Shown: positions 1 to 64,000 of the stretch, one piece after another
Layout: each line of letters starts with the position of its first letter
How positions within the stretch are numbered: the stretch's first letter is position 1
NCBI GenBank assembly: GCA_964250295.1
Contig: CAXUEP010000001.1
Span: 60,989 to 124,988, forward strand
Direction: 5' to 3'
Length of the DNA stretch: 64,000 nucleotides
Source of the DNA: an uncultured Mycoplasmatales bacterium
GTDB lineage: Bacteria; Bacillota_I; Bacilli_A; Mycoplasmatales; CGIF01
Translations under genes and position numbers: made by a program
Notes under the pieces: generated by a model
What the model was told of the DNA's origin: nothing
Databases searched by the model: none
The model's input: the letters and a program-made list of their open reading frames with translations, nothing else

Positions 1-705
1 GTCACCTTTGCCTATCCTTCAAGAATACAGAACAATGTTATTGAAGATTTCTCTTTTACTTTTAAAAAGGGTAAGAAATACGGCATCGCTGGGAAGAATG
101 GAATTGGTAAGAGTACTATTACTAGAATCCTTTTGAAACTCTACAGAGGATTCAGAGGTAATGTATTAATTAACCAAAAAAACTTGTTAGCAGTAAACAC
201 AGAGCAACTTCACCACAATATTTGTAAACTAAACAATCGTCCCTCTTTTTTTAACATGTCGATTGCGGAAAACATATTCTACCCGTTTGCATATAACAAG
301 GATCAGGATCTGAAAAAGCTTATTTATGCAGCTAGGGAAGCACGGGTTTTTAAATTTATTAAGTCACTTCCCGCTAGCTTTGATACAGTTCTTCGTGAGG
401 GAGGTGCTGATCTTTCCGAGGGGCAAAAACAGCAACTTGAAGCAATGAAAGTTTTCATTAAAAACTATGAAATCTACATGTTTGATGAGATTTTAAGTAA
501 TGTTCATCCTTCAACTAGGAAAATAATTCTCAGAAACATATTTACAAAAATTGGGGATAAATTGGTTATTGCTATTGATCACCACTATGATATCTTTGCC
601 CATATGGACTATGTGTATACGTTTTCAAGTCGAAAGTTAACCCGCGTGAGACATCCCGGAAAACTTGTGGAAAATGAATTTAAAGCAAAAGCTCCTAGAA
701 ACTAA
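1..705 (+). CDS. ABC transporter ATP-binding domain (5' part outside window)
   Basis: Open frame from base 1; Walker A GKNGIGKST, signature LSEGQKQQ, Walker B YMFDE. Confidence 0.85.
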   Translation, partial: VTFAYPSRIQNNVIEDFSFTFKKGKKYGIAGKNGIGKSTITRILLKLYRGFRGNVLINQKNLLAVNTEQLHHNICKLNNRPSFFNMSIAENIFYPFAYNKDQDLKKLIYAAREARVFKFIKSLPASFDTVLREGGADLSEGQKQQLEAMKVFIKNYEIYMFDEILSNVHPSTRKIILRNIFTKIGDKLVIAIDHHYDIFAHMDYVYTFSSRKLTRVRHPGKLVENEFKAKAPRN

Positions 706-1571
706 TGGAAAACCCGGAAATTATAATAGGAAGACATGTTTCTGTTGCAGCACCTGAGTATTTGTTAGGAGCTGCTAAGGAAGCTTTTTTTAACGAGTAT
801 AATGCCTTCATGATTTACATGGGTTCTCCTCGTAACAGCCTCCGTAGTGACCCTTCTCTCTTAAGAGTAGAAGAATTTAAACACTATCTTAGGGAAAAGA
901 ACTTGGAACTGAAAAACATAGTGGTTCATGGTTCTTACCTAATTAACCTTGGCAATACAATCAGTAGTCAAAAACTTAACTGGTCAGTTTCTTTCCTAAG
1001 AAGGGAGTTAGCTGCAATGGAAGAAGTTGGCCTTCAGACGCTTGTGGTACATCCAGGTAGTTCCCTTGGAGTTGAGCGTAAAAAAGCCCTAATGAATGTT
1101 GCCGATTGTTTGAATGATGTTCTTACTACTCAGAGCAAAGTCCGTATTGCCATAGAAACAATGTCTGGTCGAAAGAACGAACTAGGAAGTTCCTTCGGGG
1201 AATTGAAGTTCATCCTTGATAACATAGTTCTGAAGGAATTAGTCGGCGTATGTTGGGATACTTGTCACATGTACAGTGCTGGTTATGATATTAAAAATGC
1301 TCTTGATGAGGTCATCGGCAAATTTGCAGACGAGATTGGTCTTGAAAAGTTGTGGGTAGTTCATATAAATGATTCCTTCCATGAACTTAACTCCCGGAAG
1401 GATCGTCACACGAATATTGGTAGAGGAAAACTGGGTCTTTCCTGTCTACAACTTATTGTTCACCATAAACTCCTGCAGGGGGTAATTAAACTTTTAGAAA
1501 CACCTAGGAAGGATGGTAGTTATAAGGGGGAGGTGAAAATGCTCCGTCAAACTCCTAACCTTGTTTCCTAA
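705..1571 (+). CDS. nfo: Endonuclease IV
   Basis: Motifs HGSYLINL, VVHPGS, IETMSG, CWDTCH, HINDS, DRHTNIG, ETP. Confidence 0.93.
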   Translation: MENPEIIIGRHVSVAAPEYLLGAAKEAFFNEYNAFMIYMGSPRNSLRSDPSLLRVEEFKHYLREKNLELKNIVVHGSYLINLGNTISSQKLNWSVSFLRRELAAMEEVGLQTLVVHPGSSLGVERKKALMNVADCLNDVLTTQSKVRIAIETMSGRKNELGSSFGELKFILDNIVLKELVGVCWDTCHMYSAGYDIKNALDEVIGKFADEIGLEKLWVVHINDSFHELNSRKDRHTNIGRGKLGLSCLQLIVHHKLLQGVIKLLETPRKDGSYKGEVKMLRQTPNLVS

Positions 1572-2066
1572 CTATTTTTCTATGAGTAATGGTGGTTCTG
1601 CAAGTCTTTTAAGATAACAGTAAAAAGTTAGAAAAGCATCAAGTTCATGAATTTCTAGCTTTTTCTGTTTGTGAAACCAACCGCCACCCCTCCCTGCCTT
1701 TCATAGTAGGTCATCAACTTTAATGAGACCTTCCTTTAGCCTTCTGCCAAGAAGTTTAATTTCCCCAACAAGAATTGTTTCACATTTTTCTATTGGAAGG
1801 ATATAGGGAAGGGACTCTATCATTCCGAAGACCTTAAACAAGCTTGTAAGGTCATAACCCCTAATTTTAATGAAGTTCGTTGTCTCATAAACAATATGAT
1901 TTACTCTTGTTTTTTCACAAAAGTTCTTTATAAAGGTAAAGTGATCCTTCCAGTACTTACTCTTAAAATTTGCGAACCCCTCCTCCCTGGTCTCTGTATC
2001 ATAAAAAAAGATGCCTGTTGTGCCAGAGCCAGAAGGATCAATAGCAAGGTAACGTTTTGCTTGCAT
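1572..2066 (-). CDS. RuvC-like (RNase H fold) Holliday junction resolvase
   Basis: N-terminal YLAIDPSGSGTTG, central HIVYE, C-terminal HELDAF after reading TGA 1701-1703 as Trp; stop TAG 1572-1574. Confidence 0.6.
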
Positions 2067-2067
2067 T

Positions 2068-2790
2068 TTAATCTAGATTGTCTTCCCACTTTCCCAGGAG
2101 TCTCCTAGTAGAAGAACTGTCTGTGTACGCTAGCAGGAGTTTTTTGATAATCTCCTTTTTTGTTGTAAATGAATAGATATCCTTGTTCTCTACAATATTA
2201 ATCAGAACTTCTAAAATCTCAAAAAGTTCAGGTCCCTCATCAAATCTCTCGAAAAAAACACCCCTTCCTGTACTTCAAAGAAGATAAACGTTTTTCTTCG
2301 TACATATTTTTTGAATAAGTAGTTGTACCTTAAATGCTAGCACTGACATTGGACTCTGGTCAACTATGACATTGTTTGTCTTTAGTTCGATTACGCAGTT
2401 TTCAAATTCTAAGTCAACATAGCTAGCAAATAGACTTTCCTTATAGAAAGAATGGTAAAGCTTTTCACTCCCAATAAACTTTCCAAAGTGATTTTTCTTG
2501 AAAAAGTTGATTGTTTCGCCTATTTTTGTAAGTGTCTTGGCACTTAAATTCTGAGAAGAAAAAGTTTGCTCGTCACCGTTTTCAAGGAAGCATTGAATAC
2601 TCCTATGGAAGATTTTTCCATTGTTAGCTGCTCTAATTAAAACGGATTGCGGAATCTGCTTATTCTCGTATTCAATCTGTTTAAGAATACTAGTTAGGGT
2701 ACTTGCACTCAACGCCTTCTTTTCACCATAATACGGTCAAAACATACTAGTTGTTGTTGAAAGTTTGATCTTTACTTCTTCATTCTTCAT
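2068..2790 (-). CDS. PD-(D/E)XK-family nuclease (phage exonuclease/Cas4-like)
   Basis: Code-4 ORF of 240 aa; GKIFH..IQ, SEK, YVD, IELKT and FKVQL motifs. Confidence 0.6.
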
Positions 2791-2794
2791 TGGT

Positions 2795-3271
2795 TTACTG
2801 AGTTTCTGCATTTTCATGGGAACCATCTACTATAACTCGCAGCTGTGCGGAAAGACCCTCGCCTACCTTCACCTCTACAAAAAAATCCCCCTTTCTGCGT
2901 AGTGGTTTAAAACCAGGAAGATTCTTCTTAGTAATTTGGACATTAAATTTTTCTTTTAGAATTTTGATGATGTTGAGAGTTGTAATAGAGCCGAATGTTT
3001 CCCCCTCTTTCTCTTTCAAGAAGAAATTTAATTTTTTCTGGTTGATAACTGTGAAAATCTCTTCCCTCTCCTTTCTTCTTAGGGCTTGCTGTTCACTAAA
3101 CTTTGTTCTCTGGTACTGAAGTTGTTTACTAATAGTTTTGTTGTAGGCTAGGGCTTTTTGCTTGGGAAAAAGGAAGTTTTCTGCAAAAGATTTTCCAACT
3201 TCCTTAACCTCTCCCCTTCTTGCAATTCCTTCAACATCTACAAGAAAAATTACTTCTTCCTTTTTATTCAT
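2795..3271 (-). CDS. rplI: 50S ribosomal protein L9
   Basis: VIFLVDVEGIARRGEVKEV..FAENFLFP; FGSIT. Confidence 0.9.
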   Translation of the reverse strand: MNKKEEVIFLVDVEGIARRGEVKEVGKSFAENFLFPKQKALAYNKTISKQLQYQRTKFSEQQALRRKEREEIFTVINQKKLNFFLKEKEGETFGSITTLNIIKILKEKFNVQITKKNLPGFKPLRRKGDFFVEVKVGEGLSAQLRVIVDGSHENAETQ

Positions 3272-3375
3272 TAAGGTGGGCATCACCACCCCCACAGGGT
3301 ATTATTGTGTGTATAGAAATATTTGTCACTCCGGCTCTTTGTTGGGTTTCATAAGGTTTTATGTACCGTATATGA

Positions 3376-3672
3376 CTAAACCTTGTTTGTTTGGGGGTAG
3401 GTAGTTCATTCGTTTTGGTCAACTATTGAGTAAGGCATCAGTGCCATTTGTCTAGCTCTTCTTATTGCCTTAGCTACACGTCTCTGGTATTTAAGTGTTA
3501 ACTTATTGAAAATAGAAGGTATTATTTGTCCCTGTTTGTTTACAAAGTTACCCAGCATTGTAACATTCTTATAATCAATATATTCTATGTTGTTCTTTAT
3601 AAAGTAAAGATTATTGCCAAATGCCTTGTTTTTTCCTGCTAGACGAAGTCATCGTGACGAGTATCTTTTCAT
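3376..3672 (-). CDS. rpsR: 30S ribosomal protein S18
   Basis: Not in ORF track (split by TGA); translation contains IDYKNVTML...QRRVAKAIRRARQMALMPY. Confidence 0.9.
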
Positions 3673-3674
3673 TT

Positions 3675-4124
3675 TTAGTTGCTTACTCCTAGTTGCTTTT
3701 CACTTTCCTGATTAATTCCCCCACTATGCTTCTCCTGTGAAGAATTTTCTGCTTTGGGTCCAGGTTTTCTGGGCTTTCTGTTTTTTTGTAGCTTACTAGA
3801 ATTTTTTATCTTAATTTTTTTCTCAGTGTCAAGATTAACTGTCATATGACGAACAACCAGTGGGTTTTTTAGAGTTTCCTCAATCTCATTGATTCTTTTA
3901 CGGTCTGCTTTGAAATTCAACAGTAAATACTCAGCTGCTTTTATTTTTTCAATAGAATATGCTAATTTCCTAACTTCACTTGCAACAGTGAGGCTTTCCG
4001 CTAAAACTGATTCTTTAATTCTTTCAACAAGATCACTCTTCTGTTTAGGAGTACAATCTCTCATTATACAGAGAATCTCGTAGTTGCTTATTCTGGTTTC
4101 TTCTGGTTTTTTTTCCTTATTCAT
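3675..4124 (-). CDS. rpsF: 30S ribosomal protein S6 with basic C-terminal tail
   Basis: NYEILCI...RKLAYSIEK...VVRHM; lies directly upstream of rpsR; start chosen at ATG 4124. Confidence 0.8.
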   Translation of the reverse strand: MNKEKKPEETRISNYEILCIMRDCTPKQKSDLVERIKESVLAESLTVASEVRKLAYSIEKIKAAEYLLLNFKADRKRINEIEETLKNPLVVRHMTVNLDTEKKIKIKNSSKLQKNRKPRKPGPKAENSSQEKHSGGINQESEKQLGVSN

Positions 4125-4398
4125 CTTTACTGATTTCCAAGTGTTTTTTGCTTTAGGGCTATTCCTTTTTAGTACTGCGAATTCAGCACTATTCATATCT
4201 ACACACTGTGTATGACTAAATAGAACTTAAGCAAAAGGCATTTTAGCTCACCAAGCTATGTTAGCTTTTTTGTATTTACTTTAGTTTTTAGTAAAGACCA
4301 AAGAGCTGAATAGCTTTTAGACTGCAAACAGTTACACTTCCTATATGCTATCCTGCATAGTAAGTATGCAAACTCTTATTTCTCTTAGCTGCTTCTAA

Positions 4399-4493
4399 TG
4401 GCGGAAGTGAAAGGTTTCGAACCTTCGCACATACTTTTTAGTATGTCTACTGACTTTCCAGGTCAGCCTCTTCATCCACTTGAGTACACTTCC
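4399..4493 (-). tRNA. tRNA-Ser(GGA)
   Basis: GGAAGTG acceptor stem, anticodon loop CT-GGA-AA, long variable arm, GGTTCGAA, encoded CCA. Confidence 0.93.
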
Positions 4494-4843
4494 ACTTAAT
4501 AGTTTTTACTCTGTAGTTTTTGTGATGAGTTAGCCAGTTTAATATCATTTGTTCCAAACAACATTTTATTATCTGTCAGCTTTTTGTTAGTATAAGTTTT
4601 TTCCAAGTTTTCTAAAATAACATGGATAAGAAAAGTGGGATTAGTTGTAAATAAAAAAGCCTAGCAAAAGCACTCTTCTTGTTCAAAAAATTAAAACTTA
4701 ATAAAAACAAAAGAAAATTAGGTACTAAACTATAAATTTTTTCTAGTTAGAGATTTTCAATCATCAGTTTCAATGGTAATTGAAAGACACATGAAAGTTA
4801 TAAGTTTTTACCTGGTTAACTGATAAGGATAGAAAACAAGAAA

Positions 4844-5359
4844 ATGCCAATACGACGAAGCCAACCAAGACCACGACCATCGTCATATCCTTCGTTTTCA
4901 GTGTATAATCATTCCTCTTTACCTTATCAATTAAACGACATAGCTCACATACATGGATGCTGAATGGATGTGGTTGGTGATGAGGTAGATGTCCTGAGTC
5001 GTGATATATTTAAAGCACGGTGTGAAAATGAAGAGATATATCATCTGCTCAGAATGCATAAGGAAACCTATCAAAATGAACTTACGAACATTATTGCCAA
5101 TCTAAATTCTGATATAAATAAGATGAGAGCAGAGCTGAAAGAGGAACTAATGAGGGAGTTGCACAAAAACAGCGACAAAGATCATACTGATACGGTAGGA
5201 ACTGCACAAGACGATACTAACAGCAAGGATAAGGATATTAACAGCAAGAGTACTGATAAGAGTACTGATAAGAGTACTGTTGATCAAATTGTTGATCAAC
5301 AATGTCAACTACAACCAGAACCAGCTGCTGATATTTCAAAGCAAAGTAATTATCAATAA
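4844..5359 (+). CDS. Hypothetical coiled-coil/low-complexity protein
   Basis: Code-4 ORF from ATG 4844 through TGA 4961; KSTD repeats. Confidence 0.55.
5246..5279 (+). repeat. 12-bp tandem repeat AAGAGTACTGAT (about 3 copies)
   Basis: Seen directly; encodes KSTD units in frame. Confidence 0.85.
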
Positions 5360-5659
5360 TCATAATAAATAAGAGTGATTAAAAACACTGTTGACACTCA
5401 CTACTATGTTTTTTTGGAATTACCTCTGCCCTAGTTTACGTTCCCTCAGCCTTTTGATTGTTTGCGAAGAAATTGAAAAGCTAGTGGGCTCTTCGGGGTA
5501 GTTAATGAAAAAGGAAATACAGGGTAGCTACAGGTATGGGTTTTTTGTTTAAAAAAATAGCCTATGCTTGTCTGGTGTTTATATTTTGTGAATAAAAAAA
5601 CAAGAGGCTTTTACCTATAACAACTGGCGTGTCTTCCGCAGATGTAGTTTCTAGGAAGT

Positions 5660-5733
5660 GCGAATGTAGTTCAACGGCAGAACTTTAGCCTTCCAAGCTA
5701 ATAATGAGGGTTCGATTCCCTTCATTCGCTCCA
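5660..5733 (+). tRNA. tRNA-Gly(TCC)
   Basis: Cloverleaf, loop CT-TCC-AA, GGTTCGATT, CCA. Confidence 0.95.
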
Positions 5734-5755
5734 GTTACCTCGGGAGTCTCTAAAT

Positions 5756-5832
5756 GGCGGGTATAGCGAAGTGGTTAACGCACTAGTTTGTGGCACTAGG
5801 ATTCATGGGTTCAATTCCCATTATCCGCCCCA
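5756..5832 (+). tRNA. tRNA-His(GTG)
   Basis: Cloverleaf with G-1, loop TT-GTG-GC, CCA. Confidence 0.93.
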
Positions 5833-5866
5833 ACTTAGGTTAGGATCATGGGCACTATTTATAAAA

Positions 5867-6661
5867 GTGATTTCAATTCAGAAAAGTTTTACTAGTAAAA
5901 AAAAAACTCTTTTCTTAATTGCTACTCCAATTGGTAATCTTCATGAGCTAACACCCCGTGCAGTTGAAACCCTTAGTTCTGTTGATGTAGTAGTCTGTGA
6001 AAATACCTTTCTCTGTCTTAAATTACTTCGTGCTTTTGATATAAAGGCAAAAAAAATTCTTCTCTATGATAACATTAAGGAGAAATCTGACTTTAGGGTT
6101 GAAAAATTTGTCCATGAACTTTCCTTCTATGAAAGGGTTGCCCTACTTTCAAGTGCTGGCTACCCTCTGGTCTCTGATCCAGGAAGGAAGCTAGTTAGGA
6201 AGTGGATTGATGTAGGCTATTATGTAGTACCTATTTCTGGAAGTAGCGCTGTTCTTGATTCCATAGTTGCTTCAGGCTTCTACTACCATAACTTCACATT
6301 CATTGGTTTTCTACCGAGAAGAACACATAAACAAAAAACAATACTAAGTGTTTATGCCCAGAATTTTCTTTCGGCATTGATAATTTATGAAACAGTAAAA
6401 AGAATTGAAAATACACTCATAGCTATCAGGTCGTGTCTTGGAAACCGTATGATTGCACTTTGCAGGGAGATTACTAAACTTAATGAAGAATTTATCAGGG
6501 GAAGTGTTGAGGATGTGATTAAGTATCTAAAGGATAATCTGTCATCCTTAAGGGGTGAACTAGTTATTATAGTTAGTGTTGAGCTAGGCGGGCTTCTTCT
6601 CAAGAACAGGCCCCTACGAATTAAGGCATGTAAGAAGTTTTCTACAGGGGATATAAAATAG
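5867..6661 (+). CDS. rsmI: 16S rRNA C1402 2'-O-methyltransferase
   Basis: LFLIATPIGNL, AGYPLVSDPG, GFLP, CREITKLNEE; GTG start chosen downstream of tRNA-His. Confidence 0.9.
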   Translation: MISIQKSFTSKKKTLFLIATPIGNLHELTPRAVETLSSVDVVVCENTFLCLKLLRAFDIKAKKILLYDNIKEKSDFRVEKFVHELSFYERVALLSSAGYPLVSDPGRKLVRKWIDVGYYVVPISGSSAVLDSIVASGFYYHNFTFIGFLPRRTHKQKTILSVYAQNFLSALIIYETVKRIENTLIAIRSCLGNRMIALCREITKLNEEFIRGSVEDVIKYLKDNLSSLRGELVIIVSVELGGLLLKNRPLRIKACKKFSTGDIK

Positions 6662-6724
6662 CTATATTCATCCGGAGAAGATTTTCCATCTGTAAACTAT
6701 ATGGCTCTTAAGCAAGTACTGAAA

Positions 6725-7051
6725 ATGCTAACCTACTTACAACGTTTGCTTATTGATACCTGAAAAACTTTAATTTTTGCAAAGGCAACAAACCCCTTGC
6801 TGTACCTTTGTTTATTTATAGATACCTTTACCCTTGTTTATGCCTTTAATATCCTTTATGAAAATTACCAACAAGATATTGAAAGAACCAAAATACTTGA
6901 TGGATATCCTGTAAACGGGGTTGTTTTTGATAAAGAATTGCTAAGAACAGTTGAGGGAAAACGAAAATACTCTTCTTTTGCCGTCTTCATAGTACTATTT
7001 ATTCCATGAATGGTGAAGAAAATTGCTGGAACTGATCAGAGAAAAACATAG
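6725..7051 (+). CDS. Small hypothetical membrane protein
   Basis: Code-4 ORF with two hydrophobic stretches. Confidence 0.5.
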
Positions 7052-7173
7052 TTCATCAGTAAAAACAATGTTCATCGTGGGTAAAATGGAAGAATTCCTA
7101 TGATAATTGCGTTTTTAATGGAACAAAAATACTTCACTGCAGAAACTGGGTGATAATGATAACATAGTAGTAT

Positions 7174-7698
7174 ATGATGAATAAGGATAGACAACCGGAA
7201 GAAGTGATTAATGATGAGGAGAAGGTTCTCCAGGAGAAAAAAGACCTGCAGATAGCTTCTCTTCATGAAAAGAATCTTCTGCTTACTGCCGAAATTGAGA
7301 ATGAGAGAAAAGCACATATCAGGGAAACTGAGCAGGCCATAAGGTATGCTAACAAAAAGGTTTTGCTTAAAATCCTCCCCCTAATTGAGAATTACAAACG
7401 GGCCCTTCTCTTTGTAGAGAAATCTAAGAATAAGGCAGTTGAAAGTTTTGTTATAGGATTTGAAATGATTCTTAATGATTTTAAGGATAGTTTAAAATCA
7501 GAGGGAGTTGAGGAGTATTCTCCACAGCCATACAAGGAAGTTTGGGATAGTAAATCTTGTGAGATTGTTGATGAAGTTGAGAATAACGAGTATGAAAGTG
7601 GGGTAATAATGCAGGTTGTTCAGAGTGGCTATTTTCTGCATAAGAGATTGCTCTCTCCTGCAAAAGTAGTAGTTAGCAAAAAAAGTAAGTCCATTTAG
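7174..7698 (+). CDS. grpE: Nucleotide exchange factor GrpE
   Basis: AEIENERK...VVQSGYFLHKRLLSPAKVVVSK; upstream of dnaK. Confidence 0.92.
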   Translation: MMNKDRQPEEVINDEEKVLQEKKDLQIASLHEKNLLLTAEIENERKAHIRETEQAIRYANKKVLLKILPLIENYKRALLFVEKSKNKAVESFVIGFEMILNDFKDSLKSEGVEEYSPQPYKEVWDSKSCEIVDEVENNEYESGVIMQVVQSGYFLHKRLLSPAKVVVSKKSKSI

Positions 7699-7957
7699 TA
7701 GCTTATCTGGCTATGCTAAAAAAACCAACCCGTCTTGCTAGTTAAAATCAAAATCCTTCCCAGGGACAACTACTCATAGATCTTTTTGAGTAGATTAATC
7801 CTAAAAAAATTGGAAAGAAAACTCTAGACTGTAGCTCCCTCGCTTTTCCTCAGATAACTGGAGTAACTATAAAGGTAGTTTTGGTATAAAAAACATTCTA
7901 AAGTGACTGGCTTTATTTCAAAGAAGTCATTCTGGAAAATAAAAGTAAGAAAATTAA

Positions 7958-9814
<1,857 letters not shown>

Positions 9815-9837
9815 CCTCTGGATTCTAAATCCAGAGG
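9815..9837 (+). terminator. Hairpin between dnaK and dnaJ
   Basis: CCTCTGGAT-TCTAA-ATCCAGAGG perfect 9-bp stem; no strong U tract. Confidence 0.45.
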
Positions 9838-9858
9838 AATTATTCCTCATGTATACTA

Positions 9859-11004
9859 ATGAAAGACTACTATGAAATTCTAGGCGTTGCTAAAAATGCT
9901 TCGGCTGAGGATATTAAAAAAAAATATCGTTCTCTTGCCCTAAAAATGCATCCTGACAGACTTGTCAAAAAATCTGATCTTGAAAAAAAAGAAATTGAAA
10001 AGAGATTCCAGGAAATAACTAATGCTTACGAAACTCTCTCTAACGAGAAGACACGTAGGCAGTATGATAATGAGAGCAGGGGTGGATTCACCAGTGGCTT
10101 TGGAGGGGGTTTTGAAGGCTTTTCTAGTGCAGGTGATGAATCCTCGGTTTTTCAGGAAATCTTTGAAAATTTTTTTCAAAGTGGTAGGAGAGCTAGTTCA
10201 ACTACAAGAGCGAATACACCGCGCAGAGGCGAGGATATTCTAATATCTGTTGTGTTGCCGTTCAGAAAAGCTGTTAATGGTACAGAAATTACTAGGGAAA
10301 TAGATTTCCTGTATGCATGTCCTGCTTGTAAACAAACTGGTGCTTATTCAAAGGATCATATTAAAACATGCTCTACTTGTAATGGTAGTGGATCTGTGGA
10401 GAATATTCAACGTAGTTTCTATGGTAGTATTCGTACATCAACTGTTTGTAGTACTTGTAAGGGTAGTGGGAAGATTATCAGCAAAAAGTGTGACCTATGT
10501 CGTGGTAAAAACTTCGTTACAAGATCGCGTACTGTGGACATCAAGATTCCACGTGGTCTCCAGGTTGGCCAACGTTTAAGAATACCATCAGGAGGAAACG
10601 ATGGTCTTTATAGCAGTGAAAAGGGAGATATCTTTATAGAGTTTGAAATTGAAGAGAATAGTTACTTCAAAAAGAAAAATAATGACATACATGTCCAGTT
10701 ACCAATCTCCTTTCTTGATGCTATCGTGGGGAACACGGTCAAGGTTGTGACGATTGAGGGAGTTGAGGAATTGAAAGTTCCCCGCGGATCGCAGTTTGGT
10801 GATTGCGTAGTTCTTAGAAACAAGGGCTTCTACACAGGTGTTAGTAGGGAGAACAGGGGTGATTTCTATGTATGGCTGAAAATTATGCTGCCTAGGAAAA
10901 TTAGTAGTGAGAGTGAGAACACTCTCCGTGACCTCCAGGAGAAATCCCCTTGAAAGCCAAACAGTGATTTTCTGGAAGAAAACCATGCTAAACTTTTGAA
11001 GTAA
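9859..11004 (+). CDS. dnaJ: Chaperone DnaJ
   Basis: J domain with HPD, G/F region, CxxCxGxG-type repeats; reads through TGA 10951. Confidence 0.95.
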
Positions 11005-11035
11005 AACAGGTACTTATACGGATAGATGTTAAATT

Positions 11036-11866
11036 ATGGGTTACAGTGTAGAGAACTTAAGAAAACTAAGATCGTTAACTGAAGTTGGTATCAGGGAGTG
11101 CATAAGAGCACTTGATGCTAATGGTGATGATCTTTCGGGTGCCCTTAAATGACTGAAAGAGCATTCTTTGTTGTTTAGTAAATCATCGGGATCTGGGTCC
11201 AGCAAAAAATCAAACAGGTTCGGGCTTGTAAAAATAAGTAATACAAGAAACAAGATTGTTGCATTTTCATTAAAATGTGAGAGTGATTTTGTGGCAATGA
11301 ATAGTGTTTTCACTAAGCTTGCTGATGACATTGCTGTTTCACTAACAGAAAAATTTGCAAGTTTCGCAAACTGTTCCCAGGAACAGATAGGCGAGGAACT
11401 CAGAGGTCTTGTGAATAGTGCTTCCTACTCACTTAATGAAAAGATTTATATTGAGAAAGTTAGCTTTTTTTCAAAAGAAGAGAATGAAGTATTTGGCCAA
11501 TATATCCACCATAATGCAAAAGTAGGTGCTTTTGTTGTAGTGGATAAGGGTAGTGAGAAATTAGCAAGAGAGTTATCAATGCAGGCTGTTGCTAATTCAC
11601 CAACCTTCCTGGCGGTAGAGAGTATTCCAGATGAAATAGTCGCCGCAAAAATGGAGGAGATTAGACAACTGGTTAGTGATGAAAATGCTGGCAGGGAGTC
11701 AACAATTATTGAAAGAATTGTTAACGGGAAGTTTGGAAAGTGAACTTCAGAAGTTTGCTTTCTTGAACAGAATGATTTCAGAGAACCTAGTAGAAAAGTA
11801 GAGCAAATTCTCCGTAGTGCAAATGCAAACATAAAATACCTATTCTTAATCAATATCAATAACTAG
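11036..11866 (+). CDS. tsf: Elongation factor Ts
   Basis: LRKLRSLTEVGIRECIRAL, LKCESDFVA, IVNGK; two TGA=Trp. Confidence 0.88.
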
Positions 11867-11944
11867 TAATATACTAACTAGTGCTAATAGGGAAGGAAAC
11901 AATTCGTTAGCAGAAGAACTAGTTATAAGAAGTAGGGAAAAATA

Positions 11945-13831
11945 ATGAAGGAACTTGATGATCTAAACTCTTATCAGAGTGAGGCTGTTCTTAGTACAGA
12001 GAAACAGATTTGTGTGATCGCTGGTCCTGGCTGTGGGAAGACAAGAACTCTTGTCGCAAAGGTTATTTACTTACTCAGAAATGAGAAGGCTAAGCCACAA
12101 GCAATCTTACTCCTAACTTTCTCGAAAAAAGCAATTAGGGAGATCAAGGAGAGGATTTCCAAGCGGCTGGGAAAAGTCTATGCTTTCTGATTAAATATTC
12201 ATAACTTCCACTCTTTTTGCTATAAGCTGTTACATGAAAATTCTCTACTTTTTGGTTTCCAAAAAAACTTTCCTGTATATGACCGAAATGATCAGGAAGC
12301 TTCAGTAAAAAGAATTCTTCGTGAGCGTTCGCAGGTTTTAACAGGCCGTGATTTTAGTGACTTAATGAACAACATTTCCTTATGTAAAATAAGAAAAAAC
12401 TATACTGAGTTTCTAAAAGATAGTAATCATGAAGATTTTCTGGTGTATAAGGATTATGAGAAACTACTACGTAGAGAAGGAGCTCTTGATTTTAATGACT
12501 TACTTCTCTATGTTCTTAATGGTTTGAAGGATAGTAGAATTCTCAGGGAGATTAGTTCTAAATTTACAAACATTCTAGTTGATGAATTTCAAGATGTCAA
12601 TGAAATTCAGTGGGAAATAGTTAATTTACTTATAAATAATGAAACGAAGGTTTTCTTAGTTGGTGATCCTAACCAGTCAATTTATGGTTTCCAGGGGTCT
12701 AGTACTCATCTGATTTCATCTCTAGTTAAAAACAACGACTGAAAAAAGTTCTTTCTTAGTGTTAACTATCGCTCTACAGAGAATATTGTTAATTTATCAA
12801 ATTTATTTCTTAAGAAAAATAGTGATTCTTTGCTATTCAATCCATTAGAAACTAGGAATGCAAAGGGGGTTCCTGTCGAAGTGATCAGGAACTGTTCACC
12901 CAGGTTTATAATTAGAAAAATTCTCTACTTAGTTGAGAATCAGAAAGTAAAACTTAGCTCAATTGCCCTTATATACCGTAATAATTACCTGTCATCATTT
13001 ATTGAACAAGAGTTACTTTCTAATAATATTCCTTATGAGATACTTGGCTCTTTTAAATTTATTGAGCGTGAAGAGATAAAAGATGTTCTTGCATACTTAA
13101 AAACCATTGCTTTTCAAAACGAAAGTGATGCATTTTTCCTGAGAGTTCTGAAGGGACTAGTTGGCGTAGGTCATAAGCTTATTGAAAACATTGAAGATGC
13201 TAGTAGAAAGAATGGCTCTGGCATCTTTACCTACCTCAGTGCACAGTTTTCTACTGTTTCTCAACTAGGGTATAGAAACCTGAAGGTGAGTAGATTACAA
13301 CAAGAAAGTCTCCTAAATATTGTTAAATCAATGAACTACCTAATTGAAAGGACTAAGCAGAAGAGTACCCTAGAGAATTTTGTTGGTGACCTGCTCCAGG
13401 AACTTAATTACTTCGTGAGACTTGAACAAAAAACTAATCCTCTCCAGCGGAAAAGGAATGTTCAACAGTTTTTAAATCTTATTAGAGAATGGGAAAAAGA
13501 ACGGGTGGTTGATAAAAGCGAATCTCTCTGTGATGTTCTTGGTGATTTTTTGCACTACTGCTCTATCGTTTTTGAAGATAGTAACTTTCAAACTAGAAAG
13601 AACAATCTTGTTCTTTCTTCTGTTCACCAAGTAAAGGGTCTTGAGTTTGACTTTGTTTTTTTTCTCTACTTAGATCATAACATTCTTCCCTACAAAATAT
13701 CAACTGACCTAACTGAGGAAAAAAGACTTTTCTATGTAGGTATTACAAGAACGAAGAAATCTCTATACCTTGTAAGTAACAGTAATATTCCCTCTGTTTT
13801 TTTCGATTCCTTACTGGAAGAAAATCACTAG
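11945..13831 (+). CDS. pcrA: UvrD/PcrA SF1 helicase
   Basis: AGPGCGKT, VDEFQD, VGDPNQSIYGF, NYRS, VKGLEF, EEKRLFYVGITR; three track ORFs joined. Confidence 0.9.
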
Positions 13832-14104
13832 AAATTGTAGAACATTTACAAGTAGATTGATCCTATCTACAGGTGCAAAGTACAAAGTTGACCGGAAAAT
13901 AATAAAAAGGACATAAGTCGGTACATGGTAGCAGAGTTTGTCATGCAAGTTGGTAGTATAGCTGTCTACAACTAGTAAGGAATGTAGTACTCCAACTTTA
14001 AGTGATAGTTCTATGAATCTTGTAAAGTTTACTGACATCCAAAAACTAATAGTCGATTTCTATCTCTTAGTAAAGAAGGTAGACTGGAGAACTGTTTTTA
14101 TATA

Positions 14105-14419
14105 ATGAAAGTCAACAAAATGATAGGAAAACAAGCACTTGTTAGTGAAATAACAAAAAAATTAAGAAGTCTAAACAATTTTAAGAAAGAAGTAAGGGTT
14201 GAGGAATTCATAGACTCCTTCCTTGAAAGTTTGGAGGGTTTTTTGGTTTCTGGCGAAAGAATAATCTTCCAAAATCTCTTTTCGCTTAATGTTGTAGTTA
14301 GGGGGGAAAGAAGGGGTAAAAATCCGAGAAACGGTGAGGAAATTATCATTCCAGAACGTAAATCAATTGGCCTAAGAATAAGTCCTAATCTAAAAGAAAA
14401 AATAAACAAGTCAAAATAG
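14105..14419 (+). CDS. hup: HU-family DNA-binding protein
   Basis: RRGKNPRNGEEIIIPER motif. Confidence 0.85.
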   Translation: MKVNKMIGKQALVSEITKKLRSLNNFKKEVRVEEFIDSFLESLEGFLVSGERIIFQNLFSLNVVVRGERRGKNPRNGEEIIIPERKSIGLRISPNLKEKINKSK

Positions 14420-14464
14420 ATCTTTCAGAAATATTCGTATTCAAAAGACACTCTTTACAACAAA

Positions 14465-14662
14465 ATGAACAATAATCAAGAGCCATTAACAATAACGGAC
14501 TTTCGTACAGGTATTTATTTTTCACTGTGGGAGATTGTGGTAATTGTTATTCGAAGTATATGGTACTCCCTCATAATCCTCTTAATTCTTAGAATTACTC
14601 ATGTCTATTATTTACCTAAAGTTGTGTCGACTCTAGAAGAAATGAAAACGAAGAGGCGATAG
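14465..14662 (+). CDS. Small hypothetical membrane protein
   Basis: 65-aa ORF with hydrophobic core. Confidence 0.45.
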   Translation: MNNNQEPLTITDFRTGIYFSLWEIVVIVIRSIWYSLIILLILRITHVYYLPKVVSTLEEMKTKRR

Positions 14663-14687
14663 GGATTCGTGTTTACTTCAACTAGAA

Positions 14688-15143
14688 ATGTCCGGTTATG
14701 AACAGAATTATCCTAGGTATGAGAAAAGGGAATTTTCTATAGGGAGCCTTGGGGAACTAGAAAGTTTTACAAAATGAGTTCTATCTTTCCATGATAAGGG
14801 ATCGTTTCTATATATTAGTGGGGATCTCGGGGTTGGAAAAACAACTCTAGCCCAATTTTTGTGTTCTGAACTTGGTATTAGAGAGAGGGTTACTTCTCCT
14901 ACCTTTACTATACTGAAAAGTTACTGGTCAGGGAAGAAAAATTGTTTTATAAATCATTTTGATTTTTTTCGTATTGCATCGGAGGATGATGTTGAAGCGT
15001 TCTGTGATATTAAGAATGAAGGTATAAACATCATTGAATGACCAGAAAGAGCACCTCTTTTTTCTGGTGGTGGTAGCATAACAAGAATAAAAATCTTTTT
15101 CTGTCAAAACGGTAGAAGGATAGAAGTTCTCCGTGCACTCTAA
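14688..15143 (+). CDS. tsaE: tRNA t6A biosynthesis ATPase TsaE
   Basis: GDLGVGKTT, SPTFTI, HFDFFRI, IEW(TGA)PE. Confidence 0.9.
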
Positions 15144-15241
15144 AAAATACTTTGATTACGTGATTTAGTAATAATTCAGTAAAGACGGTTAGTGGATGAA
15201 TTTAGGATACTAGGATACGCATTAAAAAATTCAGAAGTGCT

Positions 15242-15352
15242 ATGAAAAAATCAAAAACAAAAAGACTTAGAAAACATGGCTTTCTCCGCGCAGATCGGAA
15301 GAATGTTCTTTCAAAAAGAAGAAAGAAGGGAAGATGGTCTCTGACTGTTTAA
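15242..15352 (+). CDS. rpmH: 50S ribosomal protein L34 (short)
   Basis: MKKSKTKRLRKHGFLRADRKNVLSKRRKKGRWSLTV. Confidence 0.85.
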   Translation: MKKSKTKRLRKHGFLRADRKNVLSKRRKKGRWSLTV

Positions 15353-15382
15353 AATTGTATTCTGGAATTAAAGTAATAAATA

Positions 15383-16102
15383 ATGTCTGTCCACAGTCAA
15401 CGAACTAGTAAAGATCTAGTTACAGCGAAAACTAACAATAAATCAGTAAAGAGAAGTGATTATTTAAGGATTAAATTTCTCTTTGAAAAATGAAGAAATT
15501 GGCTTCTCTACTTTACGCTTGGGTATGTTATTTCCTTTGTAGCTTGGTTGAGTTTTTTCGTAAAGATCACAAATTTCCTTCTTATTGCAAGTGATCGTTT
15601 TGATCAAATCTGCTCTAACAGTAGTCCGAGACTAAGAGTGTTTGTTAACTCATACTGACTGTTTCCTATTGTGTTGTTTATAATAATAATGAGGGGTCTA
15701 GTTTTTTGCATTGATGGGTTTGTTTCCGCTTCACTAAAATCTCCTTTTGGTCAAATTACTTATTCAATAAACAAGTTAGGAATTAGAAATTCAGAGTCAG
15801 ATGAAATAGTTACAATCTTAACAGAGATTAACGAACACTTTAAAGAAACTTTTAAGAAGTTTGGTGTTTTTAAAATAGCAGTTGATCTTTTTCATATTTG
15901 TAATTCGCTGATGTCAGCAAAAGAGTCGAAAGACCAACATAAAGAGATGATTCCTAACATTGCTTTCCTAGAAAATAGGAGATTTCCACAATATACTGAA
16001 TTTTTCACAACACTCAGTTTGTTCATTCCAATTATCATTGCTCTCTGAAGGATTGAAGTTGCTAAAAAACTTATTGAAAAGTTAGAAGTTGGAGATGATT
16101 AA
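15383..16102 (+). CDS. Hypothetical integral membrane protein
   Basis: Code-4 ORF of about 239 aa with three hydrophobic segments; overlaps gltX start. Confidence 0.55.
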
Positions 16103-17549
16103 TAAAAAAGTGAGGACTCGCTTTGCTCCAAGTCCAACTGGAAGTTTGCATGTTGGTGGCGCAAGGACTGCTCTCTTTAATTACTTACTTGCTAGGAAAA
16201 CAGGGGGTTCTTTTGTACTGCGGATTGAGGATACTGATCAAGCAAGGAGTTCTGATCAATACTATTTTGAACAGTATAACGATCTAAAGTGGTTGGGTAT
16301 TTTTCCTGATGAATCAGTGTTTGACGGTGGTGACTTTCAACCCTACAAACAAACAGACCGGGTGGCTATTTATGAACAGTTTTTATCAGTTTTGCTTACT
16401 AAGAAAGTTGCTTATTACTGTTTCTGCAGTAAGAGTGAACTTGGGAAGGAACGTCGTGAATACGTAGCTAACGCAGGGCGTTCAAACTATAAATATTCAC
16501 GGAAATGTCTATCTTTAACAAATGAGGAAGTTAACTCTCGTTTGCAAATGAAACAGCAATATTCAATAAGGTTTTTTGTTGATCGGAAGAAAAACTATTC
16601 TTTTAATGATCTTATTCGCGGCGAAGTGAATTTTAATGGTGAAGATATCGAAGACTTCATTATTTGTCGTGAAAATGGAATACCACTCCTAAACTTCTCA
16701 GTTACGATTGATGATCATCTGATGGAAATTAGTCATGTACTTAGAGCTGAGGAACACCTCTCAAACACTGCGAAGCAAATTGCGATATACAGAAGTTTTG
16801 GGTGAAACCCCCCTCTTTTTGCCCACCTTTCAATTATTTTTGACAAAGAGGGGAAGAAAATTTCAAAGCGTAGTAAGGGAGCTAAATTTCAGACAATTAA
16901 ATCACTTAGGGAGTTAGGATATCTTCCGGAAGCGATTGTTAACTGCCTCACTTTCCTTGGTTGGACAAATGATTCAAACAAGGAATTTTTTAGTATGCAG
17001 CAGCTAGTAGGTGTCTTTAGGATGAATAATTTTAATCTAAGGTCTCCTATGTTGTCAATTGAAAAGCTTAACTGGTTTAACAATTATTGAGTTAGGAACA
17101 TTGAACCAGTTCGCTTTGGTAATACTGCCTGGTCTTTTCTTCAGAAGTCGTTCTTCCTTGATGAAACACAAAAACAACGTTCAGTAGAAATTGCAGGGTT
17201 ATTCCGCGAACAACTAAAAAACTTTGCAGAGTTACCTTCCTTAGCTGAATTCTTTTTTAATTATAATTCGGAGGAATTTATCATTGTAGAATGTCTACGC
17301 CTAGTAATTGAAGACTTTGCTTCAAAACTTCTGCAACTTGATGAGTTAGACGAAATAGGAGTTAATCAACTTCTCAGGGAAACCATTGTTGCTAGCAAAG
17401 TTGTAAAGAAGGATTTCTTTTTAACTTTAAGAAGAGTTCTTACAGGAATTACAAAGGGTCCTGAGCTTCCTAGAATAATAGTTGTACTTGGGAAGGAAGA
17501 GTTACGAAGAAGATTAAACAGGCATAATTTTCTACTTACTAGTAGTTAA
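16095..17549 (+). CDS. gltX: Glutamate--tRNA ligase
   Basis: RFAPSPTGSLHVG, LRIEDTD, KISKR. Confidence 0.95.
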
Positions 17550-17564
17550 TAACAAATTCCTTGG

Positions 17565-18527
17565 ATGAGGAAAGATTACTTTCTCTCCCTTAGAAATAAA
17601 GGGGATCTTTTGTATATAGTGGCTCTTTCGGGTGGACCTGACAGTACATTCCTTCTCTACAAAATGTATAGTCTTGGCCACAGAATAGTTGCTGCTCATG
17701 TAAACTACGGAAAACGACATGATAGTTTTTATGACGAGGAACTAGTTACTAAACACTGTAAAGAGCTCTCAATTAGACTGTTCATTGAAAGAGCAAATGA
17801 CTACAAGAAGGGTAACTTTCAAGCTGCTGCAAGGGACTTACGTTATAAGTTCTTTTCGCAGGTTGCTGAAAAACTCTCTAGCGAAGGATTCAAAATCGGA
17901 GGGATAGTTGTTGCACATAACTTTGAAGATTTGCTAGAAACATATTGGCTGCAGAGAGAAAGGAAATCTCTAGTTAATTACTGGGGTTTGCCAGCTCAGT
18001 CACAACTTGGTAAATGGTTTATTTTTCGCCCGATCATTAGCTTCAGAAAGAACTCAATAGTTAAAATTCTTACACAAGAGGGAATCAAGTACTCAGTTGA
18101 TTATACTAACGATAGCACAGTCTATCGTCGCAATGTAATTCGTAAAGAGATCTTTATGCTTAGTGAGGAAACAAAGAGTCTTCTCAGTAAACAAATTGGG
18201 GAAGAGAACTTCCTACTGTTAAAAAACATTAAGGAAGTCAACCAGAAAGTTAGAATACTTCTCAGTGGTAATGTTTTTAATATAGAAGATGAGGAGTGAC
18301 TACTAAGTGGAACTGAAATAAAACAGAGAATAATCTACACTTTACTTAATAGTTTTTCAGAAGGCAAGTTTTTCTCCCGTAAAAAGAAAGTAGTGGTTGA
18401 GGTATGTAAACAACTTCAAAGTAGAAAAGAGAAGTTTACTATAAATATTGGAAATGAATTAACAATATTTAAACTAAAAAAGGTAGTAATTTTTGTGAAA
18501 GGGGAAAAGTATCAAAGACTCCTCTAG
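17565..18527 (+). CDS. tilS: tRNA(Ile)-lysidine synthase
   Basis: ALSGGPDS, AARDLRY, AHNFED, RNVIR. Confidence 0.9.
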
Positions 18528-19075
18528 TAGAAGAAATTAACTATTTACAAAACAAGATTTATTACCTCTACTGCCAAAGGCTACAGGAAAGATGGTAGAT
18601 TCGCAGTACTTGGGTTAGTTAGAAAGATTTTTAAATTTCTCCCGTTCATTTTCTTTTCCTTGGTTTACCTTCTTCATTTCGTACTGTTGATAGCATTCTT
18701 TTTGTTGTTAATACCAGCATAGCAGATAATGATTTAGGAATGAATGCGGAGTGTTTTTCCTACCTATTCCGAGATTCTATCCTGTGATGATCATCCTAGT
18801 TATTATTGGGGTAACCTATGATAGTTACTGGAAACTTTATTTTAAAAAAAATTATCCTGCTGGAAATAGGTAACTAGTTTCGTAAAAAAAGAGGGAGGCA
18901 TCTAGTGCTTATAAAAAGTAAGTAAAAATAATTTTGAAGAAAAGGTAGCGAAATGAACTTCTCTTTGAAAATTTGGAAAGTTCATAAAAAAACAAAAGCT
19001 GGAAAATGCCAAGTGGTTGAAACAGTTTTGTTTTTCTGTGGATTTTCTAGAGGAAATAAAAGGAAAAAAAAGTAA

Positions 19076-20602
19076 ATGGCAAGTAGAAGAGGTGTCTATA
19101 ACCTTTGAATAGAGTATGACAACTTTCTCCGTTCTCTTCACCTAGAAACTCTGGAAAAACAGTCTGAATATAGTAGAAAGAAACGCTTCTTTAACTACTT
19201 AAAGAAGCTTCCTATTATTTTCTTTGCTTCATTATTGACCACCTTGACTTTTCAGTTTTTCATCAACCCGAACAAACTATTCAATAGTGGTTTGAGTGGA
19301 GTAATTCAGGTAGTAACGAACTATTTTTTCGTAAAAAACGGAGTGGGTGAGCAGAACAGGATAGTTTACTACTATGCTATTGTTCTACTGGTTAATTCTT
19401 TAATTGTGTCTGTTATTCAGTTCTTCTACCCGTACAACTTTGAAATAAACTCAACTGCTATTTTCTATGTTTTTTCCCAGTTTATCTGGAGTAGTATTTT
19501 TCGCCGTTATTCCCTACAGAAATACTTTTTCAGTCGTTTCTCTGCACAGAGTTGGAGTAATTTATCTTCACTTAATCAACTAGGTTTAACGTTCCCGTTC
19601 TACATAACAATTGGTGTCGTTTCAGCAATAATTCATACGTATGGTTATAATTTAATTTACCGGGCAAAATCAACACCTGGTGGATTTGAGATAATTACTT
19701 CTACTCTTGCCCAGGATAAAAAAGAGAAAGTCTCAATTGGCTCTTTAAACAAATTGTTTGCTGTCTCTGTTATCCTTTTCATCACAGTCTTCAATTTTCT
19801 TGTTGTAAATGATAACATCCAACTAAAAACAAATGAATTAATTGATTTGATTAATAGTAATATGCATACTATTCTGAATAGAGAAAACAGAGAAAACCAA
19901 ATGATAATTAAAGGTAGAGATGGCCTTGATTCATTTCTGAAAAGCTTAAATGGTGAAAAATTTGATAACGTAGAAAAACTTAACATTAGGGAGCTCCTGG
20001 AAAACTGGTCTGGAGATCATTCTTTTGAAAAGTTACCAGGAGGGATTTCTACATACCTTGAAGATGATAAGAAAATACTGCAAGTATTTTCTCAACTTGA
20101 AAAAGCGAAAAAAGCCAAGCTTTGGGGTTTATGGAAGGAACACAAAAAATGGAACCCAGAGAATAGTAAGGTAGTTACAGAAAATGAAAAAGAAGAACTC
20201 CTCTTCCTCTCTCATATAAGAGCAAGAACTGAAGAAGTAAAGAAAAACACTTATGAGAAAAGTTTTCTAGGATACTTTAAGTATATTACAAATGATGAAA
20301 AACTCTGGGCTAGCTTGATTTATATTTTCTTTTCTTCATACTTAATAAACCAGATCTTCCCCAAGAGCAAAACTGTTCTTCTAACAGTGCTTTTAGAAAG
20401 TAGTGATAATCTGGGCAAGATGTTAAGCATTCTACAAAAATATAGCCCAAGCTATTTTCAAGTTCTCTCTAAAAAGGGAGAGAGAGAAGAAGAGAATTAT
20501 TTTCTTTTTTGTTCAATTACAAAGTGGAATTACCTGCTTCTAGCCAATGAAATTAGCAAATTTGGAAAGATTTCAGTTAACATACTTGATGAATCGAACT
20601 AG
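19076..20602 (+). CDS. YitT-like membrane protein with large soluble insert
   Basis: LFNSGLSG and STPGGFEII motifs, multiple TM segments; start extended through TGA. Confidence 0.6.
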
Positions 20603-21269
20603 GGTAATTATTGAAAGCATTAGGGACACTGAGAATTTCAATAAGGCATTTGTGCACACTTCCTTTCAAAATGAAATGAAACTTGATTTCTCCTACGAAT
20701 CCCTAGAACTTCTTGGTGATAGTGTGCTTAATTTTTATACAACTCTCTTTATCTACAATAAGTTTCCGGAGTTTTCAGAGGGTCAGATGAGTAAACTAAA
20801 GCAACTAATGGTCATGGAGAGCACGCTTGCGGAAATTAGCAGTAGAATTAATCTTCACCACTACTTGAAACTCGGTGAGGGTGAGAAAAAAAATGGTGGG
20901 ATTACAAAAACTAGTATTCTTGCTGACATTTTTGAGTCATTTATTGGCGCTCTATATCTTGAAAAGGGTGGCCGAGTTGTGTTTAACTTTTTAAATGGAA
21001 CTCTTTTCAGATGATCACGGGGTAAGGAAATGTTGATATGGGACTACAAAACAAAACTGCAGGAATATTGCCAATCTGAAAAGAATAGTGTAAAATATAC
21101 TCTGATTTCAACTGATGACTATAAACATGAGAGGCAGTTTCTGGTTGAAGTTAGTGATTTACTTGGTAAATTTACAGCAAGGGGGTTTGGGAAAACGAAG
21201 AAAAAAGCTGAGCAGGAAGCTGCTTACAAGGCAATGAAGGAACTTAAACTCCCTGTAGGAGAGCAGTAA
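20589..21269 (+). CDS. rnc: Ribonuclease III
   Basis: YESLELLGDSVL, ADIFESFIGAL, dsRBD DYKTKLQE...KKKAEQEAA; joined through TGA 21012. Confidence 0.95.
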
Positions 21270-21274
21270 AAATA

Positions 21275-21832
21275 ATGAAAGAATTATTTTTTAGTTTGGT
21301 AAGTAGAAAACTCTTCATTGCTCTCCTGGAAAGTGGTAAGGTTATTAGAATAATTTGTGAGGATAATTACCATAGGCATTCAGAAAATTTTATCTTAAAA
21401 GTGAAAGAAATCTTTGATGGCATATCTTTTCTCGTAGGCGATCTTAGTAAAGTGTTTTTTCTTACTGGACCTGGGGGGCAGACTGGTGAAAGGGTTAGCT
21501 TTTCATTTGTGCTCGGAAGCCTACTAAGTAACCCCGTGCTAAAAGCTTTTTCATTAGATAGTCTTACATTCCAGGCAGTTGCTTCTGAAAGGTGCTTGAG
21601 CGTTGTCAGTACAGGGGAAAAAAGTAAAAAATACTTCTTTGCTGTTTACCAGGGTAACAGAGTTCTTTTTAGGAAAGAAAAAGTCGAGAAAGAGGAGTTT
21701 GAAAAAGTAAGGGAAATGTTTCCAAACCTAGTAGTAAGAACTGACCTTGAGGAAACTGATTTTCTTCGTAATTTTCTTGTTTCTAAAAAGGAGTTTAGGG
21801 CTTTCGAAAGTGAACAACTAGTCGGTTTTTAA
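21275..21832 (+). CDS. tsaB: TsaB-like protein
   Basis: HSE...FLTGPGGQTGER resembles the TsaB GPGSFTGxR motif. Confidence 0.7.
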   Translation: MKELFFSLVSRKLFIALLESGKVIRIICEDNYHRHSENFILKVKEIFDGISFLVGDLSKVFFLTGPGGQTGERVSFSFVLGSLLSNPVLKAFSLDSLTFQAVASERCLSVVSTGEKSKKYFFAVYQGNRVLFRKEKVEKEEFEKVREMFPNLVVRTDLEETDFLRNFLVSKKEFRAFESEQLVGF

Positions 21833-21851
21833 TGAGAAAAGAAGGGGGCAT

Positions 21852-22676
21852 ATGATGAGAATATTGGCAATTGGTGACATTTTCGGAAGAACAGGAAGAC
21901 GGGTGGTAGAGGAGTTGTTAAAAAGAATAAGGAAGGACTATAGGATAGATTTGGTAATTGCAAATGTTGAAAATGCAACCCACGGTAGGTCAATCTCTCG
22001 TTCACACTACCTTGCACTAGGTGCAGCGGGGATTGACATAATGACCTCTGGTAACCATATCTTTGCGCTTGAGGAAACAAGGCTCTATATTGATTCCTGT
22101 CAGAATCTTCTAAGACCTTTGAACCTGAATCCCTTTCACCCAGGTAATGGAACTTACCTTCTTAAATTTCAAGACAGAAAAATAAGAGTAACAAATCTGA
22201 TTGGGAATTCTTTTATGCAATTTTCAGAAAATCCCTACTTTTCACTTGAAAGGGTTTTGTTGATGGAGAATGCAGACATTCATATTGTTGACTTTCACGC
22301 GGAAGCAACTGCTGAAAAGTTAGCCTTTGCCTGATATTTTGACGGAAAGTTAAGTGCTCTGTATGGTACTCATACTCATGTGCAGACTGCTGATGAAAGA
22401 ATCTTACCAAAGGGTACAGCGTTCATCACCGATATAGGAATGACCGGACCCCATGATGGAATAATTGGTGCGCAACCTGGAGCAATTATTCAGAGGTCCA
22501 AGTATGGTTTTGCTGCAAAAATGGAACCTGCTGAGGATGCTGGGCAGTTTAATGGAATTATTTTTGAGTTTGATAACAATAACAATGCTAGTTCAATGAG
22601 AAGGCTTAGCTTCGCTCGTAGGGACTATGAGAAAGAATTAAGAACCTTTCTCACTGAGAAAAAACCAGCAAGTTAA
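21852..22676 (+). CDS. ymdB: YmdB-family metallophosphoesterase
   Basis: IGDIFG, NVENA, TSGNH, DFHAEATAEK, GTHTHVQTAD. Confidence 0.9.
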
Positions 22677-22679
22677 GTT

Positions 22680-23432
22680 CTAGTTGTTATTTCTAAATAA
22701 ACTTTTAATTTTTCTTACGAGATATCTAAATATTACGTAAAAACCTATCACCATTGGAATTATAAGTGCTAGGAGGGAAATAAAGTAAATCCCCTTGTTC
22801 AAATCAAGATTTATCCAGTCAGATTGTTGGTCAACCTTAGGATCTAAATCATTGTTTTCTTCTGTGCTCTCTTGATTAGGAGAATCCTTAACTTCTTCCA
22901 CACTAGTCCCATCCTCATTCTTTGATTCTGTAGGTTCATTTTCTGACTCCTGCTTGGATTCCTTTTTCCCTTGGTCATCATTAGTGTTAACAACTTCTTC
23001 ACTGGTAGATTTTTCATGTTGGTAGTTGTCTCCTTCGTGAGAATCTTGGTAGCTTCCAGCCTTAAAGAGATCAAGAGGCGTAGATTTTAATTCGGATCCT
23101 TTCTTTTCAGGAGACGCGGATGCAGCATCTTTATGCTTTATAGACCCTCCTTGATCTGAAAAATCTTTAGTATTACCTATAGGATCTAAGTTTTCCTGGT
23201 TTTCATTTAATAATTGGTTTGAGAAAAATGGGGAAGTACTAGTTGGAAATTCTTGTTGTTTTTCAGAGTTTGTATTGTTTTTACTGTTTGTATTTTTGTT
23301 CATGGATCTACTTCTTGCCTTATGATTTTTTTTCCAGTTCTTTTGTGATTCTGCTCGGTCAAATCGATCAACACTACTGCCTGTGCCACTAACCGAACCC
23401 TGATGACCTTTATGATTGTTTTGTGATTTCAT
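22680..23432 (-). CDS. Low-complexity protein with C-terminal membrane anchor
   Basis: S/N/E/K-rich 250-aa ORF; one hydrophobic helix followed by basic tail. Confidence 0.7.
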   Translation of the reverse strand: MKSQNNHKGHQGSVSGTGSSVDRFDRAESQKNWKKNHKARSRSMNKNTNSKNNTNSEKQQEFPTSTSPFFSNQLLNENQENLDPIGNTKDFSDQGGSIKHKDAASASPEKKGSELKSTPLDLFKAGSYQDSHEGDNYQHEKSTSEEVVNTNDDQGKKESKQESENEPTESKNEDGTSVEEVKDSPNQESTEENNDLDPKVDQQSDWINLDLNKGIYFISLLALIIPMVIGFYVIFRYLVRKIKSLFRNNN

Positions 23433-23705
23433 TATTTACTACTCATTTTTCTCTAATATTTTTAAACTACTAATGATAATTTCTATTTTAAGTAAAATCT
23501 AAACAAAACTAAACACACTGTCCAAGCACAGAACTAGCAACTGAAATCGAGGTTAAATTAAAAAGTAAGGGGACTAGGATAGTTTCTTTCTACTAAACTA
23601 AACCATTTTGTGAAAGGAAAGCTTTTAAAATTTCTTAGATGTGCATGCGAAAAGTAGCTTCTGTAGGAAAGTAATTACGGTTAAACAGTTTAGGGGACTA
23701 ACTTA

Positions 23706-24989
23706 ATGAAGTTCATTGATGAAATTAGTATAACTATTAGGGCAGGGTCGGGAGGTGACGGACATGTATCTTTTCTACATAGTCATCTAAATCCCCTCTC
23801 AGGACCTGATGGTGGAAATGGTGGGAGAGGGGGTAGTGTTTACTTCCGTGGGAACTCACAGCTGAACTCATTCTACAAGTTTTCTACCAAAAAAAACTGG
23901 TTTGCTCCAGATGGTGAAAACGGAAAGAGGGGACTAAAAACTGGTAGAAGTGGCAGCAACCTCTATATAGAAGTTCCCCTAGGGACAATTATCTATATGG
24001 CTAGTGAGGATAGTGTTGATGTACCGGTTGCAGAAATTGTAGAAGAAAATCAGCTTTTTCTTGCTTCAAAGGGTGGTCAGGGTGGTCAGGGCAATAGTGC
24101 GTTTGCTAGTTCAGTGAACCGTACACCTCGCTATGCACAAAATGGTGTAAAAGCTAAGGCTCTCCGGATTAGACTCGAACTTATAGTAATTGCAGATGCT
24201 GGCCTACTTGGTCTACCCAATGCAGGAAAGTCGACACTTTTAAACTCTCTTAGTAATGCAAATTCCCGTTCTGGTGATTATGCATTTACAACACTCACTC
24301 CGCAACTTGGGGTTGTTACTGGAAGTAGGCTCAAAAAGAAAATACTCCTAGCAGACCTACCTGGAATTATCGAAAAAGCATCTGAGAATAGGGGGTTGGG
24401 ACTCAGATTTCTTAAACATGTTAAACGTTGCAAAGTGCTTATTCTTGTAGTTGATTCGACTAGTGAGCAACCACTTAGGGATCTTCAAATTCTCCAGAAG
24501 GAGTTAGCTGCTACCAATTATGAGGAATCCCAAAAAGAACAACTAGTAGTCTGGAACAAAATAGATCTCTTACCAGTGAACAGTCTTAACCAGATAAGGC
24601 AAACTTCCCAGAAACTAAAAAAAACTCATTCTTTCTTTATTTCAGCATTGAAGAGTGAAAACTTAGAGGACTTGGTTGGTGTGATTGATAACATTGTTGA
24701 GCATGCGAAAAGTAGTCATTTTCTACTTCCAGAAAAGCTTTTACATAAGAGCTATGATTTTACAAGTGATCCGGTTGGACTGCAAATAAGGAAGTTAAAA
24801 AATTCCTACTGGAAGGTTTCTGGTCCGTATATTGAAAGAGTTATACACCAAACTAGAACTTCCTCACTTCAAAAGGAGATTTCTAAGCTACTTAGTGTTG
24901 AATCTGCCAGAAGTTTTTTACTAAGAGCTGGTGTGAAGAGTGGTGATGTTCTACTAATTAATAATGAAGAGTACTTCTGGAACCGGTAA
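23706..24989 (+). CDS. obgE: GTPase ObgE
   Basis: Gly-rich Obg fold, GLPNAGKST, YAFTT, DLPG, NKID. Confidence 0.95.
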   Translation: MKFIDEISITIRAGSGGDGHVSFLHSHLNPLSGPDGGNGGRGGSVYFRGNSQLNSFYKFSTKKNWFAPDGENGKRGLKTGRSGSNLYIEVPLGTIIYMASEDSVDVPVAEIVEENQLFLASKGGQGGQGNSAFASSVNRTPRYAQNGVKAKALRIRLELIVIADAGLLGLPNAGKSTLLNSLSNANSRSGDYAFTTLTPQLGVVTGSRLKKKILLADLPGIIEKASENRGLGLRFLKHVKRCKVLILVVDSTSEQPLRDLQILQKELAATNYEESQKEQLVVWNKIDLLPVNSLNQIRQTSQKLKKTHSFFISALKSENLEDLVGVIDNIVEHAKSSHFLLPEKLLHKSYDFTSDPVGLQIRKLKNSYWKVSGPYIERVIHQTRTSSLQKEISKLLSVESARSFLLRAGVKSGDVLLINNEEYFWNR

Positions 24990-25026
24990 AGATGTATGCT
25001 AAATAGAATACCAGGGAGCTATTGGA

Positions 25027-28000
25027 ATGAATAGTCACAAAAATTTGACTTACATTAATGTTCAAACTAATTGCAATCTTTCTTTTTCATTGTTTACAAT
25101 TGATGAGCTTGTAGCTTATTCAGTTACTAATGGAGTTGGGAGCCTTGCACTCTGCGAGAGCAACCCCTATGAGTTTTTGAAGTTTTACTACTTGTGTAAG
25201 AATTCTGGCATAAAACCAGTCTGGGGATTTAAGAAAGTTGTGAACTATAATAATCAACAACTAATTGTCAACTTTTTCCCCCGTAAATATTCAGAGTACA
25301 GGGAACTAAACAAGTTTTTTTATGAACAGGAGGAGAATGGAACTATTAGTTCATCCTCACTAGAAAAAATGGTTTCTAAGTGCCTACTTGTTCTAGAAGT
25401 TCGTAGTTATGAAGAAATTTCTCTAGCTACTAGACTTGAATCGGAAGTCTTACAGCATCCCGGTGGAAAAAGTTCGCAGGATATTTACTTTGGGTTAAAC
25501 TTCTTTCCAGGTAGAATTGAAGATGTGGTGGTAAATAGTGTTCGGGCAAACACACTTCCCTTCTTCTCAGTTAAAAGCTTCAACTGGGATGATCATAACC
25601 TACTGAATCAGTTAGGAATGACTAACTTTGTAAGTGGATTTACTAATGCATTCTTCGAATCAGTACCCTATCTAAGTAGAGCTGAACTGTCAGATCATTT
25701 TACCTCCTGCCTCGGTGAAAGTCCCATGAGAAGGAGTTCTGCCCAGTTTTTTAATCACTTATTTATTAATCTCGAAAACTTCTTGTCAAAAATTAGCCTG
25801 CTTATAAAGAAAGGTTCATTCACTGAAAAGGAAGAGGCATTTAGACTACTTAAGCAACAATGTGAAGAGAAACTAGACCGCTTAATTAGCAGTAAAAAAA
25901 AACTCTCTTACTCCAGAACTCTTGGTGAAGAATTAGCAATAATTAAGAAGAGAAACTATGCAAACTACTTCCTTGAACTTGCAAAAATAGTAGCAATTTT
26001 CTCAAAGAATGGTATTGAAACTGGACCAGGAAGGGGGAGTGCAACTTCCTCTCTTGTTTCATACTTACTAGGTCTCACGTTGATTGATCCTGTTCAGAAT
26101 CAACTATTCTTCTGGAGGTTTTTAAATGAAAAGAGAACTGACTTTCCTGATGTTGATATTGATGTAGGAAACCAGGAAGCTGCTCTGCGTTTAATTGAAA
26201 AAGAATATGGCCGTCAATCTATTGCAAAACTTATTGTGAAGAAGAGGATTGGGTGGTACGCAGCTGTTGTTGCAAGTTTGAAAACTTTTGGTGTTGAAGA
26301 GGAAGATTTTGTTTTTATTGAGGAAAATATTTCAAGATTCCTGAATACCCAGGAAAATGGAGCTTCTTCGCTAAAGACTAGGTATTTCTCTGATAAATAT
26401 CATAAGGCGTTTACACTCGCTAGACGTATTTATCTTCTTTATAGTGGAATAGCACCCCATCCTTCAGCGATTGTAATTTCAAACACAAAACTTAGTGAAA
26501 AGCTCCCAGTAAGGGATAGGGGAGAGTTTCCACTCTGTCTCTATCAACAAAAATATATTACGGAACTTGGTTTTAAGAAATTTGACTTTCTTAGCCTCAC
26601 AGAGAGTCTTTCATTTGTTAAGTACATAAAAGAAGAGAATCCGTCAGGAGTACCAACTTACACAGAACTTGCTATGGATGACAGTAAAACATGAAGTCTT
26701 CTTAAGAACTGTCTACTGGTAGGTGTGTTTCAGGTAAACACAAAATCATTTAATGAAATGATTAGTATACTTCAGCCTACGAACTTCACCGAACTTCTGC
26801 TTATAATTTCACTCAATAGGCCAGGTGCTAGTATTCTGCCCAGGGAAGTTTTGCAAATTTACCCCCTTAGTGAAGCAGGAAGGGGGAGACAATTTGAGTC
26901 TAGGAATATAAATGAAATACTTTCCCCAACTTATGGGCGAATTGTCTTTGAAGAGCAGGTTAGTCAGCTTTTATCATACTGCCTTAGCATTGATTTTGCG
27001 GAGGCTGAACTTCTTCGTAAGAATCTGAAAACAATTATCAATGATGATAGCCGCCGGAGGAGGTTTAAGCTTGAGTTTATTCTGAAAACAACTAGGAAGT
27101 TGAAATCCTTTGAAAAGGATATTCTCTGGAAAAAAATTGTTAAGAGTATTCCCTACCTATTCAACAAAGCTCATGCTACTTCTTACACATACCTAACTTA
27201 TTACACTGCATATCTTAAGGCAAATTTTTTTACTGATGCTCTTAGCTACTTTTTGTGTAGAAATGTTGGTAACTACAAGTCAACTATCCTTCTTTCTGAG
27301 GAAGCAGTTCTGATGGGATATAAGCTGGAAACTCCCGATGTTAATATTTCATTCTGGGAGTGGAAAATTGACACTAGGAGGGGGAAAGTCCTAGTAATGG
27401 GGTTTTTCCAGTTGGGAAGAAATTTCCACTCTTTCTTCCAGAGGGTTATTGAAGAACGTTCTAAAAATGGTGTCTTTAAAGACTGAAAAGATCTGCTTAC
27501 TAGACTTTCACAGCATTTCAACAGCCTGGGTACAGAAGACTTAGCTGTATGGATCAGGCTTGGTTTGTTTAGAAGTCTTCCTGCTAGTCAGCAGTGAACA
27601 ATTCTCCACCTTCCTTCACTTAAACGCTATGCAAGAATAGTAAGTTCACTAGGGACCTCCCCCAATGAGTATTTACCCTTCTTGTTAGCACCAGGGAATG
27701 TTTCTACTGAACATTCACTACTCTGGGAGAATCAAAAACAATGGGAGAGTTTCCACTTCTATCCTTCATATCTAGCTCGCTGAAAAGCCTCCTCTTCTAG
27801 TAGTCTCCACTATATCAGGGAGCAACTGTTTATTCTGGACAATGATTATCAGCAGTCTGACTGCTCTGAAGAAAGAAAAGTGGAAATACATGCTATTTTG
27901 GTAAGTGTTAAGAAGAATAATGATCAGTACCTACTGACACTGCTTCTCTTCAGTTCTGCCCTTGAGGTATTTTGCAATTCTGACTTCTATGAAAAAAACT

Positions 28001-28119
28001 CCAGCTTACTAGAGGTTCATAATGAAGCTATCTTCACACTCGAAAGTAAAAAGGAGAAATTCAAGAGTAAGTTGTTTGTAAGTGATGTTTCAACTCTCAG
28101 TGGTCAGCGAGGAATGTAA
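25027..28119 (+). CDS. dnaE: DNA polymerase III alpha subunit (DnaE type)
   Basis: GPGRGSA, PDVDID, KFDFLSL, FNKAHA; joined through several TGA. Confidence 0.88.
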
Positions 28120-28300
28120 AAGATGAACTACCTATGTTTAACCCAGGAAGGGTTTGGCTAAATTTTACTACAGTCTCTGTGGAAGAGAGTTGACTCTATA
28201 GTTGAAGGAGTATGTGCTCAGAAAACCTATGAGTAAAAGTTAAACGCACCCTCTAAAACATATACATAAGCATAAAAATACTTCTACAGTTTAGTAACAT

Positions 28301-28377
28301 AGCGGAGTAGAGCAGTTAGGTAGCTCGTTGGGCTCATAATCCAAAGGTCGAAGGTTCGAATCCTTCCTCCGCAACCA
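28301..28377 (+). tRNA. tRNA-Met(CAT), probable initiator
   Basis: CAT anticodon, 1:72 mismatch (A:A), GGG in anticodon stem. Confidence 0.88.
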
Positions 28378-28398
28378 AATTGATTACGATTTACTAAG

Positions 28399-28484
28399 GC
28401 CCAAATGGCGGAATGGTAGACGCAAGAGACTCAAAATCTCTCGGGTTAACACCCATGTCGGTTCGAATCCGACTTTGGGTACCA
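28399..28484 (+). tRNA. tRNA-Leu(CAA)
   Basis: Loop CT-CAA-AA, long variable arm, CCA. Confidence 0.93.
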
Positions 28485-28562
28485 GTCGTGGTATTAGTAT
28501 TTATAAACTGCTCTTGACAGAGGATATGATCTACTGCCACCGTCACTAAGAGTCCTCTGAAT

Positions 28563-28638
28563 GGTTCTGTAGTGTAGTGGTTAACACACCTCTCTGTCAC
28601 AGAGGAGATCGCGAGTTCAATTCTCGTCAGAACCGCCA
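28563..28638 (+). tRNA. tRNA-Asp(GTC)
   Basis: Loop CT-GTC-AC, GTTCAATT, CCA. Confidence 0.95.
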
Positions 28639-28751
28639 TTGTTGTAGTTCAGTAGCTTAGGTGGGTGCTGGTAGCTAGATAGTTTAATAGACTAGGTGAA
28701 TATCAAATTTGATTTTTCCTAGTGTATTGGTAACTGGGTAGTTTAGAAAAA

Positions 28752-28904
28752 ATGAATAGGAAAAAAATAGTAGTTAAGGTTAAGGGTAGTGGTGAGCAAG
28801 CTGAAAAGTCGATGGTGTTTTTCCAAAAGATTACCTCTCCGATAAAGAGAAGGCTACGAAAAAAACTCTACTTTACAAAGAAGAAGAGTAAGAGGCTAAT
28901 TTAG
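28752..28904 (+). CDS. rpsU: Probable 30S ribosomal protein S21
   Basis: 50-aa basic ORF (IVVKVKG..EKSMVFFQK..RLRKKLYFTKK); lies upstream of ybeY. Confidence 0.55.
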   Translation: MNRKKIVVKVKGSGEQAEKSMVFFQKITSPIKRRLRKKLYFTKKKSKRLI

Positions 28905-28939
28905 CTAAATTTCTTCGTTAGATATCGCTAGGAAGTGGG

Positions 28940-29410
28940 GTGCTATCTTCAGTGTTAAACATAATTAATGAACATAACTATAAGTTGTCTAGTTTTAGGA
29001 ATGACTCTAAAAAAATTTTCACCCTGACTTTAGAGAAGATTAACCAGTACCAGAAGTCATTGTCCGTAGTGTTCTGTGATGAAAAAAAGATTACTATTCT
29101 TAATAAAAAACACCGGCAGCTGAAAAAGAAGAGTGATGTTCTTTCCTTCCCCTCTGACACTAAACTTACTCCTAACTACCTTGGCGATATTGTGATCTGC
29201 TATCCTGTTGCAGTTGCACAGGCGATTGAGTATGAACACTCCCTAAGAAGGGAGTTATCCTTCCTTTTTCTACATGGGCTACTTCATCTTCTAGGCTACG
29301 ATCATATAAAACTAGAGGATGAGATGCTAATGTTTGCATTGCAAGAAGAAATTCTTAACACTCTAGGAATAACGAGGGGAAGTTGCTGCTTAGTTCAGAA
29401 TAAGGGTTAG
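28940..29410 (+). CDS. ybeY: rRNA maturation endoribonuclease YbeY
   Basis: DVLSFP, LGDIVIC, HGLLHLLGYDH. Confidence 0.95.
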   Translation: MLSSVLNIINEHNYKLSSFRNDSKKIFTLTLEKINQYQKSLSVVFCDEKKITILNKKHRQLKKKSDVLSFPSDTKLTPNYLGDIVICYPVAVAQAIEYEHSLRRELSFLFLHGLLHLLGYDHIKLEDEMLMFALQEEILNTLGITRGSCCLVQNKG

Positions 29411-29419
29411 GTATCAGGA

Positions 29420-31693
29420 ATGTTTCATTACTTCTGGGAGAAATTTATAATCTGAAAATACTCATCACTGGTACGGAAAATAGTAAGAAATGGAAAGCAA
29501 ATTACTTACCTAACTGATGACGAGCTGCGGAAACGGGTTAACGACAGTAGGTCGCAACTAAGCAACCTAGAAAGGGGGAGGGTACTAAAATCAGTCCCCG
29601 ATTCTGTACTTGTTGAGGTCTATGCAATCACGAAAGAGGTAATTTTGAGAAAAATTGGTTTAAATCTCTTTCCAACCCAGCTGTTCGGAGCAATAGTTCT
29701 CCACCACGGAAACATCGCCCAGATGAACACTGGTGAGGGTAAAACATTGACTGCTATTCTTCCTGCTTGTCTAAATGCTCTTATGAAAAACACTGTCTAT
29801 GTTGCAACTGTTAATGAGTACCTTGCTAACAGGGATTGACAAATTTCAAAACCAGTTTTTGACTTTTTTTCCATACCCTCTGCTGTCAGGTTAGCTAGCT
29901 TTGATAAAGAACAGAAAAAGAAGGTTCATGAACACCACCAGATTATTTATACGACAGGCAGTCAACTTGGCTTTGATTACCTAAATAATAATCTAATTAG
30001 GAAAAAGTCTGAAAAAGTCTCGCTACGGCTTGACTATGTTATAATTGATGAAGTTGATTCTATTCTGATTGATGAGTCAAGAAATCCACTCATAATATCA
30101 CGTAGTAAGAAGGAAGATTTAGCTGATAACAACCAGGTAGAGAAATATCAGCAAGCATTCAAACTTGCAAAGAGTCTTGAGCGGGGGAATGATTATGTTG
30201 TTGAGAAGAAAGAAGAACTAGTTCATCTTACAGAAAGGGGGATTGCTAAAGCTGAAGAATTCTACGCTATTAGAAATCTTTTTGCTTTTACAAATCACCT
30301 GCAAAATTTTCTTCTTCTCAGTTCCCTAAAGGCTATAGAGTTATATAACAAGGGTGTTGAATACATTGTTGATAATGAGAAAAAGAAAATTGTTATAATT
30401 GATAGTTTTACAGGAAGGCTGGTTCCGAACAGGGTCTACGGATCAGGAATTCACCAGGCTATTGAAGTTAAGGAAAAACTTCCCCTTACTCCCCGTGGAA
30501 AATCAGTTGCGACTATAACATACCAAAACTTCTTCCGATTGTTCAAAAAAATTGCAGGAATGACTGGTACGGCAAAGAGTGAGAATGATGAGTTCAGACA
30601 AGTTTACGGAATGGAAGTAATTGTTGTTAAACCATACAAGCCACTTATTAGAAAGGATAATAGCGATTTAATTTTCTTTAATAAGAGAAGTAAATACGAA
30701 GCTGTTATTAAAACGATCAGGGAAAATTACCATGGAAAAAAACGACCTGTTCTGGTTGGTTCTTCCAGTCTTGAAACATCACAGTACCTTTCAAAATTGC
30801 TTAAACTCCTAAGGATTGAACATTCTCGTCTTAATGCTGTAAACCATCGTGAAGAAGCTGCAGTTATCAAAAGAGCAGGTGAAATAGGACAACTAACAAT
30901 TTCAACAAACATGGCAGGTCGGGGTACTGATATCGTACTTACACAAGAGAGTATTAATAGGGGAGGTCTCCTGCTAATTGGTCTTGAAAGAAATTTCAGT
31001 AGGAGAATAGATGACCAGTTAAAAGGAAGAGCAGGGAGGCAGGGGAATCCCGGAACTACACAATTTTATATCTCCCTTGAGGATGATCTGCTGAAGAACT
31101 ACGCCCTTCACGAAAAGATTGAGGGGCTTCTAGGTAGTAAACAATTAAATGAACTTGCAAAAAACTACCTTAGTCATAAGATGTTTGACATACTGGTTTC
31201 TGAACCACAAGAAACTATTAAGAATTTCAACTCAAGTATTCGTAAGTACACTCTTGGCTATGACATTGTAATTAATAAACAGCGGAAACTTACCTACGAC
31301 TACCGTGCGTTAGTAGTTGATTCGGAGGATCTACCAAAGTTGTTCCTTGATAAGAGTACTGAAACTAGTAACTTGGCTAAGGAATTAGAATTATTTTCCC
31401 TACTTCATGAAAAACTTAAAAGGGAAGCTCTCAGTAGAATTGACAACTTCTGGGCAGACTACCTAGAGTGTCTTGAAAAACTGCGTAGTGTAATAAGCTT
31501 TCGGGTTTATTCTCTTCAAGATCCACAGGATGCCTACTTCCTTGAGAGTAACCGCTTATTCTATAAGAATTACTCAAATACACAAGAAGAAAATAAGAAG
31601 GCAACTGAAAGATTTGTCAAATACTTCTCATCTTTCCATAAGTTGTTTGGGAAAACACAGGAAAAAATTTCTCTGGATTCTAAGGTTTTCTAA
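29420..31693 (+). CDS. secA: Preprotein translocase SecA (compact, about 757 aa)
   Basis: [41 protein letters not shown]. Confidence 0.95.
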
Positions 31694-31836
31694 ATAGTTT
31701 AACTAGGGAGTTTTATGGTTTTTTACTAGTAAGCTGTTCCTACGCCGGTAAGTCATTAGTAATAACTAATTTTGGTTGCAAAAAAAAGCTATCAGGGCTT
31801 ATTAAATTTGAAAAATAGATTAAAGAAGGGTAGACT

Positions 31837-34800
31837 ATGGAACAGATTAATAGAAGAGATAGCTCACTAGATAAAGACTGTTTACAGAAGAATGATGATC
31901 CTTCATTGTTCTTAACTAATAATGTTCTAGTTAGTAAACTTCCAACTGGCAGAAATCTTCACCCTTCCTTACTTGCAAGTGAATGAAAAAAGAAGAACCT
32001 GCAGCTCTGCGAGTTTAGCTTACGTAGTAAGTTTAGTACCCTTGATGGAATTGATAACCCCTCTAAATATGTTGAGAGTGCTGAGAAGAAGAATTACAAA
32101 GCCCTACTTATTAATGAGCATAACAATGTACAATCATTCCCTGAGTTCTGAGAGGCAGGTTCACACAGTGAAAAAGTAAGAATTCTCTATGGGTGTGAAT
32201 TTGAAATGGTTAACCAGGGGGGTCTTAACTTTCTTATCTGTTCTGCCGAACAGCAGAAAAACTCCCAACTCTGGGGCAAACCAGTCAGTGAGATGAGGTA
32301 CTGTATTTTTGACTTGGAAACAACTGGTCTCTATCCTGCATATGATGAAATTATTGACTTCGCCTATGTTATTGTTCAGAATGAAAAGATTATAGCAGAA
32401 GGAAGCTACCTGGTTAAAACAAGCATCAAAATTAGTGACTCTGTAAAAAAACTAACAGGAATTAAAGAGAACGATCTTGAAAAAGCCTCCTCACTTGAAG
32501 AAGTTCTTAGTGAAGTTAGGGACCAGTGGGAGAGGAATAATGTTGAATTATTGGTTTCACATAATTTAAAGAACTTTGACTTTCCCTTTTTAAATAAAGC
32601 CTGGCAGCGAGTTTTCTCTGAAAAAATTAGGTATCTAGGGATTGACACCCTCCCCCTAGCGCGAGTTTTCATACCAGGAAAGAAGTCTTATAGTTTAGAA
32701 AAACTAAGCTCACAGGGAAGGGACAAAATCGAGCAAGTGCACCGTGCTTTTGAAGATACATTACTCTTGAAAACCCTTTTTGAACGGATCACAAAGTTGC
32801 TAAAAGAACAGAAGCTGTCAACTTGAAGAGAAGCCTCCCTAGTTAGTCCCGAAAAATACTACTATCGTGGAGCTACAACGCGAGTAATTGCTATAGCAAA
32901 GAACAACCAGGGTCTGGCAGAACTATATAGACTTGTCAAGATTGCACATGTTGATAATTTCTTTAAGGTACCCCTCCTGTTCAAGGCCGATATTGAAGAA
33001 CACCGGGAGAATATCCTGGTTGGTGCATCAGGTGGTCCAGATGAGGAAGTGTTTTCCCTGTTTAGTGGCTTCGAAGAGGAAGAGGAGGTTAGCAGAAGGA
33101 TTAAGTTTTATGACTATGTTGAAGTACGTCCTCCTGACTGTTTTAGGCACTTTTTAAAATCTGAAAGGATTAGTCAGAAGAACCTCGAGAACCTACTTTC
33201 CTCGCTAATAGCAAAAGTACAACAGCTACACACAAGAGTTATAGCAGTCAATAATGTTCACTATTGTGATAGAGAGGGAGCAAAAATAAAGGAGATTATT
33301 GTTGCTAATGATGGAATGAATGGTAGCCGTCATCCCCTCTATAACTTTGCTGTTTCAGAGTTATTTGGTGATTGCTTTGAACTACTTCCTGCTCAACACT
33401 TAAGAACAATGGAAGAAGTTGCCGAGAACTGGAAATTTCTTCAAAACATAGAAGTTATCGAAGATATAGTTTTTCATAACCAGGATGAACTTCTGAACCT
33501 TGTTAGTGAGGTAAGAATTCGTAGTGAACATGTTGGTTATCCTAGTTCCAGCAAGAATGAAGAGGAGATAATGAGTTTTTGCCTAGCAAAGGCTAACCAG
33601 ATATTCGACGATAAAATCCCTTTTTTTGTAAGTGAACGTATCCAACATGAATGGAAAGTTATCAAAAAGAACTACCTAGCTGTGTACTGGATTTCCTGGA
33701 AAATTGTTGCAAAGGCGCAACAGAAGGGGAACATTGTTGGCTCCCGTGGTTCGGTTGGTTGTTCATTGATAGCATACTTGCTAAACATTACAGACATCAA
33801 CCCCCTTCCCCTCTACAGTATATGTACCTACTGTAAGAACGTTAAAGTTGTTGCGAAGAATGAACAGGATAGTGAACTTTCTTGTTATGACTTCTCTACT
33901 AAACAACTTTGTTCAGAATGTGAAAAAGGTAATTTAAAGTTTGAAGGTCATTCACTACCCTTCGAAACCTTTGTTGGCTGAAATGGTGAAAAAACACCGG
34001 ATATTGATCTTAATTTTTCTGGTGAATACCAGCGAACTGCTCATAACTACATAAGACAGCTGCTAGGAGCAGAGAGTGTTTATAGAATTGGTACAATTAA
34101 CAAGCTGTCCCAGCAGACAGCAGAAATCTTCTGGGATGAACACCAGAAGCTTAGAAAAGCACTAACTCGTGACTTTAGTACTCGTGCTTGGATTTCCCCT
34201 CTTTCAAACCAGGATGGTAGTTTTGAAGAATTTTCTACAACTAAGGAGCATGCGATAAATTTTCTAAAGGGAATTAAACGAACTACTGGTCAGCACCCTG
34301 GTGGTCTTCTCGTTGTACCTCCGGGAATAGATATTCTTGACTTTACTGCCCTCAACTACCCTGCTGATGATACTAGTTCTGACTGGTTAACTACCCACTT
34401 TGAGTATAGTTTTCTCTCAAAAATATTTCTTAAATTAGATATTCTTGGTCATGATGAACCAACTATTCTACAGAAGCTGAGTAGCCTAACTGGCAAGAAC
34501 CCCCTTAGCGAAGAAGATGTTAGTTTTGATGACCAGAAGGTAATGGATATTTTCACCAACTGTGAAACATTGGGAATTCCTGAGTTCGGTACTGATCTTG
34601 TTAAGAAGAGTCTTCTTGAACCAATTAAACCAACAAAATTTTCCCAGCTTGTGCAGATTTCTGGTTTCTCACATGGTACCGATGTTTGGATGCAAAACCA
34701 ACAGCGTATTCATAAGGAAGGAAAGCTTTCCCTGGATAAACTACTTGCCTGCCGTGAGGATATCCTAAACCTCCTTGATAGAAAGGGAGTTGATAAGGAG

Positions 34801-35847
34801 AGTGCTTTCCATGCTACAGAATTTATCAGAAAAGGTAAGTGGGAAAAACTCACCGCCAGTGTAAAAAGTCTGATTAAGAGTAGGCTGAATGATAAGGAAG
34901 GAGAAATCTACTTCTCAATCCTAGAAAGGATTAAATATATTTTTCCTAAACCGCATGCGATTGCATACACAATGACTGCATGAAGAACTGCCTACTACAA
35001 GGTCTACTACCCAGAGGCATTCTACTCTGTGCTGCTTACTTACCATGCAACTGTCTATGACTTGTGGTTGATGACCTTCGATACAGAAAGGAGTATTCCC
35101 TTCCGGCTTGGAAAGTTACTCAGTAACCTGGACACTCTTAAGGTAAATAGGAAGGAGTTTATTTCCATTTCCAAAGTTCTAATTAAGCTTGCAAGGGAAG
35201 ATGAAAAGGTTAGAGAATTTACCGAAGTAATTTTCTCTCCTGAAAAAAACTACTATGAATTGTTTGGGTTGGATGAAGATTTCCTACCTGAACAGTTAAA
35301 CAATTCTTTTGACTTAGTAGTTGCATCCCTACAACGAAAAAGTGGAGTAGGTGGACAGAACGGTAGGGTGGGTTTGCGTCTCCGCGAAAAAGTTTTAAAA
35401 GAAACTGAATACCTGAAAACTGCTCGTGATACGCTTCTTAGCGGAGATAGGAGAAAACTCTATGATAGGAAGTTAGAGATTCAGAAGAAAGTGAGAAAGA
35501 ACTTTTCCCCTCGTGACTTCAGTGACTGGAAGTCAACAATGAAGGAAAAAAACCTTCTCTTTACCCTAAAAGTGATTGCTGAAATTCGTCAGAAGGGTTT
35601 TAATTACACAGTTGGTGTTGACTTCAACAACTCAGAAACCCATAACTTCAAATTTGTAGATGGTAAAATGCTGATTCCCTTCCTAGCAATAACCGGTATT
35701 GGTGAAGCACTTGCAAACAAGCTTATTGCCTACCGTGAAAACTACTGTAGAATTAACTACTGGAAAGATGATTTAAAAGGAATTCTTAATAAGAAACACT
35801 TTGAACAGTTTCTGGATCTTGAAGAGAATAATCTTCTCTTTAACTAA
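31837..35847 (+). CDS. polC: DNA polymerase III PolC (N-terminally short; J-domain-like insertion)
   Basis: PHP domain with embedded DEDDh exonuclease (FDLETTG, HRAFED), RGSVG, PDIDLNFSGEYQ, TTGQHPGG, KLDILGHD, FPKPHA; three TGA=Trp. Confidence 0.93.
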
Positions 35848-35929
35848 AGAAAGGCTTTTTCGCAACGTTTTTTCATAGCCTTATGTAAAAAGGAACTAAG
35901 AAAGATAGCTCTGTAATCTGTAAGAATTT

Positions 35930-36658
35930 ATGAGTAGTGATGTTACTCAACCCACATTAAGAAATGAACTTGTAGGCAAAAATATTTACAAAGTATACCA
36001 GCCAGGAAAAGTTGTTCTTAAAAATATAAACTTCAAAATGGAAAGCGGTCATGTTTATGGATTGGTAGCTCCTAATGGATCTGGTAAAACAACTCTAATG
36101 AAGTGTATTGCTGGTACCGCTAATTTCACTGGTAGTATTGACTATAATGAAATTGGAGTGGGAAGTCATTTTAATGGCAAAATCGTACACTCATCATTAC
36201 CATTCTTTGCAGACTCCACCATGAAAGTAATTGACTTCCTTCATGCTTCTGCGATTCTTAAGAATGTCAATTACAAGGACGCCCTTGCAATGTTTACAAA
36301 AAGCTCTTCTTCTCACCTTAGGGATTCTCTATGTAAAGATCTTTCCACAGGAGAGAAGAAAACTTTTCAACTCTTTCTTGACTTCCTTTCGAATCCGGAA
36401 GTTGTTCTTCTTGATGAACCATTTAATGGTCTTGATTACCAGGCGCGCCGTACTGTAACTTTTAACATTTCTTTACTGGTTAAACAAAACAAAATAATTG
36501 TTATTTCAACTCATGTTTTTTCTGACATTGAAAGCTTAACAGATAAGGTTTTTATTATGAAAGATGGACTTCTCAACTTTTATGAAGGTGAAAGGAAAAT
36601 CTCGGAGGTCTATGATGAGTTCTTTCCAATAGAGAATAGGGGAGGTATAAATTTTTAG
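35930..36658 (+). CDS. ABC transporter ATP-binding protein
   Basis: APNGSGKTT, LSTGEK, LLDEP. Confidence 0.9.
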   Translation: MSSDVTQPTLRNELVGKNIYKVYQPGKVVLKNINFKMESGHVYGLVAPNGSGKTTLMKCIAGTANFTGSIDYNEIGVGSHFNGKIVHSSLPFFADSTMKVIDFLHASAILKNVNYKDALAMFTKSSSSHLRDSLCKDLSTGEKKTFQLFLDFLSNPEVVLLDEPFNGLDYQARRTVTFNISLLVKQNKIIVISTHVFSDIESLTDKVFIMKDGLLNFYEGERKISEVYDEFFPIENRGGINF

Positions 36659-36660
36659 AC

Positions 36661-37533
36661 ATGATGACTAATAACAGTAAACAACAACAATCTCGTTCTC
36701 GTTCATTCCGCGAAGCAGTTGTTGTTTACTGAAAGCTAGTAAGATTCTACTTCTATAATTTATTAAGAAATGGCAATTATCTGTTGATTTCCCTCTACTT
36801 CGTGACCCCATTAGTTCCGCTACTCCTTGCTCCTTTCCTACTAACGCCTGGAGCACGCAAGGCATACCACGAAACAAAATCTAAAATTGAAAATATTCAA
36901 AATGAAGTTTCTTCAAGTACAAATTTATTAAGTCCTTTTGTGTTAAATGAGATACCAGAAAGAATAAGTAATGAGGTACCAGCTAGGTTACAATGGTTAG
37001 TTCTTGTGCGTAGTTTGATGGAAGATGAAGCGCTTCCCTGGGCGTTGCATATTTTCTTCTTTTTTAATATTGGATCAGCAGTAGTACAAAATTTATACTT
37101 GCTGGGAAGAAGAAATGTTAATAATGCAACTCCGCAGGAGGAAGATATTATTTCTTCTGTTGAGAAGATAAGGCCTTACGACATATTCTTTTTTGAAGCT
37201 ACTTTCTTATTGCTAGTTCAGTTATTACACCTTGTTCTTGTAATTTCAACATGTTCTCTCTATAGAAGATTATCAGCAGAAAATCTCCGCTCACTCTCTA
37301 AATATGACCTTGTACTTTATATTCAGAAATTTTCTGTCTCTTGAATTTCAAGTATAATTTGTGGGATTTTGATTTCCTTTAAAACACTTTCTATCAAGAG
37401 ATTTCTTAAAGAATCTCTTAAACTTAGTACTAGTGACCGGCAGGTTGAAATATTTAGTAGAGTTATGTTAACTTTCGCCGGCTTACAGGGTTGTTATTTT
37501 AACTATAGGAAGACAAAGGCACTTCGTAGCTAA
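36661..37533 (+). CDS. Membrane protein, probable ABC permease partner
   Basis: Code-4 ORF directly after the ATPase; several hydrophobic segments. Confidence 0.55.
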
Positions 37534-37623
37534 TAACATATTTCGGGGGAAGTCATTCTTTTGGAAAACGTTTCCTAGTTTATGGAATTTGAATGAAAAC
37601 GAGCTGCAATTTTTTAGGCTTAA

Positions 37624-38037
37624 ATGATGAATATTTATAAAAAGATTTTTGCAATCCAAAGTGAGATTGGAAATTTGGTTAAGGATGAGTTGAATAAGTT
37701 TCAGAGGTACCAATACTTTAATGAATACCAGGTTCTAACCAAGTTAAAACCACTCCTTGAAAAGTATGGACTCACATTACTGATGAGTGATGAAAACCAT
37801 GTTCTAGAGTACTCTAGAGAGGAAAAGGAATATCTTGTTAAATATCTAAAAAAGATAAGAATAGTAAATACAGAAACTACTAATGAAGAAAGTATTGATT
37901 TTAACTTCTGGGCAGTTGGTGGAAACACTGACTTGGCAAAAGCGAAGGGTAGTGCAGAAACCTATGCTGTTAAATATTTCCTAAGTAAGTTCTTTCTCAT
38001 TCCAGTGGCTGATCAGCTTGACCCTGATAGATTCTAA
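37624..38037 (+). CDS. ERF-family single-strand annealing protein
   Basis: KDELNKFQRYQY..LKPLLEKYGL and KAKGSAETYAVKYFLSKFFLIP..DPD (ERF signature). Confidence 0.85.
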   Translation: MMNIYKKIFAIQSEIGNLVKDELNKFQRYQYFNEYQVLTKLKPLLEKYGLTLLMSDENHVLEYSREEKEYLVKYLKKIRIVNTETTNEESIDFNFWAVGGNTDLAKAKGSAETYAVKYFLSKFFLIPVADQLDPDRF

Positions 38038-38247
38038 CTAGACAACTAAAAAGTTTTTTGAAGTTCTGGTTTAAGGAAGGCCGAATGTAAACGGCAGTAA
38101 AGCCCCTACCGGTATTCGCAGAGCTGCAAGCAGAAAGCCAAAAACCATTCAGTGGTACAATTTTTAAAATTGACAAACCCAGAAGAAAATGTAAGTATTA
38201 CTTCCAGGGGTTTTATATAATATTACTTCCTAACTAACTAGAAAAAA

Positions 38248-38907
38248 CTACCTTCTGCTCTTTAGTTTCTTTTCTTCCCTTAGTTTACGCTTATTAAGAT
38301 AGATTAACAGACTTCGTGGTTTTCCTATTTCAATAATCCTGCTGATATCGAGTACTGAGATCTTCTTAGAAAGTAAAAGCAGAATCTGTTCCTTCTTGCT
38401 ATCATATATCGAATGCTGAATTGTTCCCCTGGCTTTTCCTATACTTCCTCCCTGCTTCTTCCTGACTAAGAGTACCTCTCTAACCCGTAGGGAGGTAATA
38501 TCCTTTTCCAGTGAGGTTAGCATCGAGAAAAGTGTCAGAACTTTCTTACTCTCAGTAGCTAAGTCTAAACTAAAATCTTGTTTAGTAAAGATAATTCTTA
38601 CTCTGTTTCTGAGGAGTTGGTTAACTAGTCCTATAGTCTCTGAAGTTGACCTTCCCAGTCTTGAAATTTCGCTGGAAACTAGAATACTACCTTCTGGGGT
38701 ACTAAATAACCCTTCAATTCTTTTCCGGTCTAGGGATTTGTCGGTGGAGATTTCCACTTCAATTCATTTATCAATGTTAAGTTCACGTGTTCGGCAGTAC
38801 TCGAGAATTTCTAGTTTCTGGTTCACTACAACTTGTTCATCATTTGAAGTCCTAATATAGCCAATTGTTAATGACTTTGCGGTTCTGTTTTTTTTAATTT
38901 TGTTCAT
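38248..38907 (-). CDS. Serine recombinase (resolvase/invertase family), copy 1
   Basis: N-terminus via TGA readthrough: GYIRTSNDEQ; SEISRLGRS; C-terminal HTH-like region. Confidence 0.85.
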
Positions 38908-39023
38908 TTTCCCGGTGCACAGTTTCTATGCTAGAGTTTTACTTGTTTATTTTAAATTCTTACTGAGTAGTTTGAAGCAGTAAAGATTCGGAAGTAAATG
39001 ATAAATACAAAACTTTATGCTAA

Positions 39024-39066
39024 CTAAACCCCTTTGGTTTGTTGTTTAACAAAAAGAGGGGTTTAG
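39024..39066. repeat. Inverted repeat in inter-recombinase spacer
   Basis: CTAAACCCCT ... AGGGGTTTAG perfect 10-bp arms. Confidence 0.7.
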
Positions 39067-39735
39067 AGTATTCTCCAAATTTAAACTCAGAATCCAAAGA
39101 TTAGTGAAGCACTAGTGTACTGTGTACTTTTTAAGGTGTATTAGTGTACATATAGAAGTTTACAAAATGCCCATTTAAACAGCAAAAACTATATAAACAT
39201 CAACATGGTCATTTTTTTTAAAATAGTGATGTCTTCACTCTGAACAATGTTTTTTACTAGAGAGTTACTAGCTAGTTAGTCACCTTTGTATAACTGTTTA
39301 TTAAGGATAAATGGAAGTCGTTTTATAGGTAGTGTCATTCTTAGCTCTTTAAATTCAAAAGACTCCCTCTAACTTACTAAAAAGAAACAAACTAACTTTT
39401 TTTAATAAAAGAGTCAACCAGTGAACCACACCGGGTGGTTTTTGTAAATACTCCGGTTCACTAAGGAGTGAAAAAGTCAGTGGGGAAGAACATGCACTAA
39501 CTATCTACTACTACTAAGTAATTTAAGTTTATGGTTTAAGTATGTATGTAAGTTTTGATCTTTTAGCTTAGTATAAATCAAAACTGCCCCTTAGAATGAT
39601 TGAATAGTTGCTTCTTTAGATATTTTGTATATAAACAAAAAAAGAATTCATTTAGAAGCACTTTTTTCCAGAAAATTATTAATGATAAGCAAGTGTGGTT
39701 ATTCGGTAGCTTTTTGCTGGTGTTATCCTCAGTAC

Positions 39736-40410
39736 CTAATGAGGATTATAGAGTTGTTTTTTTAAAAAACCCCTTTTTGCTAAGTATACTGAGAGCGACC
39801 TGGTTTTCCCTTCACCAATTAACCTAATGATTGAAGGTAGTGAAATGTCCGCTGTGAGGTATTTACTGATCTCTGGTAAGTGTCTATCATAGATAGACTT
39901 ATGAAGACTTCCTGTTCTTCTCCCACCAATTCTTCCCTCTGAACGTGCAGCAAGTAGCCCTTCTCTTGTACGAATTGAAATTAGATCTCTTTCCAGGCGG
40001 GCCATTACTGAAAACATCCCAATTTGCATGTTTAGGTTAGCCTGGGCATATGGATCACTACGACGGGCGGTGTCTATTCCGTTGTTAATCAGAATAATTC
40101 TTACTTTCTTCCTTAGCAAATTATCTACAAACTGAACAACTTCTGCTAGGTTCCTCCCTAATCTTGATAACTCAACGGCAATTAGCACATCACCGACTAC
40201 TAGTTCATCTTCCAGTTCCTTCATTTTCCGTAAAACCATTGATTTGCGGGAACTCATTTCAACTTCTAAATAGAGGTCAACTTCTAGTTTATTTGCTTTC
40301 ACGTAGTTTGTAATCTCATGTCGCTGTGACTTTAAGTCCTGGTAAGCAGTGGAGACCCGTAGGTAAGCAATTGTTCTAGATTTCTTTTGTTTGTTCTTGT
40401 CAGTAGTCAT
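39736..40410 (-). CDS. Serine recombinase (resolvase/invertase family), copy 2
   Basis: AYLRVST, ELSRLGRN, LERDLISIRTREGL, GGR. Confidence 0.92.
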   Translation of the reverse strand: MTTDKNKQKKSRTIAYLRVSTAYQDLKSQRHEITNYVKANKLEVDLYLEVEMSSRKSMVLRKMKELEDELVVGDVLIAVELSRLGRNLAEVVQFVDNLLRKKVRIILINNGIDTARRSDPYAQANLNMQIGMFSVMARLERDLISIRTREGLLAARSEGRIGGRRTGSLHKSIYDRHLPEISKYLTADISLPSIIRLIGEGKTRSLSVYLAKRGFLKKQLYNPH

Positions 40411-40450
40411 TCTAGTGGGGGTAGTTAGAAGTTTTTCCTAGAAAGTTTTC

Positions 40451-41569
40451 CTATTTACTAGCTTCGCTTTTTATCACCTTAATGAAATTAACTACTTTAT
40501 TCTCAGTTTCAAGGATGATCAGTTTCTGGCAGAGTTCTTCTAATTCTCCTGTAATTACTGAATTAAGTTTATTTATAGTTAAACTGAGACGGTGGTCAGT
40601 AACCCGGTTCTGCGGATAGTTATAGGTTCTAATCTTCTCTGCTCTTTCACTATTCCCAATTGCAGAATTTCTGATTGAACCAAGTTGACCTTCCTGTTCA
40701 CTCCTGTACTTCTCAAATAAACGGCTACGTAGAATAAGAAAAGCCTTCTCTTTATTATCGTGTTGACTTCTTCCGTCCTGTGAAACTGCCGAGATTCCTG
40801 TGGGTAGGTGGGTAATCCTGATTGCTGAATCTGTAGTATTCACATGCTGACCACCAGCACCTGATGAACGGTAGGTGTCAACTCTAAGATCCTTATTTTC
40901 AAGTTTCACTGCCACCTCGGTAACCTCGGGAAGTACTACAACACTTGTTGTTGATGTTTGAATTCTCCCCTTATTTTCTGTTAGGGGAATTCTTTGGACA
41001 CGATGAATACCAGCCTCGTTTTTTATGTAGCTGAATGCACCACTCCCCTTTAGCAGGAATGAAATGAAGGAAAGATTACCTAGGATATCAGCACGATTTT
41101 CCAGAACTTCGATCTTCCATTTCTTACTTTCAGCGAACTTGTAGTACATCTGAAAGAGATCACGAGCAAACAATCCTGCTTCAACCCCTCCAACTCCTGG
41201 TCTAATCTCAACTAAACAGTTATCTCTAGTACTAACCTCACTGCTGATTATATCAATTGCTTTTGTTCTAAGTAGTTTCTTTTCCAGTTTAAGCTTATCA
41301 AATTCTTCCTGCAGTAAATCATACTCAGTAGTTGTTACTTCTTTTAACACTTCTTCATACTCCCTACTTTCTTCTTGCAGGGCTGCGTATTCCTGTTTAA
41401 GTAGGTAGAGGGGTTTTAGTTTACTATCAATTTCTTTACTTAGAGAAGGATTCTGGAAACAATTAGTAGCTTGTTTTTTCCTATACAAGTGTTCAATGTC
41501 CAGGAGGAAGCTCCTAAACTCCCCTTCGTTTAGAAATTTGCCCCTGGGTAAGTTGTCAGCTTTGTTCAT
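40451..41569 (-). CDS. prfA: Peptide chain release factor 1
   Basis: GAGGQHVN, HRVQRIPLT (PxT), IRTYNYPQNRVTDHR. Confidence 0.95.
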   Translation of the reverse strand: MNKADNLPRGKFLNEGEFRSFLLDIEHLYRKKQATNCFQNPSLSKEIDSKLKPLYLLKQEYAALQEESREYEEVLKEVTTTEYDLLQEEFDKLKLEKKLLRTKAIDIISSEVSTRDNCLVEIRPGVGGVEAGLFARDLFQMYYKFAESKKWKIEVLENRADILGNLSFISFLLKGSGAFSYIKNEAGIHRVQRIPLTENKGRIQTSTTSVVVLPEVTEVAVKLENKDLRVDTYRSSGAGGQHVNTTDSAIRITHLPTGISAVSQDGRSQHDNKEKAFLILRSRLFEKYRSEQEGQLGSIRNSAIGNSERAEKIRTYNYPQNRVTDHRLSLTINKLNSVITGELEELCQKLIILETENKVVNFIKVIKSEASK

Positions 41570-41586
41570 TCATTATACTTTATTAC

Positions 41587-42564
41587 CTAGATTGTTTCAT
41601 CATGAATTTTCCCAACTAGCGAGCCAAGAATATCTTTCAGGGTAACAATTCCAACAATTTCCTTATCATTACCACTTCTAACAAATGCAAAATAGTTACG
41701 TGACTTTTTCAGCTTTTCGAGCGCTACACTCAGCTTTGTTGTGTTGTCGAGAAATGTAACTTTCCTGTTAATGTAGAGTTTTCAGTTCACTGTTCTTCCC
41801 CCCCTGAGAAGTGGGGGGATTAAACTCTTAATATTAAAGATACCAGTTATTTTCTGTTTACCATCAAAAACAGGATATTTTGTAAGGTTCTTATCTAGGC
41901 AGAACTTGGTAACTTCATTTGTCTGCATTGAAGAGCTAAGAGAAACTATTTCCTTTAGGGGGATCATTACGTTTGTAATATCCTTATCATCCATACTAAA
42001 AGCTAGCTTAACAAGCTTTGCCTCACTTGGTTCAATTAGGAGAATTTCCTTGGAAGTTAGATTATTGATGAACCTAATTAAATCTTCTTCGTTATATGTA
42101 AAAAACTTTTTGCGTTCTCTCAGAATAAACTTTAGCGGTGAAAAAATTACAGTTATTAAATAGGCAGTGTTAAGTAGAAAACTATTTAGGATAAGTGTTT
42201 TAAAGCTTTCCCTACTAGCAACATAGTTGGAAAAAACTTCGGTTATTATTACAGTAGTAAAAGTTGAAAAGAGGATAGTAAGTACTTTTCAACTACCTAG
42301 TTTAAAATTGTCAATTACTCCTTCGAGGGCTCTACTCCGGAAGTATTCAATTAAAGCTTGGATAAAACAAGTGGATATGAAAAAAAGATAGTTGTTCTTG
42401 AGAACAAATGTAAGTTTTTTCATCCTACCATCATTCTCGTTTCTGTTCTTGATTATATCTACTTTAAATAAGTCAATGTTTGAAAAAAGCAGAACAATGA
42501 AATTAAGGAAAGCAGAAGTTAATAAGAGTAGGAGGAAAAGAAAATAAAAATTTGTCCTTCACAT
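41587..42564 (-). CDS. CNNM/CorC-like membrane protein with CBS domains
   Basis: N-terminal TM segments, ITNVMIP, TKYPV, GIVTLKDIL..LVGKIHDE. Confidence 0.75.
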
Positions 42565-42580
42565 ATATTGTCTAAAACTG

Positions 42581-42931
42581 TTAATTGCTTTTTATTAATT
42601 CTTCTATTCTATTAATTTCTTCAAGCTTCTTATCAACAAGAAACATAAGATGGGGAATTTTACGAAATCTTCTAGTAGAAGCAAGCATATGGCTAACTAT
42701 TGAAGTATATTTCTTATTGAAAGTCTCTAGTAGTTTCCTCTCTTCTTCCTTCTTTTCTGAGAAAGAAACATATATTTTCAGTGTTTGAAACTTCCTATCT
42801 ACCTTACAGTAACTAATTGGTAGCGGGGGTAGTTCTTCCTCCCGTATCAACTGGTAAACAGCCCTTCTTACCTCCCGTTCATATAATGCTTCTGTTCTCT
42901 TCTGTTGGATTGTTAGTTCGTAGTGTTTCAT
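42581..42931 (-). CDS. rbfA: Ribosome-binding factor A
   Basis: RKIPHLMFLVD..RIEELI; immediately downstream of infB. Confidence 0.75.
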   Translation of the reverse strand: MKHYELTIQQKRTEALYEREVRRAVYQLIREEELPPLPISYCKVDRKFQTLKIYVSFSEKKEEERKLLETFNKKYTSIVSHMLASTRRFRKIPHLMFLVDKKLEEINRIEELIKSN

Positions 42932-42944
42932 TTTTCCATCCTGT

Positions 42945-44762
42945 CTACTCCTCATCAATAAGTGAATAAGCTATAATATGGTCACCAATCTCAAACTCAG
43001 TAAAATTATTCAGAACAATTCCACATTCCTGATTTTTACTTACTTCTTTAACATTATTACGATCACTCTGTAAACTTCCTATTTTACTGCTAGAAATTTG
43101 CTTACCCCTCCTAAATAGATTAACGGATGAGTTTCTACTAACTGTACCACTGATAACCTGGCAACCAGAGATTTTGCCAACTTTTGAGTATGAAAAGATC
43201 TTCTTTACTTCTGCAATCCCGAGGATTCTTTCAACTTTTTTCTTCTCCTGTAATGATCTTGCAACCTTTCCTAAACTATCACTAATGTGGTAAATTACCG
43301 AGCCTCCTGACCACTCTATTTCATTATCACGAAGATCCTTTATCCGCTGTTGATTTAACTTAATGTTAAAGAGTAAAACTAGGCTTTCTGTTATCTTTGC
43401 TAGGTTTATTATTGATTCATTAACATCGCTAACTTCTGCCTGTATAACATTAAAGATAACTTCTTCTGTTTCATTATCATTACTGATTCGTACCAGGGCT
43501 TCCAGCGAACTCTGGGAGTCTGCTAGTAGTATTAAGTTAACAACCTTTTTCTTTGAGAAAAGATCCTGCTTTGCTGACAGCAAGCTTATATTCCTACCAC
43601 TTTCTAGATGGGCAGGAATTATTCTCCTAATTTTCTTAACAAGATTCCTATCCTCAAGTACAAGGAAGCTATCACCTGGCTCCGCTTGAAAACTTAGCCC
43701 AGAAACCTGTACAATCTCACCTGGTGTAATTTCTTCACGCTCCTTCCTTGTAAAATCATTAATCCTCCGGATTTTTCCATACTCACTACCAATAAAGAGA
43801 TTCGCTCCCTTCTTTAGTGTTCCTTCCCTTAGTAGAATTGTGTTGATCGCTCCCTCCTTATTGTTGATGTAACTATCCAAAACAGTCCCCCCAGCAATGC
43901 CTTCTCTAACAGCTTTCCAGTCACAAATTTCCTCCATAAGAAGAATGTTTTCAAGTAACTCATTAGTACTAGTCTGGTCAACAGCACTCCCAGTGACAGT
44001 TATTGTTTCACCACCCCAGTCAGCCGGAACTAAACTATGTTCTTGTAGTTGTGATTTGATCCTGTTGACTTTTTCTTCTAAATTACCACTTTTATGCTTA
44101 TCATTGATGAAAACAATTGTAGGGAGCTTATACTTATGTATGTGGTTGATAACTTCAACAGTCTGTGGCATTACTCCATCATCAGCTGCAATTACTAACA
44201 TAACTAGGTCCGTAAAGGCCGCCCCCCTTTCTCTCATCGCAAGGAAAATGCTGTGTCCTGGTATATCAAGGAAATTAATTTTCCTTCCCCTGAACTCGAC
44301 GGGATAAACACTAATTCGCTGTGTAATCCCCCCTTCTTCTAGCTGCTGATTTCTAGTTCCACAAATTGTATCAAGAGTTGTTGATTTGCCATGGTCAACA
44401 TGACCCATTACACTTACAACTGGAATTCTTGCAGTTTTCTCAGTAGTGGTTGAACTGTTAGTTCTTAGGTACTCATTGATAATCTGGTTTACACTGGACT
44501 TTTCCCTCGGAACTACTCTAATCCGTCTACTTTTGCAATATTCTTCAATAAGTGTAAGACTCAGTGGTTGGTTCTTGGTAATATTTCTCCCACTTTTCCA
44601 GAAGAATGCAATGATCAAACTAGCAGAAATCCGGAGTGTTTTGGCTAATTCATCAACAGTTAGCTCTGGTAAGTAACACTCTAGAACATCCTTCCTAAGT
44701 TCTAATCTTTTGCCTAGTCTATCCTGCAGAAAGTCAACTAGCTCTTCTTCGCGTTTTCTCAT
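42945..44762 (-). CDS. infB: Translation initiation factor IF-2
   Basis: MGHVDHGKS, DIPGH, AADDGVMPQT, ECGI. Confidence 0.95.
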   Translation of the reverse strand: MRKREEELVDFLQDRLGKRLELRKDVLECYLPELTVDELAKTLRISASLIIAFFWKSGRNITKNQPLSLTLIEEYCKSRRIRVVPREKSSVNQIINEYLRTNSSTTTEKTARIPVVSVMGHVDHGKSTTLDTICGTRNQQLEEGGITQRISVYPVEFRGRKINFLDIPGHSIFLAMRERGAAFTDLVMLVIAADDGVMPQTVEVINHIHKYKLPTIVFINDKHKSGNLEEKVNRIKSQLQEHSLVPADWGGETITVTGSAVDQTSTNELLENILLMEEICDWKAVREGIAGGTVLDSYINNKEGAINTILLREGTLKKGANLFIGSEYGKIRRINDFTRKEREEITPGEIVQVSGLSFQAEPGDSFLVLEDRNLVKKIRRIIPAHLESGRNISLLSAKQDLFSKKKVVNLILLADSQSSLEALVRISNDNETEEVIFNVIQAEVSDVNESIINLAKITESLVLLFNIKLNQQRIKDLRDNEIEWSGGSVIYHISDSLGKVARSLQEKKKVERILGIAEVKKIFSYSKVGKISGCQVISGTVSRNSSVNLFRRGKQISSSKIGSLQSDRNNVKEVSKNQECGIVLNNFTEFEIGDHIIAYSLIDEE

Positions 44763-44787
44763 TAAGTTTTCCTACCAACCTCTTTAT

Positions 44788-45939
44788 TTATTTTTTCTCG
44801 AAATTTATTTCTTTTTGTCTAGAACTAAAAAGACTCTTTTGTGATTCGTAATCACTGAAACTGATATTACCATTCCAAACAATAACATTACTCTCATCTT
44901 GTGACTTTTCAAAACTTCTGATATGTAACTTAATTCCAAGATATTCTTCAATCCTCTGGATTATCTTCCCGCCACCATGGAGTGCCAAGGACATTCTGCA
45001 TTCGGGGGTGAATAGTACTCATTTCTGCTCACTCTCTTCAACAATTGAAATTACTTCAACTGGTGAGATAAGGTTGAAGAGTAACTTTCTCTTGTTTTCA
45101 TTCCAGGCAACAAGGTCAATTCTTTCCCTTCTTACTTCCTTAATAATGCTCTTGATACGTGCTCCCTGTTTACCAATGCAAGCACCCACTGGATCAATTC
45201 GTGGATTCTCTGAACCTACAATAACCTTGCTGGCTAAACCAGGAGTACGGAGAACTTTTCTGATTTCTATAATCCCCTCCTTTATCTCTGGAATCTCAAG
45301 CTCAAAAAGTTTACGGAGAAAACTCTCACCTCTTCTAGAAAGCACCAGTTGTCTTAAATCAGCCTTCTCCTGAACTTCAACAAGCAAGAAGCGCATGTTC
45401 TTACCCAGGTAGTTCTTATCTTCAAAGTTCCATTCTTTCTTATCCCAGTAGCCAAGTCCCTTCCCCAAGTTAATTATGCAGAAGTTTTCCTGGATACTTT
45501 GGATATGACCAGTTACAATCTCTCCCCTAAGAGGTAGGAAGTTGTAATACTGCTTCTCCTTTCTTATCTCTTGAATAAACTTCTCAATGTTCTTCCTAAT
45601 TCTGTACGCAATGAACTTTGGAAGGTTCTTCAGATCAATAGGAAGGAATGCCCTATCGTTGACAACTTTTATACCATTGTTCAGGCGTTCATCATTACTT
45701 GCAACCTCGTTGTCTGGATTATTTACTTCCTGGACAACTTCATAGGCTTTGTAGGCAGTAAAGCTCTCCTTTGCAGTGTTAAAACAAATTTCTACACTCT
45801 TATCTTTCTCTTGTCCACCATAGGCATCCTTGAAGGACTGGGTAATGATCTCAATTACTCTTGCAGGTTCAATACCTTCCCTCTTTGCAAGCTGACTTAC
45901 CAGTTCATAAGTATTTTCTGTTATGAAGTTTTTCATCAT
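44788..45939 (-). CDS. nusA: Transcription factor NusA
   Basis: LFELEIPEI, DPVGACIGKQGARI; joined through TGA 45019. Confidence 0.92.
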
Positions 45940-46125
45940 TCCTTTTTCCTTTCTTGCAAATGCTCCTAAAGTGTGTGTTATTTTCTCACTAGATTCAGAG
46001 TATGTAAACTACAGAAAAACTAAGTATTTACAGAAGTTTAGCCTTTCTACTTTCAACTATAGAAGACCCATTGTCTTCACTAGAATTTGAATAAATTCAA
46101 GTCTAAAAATGGGTGATTTGGCTCC

Positions 46126-46524
46126 CTATCTTCCGGCAATGTAGTTTTTAAGTCAAGTTCAAATTGAAAACATACTCTGTTTAAGATTTTCAAAATCGTA
46201 GCTACTGTCAGGAAATTTCATCTCACTGGAAAGACTTAGAACAACTTTTGCTACTATACAAGCCGTTAAAACCCAGCAAAACATTCTAAGAATGTACTGC
46301 AGAGCACTAATGATCCAACCAAGAAACCAGCGGAAAAAATAAACTACCAGAATTATTATAATAAGCTTTACTAAACTGGATTCGGAAAGCTCCAATCTTA
46401 CTCGTTGTCACTGTTCGGCAATGAATCCTGAAAATCATTTCACAGAGGGTATGAAGACCTTGGGTATGAAGACCTCCCGGAAGTCATTTATTAATTTTTG
46501 TAAGTCTGCTATTAGTTCTGACAT
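46126..46524 (-). CDS. Hypothetical membrane protein
   Basis: Code-4 ORF from ATG 46524; two hydrophobic segments. Confidence 0.5.
46447..46475. repeat. Direct repeat GGGTATGAAGACCT x2 (15-bp period)
   Basis: Seen directly; in-frame VFIP duplication. Confidence 0.8.
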
Positions 46525-46908
46525 TTTGTTGTTATATAAGCTTCGTGTTTACATTACAGTTCAGCACAGTGAAAACCTGAAGTACTGACTTTTCACATGC
46601 TACATGTTATCATTTTAATACATATGGTGACTACAAAGTCCTGTTACTTACCAGAGAATGAGTTCTAGTTTGTTAGTTTATCTAATGTTCTAAGTACTTT
46701 TCCTAAAGTATAGGAAATTTAGGTAGTTAGTAAAGTTTTTTCATCTCCTAGATTCTGTAAAAAATGAAAAGATTAAACCCTGCGGAGAATTTTAAAAAGT
46801 CTCTCTTGTATAAAATTAACCCAATGAAATAGAGCTTTGTAAATAAGCTATAAGTTAAAATAGTAGTCTTGTTCTGACTCTAAAAAAAGGTAGTAAGGTA
46901 GTTGGTAT

Positions 46909-47538
46909 ATGTCATTCTTAGTTTCATTTGAAGGAATAGATGGTAGTGGAAAGAGTACCTTAATTGAGAAGCTAAGTAAAACTCTAGAAAACTCAATTGT
47001 AACAAGGGAACCCCGCGGGACTGCCCTTGGTTATAAAGTATGGGAAATGCTGAATGATTCTATCACCCAGAAAGGGTTAATTCAGGGTCAGTGAACGAAC
47101 TTCTTCCTCTTCCTAGCCTCACATAGCGAGCACCTAGAATCAGTAGTTAAACCACAACTTACAGCCGGAAAAACAGTAATCATTGATCGTTATATTGACA
47201 GTACTTTTGTTTACCAGGGTCTTAACAAAAAGCTTGGTATTGAAAAAATCAGGCAGCTCATGAAAAGTACAGTTGACTCCCCCTTCCCCCAAGTAACTTT
47301 TGTACTTGATATTAATCCTGTGAAAGCTCAGGAGCGGTTAAACAAACGCAGGGTTAAAACTGGTGAATTTACAAACTTTGATTCAATGGAGATCGAGTTC
47401 CACCAGAAAGTTCGTGGCTATTTCCACCAACTTAGGGAAGTTTTCCCTGAAAGAATTGAGATTATAGATGCAGATTGTTCTCCCAACCAAGTGTTTGGGA
47501 AAGTGGTTAGTATTCTCCAAAAAAGGCAGCTCATTTAG
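46909..47538 (+). CDS. tmk: Thymidylate kinase
   Basis: FEGIDGSGKST, TREP, IDRYIDS..YQG. Confidence 0.93.
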
Positions 47539-47738
47539 GGAAAGTAGAAAAGACTAGGAATACCCAAGTCTTTTAGGAGTAGGTAAAAGATGATTATCTT
47601 TCCTCCCTTAGGTACCACCTATATTCTCTATTCTTATCTTTGTGCTAGGGGATTTTTCAAGTAAGTCTAAATAATTGAAAATTTAGAATTAACTTCTAAC
47701 TCAGCAATGTCGGATCAATAACTTTAGGCTTAGTAATT

Positions 47739-48197
47739 ATGTTAAATAGTAGTGAAAGACTGTTCATAAGTAATCAATTTGCAAATAATGATTACTGCCG
47801 AGATGAGCTAGAACTGAAGACTAGGTGTAATAATTCATCTTCTACCTTCTTTACCTCTGTGGGCAGTGAAAATACAAATAGCTGTGGCGACTACATTGCT
47901 CTTGCTGTGAAAAAAAATAACAAGCAGTTTGAAGAAATATTTTTTTCACGGCAGGAAGCTTGTATCATTGTAGTTTCCGCCACAAATATTCTCTGCAAAT
48001 GGATCATTGGAAAGGGAAAGAGTTTCCCAGAAATAACAACCCTCCTTACTAATGTTAGAAGGATGGTTAATGGTGAAGAATATGAGCTTGGTGATTGTCA
48101 GGAGATTGGAGTTTTCTCTAGTTTAAAGTCTTTCATTGCAAGAAAGTCATGCCTCTTACTGGTTGTAGACAGCTTTTCGCAGATCATTGCAGGGTAA
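47739..48197 (+). CDS. sufU: SufU/NifU-like Fe-S scaffold
   Basis: NSCGDYI, ACII, RKSCLL: the three conserved Cys. Confidence 0.75.
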   Translation: MLNSSERLFISNQFANNDYCRDELELKTRCNNSSSTFFTSVGSENTNSCGDYIALAVKKNNKQFEEIFFSRQEACIIVVSATNILCKWIIGKGKSFPEITTLLTNVRRMVNGEEYELGDCQEIGVFSSLKSFIARKSCLLLVVDSFSQIIAG

Positions 48198-48206
48198 AAT
48201 TTATAA

Positions 48207-49283
<1,077 letters not shown>

Positions 49284-49297
49284 AAGAGGAAAGGGGA

Positions 49298-49864
49298 ATG
49301 ATTTATTCAATGAATAATCAAGCAAAAGATTGAAAAACTAACTTAGAAGAATTACTTGACAGAGATGAGGCAGCCTTTGTTAATAGTTTAGCCGGGATAA
49401 GGGGTAATAAAGTTTCTATTGATTTTATTGGCACACTTCCTGTTAATGCTAATAACAAGAAGGCAAAGATTTCGCACATTGCCAGTTTACGAGCCTTATC
49501 CGCCAGGGACCTGTCAATTACTGTCTTTGATCGGAAAGATGTGCAGGCAGTTACTAAGAGCATACTTGATGCTGATCTCGGTTACCGTGTTGAGAGAACA
49601 ACTGGTGAGGTAGTCTACTTTTCCCTAGTGTCTTTTACAGAGGAAACCAGGATAAAGCTGATGCAAAAATGTAAAGATAACCTGGAGAGTGCAAAGATTG
49701 CCTTTCGTAATAGTCGGCAGAAAGCACTCACGGAAGTTAAAGTTTCTAAGCTTCCAATTGACGAAGATAGGCGGGCAAAAAAACAACTTGATGAAATTGT
49801 CAACCTACGTGCTCATAAGGCTACAAAGATCTATGAACAAAAAGTTGCTGAACTAAAGCTTTAG
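49298..49864 (+). CDS. frr: Ribosome recycling factor
   Basis: TEETRIKL..ESAKIAFRNSR..KQLDE; N-terminus via TGA readthrough. Confidence 0.8.
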
Positions 49865-49878
49865 TTAATCGCGCAATT

Positions 49879-50313
49879 CTAGGCTACCGAGTTCTCAAGT
49901 TGGGAATTGAAGCCAATTAACTTAGCTAGTTTTTTAGTAATCTTCTCTATTACTTCTTCCTTGACAGAACCAATAGGTCTCTTCAGTCTAAAGTTTTTGC
50001 TAAGACAACCTACAAATATAATTAAAACTTTGCTGTCACTACTGAGTTTATTCATTTCATCAGCCTTAACCAAAACTTCGAGTGGATTTTCTGGTCTTTC
50101 TGTATCTTCACTGGTCAAGGGAACCGCAAAAACTAGTTCACTGAATTCATTGTGTATATCATTGCTTATAATAACACAGGGTCTGCTTTTTGCGATTTGT
50201 TTTTCTACTGTAAAATCCTGTTCCTGCGGATCTAGATCAGAAAATTTAAGATTGTAATCTACTATTCAAACTTCGCCTCTTCTGGGCAGCTTCTTCTCTT
50301 TTATCGATTTCAT
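49879..50313 (-). CDS. MazF/PemK-family endoribonuclease toxin
   Basis: RGEVW(TGA)IVD, KSRPCVIISND, AVPLTS, DSKVL. Confidence 0.85.
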
Positions 50314-50551
50314 TCCAGGCTTCAATAGTTATCCCTTCCGCTAACTTTCCAAATTCCTTATAGACTTTGTCTTCCGATATCTTCCTGTAAGCTGCAATTA
50401 ATTCCTCTTTCTCTTTTGCTCTTAGCCAATCAGCATACAAATTGTTCGTAAAAGAACTCAGGCTCTTTGCAGTAATGCTTTTCTTTATGTTTGCTAATAC
50501 ATGACTATCAAATGTTAATGTTACACTCGTTTTCATTCTTGTAATTACCAT
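50246..50551 (-). CDS. Probable cognate antitoxin (RHH-like)
   Basis: MKTSVTLTFD beta-strand-like N-terminus, ELIAAYRK; overlaps toxin start. Confidence 0.65.
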   Translation of the reverse strand: MVITRMKTSVTLTFDSHVLANIKKSITAKSLSSFTNNLYADWLRAKEKEELIAAYRKISEDKVYKEFGKLAEGITIEAWNEIDKREEAAQKRRSLNSRLQS

Positions 50552-50667
50552 TCTTTATGATTATTTTATATTGTTCAGTACCAAGTCAACTTTAGTTGTA
50601 ATTAAACAATTGTTACTACATTGTAAGTTCTTCTCGTAGTAAATGAGTCTAGTTTTTAGTGCTGATT

Positions 50668-51891
50668 CTATAAACTATAATCTTCAAAGTATTTCCGAAG
50701 GAAACCAGGAACTTCTAGTTTATCTGTTTGTTCGTTAAAGTAGTATTCTGTTAGCACAAGAATTAGACGGTCAATTGCTAATGCTGAACCATTTAGAGTG
50801 TGTAGGATTTTTTTCTTCCCACTAAACTTACTTCTAATTAACGCTCTGTTAGCTTGGAAGTCCTCACAGTTCGAACAGGAGGAGAGTTCTAATCACTTCT
50901 TACTAATTGGCAATCAAGCCTCAATATCATATGTTTTGGCGGCACTTACCCCAAGCTCCTTGTAACAGAGATCAATTACACGGTATGAAACACCCAACTG
51001 TTCTAGAAGGCTTGTAGCATCATTAGCCAGTAATTCTAGTTCAGCGTATGAGTTTTCTGGCTCTGTAATCTTCACTAGTTCAACCTTGTGAAACTGGTGG
51101 AGGCGAATAAGCCCCTTATTTTCCTGGCCAGCTGCTCCTGCTTCTGCCCGAAAGCAGGGACTATATGAACAGAGCTTTACTGGAAGTTGTTTAGGATCAA
51201 TCATCTTATTAGCATAGAGGTTAACAAGGGTTACCTCAGAAGTTGGGATTAGTACTAAGTTGCTACTCTCAAGTTTAAAGAGATCAGTTGTAAATTTTGG
51301 TAACTGACCAGTGTTATAGAGGCTTGTGCTATTTGCGAGGTAGGGAGTACTGACTAACCTATAGCCCTTTTTCCGGTTCTCTACCAGCATAAAGGTGACT
51401 AGTGAGTGAAGAAGCGACACTCCTAGATCCTTATAGATAACAAACTTACTGGCAGTAATTTCCACTGCACTTTTCTCGTCAGTAATCGCCAACTTCTCCA
51501 TGATCTTTTCATAGGAAAGAGAATTATTTACTTTCCGCCTGCTCCAAAATTCTCTTCTGACTAAATTTCCCTCTTCATTACTGGGTGTGCCAGGTGCTGG
51601 GATATTTGGGAGTTGGGAATGGAGTTCCCTAAGTTCAGTAACAACCTCCTGTAGTTTTCCTTCTAGGGTTCTAATCTCTTCCCTAGTCCTAGAAACGCTA
51701 CTGTTATTCTTGATCTTCTCACTGCTTAGTTTGTTCCGTCTACTACGCAGGTTGTTTATTACACTAATAAGTTCTTTTCTTTGTTCATTCTTCTGGATAA
51801 CTTTGGAAAGTTGTTCACTATCAATCCCACGGTAGAACATCCGCTTTGCAATCTCACCAAAGTTACTTTTTAATTTTTCTAGATCTATCAT
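50668..51891 (-). CDS. serS: Serine--tRNA ligase
   Basis: [34 protein letters not shown]. Confidence 0.95.
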
Positions 51892-51905
51892 TTCTTAACT
51901 CTTTC

Positions 51906-53984
51906 CTATCTTCGCAGAACCGAGAATTTTGCAACCAGTGCTGTTCAAATTTTTTCAATCACTACTTCAATTTCTGCATTTTGCAGGTTTACATTTCTTC
52001 CCTGGAAAAGAAGTTGGAAGTTGAGAGAATATAGGAAATCCTTCTTCTCCTTATCATAGACATCCACAAGGGAAACGGCAGAGAGAAACTCCCCTCCTGC
52101 CTCTCTTATCACTCCTATTATTTGTTCCAGTGAAGTGTTTTTTTTCGTAAGAAAAGAAATATTCTTTGTAATAACTGGAAGGTAGGAAACTGGGGAGTAT
52201 TTTCTATCTTCCTGCTTATCTAAAATTGGTAAAAGTTTACTGAAGGAGAGTTGTAGTACAAAACAAGGTGCATTTTTTACTCTATTCTCTGCAAGAGTTC
52301 TAGAGGAGAGTTGACGAATAAACCCCACTCTTTTTTGGTTTACCACTAGTGGGTAGTCAAGATCCATTAAACTAGTAAATCTGGCTTTCTCTACTATAAA
52401 CTCATCAATGTTCATAATTGTAAGGAGGTTTTCAAGAAGACCCTTTATTCAATAAATGTTAGTCTGTTCTGTAAGTTGGTGTACCCCCGAACTAACTACC
52501 TTTCCAGTTGCAATGACAGAGAGAATTTCCTCCTGAACAGGAAGACTAGAGCTACTATCAACACTGTAAACAATTCCTTCTTCGAAAAGGAAGAGGTCTT
52601 CGCACCCCTGTCCCTGGTTATGTCTGATGATTTCTAAGTGGCTGTTAATAAAGGAAGTTCTGTAGGCTACACGGGTACTACTTTTTGGGTTAGCAAGCAA
52701 AACTTTGCTGTCCTTCTGTGGATCAACACTTTCAGTTAGTGAATAGGAAAGGACTTCCTGGTAGCCGTTACTCAGAAGATAGAGCGCAATCTTCCTTCTG
52801 AGACTGTAGGTATTGTTGAATTGCAAATTAATAAACTGGTTCTGAAAAGCCGGAAGACTTCCTGGTAGTAAGTTATAGTCTAGGAGTTTCCCAATTTCCT
52901 CAAGAAGATCCTCTGCTATCTGAATATCAGAACGAAAGCTAGGAATTTGCACGGTGTACAGACTACCGTCTTTTTCAAAGGGAAAGTTGAGTCTTCCTAG
53001 TGTTGTTTCAATTTTTTCCTCCTTGGTAAGAATTCCAAGTTTCCTTGTGAGAAAATCAGTGCTAATTCCAAGTTTTCTACAATTCTCCTTTTTCTTGTTG
53101 TTCAGGGGAAGGGAGAAGTGTTCAGTACTGTCTTTCTGGTAACTGTAGAACTTACCAACAGTTTCTTTAAACCTTCTGAGGGCAGCTCCTGAATCTTCCT
53201 GATTGTAAGTGTTTATAAAATTTTCACTTGCTCTGGTTCTGATTCCTGTCTGATTACAAGTTAATTCTATGGCAGTGGGTGAAAAGCTTCCACTTTCAAC
53301 TAGGAATTGTTTTGTTGTCTGGTCAACAGCTGTACTACTTCCTCCAATAACCCCCATGAGTTCTACTACCCTTCCGTTAGTTTCCATAAGTAAACTGCCG
53401 GGGGGAAGTTTTCTTTCTTTTCCTGAGAGATCAACAAAAACTTCCCCTCCACTTGCCTCTTTTATAGTAATTTCTTTGCCAGATGAAATATGTTGGAGTT
53501 TCTCTAGGTCAAAAACATGAAGGGGTTGACCAGTTTCCAGGGTTGTTAAGTTAGCAATATCAATTATTGTATTAACAGTTCTTATTCCATTCTTCCTGAG
53601 TGATTGTAACATCCAGGTTGGTAGGCAGTGGCTCTCAACAAGATTATATAAGGAAATAATACTATACTCAGTAACTTGTTTACTCCTAACCCTAAATTGT
53701 AAGTTACCAATTGAATGGTCTGACCAGTTCTCCCTCTCTACGATCCCTGGAAAATTCCTAGCTTTCCTAAGATTTAGTAGGACAGATATCTCCCTTATCA
53801 GTCCCCACCATGACTTCAAATCCCTACGGTTATGTGCAGTTATAAAGTTAATGAACAGGATTCCAGCAGTGGAGTGTTTTTCACACTCTAGTCCATGGTA
53901 GTTGAGTTGTTCAATCAATTCCCCAGCTAAGAAACTGCCACTACACTCAATTTTTCCTCTAATTCATTCTCATGGTATATACAT
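51906..53984 (-). CDS. pheT: Phenylalanine--tRNA ligase beta
   Basis: GQPLHVFD, PSFRSDI..EDLLEEIG, C-terminal FDX-ACB region; joined through TGA. Confidence 0.88.
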
Positions 53985-54091
53985 GATGATAATAATATTT
54001 CCCTTGTAACCGATCTACTTCCTAAAGAGGTGGTTAGCAAGCAGGAGTATGTAAATTCTTAAGTAGTTTTTAAGAACTGGGAAAGTAGGAG

Positions 54092-56869
54092 TTAACCTAG
54101 AGTTTCTATACACCGTGGGCAGAGGGATAGTTTACTAACAGGGTGGACTATAAATCTTCAGCACCTTTCGCATTTTAAGCAGGAAGTTTTTGCCACCCTA
54201 ATACTGAACTGGTCAGCATCCTCGATGTTTACTTCTGGTACAATAAACAGGAGTGAAAGGTCTTTTTCACCACCCCTACCGAATAGGGACCTGAAGTAGG
54301 AGAGATTTTCATTCTGTCCATTCCCTGGCATAAACAAGGTGACCACTGCCTGCTGGTTTGTTTCAATTAGTTTTCCCTGCCGTGCTTTTTCTAGTTCCTT
54401 AAAAACATCTTTTCTTACTGGTAAAACTGAGCTTTCAAAATTCTTTACCTTTTCTAACGGAGAAGAGTGTTCTAGGTCTTCCTCCCCACTACGGATAAAG
54501 TTAATACTGTCGTGCGCGTAGAATTTATCATCTTTAAAGGTGAAAGTTTCTTTGTTAGTAAGAATTGTCTGGTAGATTTCCTCTGCTAGGAAGGGTACCA
54601 ATGGTATAATTATAACTAGGATTTTCTTCAGTATTTGGTTAAGAGTTGTAAGAACCGCCTGGCGGCGCCTGCTTTGCTGGGGATCACAATAGAGTATATC
54701 CTTGATTATTTCAAAATAAAAACTACTGAGTTTATTTACACAAAAGTTATTAATTAAATTATAAACACCAACAAAATTGGATTCTAGGTAACTACTTCTA
54801 CTTTCTGTACTAAGGGTTAGTAGGTGTGCCCTAATATAATCATTAACCTGGTCGATACTGCCATGGGAGGTTGAAAATTGTTGTACGTTTACCCCACTGC
54901 TCTCCTTCTCAGTGTAGAGACTCGCAATGATGAAACGTAAACAATTTCTAAGTTTTTGGTAGTTATCCTGGGCGCTAAGAAGAATTTCATCACTAACCTT
55001 TATCTCTTTTGTAAAGTCAACACTTGCTACCCATAGACGCAGCGTGTCAATGCCAAATTTTTCAATGAGCGCAAGAGGGTCTACTGTATTACCTAGTGAT
55101 TTGGACATTTTTTTCCCGTTTTTGTCAACTGTAAAGCCATGTGAAATAACTTTTTTGTAGGGTGGAAGATTCCTCACAATTGTAGAAAGAATTAGGGAGG
55201 AATTAAACCAGCCACGGAACTGATCACTGCCTTCTAGATATATATCAGCAGGTCAATTTCCCTCCTTCTCAAGTACACAGAAGCTAGAAACACCACTATC
55301 AAACCAGACATCGAGGGTGTCTGTTCCCAGGGTGAGGTTCCCACCAAACCTGGAACCAAATTGCTTCCTAATTAGCTCCAACCCCTTTTCCTGGAACCAG
55401 AAATCAGAACCTTCTTTTTCCACTAGCTTAGCTACATACTTAATAAGATCTGTGTTCAGTATTGCTTCTTCATCATTATAAATGACCGGGATTGGGACAC
55501 CCCATTTCCGCTGACGGGATATACACCAGTCATCCCTGTTTCTAATGAAGGAAAACATTTTTTCCCTGGAATAAGTAGGAACCCATTCTACTTTTTCAAT
55601 ATTAGCAAACAAGTGCTGACGAATTCTCGTAAGGTCAATGAACCATTGACTAGTTAAACGGTAAACAAGTGGTGAATTATCCCTCCAATCATGGGGGTAA
55701 CTATGGGTAAAAATCCCCCAGCTATCAACAAAAGCACGCTTTTCTAAATCATCCAGGATTCAACGGTTTGCCTGCTGGTAGAAAACCCCAGCTAGTTTAC
55801 TAACTGGACAGTCACTAGGGAAGTTTCCCTTTTCATCAATAAGACCACTAACTTCCACGCCTTCATGTTGTGCAAGCAGAAAGTCTTCTGGTCCACAAGC
55901 TGGGGCAAGATGAAGAATTCCTGTTCCCTCACCGCTTCTGACCAGATCCTCCGCATTAACAACTACAAAACGACTTCTCCCAGGATAGGGTGGTAAGTAT
56001 CCAAGATTCAGTAGTCGGCTACCGCTAAAGCTTCTGAGAATCCTAGCTTCCCTGCTAGGATTTTCTTTAGCATACTCTTCAGAATAGATAAGAAATTCTT
56101 CCTTGGTAGCAACTAGCAAGTAATTACCACTGGGCTTAACACCAACAAGCATGTTCCCGGGTATTGTTCACGGTTGTGTTGTCCAGATAAGTAGCTTAAC
56201 ATGGTCTTTTTTAAAAAAAGATTCACTAAGTTCTAGCTTAAAGAAGAGTGAAAAATCCTTCCGCTCCCTGTATTCAACTTCGTTCTCAGCTAGTGCTGTC
56301 TGGTGTGATCATGACCAGTAAATTGGACGCAGACTACGGTAGATAAGTTTTTTTTCAACTACTTTTGCAAGAATGGAGAGTTGCGTGGCCTCGTAGGAAT
56401 TGTTGCTTGTTGAATAGTTATTTTCATAGTCAGTAAACAGTCCGAGTTCCCTTAACTGGTTCCGTTGAATTCCAATCTGTTCATTCGCATATTCCCTACA
56501 TGTTTCGCGAATCTTTTCCTGATCAACTCTATTCTTACTACTTACTACCTTAAATTCAATTGGCAAACCATGTGTGTCCCACCCTAGTTTGAAGAAAGTT
56601 TGGTAGCCAATTAAGTTATAGAACCTAATTATAAAATCCTTGAGGATACGGTTGACAAGGTGACCAACATGAATTGATCCGTTTGCATAGGGAGGTCCGT
56701 CATGAACAATGAACTTCCCCCGCCCTTTTCCATTTAGGGATAGTGATTTGTTATATACTTGTTTTTCCTCCCAGAAAACCACCATTCGCTTCTGACTCCC
56801 CCCTTGGTTCCTTAGGGGAAAGCCTGTTCTTGGTAGCAAGAGGGTTTTTTTAAGATCTTTACTTTCCAT
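54092..56869 (-). CDS. ileS: Isoleucine--tRNA ligase
   Basis: DGPPYANG, HVGH, WCISRQR, KMSKS, C-terminal CERC zinc site. Confidence 0.95.
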
Positions 56870-56986
56870 TGTTTATTTTTTTTCCTGTGCGGATAAGTTG
56901 AAGTAGCTTCTCTAACTGCTAATTGTTCTTCTTACTCTTTGGTAGTTGTTGGCAAACTAAGAAGAACAACTATTCTTTACAAAAGC

Positions 56987-58180
56987 TTACTCTAGACAGT
57001 TATCTATTCTAAGTTGTTGTAAATAACTAACTAGGGTGTTAACTTCCCTTTTATTGTTATAAATTGCCAGGGAAAGACGAACTGCACTACTCTTCCCAAT
57101 TAATTCTCTGAGGAATGGCGAGCAGAAGTCACCTGCACGTACAAAAACCCTATTGCTTGCTAAGTATAGTGCAACATCCTGTGCATGAAAACCCTCGATA
57201 TTGAACAATAGAATGCTAGCACCTGCACTACGATTATAGATTTTAATCCCCTGCACCCTGAGCAGCAAGTTAACAGCATAGTTCCTTAGTTTTTGCTGCC
57301 TAGTAACTAGATTTGTTCAGTTAAGTTTTGACATAAAGCGAAAAACTTCTCCCAACCCTGCTACATAGGGAGCAGGAATTGTACCAACTTCAAACTTTTC
57401 ATAGTTACTTGGTAAACTGCCAGCAAGGAGTGGAGAGGTTTTTTTTCCACCCCCCCATAGGAGGTGGGGGAGTTTTTCTGCAAGTGTTTCCCTAACCCAG
57501 AGTACTGCAATTCCATCAGGACCATAGAACTTGTGCGAAGAAAATACTAGGGCATCAACTCCCCAACTCTTAACATCAATTAAACTATGTTGGATACTCT
57601 GGCAGGCATCAATGATAACATAGCAGTTAGGGTTGATTGATTTTATGATTTTGGCTACCTCCTGAACATTGTTTAGGGAACCAAGACTATTTGGAACCTG
57701 GGCGAAACTTACAATTGTTGTTGAATTATCAATTCTTTCAGAAATTCTTTCCTTATCAATGGTAAACTGGTTATCTAGTCAAAAGTAGTTAAGTTTGAGA
57801 TTTTTCCTCCTAGCCAAGTTTAGCCAGGGGTAACTATTAGAACTATGTTCGGCTTTTGTGATGACGATTGAGTGGTCCGGTTCCACCAAATCAGCAAAAG
57901 CCAGGGCCAGAAAGTTTAGTGCATAAGTTGTTGAGGGAACAAATGAAACTTCACTTGCTTTACCATTTATTCACCTAGCAACTGACTCCCTGGTGTTACG
58001 TACTGCTTGTTCCACAGGAAGGTAGGCAGTGGCGCTGGAGCTACTATGCAGATTGAGAGGAAAGTTTTTTACGAAGAGGTTTACTGTTTTTATAACAGAG
58101 TTGAGCTTTAGGGATGTAGCAGCATTATCCAGGTAGATACAACCTTTGTTTGAATAAAGAGTAGGAAAGTTTTTTCTCAT
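56987..58180 (-). CDS. sufS: Cysteine desulfurase
   Basis: YLDNAATS, DACQS, FSSHKFYGP, VRAGDFCS. Confidence 0.88.
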
Positions 58181-58234
58181 AACAGCTAGTGTAGGATAAG
58201 TTGGTCACTAAAAAAGTATGCCAAACTAAGTTAC

Positions 58235-59275
58235 TTACTCTTCCTCCTCTGTCATTACTTCACCGGCTGGGACTTTTCTAGCGACCAGATTTTCTATTTC
58301 TTCAAGCAAGCCTGCTGTTTCCTGGAATGTTTTTACTACATTTTCCTTCCCGTTACCTAGCTTTTGTTCCTTATAGGAGTACCAACCACCAGACTTGTTG
58401 ATAATTCCTCCCTCAACAGCCAAGTCAAGAATCTCCCTCTCTTTTTGGATACCACCATCGAACATAATTTCAAGTCTAACTTTGCGGTAGGGAGCAGCTA
58501 TCTTGTTCTTAATAATTTCAGCTTGTGTTTCAATTCCTATATACTTACCACTCCTTTCAATTCTCCCTACTCTTCTTAGTCTAATTCTTAGACTGGCAAT
58601 GAACTTTAGAGCATTACCACCAGTGGTTGTCTCAGGATTTCCAAACGAACCGAAAGTCGAAATCTTCTGCCTCATCTGGTTAATAAAAATTACAATTGTA
58701 TCACGCTTCGATAGTTCATTGTTGATTGTTCTAAGACCCTTAGACATTAGGCGGGCATGTAGACCAACTAGTTGTGTAGCAGAGTCACCTTCTAGCTCAG
58801 CTCTTGGTATCATGGTAGCCACGGAATCAACAACAATTAACCCAACATTTAGTACAATCAGTCTTTTGATTATATCAAAAGCATTTTCACCATCAGTTGG
58901 GGATGAAATCACTAACTTTTCTTCGTTAACGCCAATTTCCTTCGCATATGAAACATTCAGAGCATTTTCCAAATCCATGTAAACAGCAGACTTACCTGCC
59001 TTTTGACATTCACGAACAGCATGCAGAGCTACTGTTGTTTTCCCACTTGATTCCTCTCCGAAGAGTTCGATAATTCTCCCACAGGGGTAACCCTGTGTTC
59101 CAATATTCTGGTCTAGTAAGTAGCTTCCTGAATGAAGAAAATTCCCCTTACCAGAGTGGTTTTTCTTTAGTGTTGAGATTGAATCCTCACCAAACTCCCT
59201 TGAGATTGCTTCAATGACTTCGAGGTAATCGTGATCACTTACTTCTTTTGCTGTTGATGATGATTTCTTACTCAT
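58235..59275 (-). CDS. recA: Recombinase A
   Basis: GEESSGKTT, VVDSVA, NPETTTGGNALKF. Confidence 0.97.
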   Translation of the reverse strand: MSKKSSSTAKEVSDHDYLEVIEAISREFGEDSISTLKKNHSGKGNFLHSGSYLLDQNIGTQGYPCGRIIELFGEESSGKTTVALHAVRECQKAGKSAVYMDLENALNVSYAKEIGVNEEKLVISSPTDGENAFDIIKRLIVLNVGLIVVDSVATMIPRAELEGDSATQLVGLHARLMSKGLRTINNELSKRDTIVIFINQMRQKISTFGSFGNPETTTGGNALKFIASLRIRLRRVGRIERSGKYIGIETQAEIIKNKIAAPYRKVRLEIMFDGGIQKEREILDLAVEGGIINKSGGWYSYKEQKLGNGKENVVKTFQETAGLLEEIENLVARKVPAGEVMTEEEE

Positions 59276-59424
59276 TATGTTGTTTTGAACCTTTAAAAAC
59301 TTCTAAGCAGGGTGTAATTCTAATGTTTTTTACAAACATTGTTAGTTATTCAGTAAATAAGCAATATTAGAAAAAAACTGGTAGCTATTCACACACTACC
59401 AGGATTTAAAAACTATTCCTAGAA

Positions 59425-59517
59425 TGGAGGAGGTGGGGAGATTCGAACTCCCGCGCGCACTTTAATGCGCCTTACAGTTTTCAAGACTGTCCTCTTCAAC
59501 CACTTGAGTACACCTCC
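59425..59517 (-). tRNA. tRNA-Ser(TGA)
   Basis: Loop CT-TGA-AA, long variable arm, CCA. Confidence 0.93.
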
Positions 59518-59728
59518 ACTATTTAAAATTCCATTCCTTCCCTGGGTATAAATCAGGAAGAATTTCTGAGCAAGTCCAGTGAAGTTCTTCTTAGCTAAGT
59601 TGGAATGGGTAGGCTAATAGATTTTTACAGTTTATACTTTTCCAAGGTAAGAACAGGAGCTTTTGAATGGGATAAACCCTAGGATTCAATTGACCTAGAC
59701 AGTTACAAAGTTTGACGGGGGTAAGTAG

Positions 59729-60250
59729 GCAAAGGGGGGCACTGGGAAGTCAGTCTGGACTGAAAAATACCTCCGGCAGGAAAACTACCAGCCCGGAGAA
59801 GTGGTAGCAATTTTCCCAAATAGCATTACCTACAATGACCAGATCAAATTTGAAATTGATGATGAAAAAGGAAGGGTTCTCATCATTAATGAAGTTGATA
59901 AGGACTTCCCTAAGCATAACAACTTAATTACCTTCATTGACCAACGGGGGTTGTTAACCGGTAAGGAAAGTAGAATCAGAAATAATTTTGAGCTAATTAT
60001 CATCAACTCCCTCTACCGGCCGGAAAAAGTCTTTAGTTACCTGGGCCGGCGAGTTGCTAGCCAGGTCCTACGCAGAATCTTTAGTCCCTTTTTCGATTGT
60101 AAGATGTACCAGATTAAGGCTAACCAAAGGCAACTTAAAAGTTTTCTGCACAGGGGAGAGAAAATGAGTAACCGGGAGTTTCAAAATTGGTACCAACCAT
60201 TAATCACTAAAATTAAGGAAGCTGATGAAAATTTAATCAAAGATGTTTAG
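59729..60250 (+). pseudogene. 5'-truncated SF3 helicase resembling the helicase domain of rolling-circle Rep proteins
   Basis: KGGTGKS (Walker A), LIINEVD (Walker B), IIINS (motif C), QVLRRIF (Arg finger); in-frame TAG at 59726-59728 just upstream. Confidence 0.6.
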
Positions 60251-60529
60251 ATTTCTAGCTCTAAAAAAGGCTGAGAATGAATAGCTAATGCTTAATGAGA
60301 GTAACTAGTTGGAAGAAAAAATAAGATACACAGAAGAGCCTACTTTTACACAATTTAAACAAATGAAGAAGTTAGAAAAGAAAAAAACTTCGAGAAACAA
60401 CTAATAACAATCAAAAATGGTAAGTTTAAATCCCTGGCAGAGATCTACAAGAAGAGAATAGCACTTATTAGATTTTCCCAATCGGAAAAACAGTGTAACC
60501 TGAAGGTTAACTTAACTATCTCTTGTATC

Positions 60530-61930
60530 CTAAAAAAATAAATGTTGTAAGTCCGTTTGTTCCTTCTCTAAGTGCAGATCTACAACTTGCTGTTCAATTC
60601 ACAACTCTTCCTGTTGGAATTCTGCAGTAATTTGTTGGAAAACTACTTCAAACCTTTTTTCACAGCCCGAACAAATTGTTTTTCTTAGATCATCATCTTG
60701 TAAACAAAGTGATTTTCAGCCTGCGAAAAAAACTCCACTTCTCTTATTTGCATTTATAACCTTACTCTCACTAGCGCTACTTTTGCCCTTATTCCTTCTA
60801 ATCTTAGGGTTAAGTCATTTTTCTATTGACTTCTTTCCTGCTTGCTGTCTCTCTGCCAAGACAGTTTCCGCGCTAACCATTACCAAATCACAAAGAAAGC
60901 AAAAGCTTTTTGTCACTGCGAATCAGCTGTCAGGCTGCGAAATTTCCTCCATGAAAGTGCGCATACTATACTCCCCTTGGCCATTTGCAGTGTTCCCAGC
61001 ACTGTTCTCTTCTAACATTTTCATTTCAGCATGTATTCTCACTTCCCGCCTTGCTATTTGGAAAGGGTCTTCTTGAAGAGAACCACTTTCACTTGCCGCC
61101 ATGGCGGTAGCGCGTCGTTCAAAAATAGTCTCAATTCTTTTTCACCACGGTGTCGCTTCTTGTTTTTGTTCCAAAATCACCAGTAAATCTGTTACACTAA
61201 GCAGTGGTCTGTATAACCGATGGGGTAGGTTACTAGTTGTTCTAGCCCTCACCCGCATAAGGGCTCCTACCAACTCCCGTCGTAATTCCATGATACTCCT
61301 AATTACCTCTTCACTCAACACCCCTGTTGACAGGCGCTGAGTAATTTCTTCCCTAAAGGCTTTTCAATGTTCAAGTTCCTTCCCTTTCAAATTAGTGCGG
61401 TACACTATATCAATATTATTTTTTGCACAAAACTCAGCATCTTTTTAGAAGGCTCTTTGTAAAAGTTTCTGGGTTGAGTCCTTTGCTTGACTATGGTTAT
61501 TTACCAGGTTAGTAAAAATTTCCACTGTTTCCATTATTTCTCTAATTTGTCCGCTAGAGTTAGAACTCCAGAAAATCTTTTTCTCTTCAACTTTAATACA
61601 GGCGCAAGGATCATTTTCTAATGGAAGAAAAACTCTAGCCAGGCAAGCTAATAAAGAGCGGTTCGAGAAGGACTGGTCAGCAACCTGGGATTTAGATTGC
61701 GACTCCCGGTTAACTAAATCACTTGGTTTTATTATTCAAAAAAAACTTTTTCCAGACAGAGATTTTTCATCCACCCCTAAATCCCGAAGTTTTTTGGTGA
61801 TCTGTTTTCGAAAACTAGTTATCTTATCTTGTGATAAGACTTCTGAACCTCTTGCATCTCTCATTTTATCGTATAACTCCTGCTCTTTCTGTAAAGAAAT
61901 TAAATTTATTAAATTTATATATTTTAACAC
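60530..61930 (-). pseudogene. OTT_1508-like nucleic acid deaminase with one premature stop
   Basis: Code-4 frame of 467 codons: LACLAR..CACI..WSSN, RIHAEMKML, FAVTKSFCFLC, SGVFFAGW; in-frame TAA at 61445-61447. Confidence 0.7.
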
Positions 61931-61966
61931 TCATTACCTTTTTCAGCAAGTGCATTTGCCAGCTAG

Positions 61967-62893
61967 GTGATGATAAAATATCTATCTAAAAACATTTTTA
62001 GAAAGGAAGATTTAGAGTTAATGAAAAGACTTATTAGAAAGATTCTTAACAGCAAAAAAGAGGAGCAACAAAGGAGTAGGAAAATAGAGAGTAGTTTACG
62101 TCATTTTCAAAAATACTCAAAAAAGAAGAATGAACTGAATGAATTAGGGGTTGAGTTTGAGGCGCTTCACCAGGAGTACCAAGTAGCTCTACTATCCTCC
62201 CTAAGTGATGAGAAGGAGAAAAAAATTAAGGAAATTGCTACTCTGGATAATAGCAATTTTTTACAAGAACTTTTTACAGAACCACGCTTTAAAATCACAA
62301 AGGTAGATGATACGGCCAATGTTCAGGAACAGGAGGAAAATAGAAAAAAACGGGCTGAATGTCTCTATGAACTCTTTATGTTATTTATCCAACCCCGTTT
62401 TGCAAAAGAAGAATATAGTCTACAAGTTCTCAACTGACTAATGGAAGAGAAAGTGCAGAAGACTATTGAAGAAAAGGAACTCCTCTCAGTAGTTCACTTG
62501 CTAGTACTAAAAAACAACCCAGCAGGAACCAAGTCAGCTTTTGCCTGGTGTAGAAAAAATTACGAAGAAGCAAAAATGGTAGCAACTATCTTTGAAAGTC
62601 GTAATTGACTAGGACATGATCTTTTTGACTACCTGACCGAAGGAATTGTTGATGTTATCGAATCATCCAACTACCCACGGGCAGCAGTCATCCAGATAGT
62701 ACTTGAGGAATTTGGCAAAACGATTGCTAATGAAGAGGAAAGAGGTAAACAAATAAGAGAAAAAAAAGAAGCCATTAAAGAGGCTTTGTTGAAACAAACT
62801 GATCTTACTTATGAGTTAGAAGAAGAACTAACAGAAGTGCCAGTAAGCTTCTAGCTACCTAACCAGAAGAGACTACCAAAGGAGTGTTTGTAA
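61967..62893 (+). CDS. Hypothetical helical protein
   Basis: Code-4 ORF of 308 aa through two TGA. Confidence 0.6.
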
Positions 62894-62955
62894 CTAACCT
62901 TCTAGTAGTTCCGGTTGGAAGAGTAAAGAAGCTCCTTTACTCCTGTCAATATTCA

Positions 62956-63587
62956 CTAGTGGTTTAACAAGTTTAGCTTGGCGAGTTCGGCTAAGCCAGA
63001 GTCTTTAATATAGAGGGCCGTCGTGGAAAGCTTGCGGTGGCCTAGTAAAGCTTGCAGGTTAGGTAAGTTGATACCGTTCAGTGCATTATGGGTTGCAAAA
63101 CAACGGCGGAGGGTGTGGGGAGCTAGTTCTAACTTTGCCGGTCATTGCAGTTGATGCTTTAAGTTCCTTAGAAAGTTAAAAAAACTGTTCCGCCGTGTTT
63201 TGTTTTGCTGCCACCTCGCACGCTGCAAATAATTAATTGTTACTTGGTCAACTGGTACTCAACGATCCTGTTGGCCCTTCCCACGGATTAAATAAAACTG
63301 GGAAAATTGCTCCTCAGAATGTTGTAAGCGGGGATCAAAGGTAATTGCCTCGCTAACCCGCAAGCCAGAGCGTCAACAGAGCAGGAACAAACATTTACGG
63401 AGTTGGAGGTTAGTCTCCGCTTTTTTATTTTTCCGTGCTTCAAGAAATTTCCGAGCAGCAGTAATTTGCTGTGGTTATGGAAGAACTTATCCGGAAGGTT
63501 ACTAGGCTTGTCCAAGTTGTACTGCTGCAAAAGAGGGTGGTGCTTTTGCTTTCCTAGTAAAGTAACTGCTTAGTTTTCTTGCATCAT
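62956..63587 (-). pseudogene. Short XerD-like tyrosine recombinase, disrupted
   Basis: SGLRVSEA, IRGKG, PHTLRRCFAT, LLGH..STTALY intact; TAA at 63570-63572 and frame break/TAA near 63475. Confidence 0.8.
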
Positions 63588-64000
63588 AATTAGTAATTGT
63601 ATTTAGGTTAGCAGTTGTGCAAATGCCAGGAAGCTACAGTGAATTAACGGAACAACTTACGTGCGTTGAGGGTATCCTTTGTGATATTAACCTTGCGGAG
63701 AAAACATCCCTAGGGAGTAAGCTTTTTCCCTCCTAGCTTTCTTGACTACAGTAAAAGGAAAAATGTTTCCTACTAATAAACTTCATTACTAGCAACTAGC
63801 TGGCAGCGGAGATTCACCCGGAGGAAGGTAAGTAGAGACTCCTCTAGAGGGGGTTGCCTGTCGGAAGGAACATGTAGGCAGGGTTAGGTAACTGAAAGCT
63901 AATTATTAACCAGAAAAAGCACTGGGAAGAGCTGGCTAACAGCTGTTGTGATAAAGGGGGGGGCTGGTAATGATTAAGTAATGTATCAGAAGCCTTAATT

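Follow-up and report, generated by a model that had tools for sequence, protein, structure and literature searches.

Few enzymes are as conserved as the replicative polymerases, and J domains usually serve solely as switches of Hsp70. A J domain in cis with a DNA replication protein is known from the polyomavirus large T antigen, where it lies at the N-terminus, has kept its HPD tripeptide and works with Hsc70. That protein is viral/eukaryotic, and its J domain is fused to a helicase, not to a polymerase.

The HPD tripeptide is essential for the stimulation of Hsp70, with HPE as the only variant known to be tolerated, and J-domain proteins without HPD, called "type IV", are presumed to be non-functional towards Hsp70 (review PMC13254874). 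Pam16/Tim16 and DNAJB13 are examples of type IV or J-like domains in which the four-helix J fold is kept and HPD is lost, and such HPD-less domains often serve as structural or regulatory parts (PMC13254874).

The module described here resembles large T antigen in being in cis with a DNA replication protein, and it belongs with the J-like/type IV domains by its J fold, its J-family homology and the absence of HPD. While the type IV and J-like systems are separate proteins or terminal domains, this module is inserted in frame into the interior of a replicative polymerase of bacteria, PolC. J-like domains are already known; a J domain inside a replicative polymerase is new in the literature searched, in which we found no description of a PolC-J fusion, and the earlier note on this DNA had likewise known of none. 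The genome paper on the relatives introduced below mentions neither polC nor DnaJ (PMC10507103).

The window, that is, the whole stretch of DNA that was analysed, is 64,000 nucleotides long and comes from a genome of 225 kb in 2 contigs (65% complete, ca 37% GC). Along its length the GC content is ca 33–41%. The relatives of the lineage are Mollicutes-related endobacteria (MRE) of Mucoromycota fungi. The window's genome is in the same genus as four others, called G001 to G004, of which G001 (615,212 bp) is the MRE of Benniella sp. AD185 and G003 (326,911 bp) is that of Linnemannia elongata AD073 (PMC10507103). G001 and G002 are the two Benniella-type genomes (MRE-B). Two further sequences carry the insert: P0005, a JGI metagenome fragment nearly identical to G003, and P0006, a 1307-aa PolC found in a Logan assembly, where secA and polC are ordered as they are in the window. 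The genes around polC are as follows.

25027–28119, + strand: dnaE, DnaE-type Pol III alpha, 1030 aa, on the strand of polC and 3.7 kb upstream of it
28940–29410: ybeY, between dnaE and polC
29420–31693: secA, between dnaE and polC, ending 143 bp upstream of polC
31837–35847, + strand: polC, PolC-type DNA polymerase III alpha, an open reading frame of 1336 aa under code 4, with TGA read as W at 5 codons
35930–36658: ABC ATPase gene, downstream of polC
36661–37533: unassigned open reading frame of 290 aa, after the ABC ATPase gene
37624–38037, + strand: stand-alone ERF-family annealase, 137 aa, downstream of polC past the two preceding genes

As both dnaE and polC are found, two replicative polymerases are kept in this tiny genome. 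The best solved relative of the window PolC is PolC 9qpc (phmmer against the PDB, E 2.4e-170), and Pfam recognises PHP, the RNase_T exonuclease, DNA_pol3_alpha, the finger domain and a weak HHH_6. The protein shares with canonical PolC (G. kaustophilus 3F2B; 9qpc) the order PHP-Exo-palm-fingers-HhH and the catalytic motifs of the polymerase and the exonuclease, which are found in the translation as PDIDLNF and LDILGHD for the former and as FDLETTG and HRAFED for the latter. It differs from canonical PolC, however, in having ca 130 extra residues between the fingers and HhH, in the missing N-terminal/OB region, in a degenerate PHP HxH motif, which here is SLR, and in the lack of a recognisable C-terminal clamp-binding tail. 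The match to 9qpc begins at query residue 58 and chain residue 363; the window PolC starts only ca 57 residues ahead of PHP (31837–32010), and is thus without the N-terminal domain or OB fold. The earlier statement that all catalytic motifs are intact holds for the polymerase and the exonuclease, but not for the PHP site, and the N-terminal and OB regions are missing. At the N-terminus, ca 200 extra PolC residues are retained in G003 and not in G004 or P0006.

In the HMMER alignment with 9qpc, query residues 58–1079 correspond to chain residues 363–1341, and the alignment resumes at query 1232 and chain 1361. This leaves ca 152 residues in the window PolC where 9qpc has ca 19, so the figure of about 160 residues against 30 in the earlier note is roughly right. 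The insertion, which is specific to the lineage and amounts to ca 130 residues, sits where the fingers domain meets the C-terminal duplex-binding (HhH) domain. The J-like peptide quoted previously could be placed exactly, at 35242–35469, and the insertion is laid out in the following way.

35104–35241, + strand: helical first part of the insertion, ca residues 1090–1135 (from the C-terminus alignment, hhalign and AlphaFold2)
35242–35469, + strand: J-like (pseudo-J) domain, residues 1136–1211, helices I–IV (from hhalign, the profile search and AlphaFold2)
35332–35340, + strand: QRK where HPD would stand, with a Gly-rich II–III loop after it (from the hhalign register and the translation)
35470–35523, + strand: basic linker helix after the J module, residues 1212–1229 (from the alignment and AlphaFold2)

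Over its first ca 45 residues the insertion is a helical expansion that every MRE PolC shares, including those of the J-less Benniella MRE, and AlphaFold2 predicts three helices for this part with a pLDDT of 53–76. At the other end, the linker helix runs into the conserved KEKNLL helix of the duplex-binding/HhH domain.

The distribution of the insertion was examined by a protein search of 40 related genomes and a MAFFT alignment of 30 Mycoplasmatales PolC C-termini. All 24 complete outgroup PolCs, from Mycoplasmatales outside the genus, have a gap at the insertion site; a 25th outgroup PolC, L014, is truncated ahead of it. The full insert is present in three same-genus genomes, namely the window's own, G003 and G004, and the PolCs of G001 and G002 have only its first ca 40 residues. 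These comparisons, of a kind that the earlier note had proposed, indicate that the insertion is real and clade-specific. The same in-frame insert recurs in five independent assemblies, where its flanks are conserved and the secA-polC synteny is kept, which makes an assembly artefact unlikely. We found no scars of mobile elements or recombination in the flanks, where there are only chance-sized repeats of 10–11 nt, and no GC break at the insert. An intein was considered and rejected, since the insert gives no Hint or homing-endonuclease Pfam match at E≤10 and the module folds as a J domain.

It is important to point out that the window's own copy is the hardest to recognise. It has no PF00226 match at E≤10 in Pfam and no phmmer match among the PDB sequences, BLASTP against the DnaJ of the same genome aligns 22 residues only (E 0.024), and hhalign with the window insert as a single sequence gives a probability of 43%. 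The orthologous copies are better preserved. A six-frame PF00226 scan of the relatives has matches inside polC of G003 (27.3 bits) and G004 (13.2 bits), and with hmmscan on the excised inserts the scores are 27.4 bits for G003 (E 3.8e-6), 20.6 for P0006 and 12.7 for G004, the Pfam cut-off being 27.8 bits; in each of the three the match spans the whole model (1–63). The J ancestry of the window copy rests thus partly on its orthology with these inserts.

When an alignment of three insert sequences is compared by hhalign with 30 Mycoplasmatales J domains, the probability is 97.3% (E 1.6e-11, score 59.5), and the maximum score among 60 column shuffles is 15.2. In the most independent of the tests, the insert profile was searched against 1.84 billion representative proteins, which yielded 32 matches at a library-wide E≤1e-3. 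Three of these are PolC orthologues, i.e. the window's own fragment, P0005 and P0006, and each of the remaining 29 is a PF00226 protein above Pfam's gathering score. The 29 matches, with E down to 2e-8, fall within profile positions ca 27–149, centred on the J segment.

The predicted structure points in the same direction. AlphaFold2 on the insert alignment gives a mean pLDDT of 74; across the J part the means of ten-residue blocks are 60–91, lowest at the II–III loop and 87–91 over most of the helices, which lie at 53–57, 65–83, 94–115 and 117–136 and follow the J pattern. J domains dominate the top 50 of Foldseek, with individual E-values of 0.05–1 that are non-significant. In VIA-align, all 50 of the rows listed are J domains (Z 9.3–5.9), the best of them with Z 9.3–8 and an rmsd of 2.1–3 Å over 62–72 residues, for example 5nro_B with 2.1 Å over 62 residues. 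Among the entries of the fold-search list are J-fold subunits of large complexes, such as 9grx_U (chloroplast NDH) and 7tgh_J1 (ciliate complex I), as well as the J-fold subunits 6hiv_BK (trypanosome mitoribosome) and 7jtk_y (radial spoke).

Judged from the profiles and the model, a true J domain, though a degenerate one, makes up the core of the insertion. It is homologous to the canonical DnaJ/Hsp40 J domain (PF00226) in profile and fold and has the same core residues (K/R-x-Y-Y-E from helix I, plus the A and the Y-D of helices III and IV), whereas it has QRK for HPD, a neutral or acidic helix II, and a window sequence below PF00226 detection. The similarity that had earlier been seen by eye is borne out by the hhalign score relative to the shuffles (59.5 against at most 15.2) and by the 29 J proteins among the 29 matches that are not PolC, and the AlphaFold2 model has the J topology. 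For PF00226 itself the outcome is divided: the window copy has no match, and the orthologous inserts score 27.4, 20.6 and 12.7 bits against the cut-off of 27.8.

We now turn our attention to what the module has lost. In the hhalign register, QRK stands at the position of HPD and is followed by SGVGGQNGRVG, which agrees with the description of the module as HPD-less with a Gly-rich linker; this Gly-rich loop is peculiar to the window genome. The equivalent residues in the orthologues are KAT (G004), TEK (G003) and a deletion (P0006), and as the position differs among them, no substitute motif is evident. For helix II the net charge is 0 with the window copy, 0 to −3 with the orthologues and +3 with the DnaJ of the same genome. 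Both known determinants of Hsp70 activation, i.e. HPD and the basic face of helix II, are thus gone in every orthologue. Electrostatic DNA binding by the insert was rejected as a role, because the net charge of the whole insert ranges from −3 to +9 among the orthologues and is not consistently basic.

No segment of PolC evolves faster than the J part, whose rate is about twice that of the rest: it is 29–32% identical to those of G003 and G004, compared to 60–61% for the whole PolC and 73–75% for palm and fingers. Nine of the 76 positions of the module are invariant across the four lineages, a conservation estimate from four distinct lineages only, in which a conserved new surface could be missed. 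All nine belong to the most conserved core of the J family, namely K/R-x-Y-Y-E, two positions in helix II, the A of helix III and Y-D. That only residues of the J-fold core are invariant indicates that the fold is maintained, with no new conserved surface visible. The length of the module is nearly constant in the four lineages (1–3 gap columns), including the 327-kb genome, which suggests some constraint.

With HPD and the basic helix II lost, the sequence evolving fast and only the core invariant, the module most likely no longer stimulates DnaK. The earlier proposal of a captured J fold without HPD in an otherwise PolC-like enzyme is supported by these results. The accompanying idea of a chaperone contact is not, because both determinants are gone in every orthologue and no substitute motif is evident.

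To place the insertion in the history of the group, a maximum-likelihood tree was built from the PolC C-terminus with the insert removed. The MRE are monophyletic in this tree (support 100/100), and the J-bearing PolCs fall together in a single clade, (window,(P0006,(G004,G003))), with support 100/99, which is sister to the two Benniella MRE. The window genome branches earlier within the J clade and stands apart in composition; the Linnemannia MRE sharing the J insert are reported at 22.8–24.7% GC (PMC10507103). A J remnant was not found in the short MRE-B insert when it was compared by hhalign with J domains (0.5%), and against the full insert it aligns with 83% probability over the first 37 helical residues. 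A single gain in the J clade and a single loss in the Benniella MRE are equally parsimonious. The J module also provides a lineage marker within the MRE.

The window also contains two chaperone genes, dnaK and dnaJ.

7976–9814, + strand: dnaK (Hsp70), the normal partner of J domains (Pfam HSP70, E 1.7e-213)
9859–11004, + strand: canonical dnaJ with intact HPD, J domain at 9859–10068, from which the captured J may derive

Both the profile of the insert and the insert of G003 have their top or near-top scores against the J domains of the clade's own DnaJ, and the long helix II–III loop of the insert resembles the one in these proteins. Taken together, the scores and the common long loop are a weak hint that the module may have been copied from the lineage's own dnaJ. 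In the DnaJ proteins of the clade (9859–10068, L061 and L062) there are 14 residues from HPD to the KRFQEI helix, and ca 9 in most Mycoplasmatales.

The explanation that we consider probable is that a J domain was captured, later decayed, and has been kept as a folded pseudo-J appendage without Hsp70 activation. A J-coding piece, perhaps a copy of the 5′ end of the own dnaJ, would have been captured once in the ancestor of the window lineage, P0006, G004 and G003; the alternative history would have the module lost once in the Benniella MRE. After the capture, both of the Hsp70-activating determinants would have been lost, and the module would persist as a surface-exposed, type IV-like appendage of PolC, in which selection seems mainly to preserve the fold. 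It may offer a docking surface in a remodelled MRE replisome, or it may do no more than leave the polymerase undisturbed. A scaffold role, as had been suggested before, is compatible with the data, and a docking or spacer role is plausible. Genomes as small as 327 kb have kept the ca 130 residues, which speaks for some use, and we consider a selected structural or docking role to be slightly better than an even bet and a neutral passenger to be a smaller but real possibility.

The main competing explanation is that the module is a relic without a selected role, which we regard as possible although rather doubtful. Such a passenger would survive only since frameshifts and partial deletions in an essential gene are lethal and its helices are packed with the flanking MRE-specific helices. 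The rate of evolution of the segment, the fastest in PolC (29–32% identity compared to 60% overall), its hypervariable loop, the restriction of invariant residues to the fold core with no conserved surface, and the sister MRE-B PolCs that work without the module are all in line with this. However, four lineages have kept the length within 1–3 gap columns despite the deletion bias typical of endosymbionts, and AlphaFold2 still folds the module with block pLDDT values of 87–91 over most helices. Another option considered was a non-canonical chaperone tether, in which the pseudo-J would bind DnaK without stimulating it or would pair with a true J domain in the manner of Pam16-Pam18, with DnaJ or the small J proteins of G003 and G004 as candidate partners, so that Hsp70 would be held near a mutation-laden replicase. 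There are precedents for this, both in the Pam16-Pam18 pairing (PMC13254874) and in J proteins repurposed for mitochondrial DNA replication (PMC11349236); moreover, dnaK and dnaJ are retained in a very small genome, and further small J-domain open reading frames occur in G001–G004. The loss of both HPD and the basic helix II, the lack of conservation at the HPD position and the lack of a conserved surface outside the fold core make this explanation improbable to us.

A slightly less improbable idea, which we still hold to be unlikely, is that the module is a replisome adaptor that makes a new PolC contact, e.g. with DnaE, the helicase, SSB or a second PolC, and compensates for the undetected clamp and clamp loader. 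DnaN and DnaX are not found in the five same-genus genomes, three Pol III subunits are reported missing (PMC10507103), the MRE PolCs end ahead of the usual C-terminal QLxLF-type clamp motif, and the insert adjoins the duplex-binding domain. Yet the MRE-B genomes are also without detectable DnaN/DnaX and are J-less, which means that loss and gain are not coupled and that the module is not simply a compensation; the insert charge (−3 to +9, not consistently basic) and the missing conserved surface speak against the adaptor as well. The broader statement that the pseudo-J is a cis-acting tether, which would either keep DnaK/DnaJ on the replicase, directly or in a Pam16-like way, or couple PolC to another replisome part in a lineage whose clamp and clamp loader seem to be lost, has by our estimate a low probability too. 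If it were true, a minimal endosymbiont would have built a chaperone fold into the core of its replication machinery and given it a new use there. Finally, the segment could be unrelated to J domains and resemble them by chance, or not be part of polC but an assembly chimera. The window segment does fail PF00226, its BLASTP match to the own DnaJ spans 22 residues with E 0.024, and the Foldseek E-values are individually 0.05–1. This reading is nevertheless effectively refuted, and we give it hardly any probability: apart from PolC orthologues, the library-wide search matches J proteins alone, with E down to 2e-8, and the shuffle control is clean; five independent assemblies contain the insert in frame, its flanks conserved and the secA-polC synteny kept; and flanking repeats and a compositional break are absent.

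Under the preferred explanation of a captured and decayed J domain, the module illustrates that domain capture and decay take place even in genomes of ca 0.3 Mb. If it has a partner, it would be a pointer to how the MRE replicate with a stripped-down replisome. If it has none, it would be a clean natural example of a pseudo-domain that folding constraints alone preserve within an essential protein.

The replisome of the MRE is unusual in other respects as well, with the clamp and clamp loader undetected and PolC truncated in some members and split in others. The sliding clamp DnaN (PF00712, TIGR00663) was not found in the five same-genus genomes (the window's own and G001–G004), and neither was the clamp loader DnaX (TIGR02397), for which there are only P-loop-level matches; three Pol III subunits are given as missing in the MRE genome paper (PMC10507103). 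In five other genera DnaN escapes detection too, so that its apparent absence may reflect divergence and not loss. The MRE PolCs (in the window at 35800–35847) stop short of the QLxLF-type clamp-binding tail carried by other Mycoplasmatales PolCs.

In both Benniella-type MRE genomes, polC is split into two genes.

G001: L005:850–3789(+) and L032:1875–3449(−), ca 10 kb apart
G002: L004:1390–4362(−) and L031:2019–3872(−), ca 220 kb apart

The N part has ca 980–990 codons from stop to stop, ends at ca query residue 790, and has a heptad-like, charged tail (…LEAELKKMESQKE). The C part has 525–618 codons and a similar charged helix at its start. The split polC may be a natural split replicase whose two halves would be joined by a coiled coil.

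Follow-up and report, generated by a model that had tools for sequence, protein, structure and literature searches.

To our knowledge, all described chromosome-dimer systems use tyrosine recombinases, as in XerCD/dif, XerS/difSL and XerH/difH. Resolvase/res systems, which employ serine recombinases, work on large plasmids, and the chromosomes of Mollicutes-related fungal endobacteria (MRE) are of large-plasmid size. The res layout comprises a crossover site and accessory subsites (PMC9943657), while the Mpi recombinase inverts 13 regions in Bacteroides fragilis (PMC4747536). As for chromosomes, Tn3 res/resolvase failed to replace dif in E. coli, small endosymbiont genomes are often without a dimer system, and the way in which RecA-positive bacteria manage in the absence of Xer is given as an open question (PMC2731167). 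Linnemannia symbionts are without XerC/D, and the smallest genome in the same paper is of 327-kb (PMC10507103), a text in which a search for 'invertase' returned no occurrence.

The window analysed here, a stretch of 64,000 nucleotides, corresponds to C1:60,989-124,988 of an assembly (label G000) whose two contigs, C1 and C2, total 224,622 bp, from a MRE that uses code 4. Given that C1 and C2 overlap by 55 bp and that both free ends lie within the rRNA operon, ordered as in G003, the G000 chromosome very probably forms a ~ 228-kb circle, interrupted by a single gap within the rRNA operon, and is smaller than the 327-kb minimum of PMC10507103. The genus mates G003 (326,911 bp), G004 (402,237 bp) and G001 (615,212 bp) were used for comparison, and 169 of the 205 G000 ORFs are core, with reciprocal best matches in G003. 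On C2 (L085:7276-8293) the 23S rRNA match does not extend past model position 2656; the ~ 1 kb that follows contains a 170-aa ORF together with group-I-intron-like sequence. A 1,562-aa ORF (G000:C1:159955-164643), an apparent GyrB-GyrA fusion common to G003 and G004, carries the sole GyrA/ParC domain, and no second type II topoisomerase A subunit was found in G000.

The locus under study contains two recombinase genes, SR_A and SR_B, in the following setting (window coordinates):

38038-38247, no strand: gap in which ERF (+) and SR_A (-) converge, with a terminator-like hairpin at 38092-38111
38248-38907, minus strand: SR_A, small serine recombinase, 219 aa, motif YIRTS, Pfam Resolvase 71 bits
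38908-39735, no strand: non-coding spacer of 828 bp upstream of SR_A, the longest ORF-free gap of C1 and unique in the genome
39736-40410, minus strand: SR_B, plasmid-clade small serine recombinase, 224 aa, motif YLRVS, Pfam Resolvase 102 bits
40451-41569, minus strand: prfA, last gene of a nusA-infB-rbfA-CBS-prfA block
62956-63390, minus strand: short tyrosine recombinase, catalytic-only, of mobile MRE type, 5' end damaged

With scores well over the Pfam Resolvase cut-off of 23.3 bits, a length of ~ 200 aa and a C-terminal DNA-binding domain whose helices are conserved, both proteins are small serine recombinases, and they are the only PF00239 matches in the whole G000 genome. Their PDB matches are Gin, gamma-delta, Tn3 and Sin, and they are 36% identical to each other. 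The sequence-only reading, made before these analyses, had described two intact resolvase genes with the catalytic serine, no transposase or cargo, and prfA adjacent, and all of this was borne out. Indeed, both frames are open (that of SR_A requires TGA = Trp once), the interval between them contains no ORF for a transposase or cargo, and SR_B starts 40 bp past the prfA stop, with no terminator predicted when this gap was scanned. Furthermore, no mobile genes flank the pair in G000, and direct or long inverted repeats around it occur at chance level only. The polarity switch that had been noticed is real as well, since it coincides with the whole-contig maxima of cumulative G-C (window 38,102) and cumulative gene orientation (window 38,037) on C1. 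The pair stands beside this switch as had been said, but the switch is the ERF/SR_A gap and not the spacer, and the two genes run in tandem on the minus strand.

The two genes had been called paralogues, a label that turns out to be misleading. SR_A has seven MRE orthologues of 58-67% identity, which are single genes usually followed by nusA-infB-rbfA, are tied to nusA-infB in G003, G004, L074 and L075, and are single-copy in three complete relatives. The nusA-infB-rbfA-CBS-prfA block is found upstream of SR in G000 and downstream of it in the relatives. Between G003 and G004 the orthologue shows 82% identity, compared to a core median of 72%. Among 249 genomes from the order, 4 carry the recombinase family, and all of these belong to the host genus; G002 has no SR_A orthologue, and the homologue of G001 sits among tyrosine-recombinase islands. 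In the tree, SR_A falls inside a chromosomal MRE clade (96/89), while SR_B and P0002 form a sister pair (100/100) away from that clade. P0002, of 67% identity, is the closest relative of SR_B, with no other close one found and none confirmed in the metagenome scan. The P0002 contig closes, by a 141-bp terminal overlap, into a 6,149-bp circle without core genes, probably a MRE plasmid. Besides the resolvase gene, this code-4 circle (L071/L072) carries a coiled-coil ORF of 458 aa that has homologues in G004, a 398-aa ORF without Pfam match and a small one whose homologues occur on all three chromosomes, and 1.5 kb of it is non-coding. The GC3 of SR_B (0.35) matches that of the core (0.335 ± 0.033), which points to a long resident rather than a recent arrival. 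Given the different clades and the plasmid-borne sister of SR_B, the phylogeny indicates that SR_A and SR_B are not duplicates: the pair consists of an ancestral gene and a later xenologue from a plasmid clade. Conservation across relatives, a point raised for the pair, applies to SR_A, which is lineage-wide, single-copy and mostly nusA-linked, but not to SR_B, no relative having the pair.

Within the spacer, the following elements were distinguished:

39024-39066, no strand: best spacer dyad, 11/12 pairs with a 19-nt loop, not conserved in relatives
39114-39149, minus strand: putative accessory subsite II, four GTGTAY/RTACAC repeats
39156-39185, minus strand: putative crossover site I, core AAATG-GG-CATTT at 39165-39176, left arm diverged
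39331-39343, minus strand: upstream half-site TAAGAATGACACT, conserved in relatives

The dyad richness first ascribed to the spacer is marginal: against 200 dinucleotide shuffles, five settings gave p = 0.47, 0.43, 0.91, 0.02 and 0.025, from counts in which some dyads were scored twice, and several other intergenic regions equal it. A structured RNA was also considered and rejected, no Rfam family scoring above cut-off in the 828 bp. The spacer does hold a diverged copy of a non-coding element conserved upstream of the SR_A orthologue in G003, G004, L074, L078 and L122. In these relatives, a lone half-site ending in AAGAATGACACT is followed after ~ 197 bp by a ~ 30-bp dyad, which begins with TGTCAT and has the core AAAMCG-NN-CGKTTT, then by a middle subsite and finally by a dyad of 36 bp, TG...GACA, this three-part res-like site being 108-110 bp long in all. 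The half-site TAAGAATGACACT occurs exactly once in each of G000, G003, G004, L074 and L078, at 435-563 bp upstream of the SR_A orthologue. Its 12-mer AAGAATGACACT, exact in the window at 39331-39342, occurs once per genome, and no other 828-bp window of G000 contains any 12-mer common to four relatives. A HMM built from four relatives, with G000 left out, found its best G000 match at 39172-39114, on the expected strand and at the expected place, with an E of 0.073. Whole-spacer alignments with the relatives were not significant. The resolvase genes of L071, L119 and L124 also have the CG-NN-CG core upstream, at distances of 80, 90 and 123 bp, which supports it as the crossover of the clade. 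A metagenome motif scan recovered L122 as a true locus, along with a match in L123 that is due to chance; the site was not detected upstream of the SR_A orthologue in L075 and L079, and there is none at the G001 homologue. In the G003 lineage (L078:4000-4620, L074, L011) an outer inverted repeat, its copies ~ 580 bp apart, encloses the whole res-like region; it is a perfect 22 bp in L078 and is not seen in this window.

In G000 the site has diverged, its left arm and third subsite being no longer recognisable. The crossover core aligns in register with that of the relatives, both CG are changed while the palindrome is kept, and the TGTCAT half-site of the left arm is lost. Palindromes of this type number two in G000, the other being inside a gene at C1 210.9 kb. 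The putative subsite II is the top genome match of a subsite-II matrix derived from the relatives, and its GTGTAY/RTACAC cluster is the densest in the genome on a post hoc count. The core change may reflect co-evolution or plain CpG decay, the latter being considered because the genome is CpG-poor (ratio 0.48). A hybrid site created by plasmid integration at the crossover was considered and rejected, since SR_B and the crossover are separated by the upstream half-site, which is chromosomal.

These features bear on an arrangement in which both proteins are obligately required, as XerC + XerD are, for example with SR_B at the crossover and SR_A at the accessory subsites. The genes are adjacent, both intact and both long resident, and the crossover has lost TGTCAT on its left arm while SR_A-type accessory motifs remained. 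The hexamer TTCACT, of which two copies precede the plasmid resolvase gene, reaches its highest density in the genome within the spacer, a post hoc and weak observation that would fit the same arrangement. On the other hand, no relative has the pair and one gene suffices in G003, G004, L074, L075, L078 and L079; the two catalytic domains, from different clades, are 35% identical; and the plasmid (P0002) upstream region aligns with the spacer no better than with shuffles. We consider this arrangement improbable, and the two-subunit system proposed from the sequence at first sight gives way to relatives with one gene and a SR_B that is a plasmid-clade xenologue.

Two solo copies of the site are present in G004 (L051:785-915 and L051:15512-15642), amid accessory genes near the terminus. 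Lying 12 and 27 kb away from the SR-linked site, they could belong to a mobile-element relic and integration hotspot that serves incoming elements, by capture or by cointegrate resolution. The closeness to the terminus would then result from accessory DNA gathering there, the terminal regions of G003 and G004 holding 100+ kb of accessory genes, and SR_B would be the stump of one integration. The circular home of the SR_B sister and the G001 homologue, among its islands and without a site, agree with this explanation. We nevertheless judge it unlikely, although the least so among the alternatives, as the SR_A orthologues are single-copy, syntenic with the core and better conserved than the average core gene, and the G000 pair has no mobile flanks and a SR_B of core-like GC3 that appears long resident.

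In order to locate the terminus, fourfold-degenerate sites were used instead of raw GC skew, since the latter mostly tracks gene orientation in G000. At these sites T is in excess in genes on the leading strand (+0.14 to +0.4) but not in those on the lagging strand, and origin and terminus were obtained from joint likelihood fits of this bias in G000, G003 and G004. The fitted origin adjoins the rRNA operon in all three genomes; an origin at the C1 17.6 kb gene divergence was replaced, because free fits point to the rRNA operon side. A very AT-rich 250-bp tract at C1 2.0-2.3 kb (L086:2010-2260), flanked by alternating purine-pyrimidine runs, lies within the fitted origin interval and is a candidate DnaA-independent origin.

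In G003 the fitted terminus is at 280.5-283.5 kb and the site at 280.9 kb, 7 kb off the origin antipode; in G004 the terminus is fitted at 390.5-391.5 kb and the site is at 390.95 kb, 9 kb off the antipode. Gene bootstraps fall within 3 kb in 71% of cases for G003 and 48% for G004. The G003 terminus stands with core genes only, and removal of the SR-rbfA block widens its interval to 243.5-283.5 kb with the site still inside. The G004 terminus is not robust: with core genes alone it is placed at 25.5 kb, the log-likelihood at the site being -2.7, or -13 without SR. In L074 and L078 the T-over-A bias falls across the site, from 0.37 and 0.24 at polC to -0.14 to 0.04, these two and G003 being close kin that share the informative genes. 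For G003 and G004 a single sharp switch gives a poorer fit than a broad mixed zone, and G001 gave no usable replichore signal.

For G000, a single switch is best placed at C1 134.5-135.5 kb, some 35 kb away from the site (site log-likelihood -25), and a better model is a bias-free zone from C1 101.5 to 136.5 kb, centred near the antipode, with the SR pair and site as its left edge. The cumulative GC-skew peak sought at the locus is there, and gene orientation and GC skew do flip ~ 1 kb from the site, but this skew is mostly gene orientation and the synonymous-site switch lies near C1 135 kb. By gene order, the G000 site still joins the polC-secA side to the rest. In the bias-free zone (window 40500-64000 and beyond) genes of neither strand show synonymous bias, which forks meeting at variable points, or an earlier inversion, might account for. 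The two ERF genes of G000 (window 37624-38037 and C1:135453-135863), both on the plus strand, are at the edges of this zone. Altogether, one lineage links site and terminus well and a second does so plausibly, while in G000 the link is ambiguous.

An invertase pair that produced the polarity switch had been offered as the second option; here, one or more Mpi-like invertases that did so, or that still flip a segment, were considered. Mpi is the closest named family, the 35-kb bias-free zone starting from the pair could be a flipped segment, and the G004 solo sites are inverted relative to the SR-linked site. Their central dinucleotides are AC and CG, however, versus GG, and unlike central dinucleotides would block rejoining by serine recombinases. 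No second crossover site or inversion partner was found in G000, including near the 136.5 kb zone edge, the only other core palindrome being the intragenic one. Moreover, upstream half-site, core, subsite II and SR_A keep their ancestral order, so that elements on both sides of the putative crossover show no breakpoint there, and multi-subsite res sites select against inversion (PMC9943657). An invertase origin of the switch is in our view very improbable, the least likely of the explanations considered.

The cell context was examined next to the only tyrosine recombinase of the window, previously described as a pseudogene. Its 5' end is indeed damaged, with in-frame TAA stops within the ~ 20 N-terminal codons kept by short MRE relatives and no ATG, but under code 4 the catalytic core is intact, in an open 172-codon frame with three internal TGA = Trp and a complete R-K-HxxR-H-Y set. 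With scores of 69-70 versus XerC/XerD cut-offs of 330-335 and a missing N-terminal domain, it is by these measures not a XerC/XerD orthologue. Tyrosine recombinases are altogether absent from G003 and G004, two relatives that carry the SR_A orthologue. As for FtsK, no PF01580 match was obtained in G000 and none over cut-off in the genus, and neither DnaA nor FtsZ scored above cut-off in the five genus genomes (G000-G004); three genus genomes without DnaA above cut-off still show clear replichores. All five contain recA, so that chromosome dimers can form.

In the proteins themselves, Y6, R8, S10, R68 and R71 (Tn3 numbering) are invariant in SR_A, SR_B and 14 homologues, and the equivalents of Q14, Q19, E118 and R125 are also intact in both. 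Thus 5/6 of the catalytic residues listed for Tn3 resolvase (PMC2794168) are retained, the exception being D36, which is not conserved anywhere in the clade; its position is mostly hydrophobic clade-wide, with an invariant Glu one residue before. The distribution of constraint is unusual in SR_A, with 80-82% identity in the HTH versus 57-59% in the catalytic domain. This reversed pattern is common to SR_A and its sister P0122 (DNA-binding domain 80-91%, rest 54-64%) compared to the other orthologues (68-77% and 78-91% respectively; Fisher p 0.007-0.015 vs P0124), while SR_B has the normal one. In addition, SR_A has twelve altered near-invariant positions and a 4-residue deletion, the changes including probable R45 -> Lys, R119 -> Lys and T126 -> Val. 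In Tn3 resolvase, R45 -> Lys abolished in vivo resolution (PMC2794168). SR_A may therefore be a weakened enzyme.

Carried further, these changes would make of SR_A a DNA-binding protein that is no longer a recombinase, such as a terminus organiser, a fork barrier or a self-repressor. On plasmid pAM-beta-1, for instance, a res-bound resolvase blocks a polymerase. The contrast between an HTH of 80-91% and a catalytic domain of 57-64% in SR_A/P0122, the altered positions with the deletion, and a sharp composition step at the site in G003/L074, which fits a fork stop, are what such a protein would predict. Against it, all nine catalytic equivalents from Y6 to R125 named above are intact, R119K is tolerated in Tn3 resolvase (PMC2794168), and the bias-free zone beyond the G000 site argues against a tight barrier. 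We regard a purely binding role as rather unlikely, somewhat more so than the hotspot.

The genes, their separate origins, the conserved site and its position are established by sequence analysis, whereas any recombination at the locus, the dimer role and any division of labour are inferences. Our preferred reading, to which we give a probability of roughly 0.45, is that of a domesticated resolvase/res module that resolves chromosome dimers, with a plasmid resolvase, SR_B, beside it. SR_A and the res-like site would be of mobile-element origin, fixed on the chromosome by a MRE ancestor, and the module, at or near the junction of the replication arms, would convert RecA-made dimers to monomers as resolvase/res does in large plasmids, in cells without XerCD, FtsK and FtsZ. 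By analogy with Tn3/gamma-delta, recombinase dimers would occupy the crossover site and accessory subsites, the two directly repeated copies on a chromosome dimer would synapse, four serines would cleave at the central dinucleotide (predicted in the window at 39170-39171, leaving a 2-nt 3' overhang) with rotation of subunits, and gyrase would unlink the resulting catenane. SR_B would have been acquired later from a small plasmid family with the same crossover core. Since SR_A is conserved in its DNA-binding domain but has drifted in its catalytic one, SR_B may now provide catalysis or serve as a reserve for it. The more general proposal, that a serine resolvase and a terminus res provide Xer/FtsK-independent dimer resolution in plasmid-sized MRE chromosomes, the captured resolvase perhaps taking over catalysis, is one that we advance tentatively, at somewhat less than even odds. 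Points against the dimer module are that a plasmid-type res need not be at a terminus, that Tn3 res/resolvase failed in place of dif and many small endosymbionts do without any such system (PMC2731167), that the G000 site is diverged and 35 kb from the best single switch, that L075 and L079 have the gene but no site upstream of it, and that G002 has no such gene. Of the XerCD/dif analogue first imagined, what survives is one gene, SR_A, with a res-like site, and not two subunits; its domesticated role near a terminus gains support from the single-copy SR_A of the relatives, two of which are devoid of tyrosine recombinases, from the persistence of SR_A in a ~ 228-kb genome composed mostly of core ORFs, and from the site at the inferred G003 terminus.

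A defined gene and a defined ~ 110-bp site make the question testable in E. coli even though MRE are unculturable. Should there be no resolution activity, the locus would be a conserved mobile-element relic of modest interest. Should the proposal be true, the CG-NN-CG core common to Mpi-like enzymes would mean that one clade serves as invertase, plasmid resolvase and chromosome-maintenance enzyme.

Compared to known systems, SR_A and SR_B are, by the tests run, small serine recombinases that belong to neither the Mpi nor the Xer family. Like staphylococcal CcrA/CcrB, they are encoded by two adjacent divergent serine recombinase genes, with weak model matches, but CcrA/CcrB are large serine recombinases of ~ 450-540 aa that excise a cassette, whereas the SR proteins have ~ 220 aa and flank no cassette. 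The Mpi model NF009949 is their best full-length NCBIfam match, at 115.4 and 109.5 bits, far below its cut-off of 272. The MRE crossover core resembles the Mpi inverted-repeat core. A PSA primer ends in such a motif, CG-AA-CG (bioRxiv 2023.03.31.535104). Unlike Mpi, no inverted-repeat pairs around promoters were found in G000, and the MRE site has accessory subsites. With Tn3/gamma-delta and the plasmid multimer-resolution enzymes Sin and beta they share the small size and C-terminal HTH. As with Tn3/gamma-delta res, the SR_A orthologues of G003, G004, L074, L078 and L122 are placed directly downstream of a ~ 110-bp site made of a crossover dyad and subsites of differing length, which in G000 is diverged. 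Unlike Tn3/gamma-delta, SR_A is chromosomal, single-copy and syntenic with the core, without transposase or replicon, the MRE crossover is about 30 bp with a CG-NN-CG core, and the SR clade has S for D67 and G40 and no Asp at 36. The Xer systems differ from the locus by tyrosine rather than serine chemistry and by FtsK/FtsZ, over cut-off nowhere in the genus, and XerC/XerD are ancient co-inherited paralogues, which SR_A and SR_B are not. Like the targets of XerCD, XerS and XerH, the site is non-coding, palindromic, low in GC, single-copy and, as indicated above all by G003, near the terminus, and like XerS and XerH one recombinase gene is linked to it. On a chromosome among the smallest known, a plasmid-type unlinking enzyme and its target would then be retained roughly where replication ends, possibly for the job that XerCD/dif does elsewhere.
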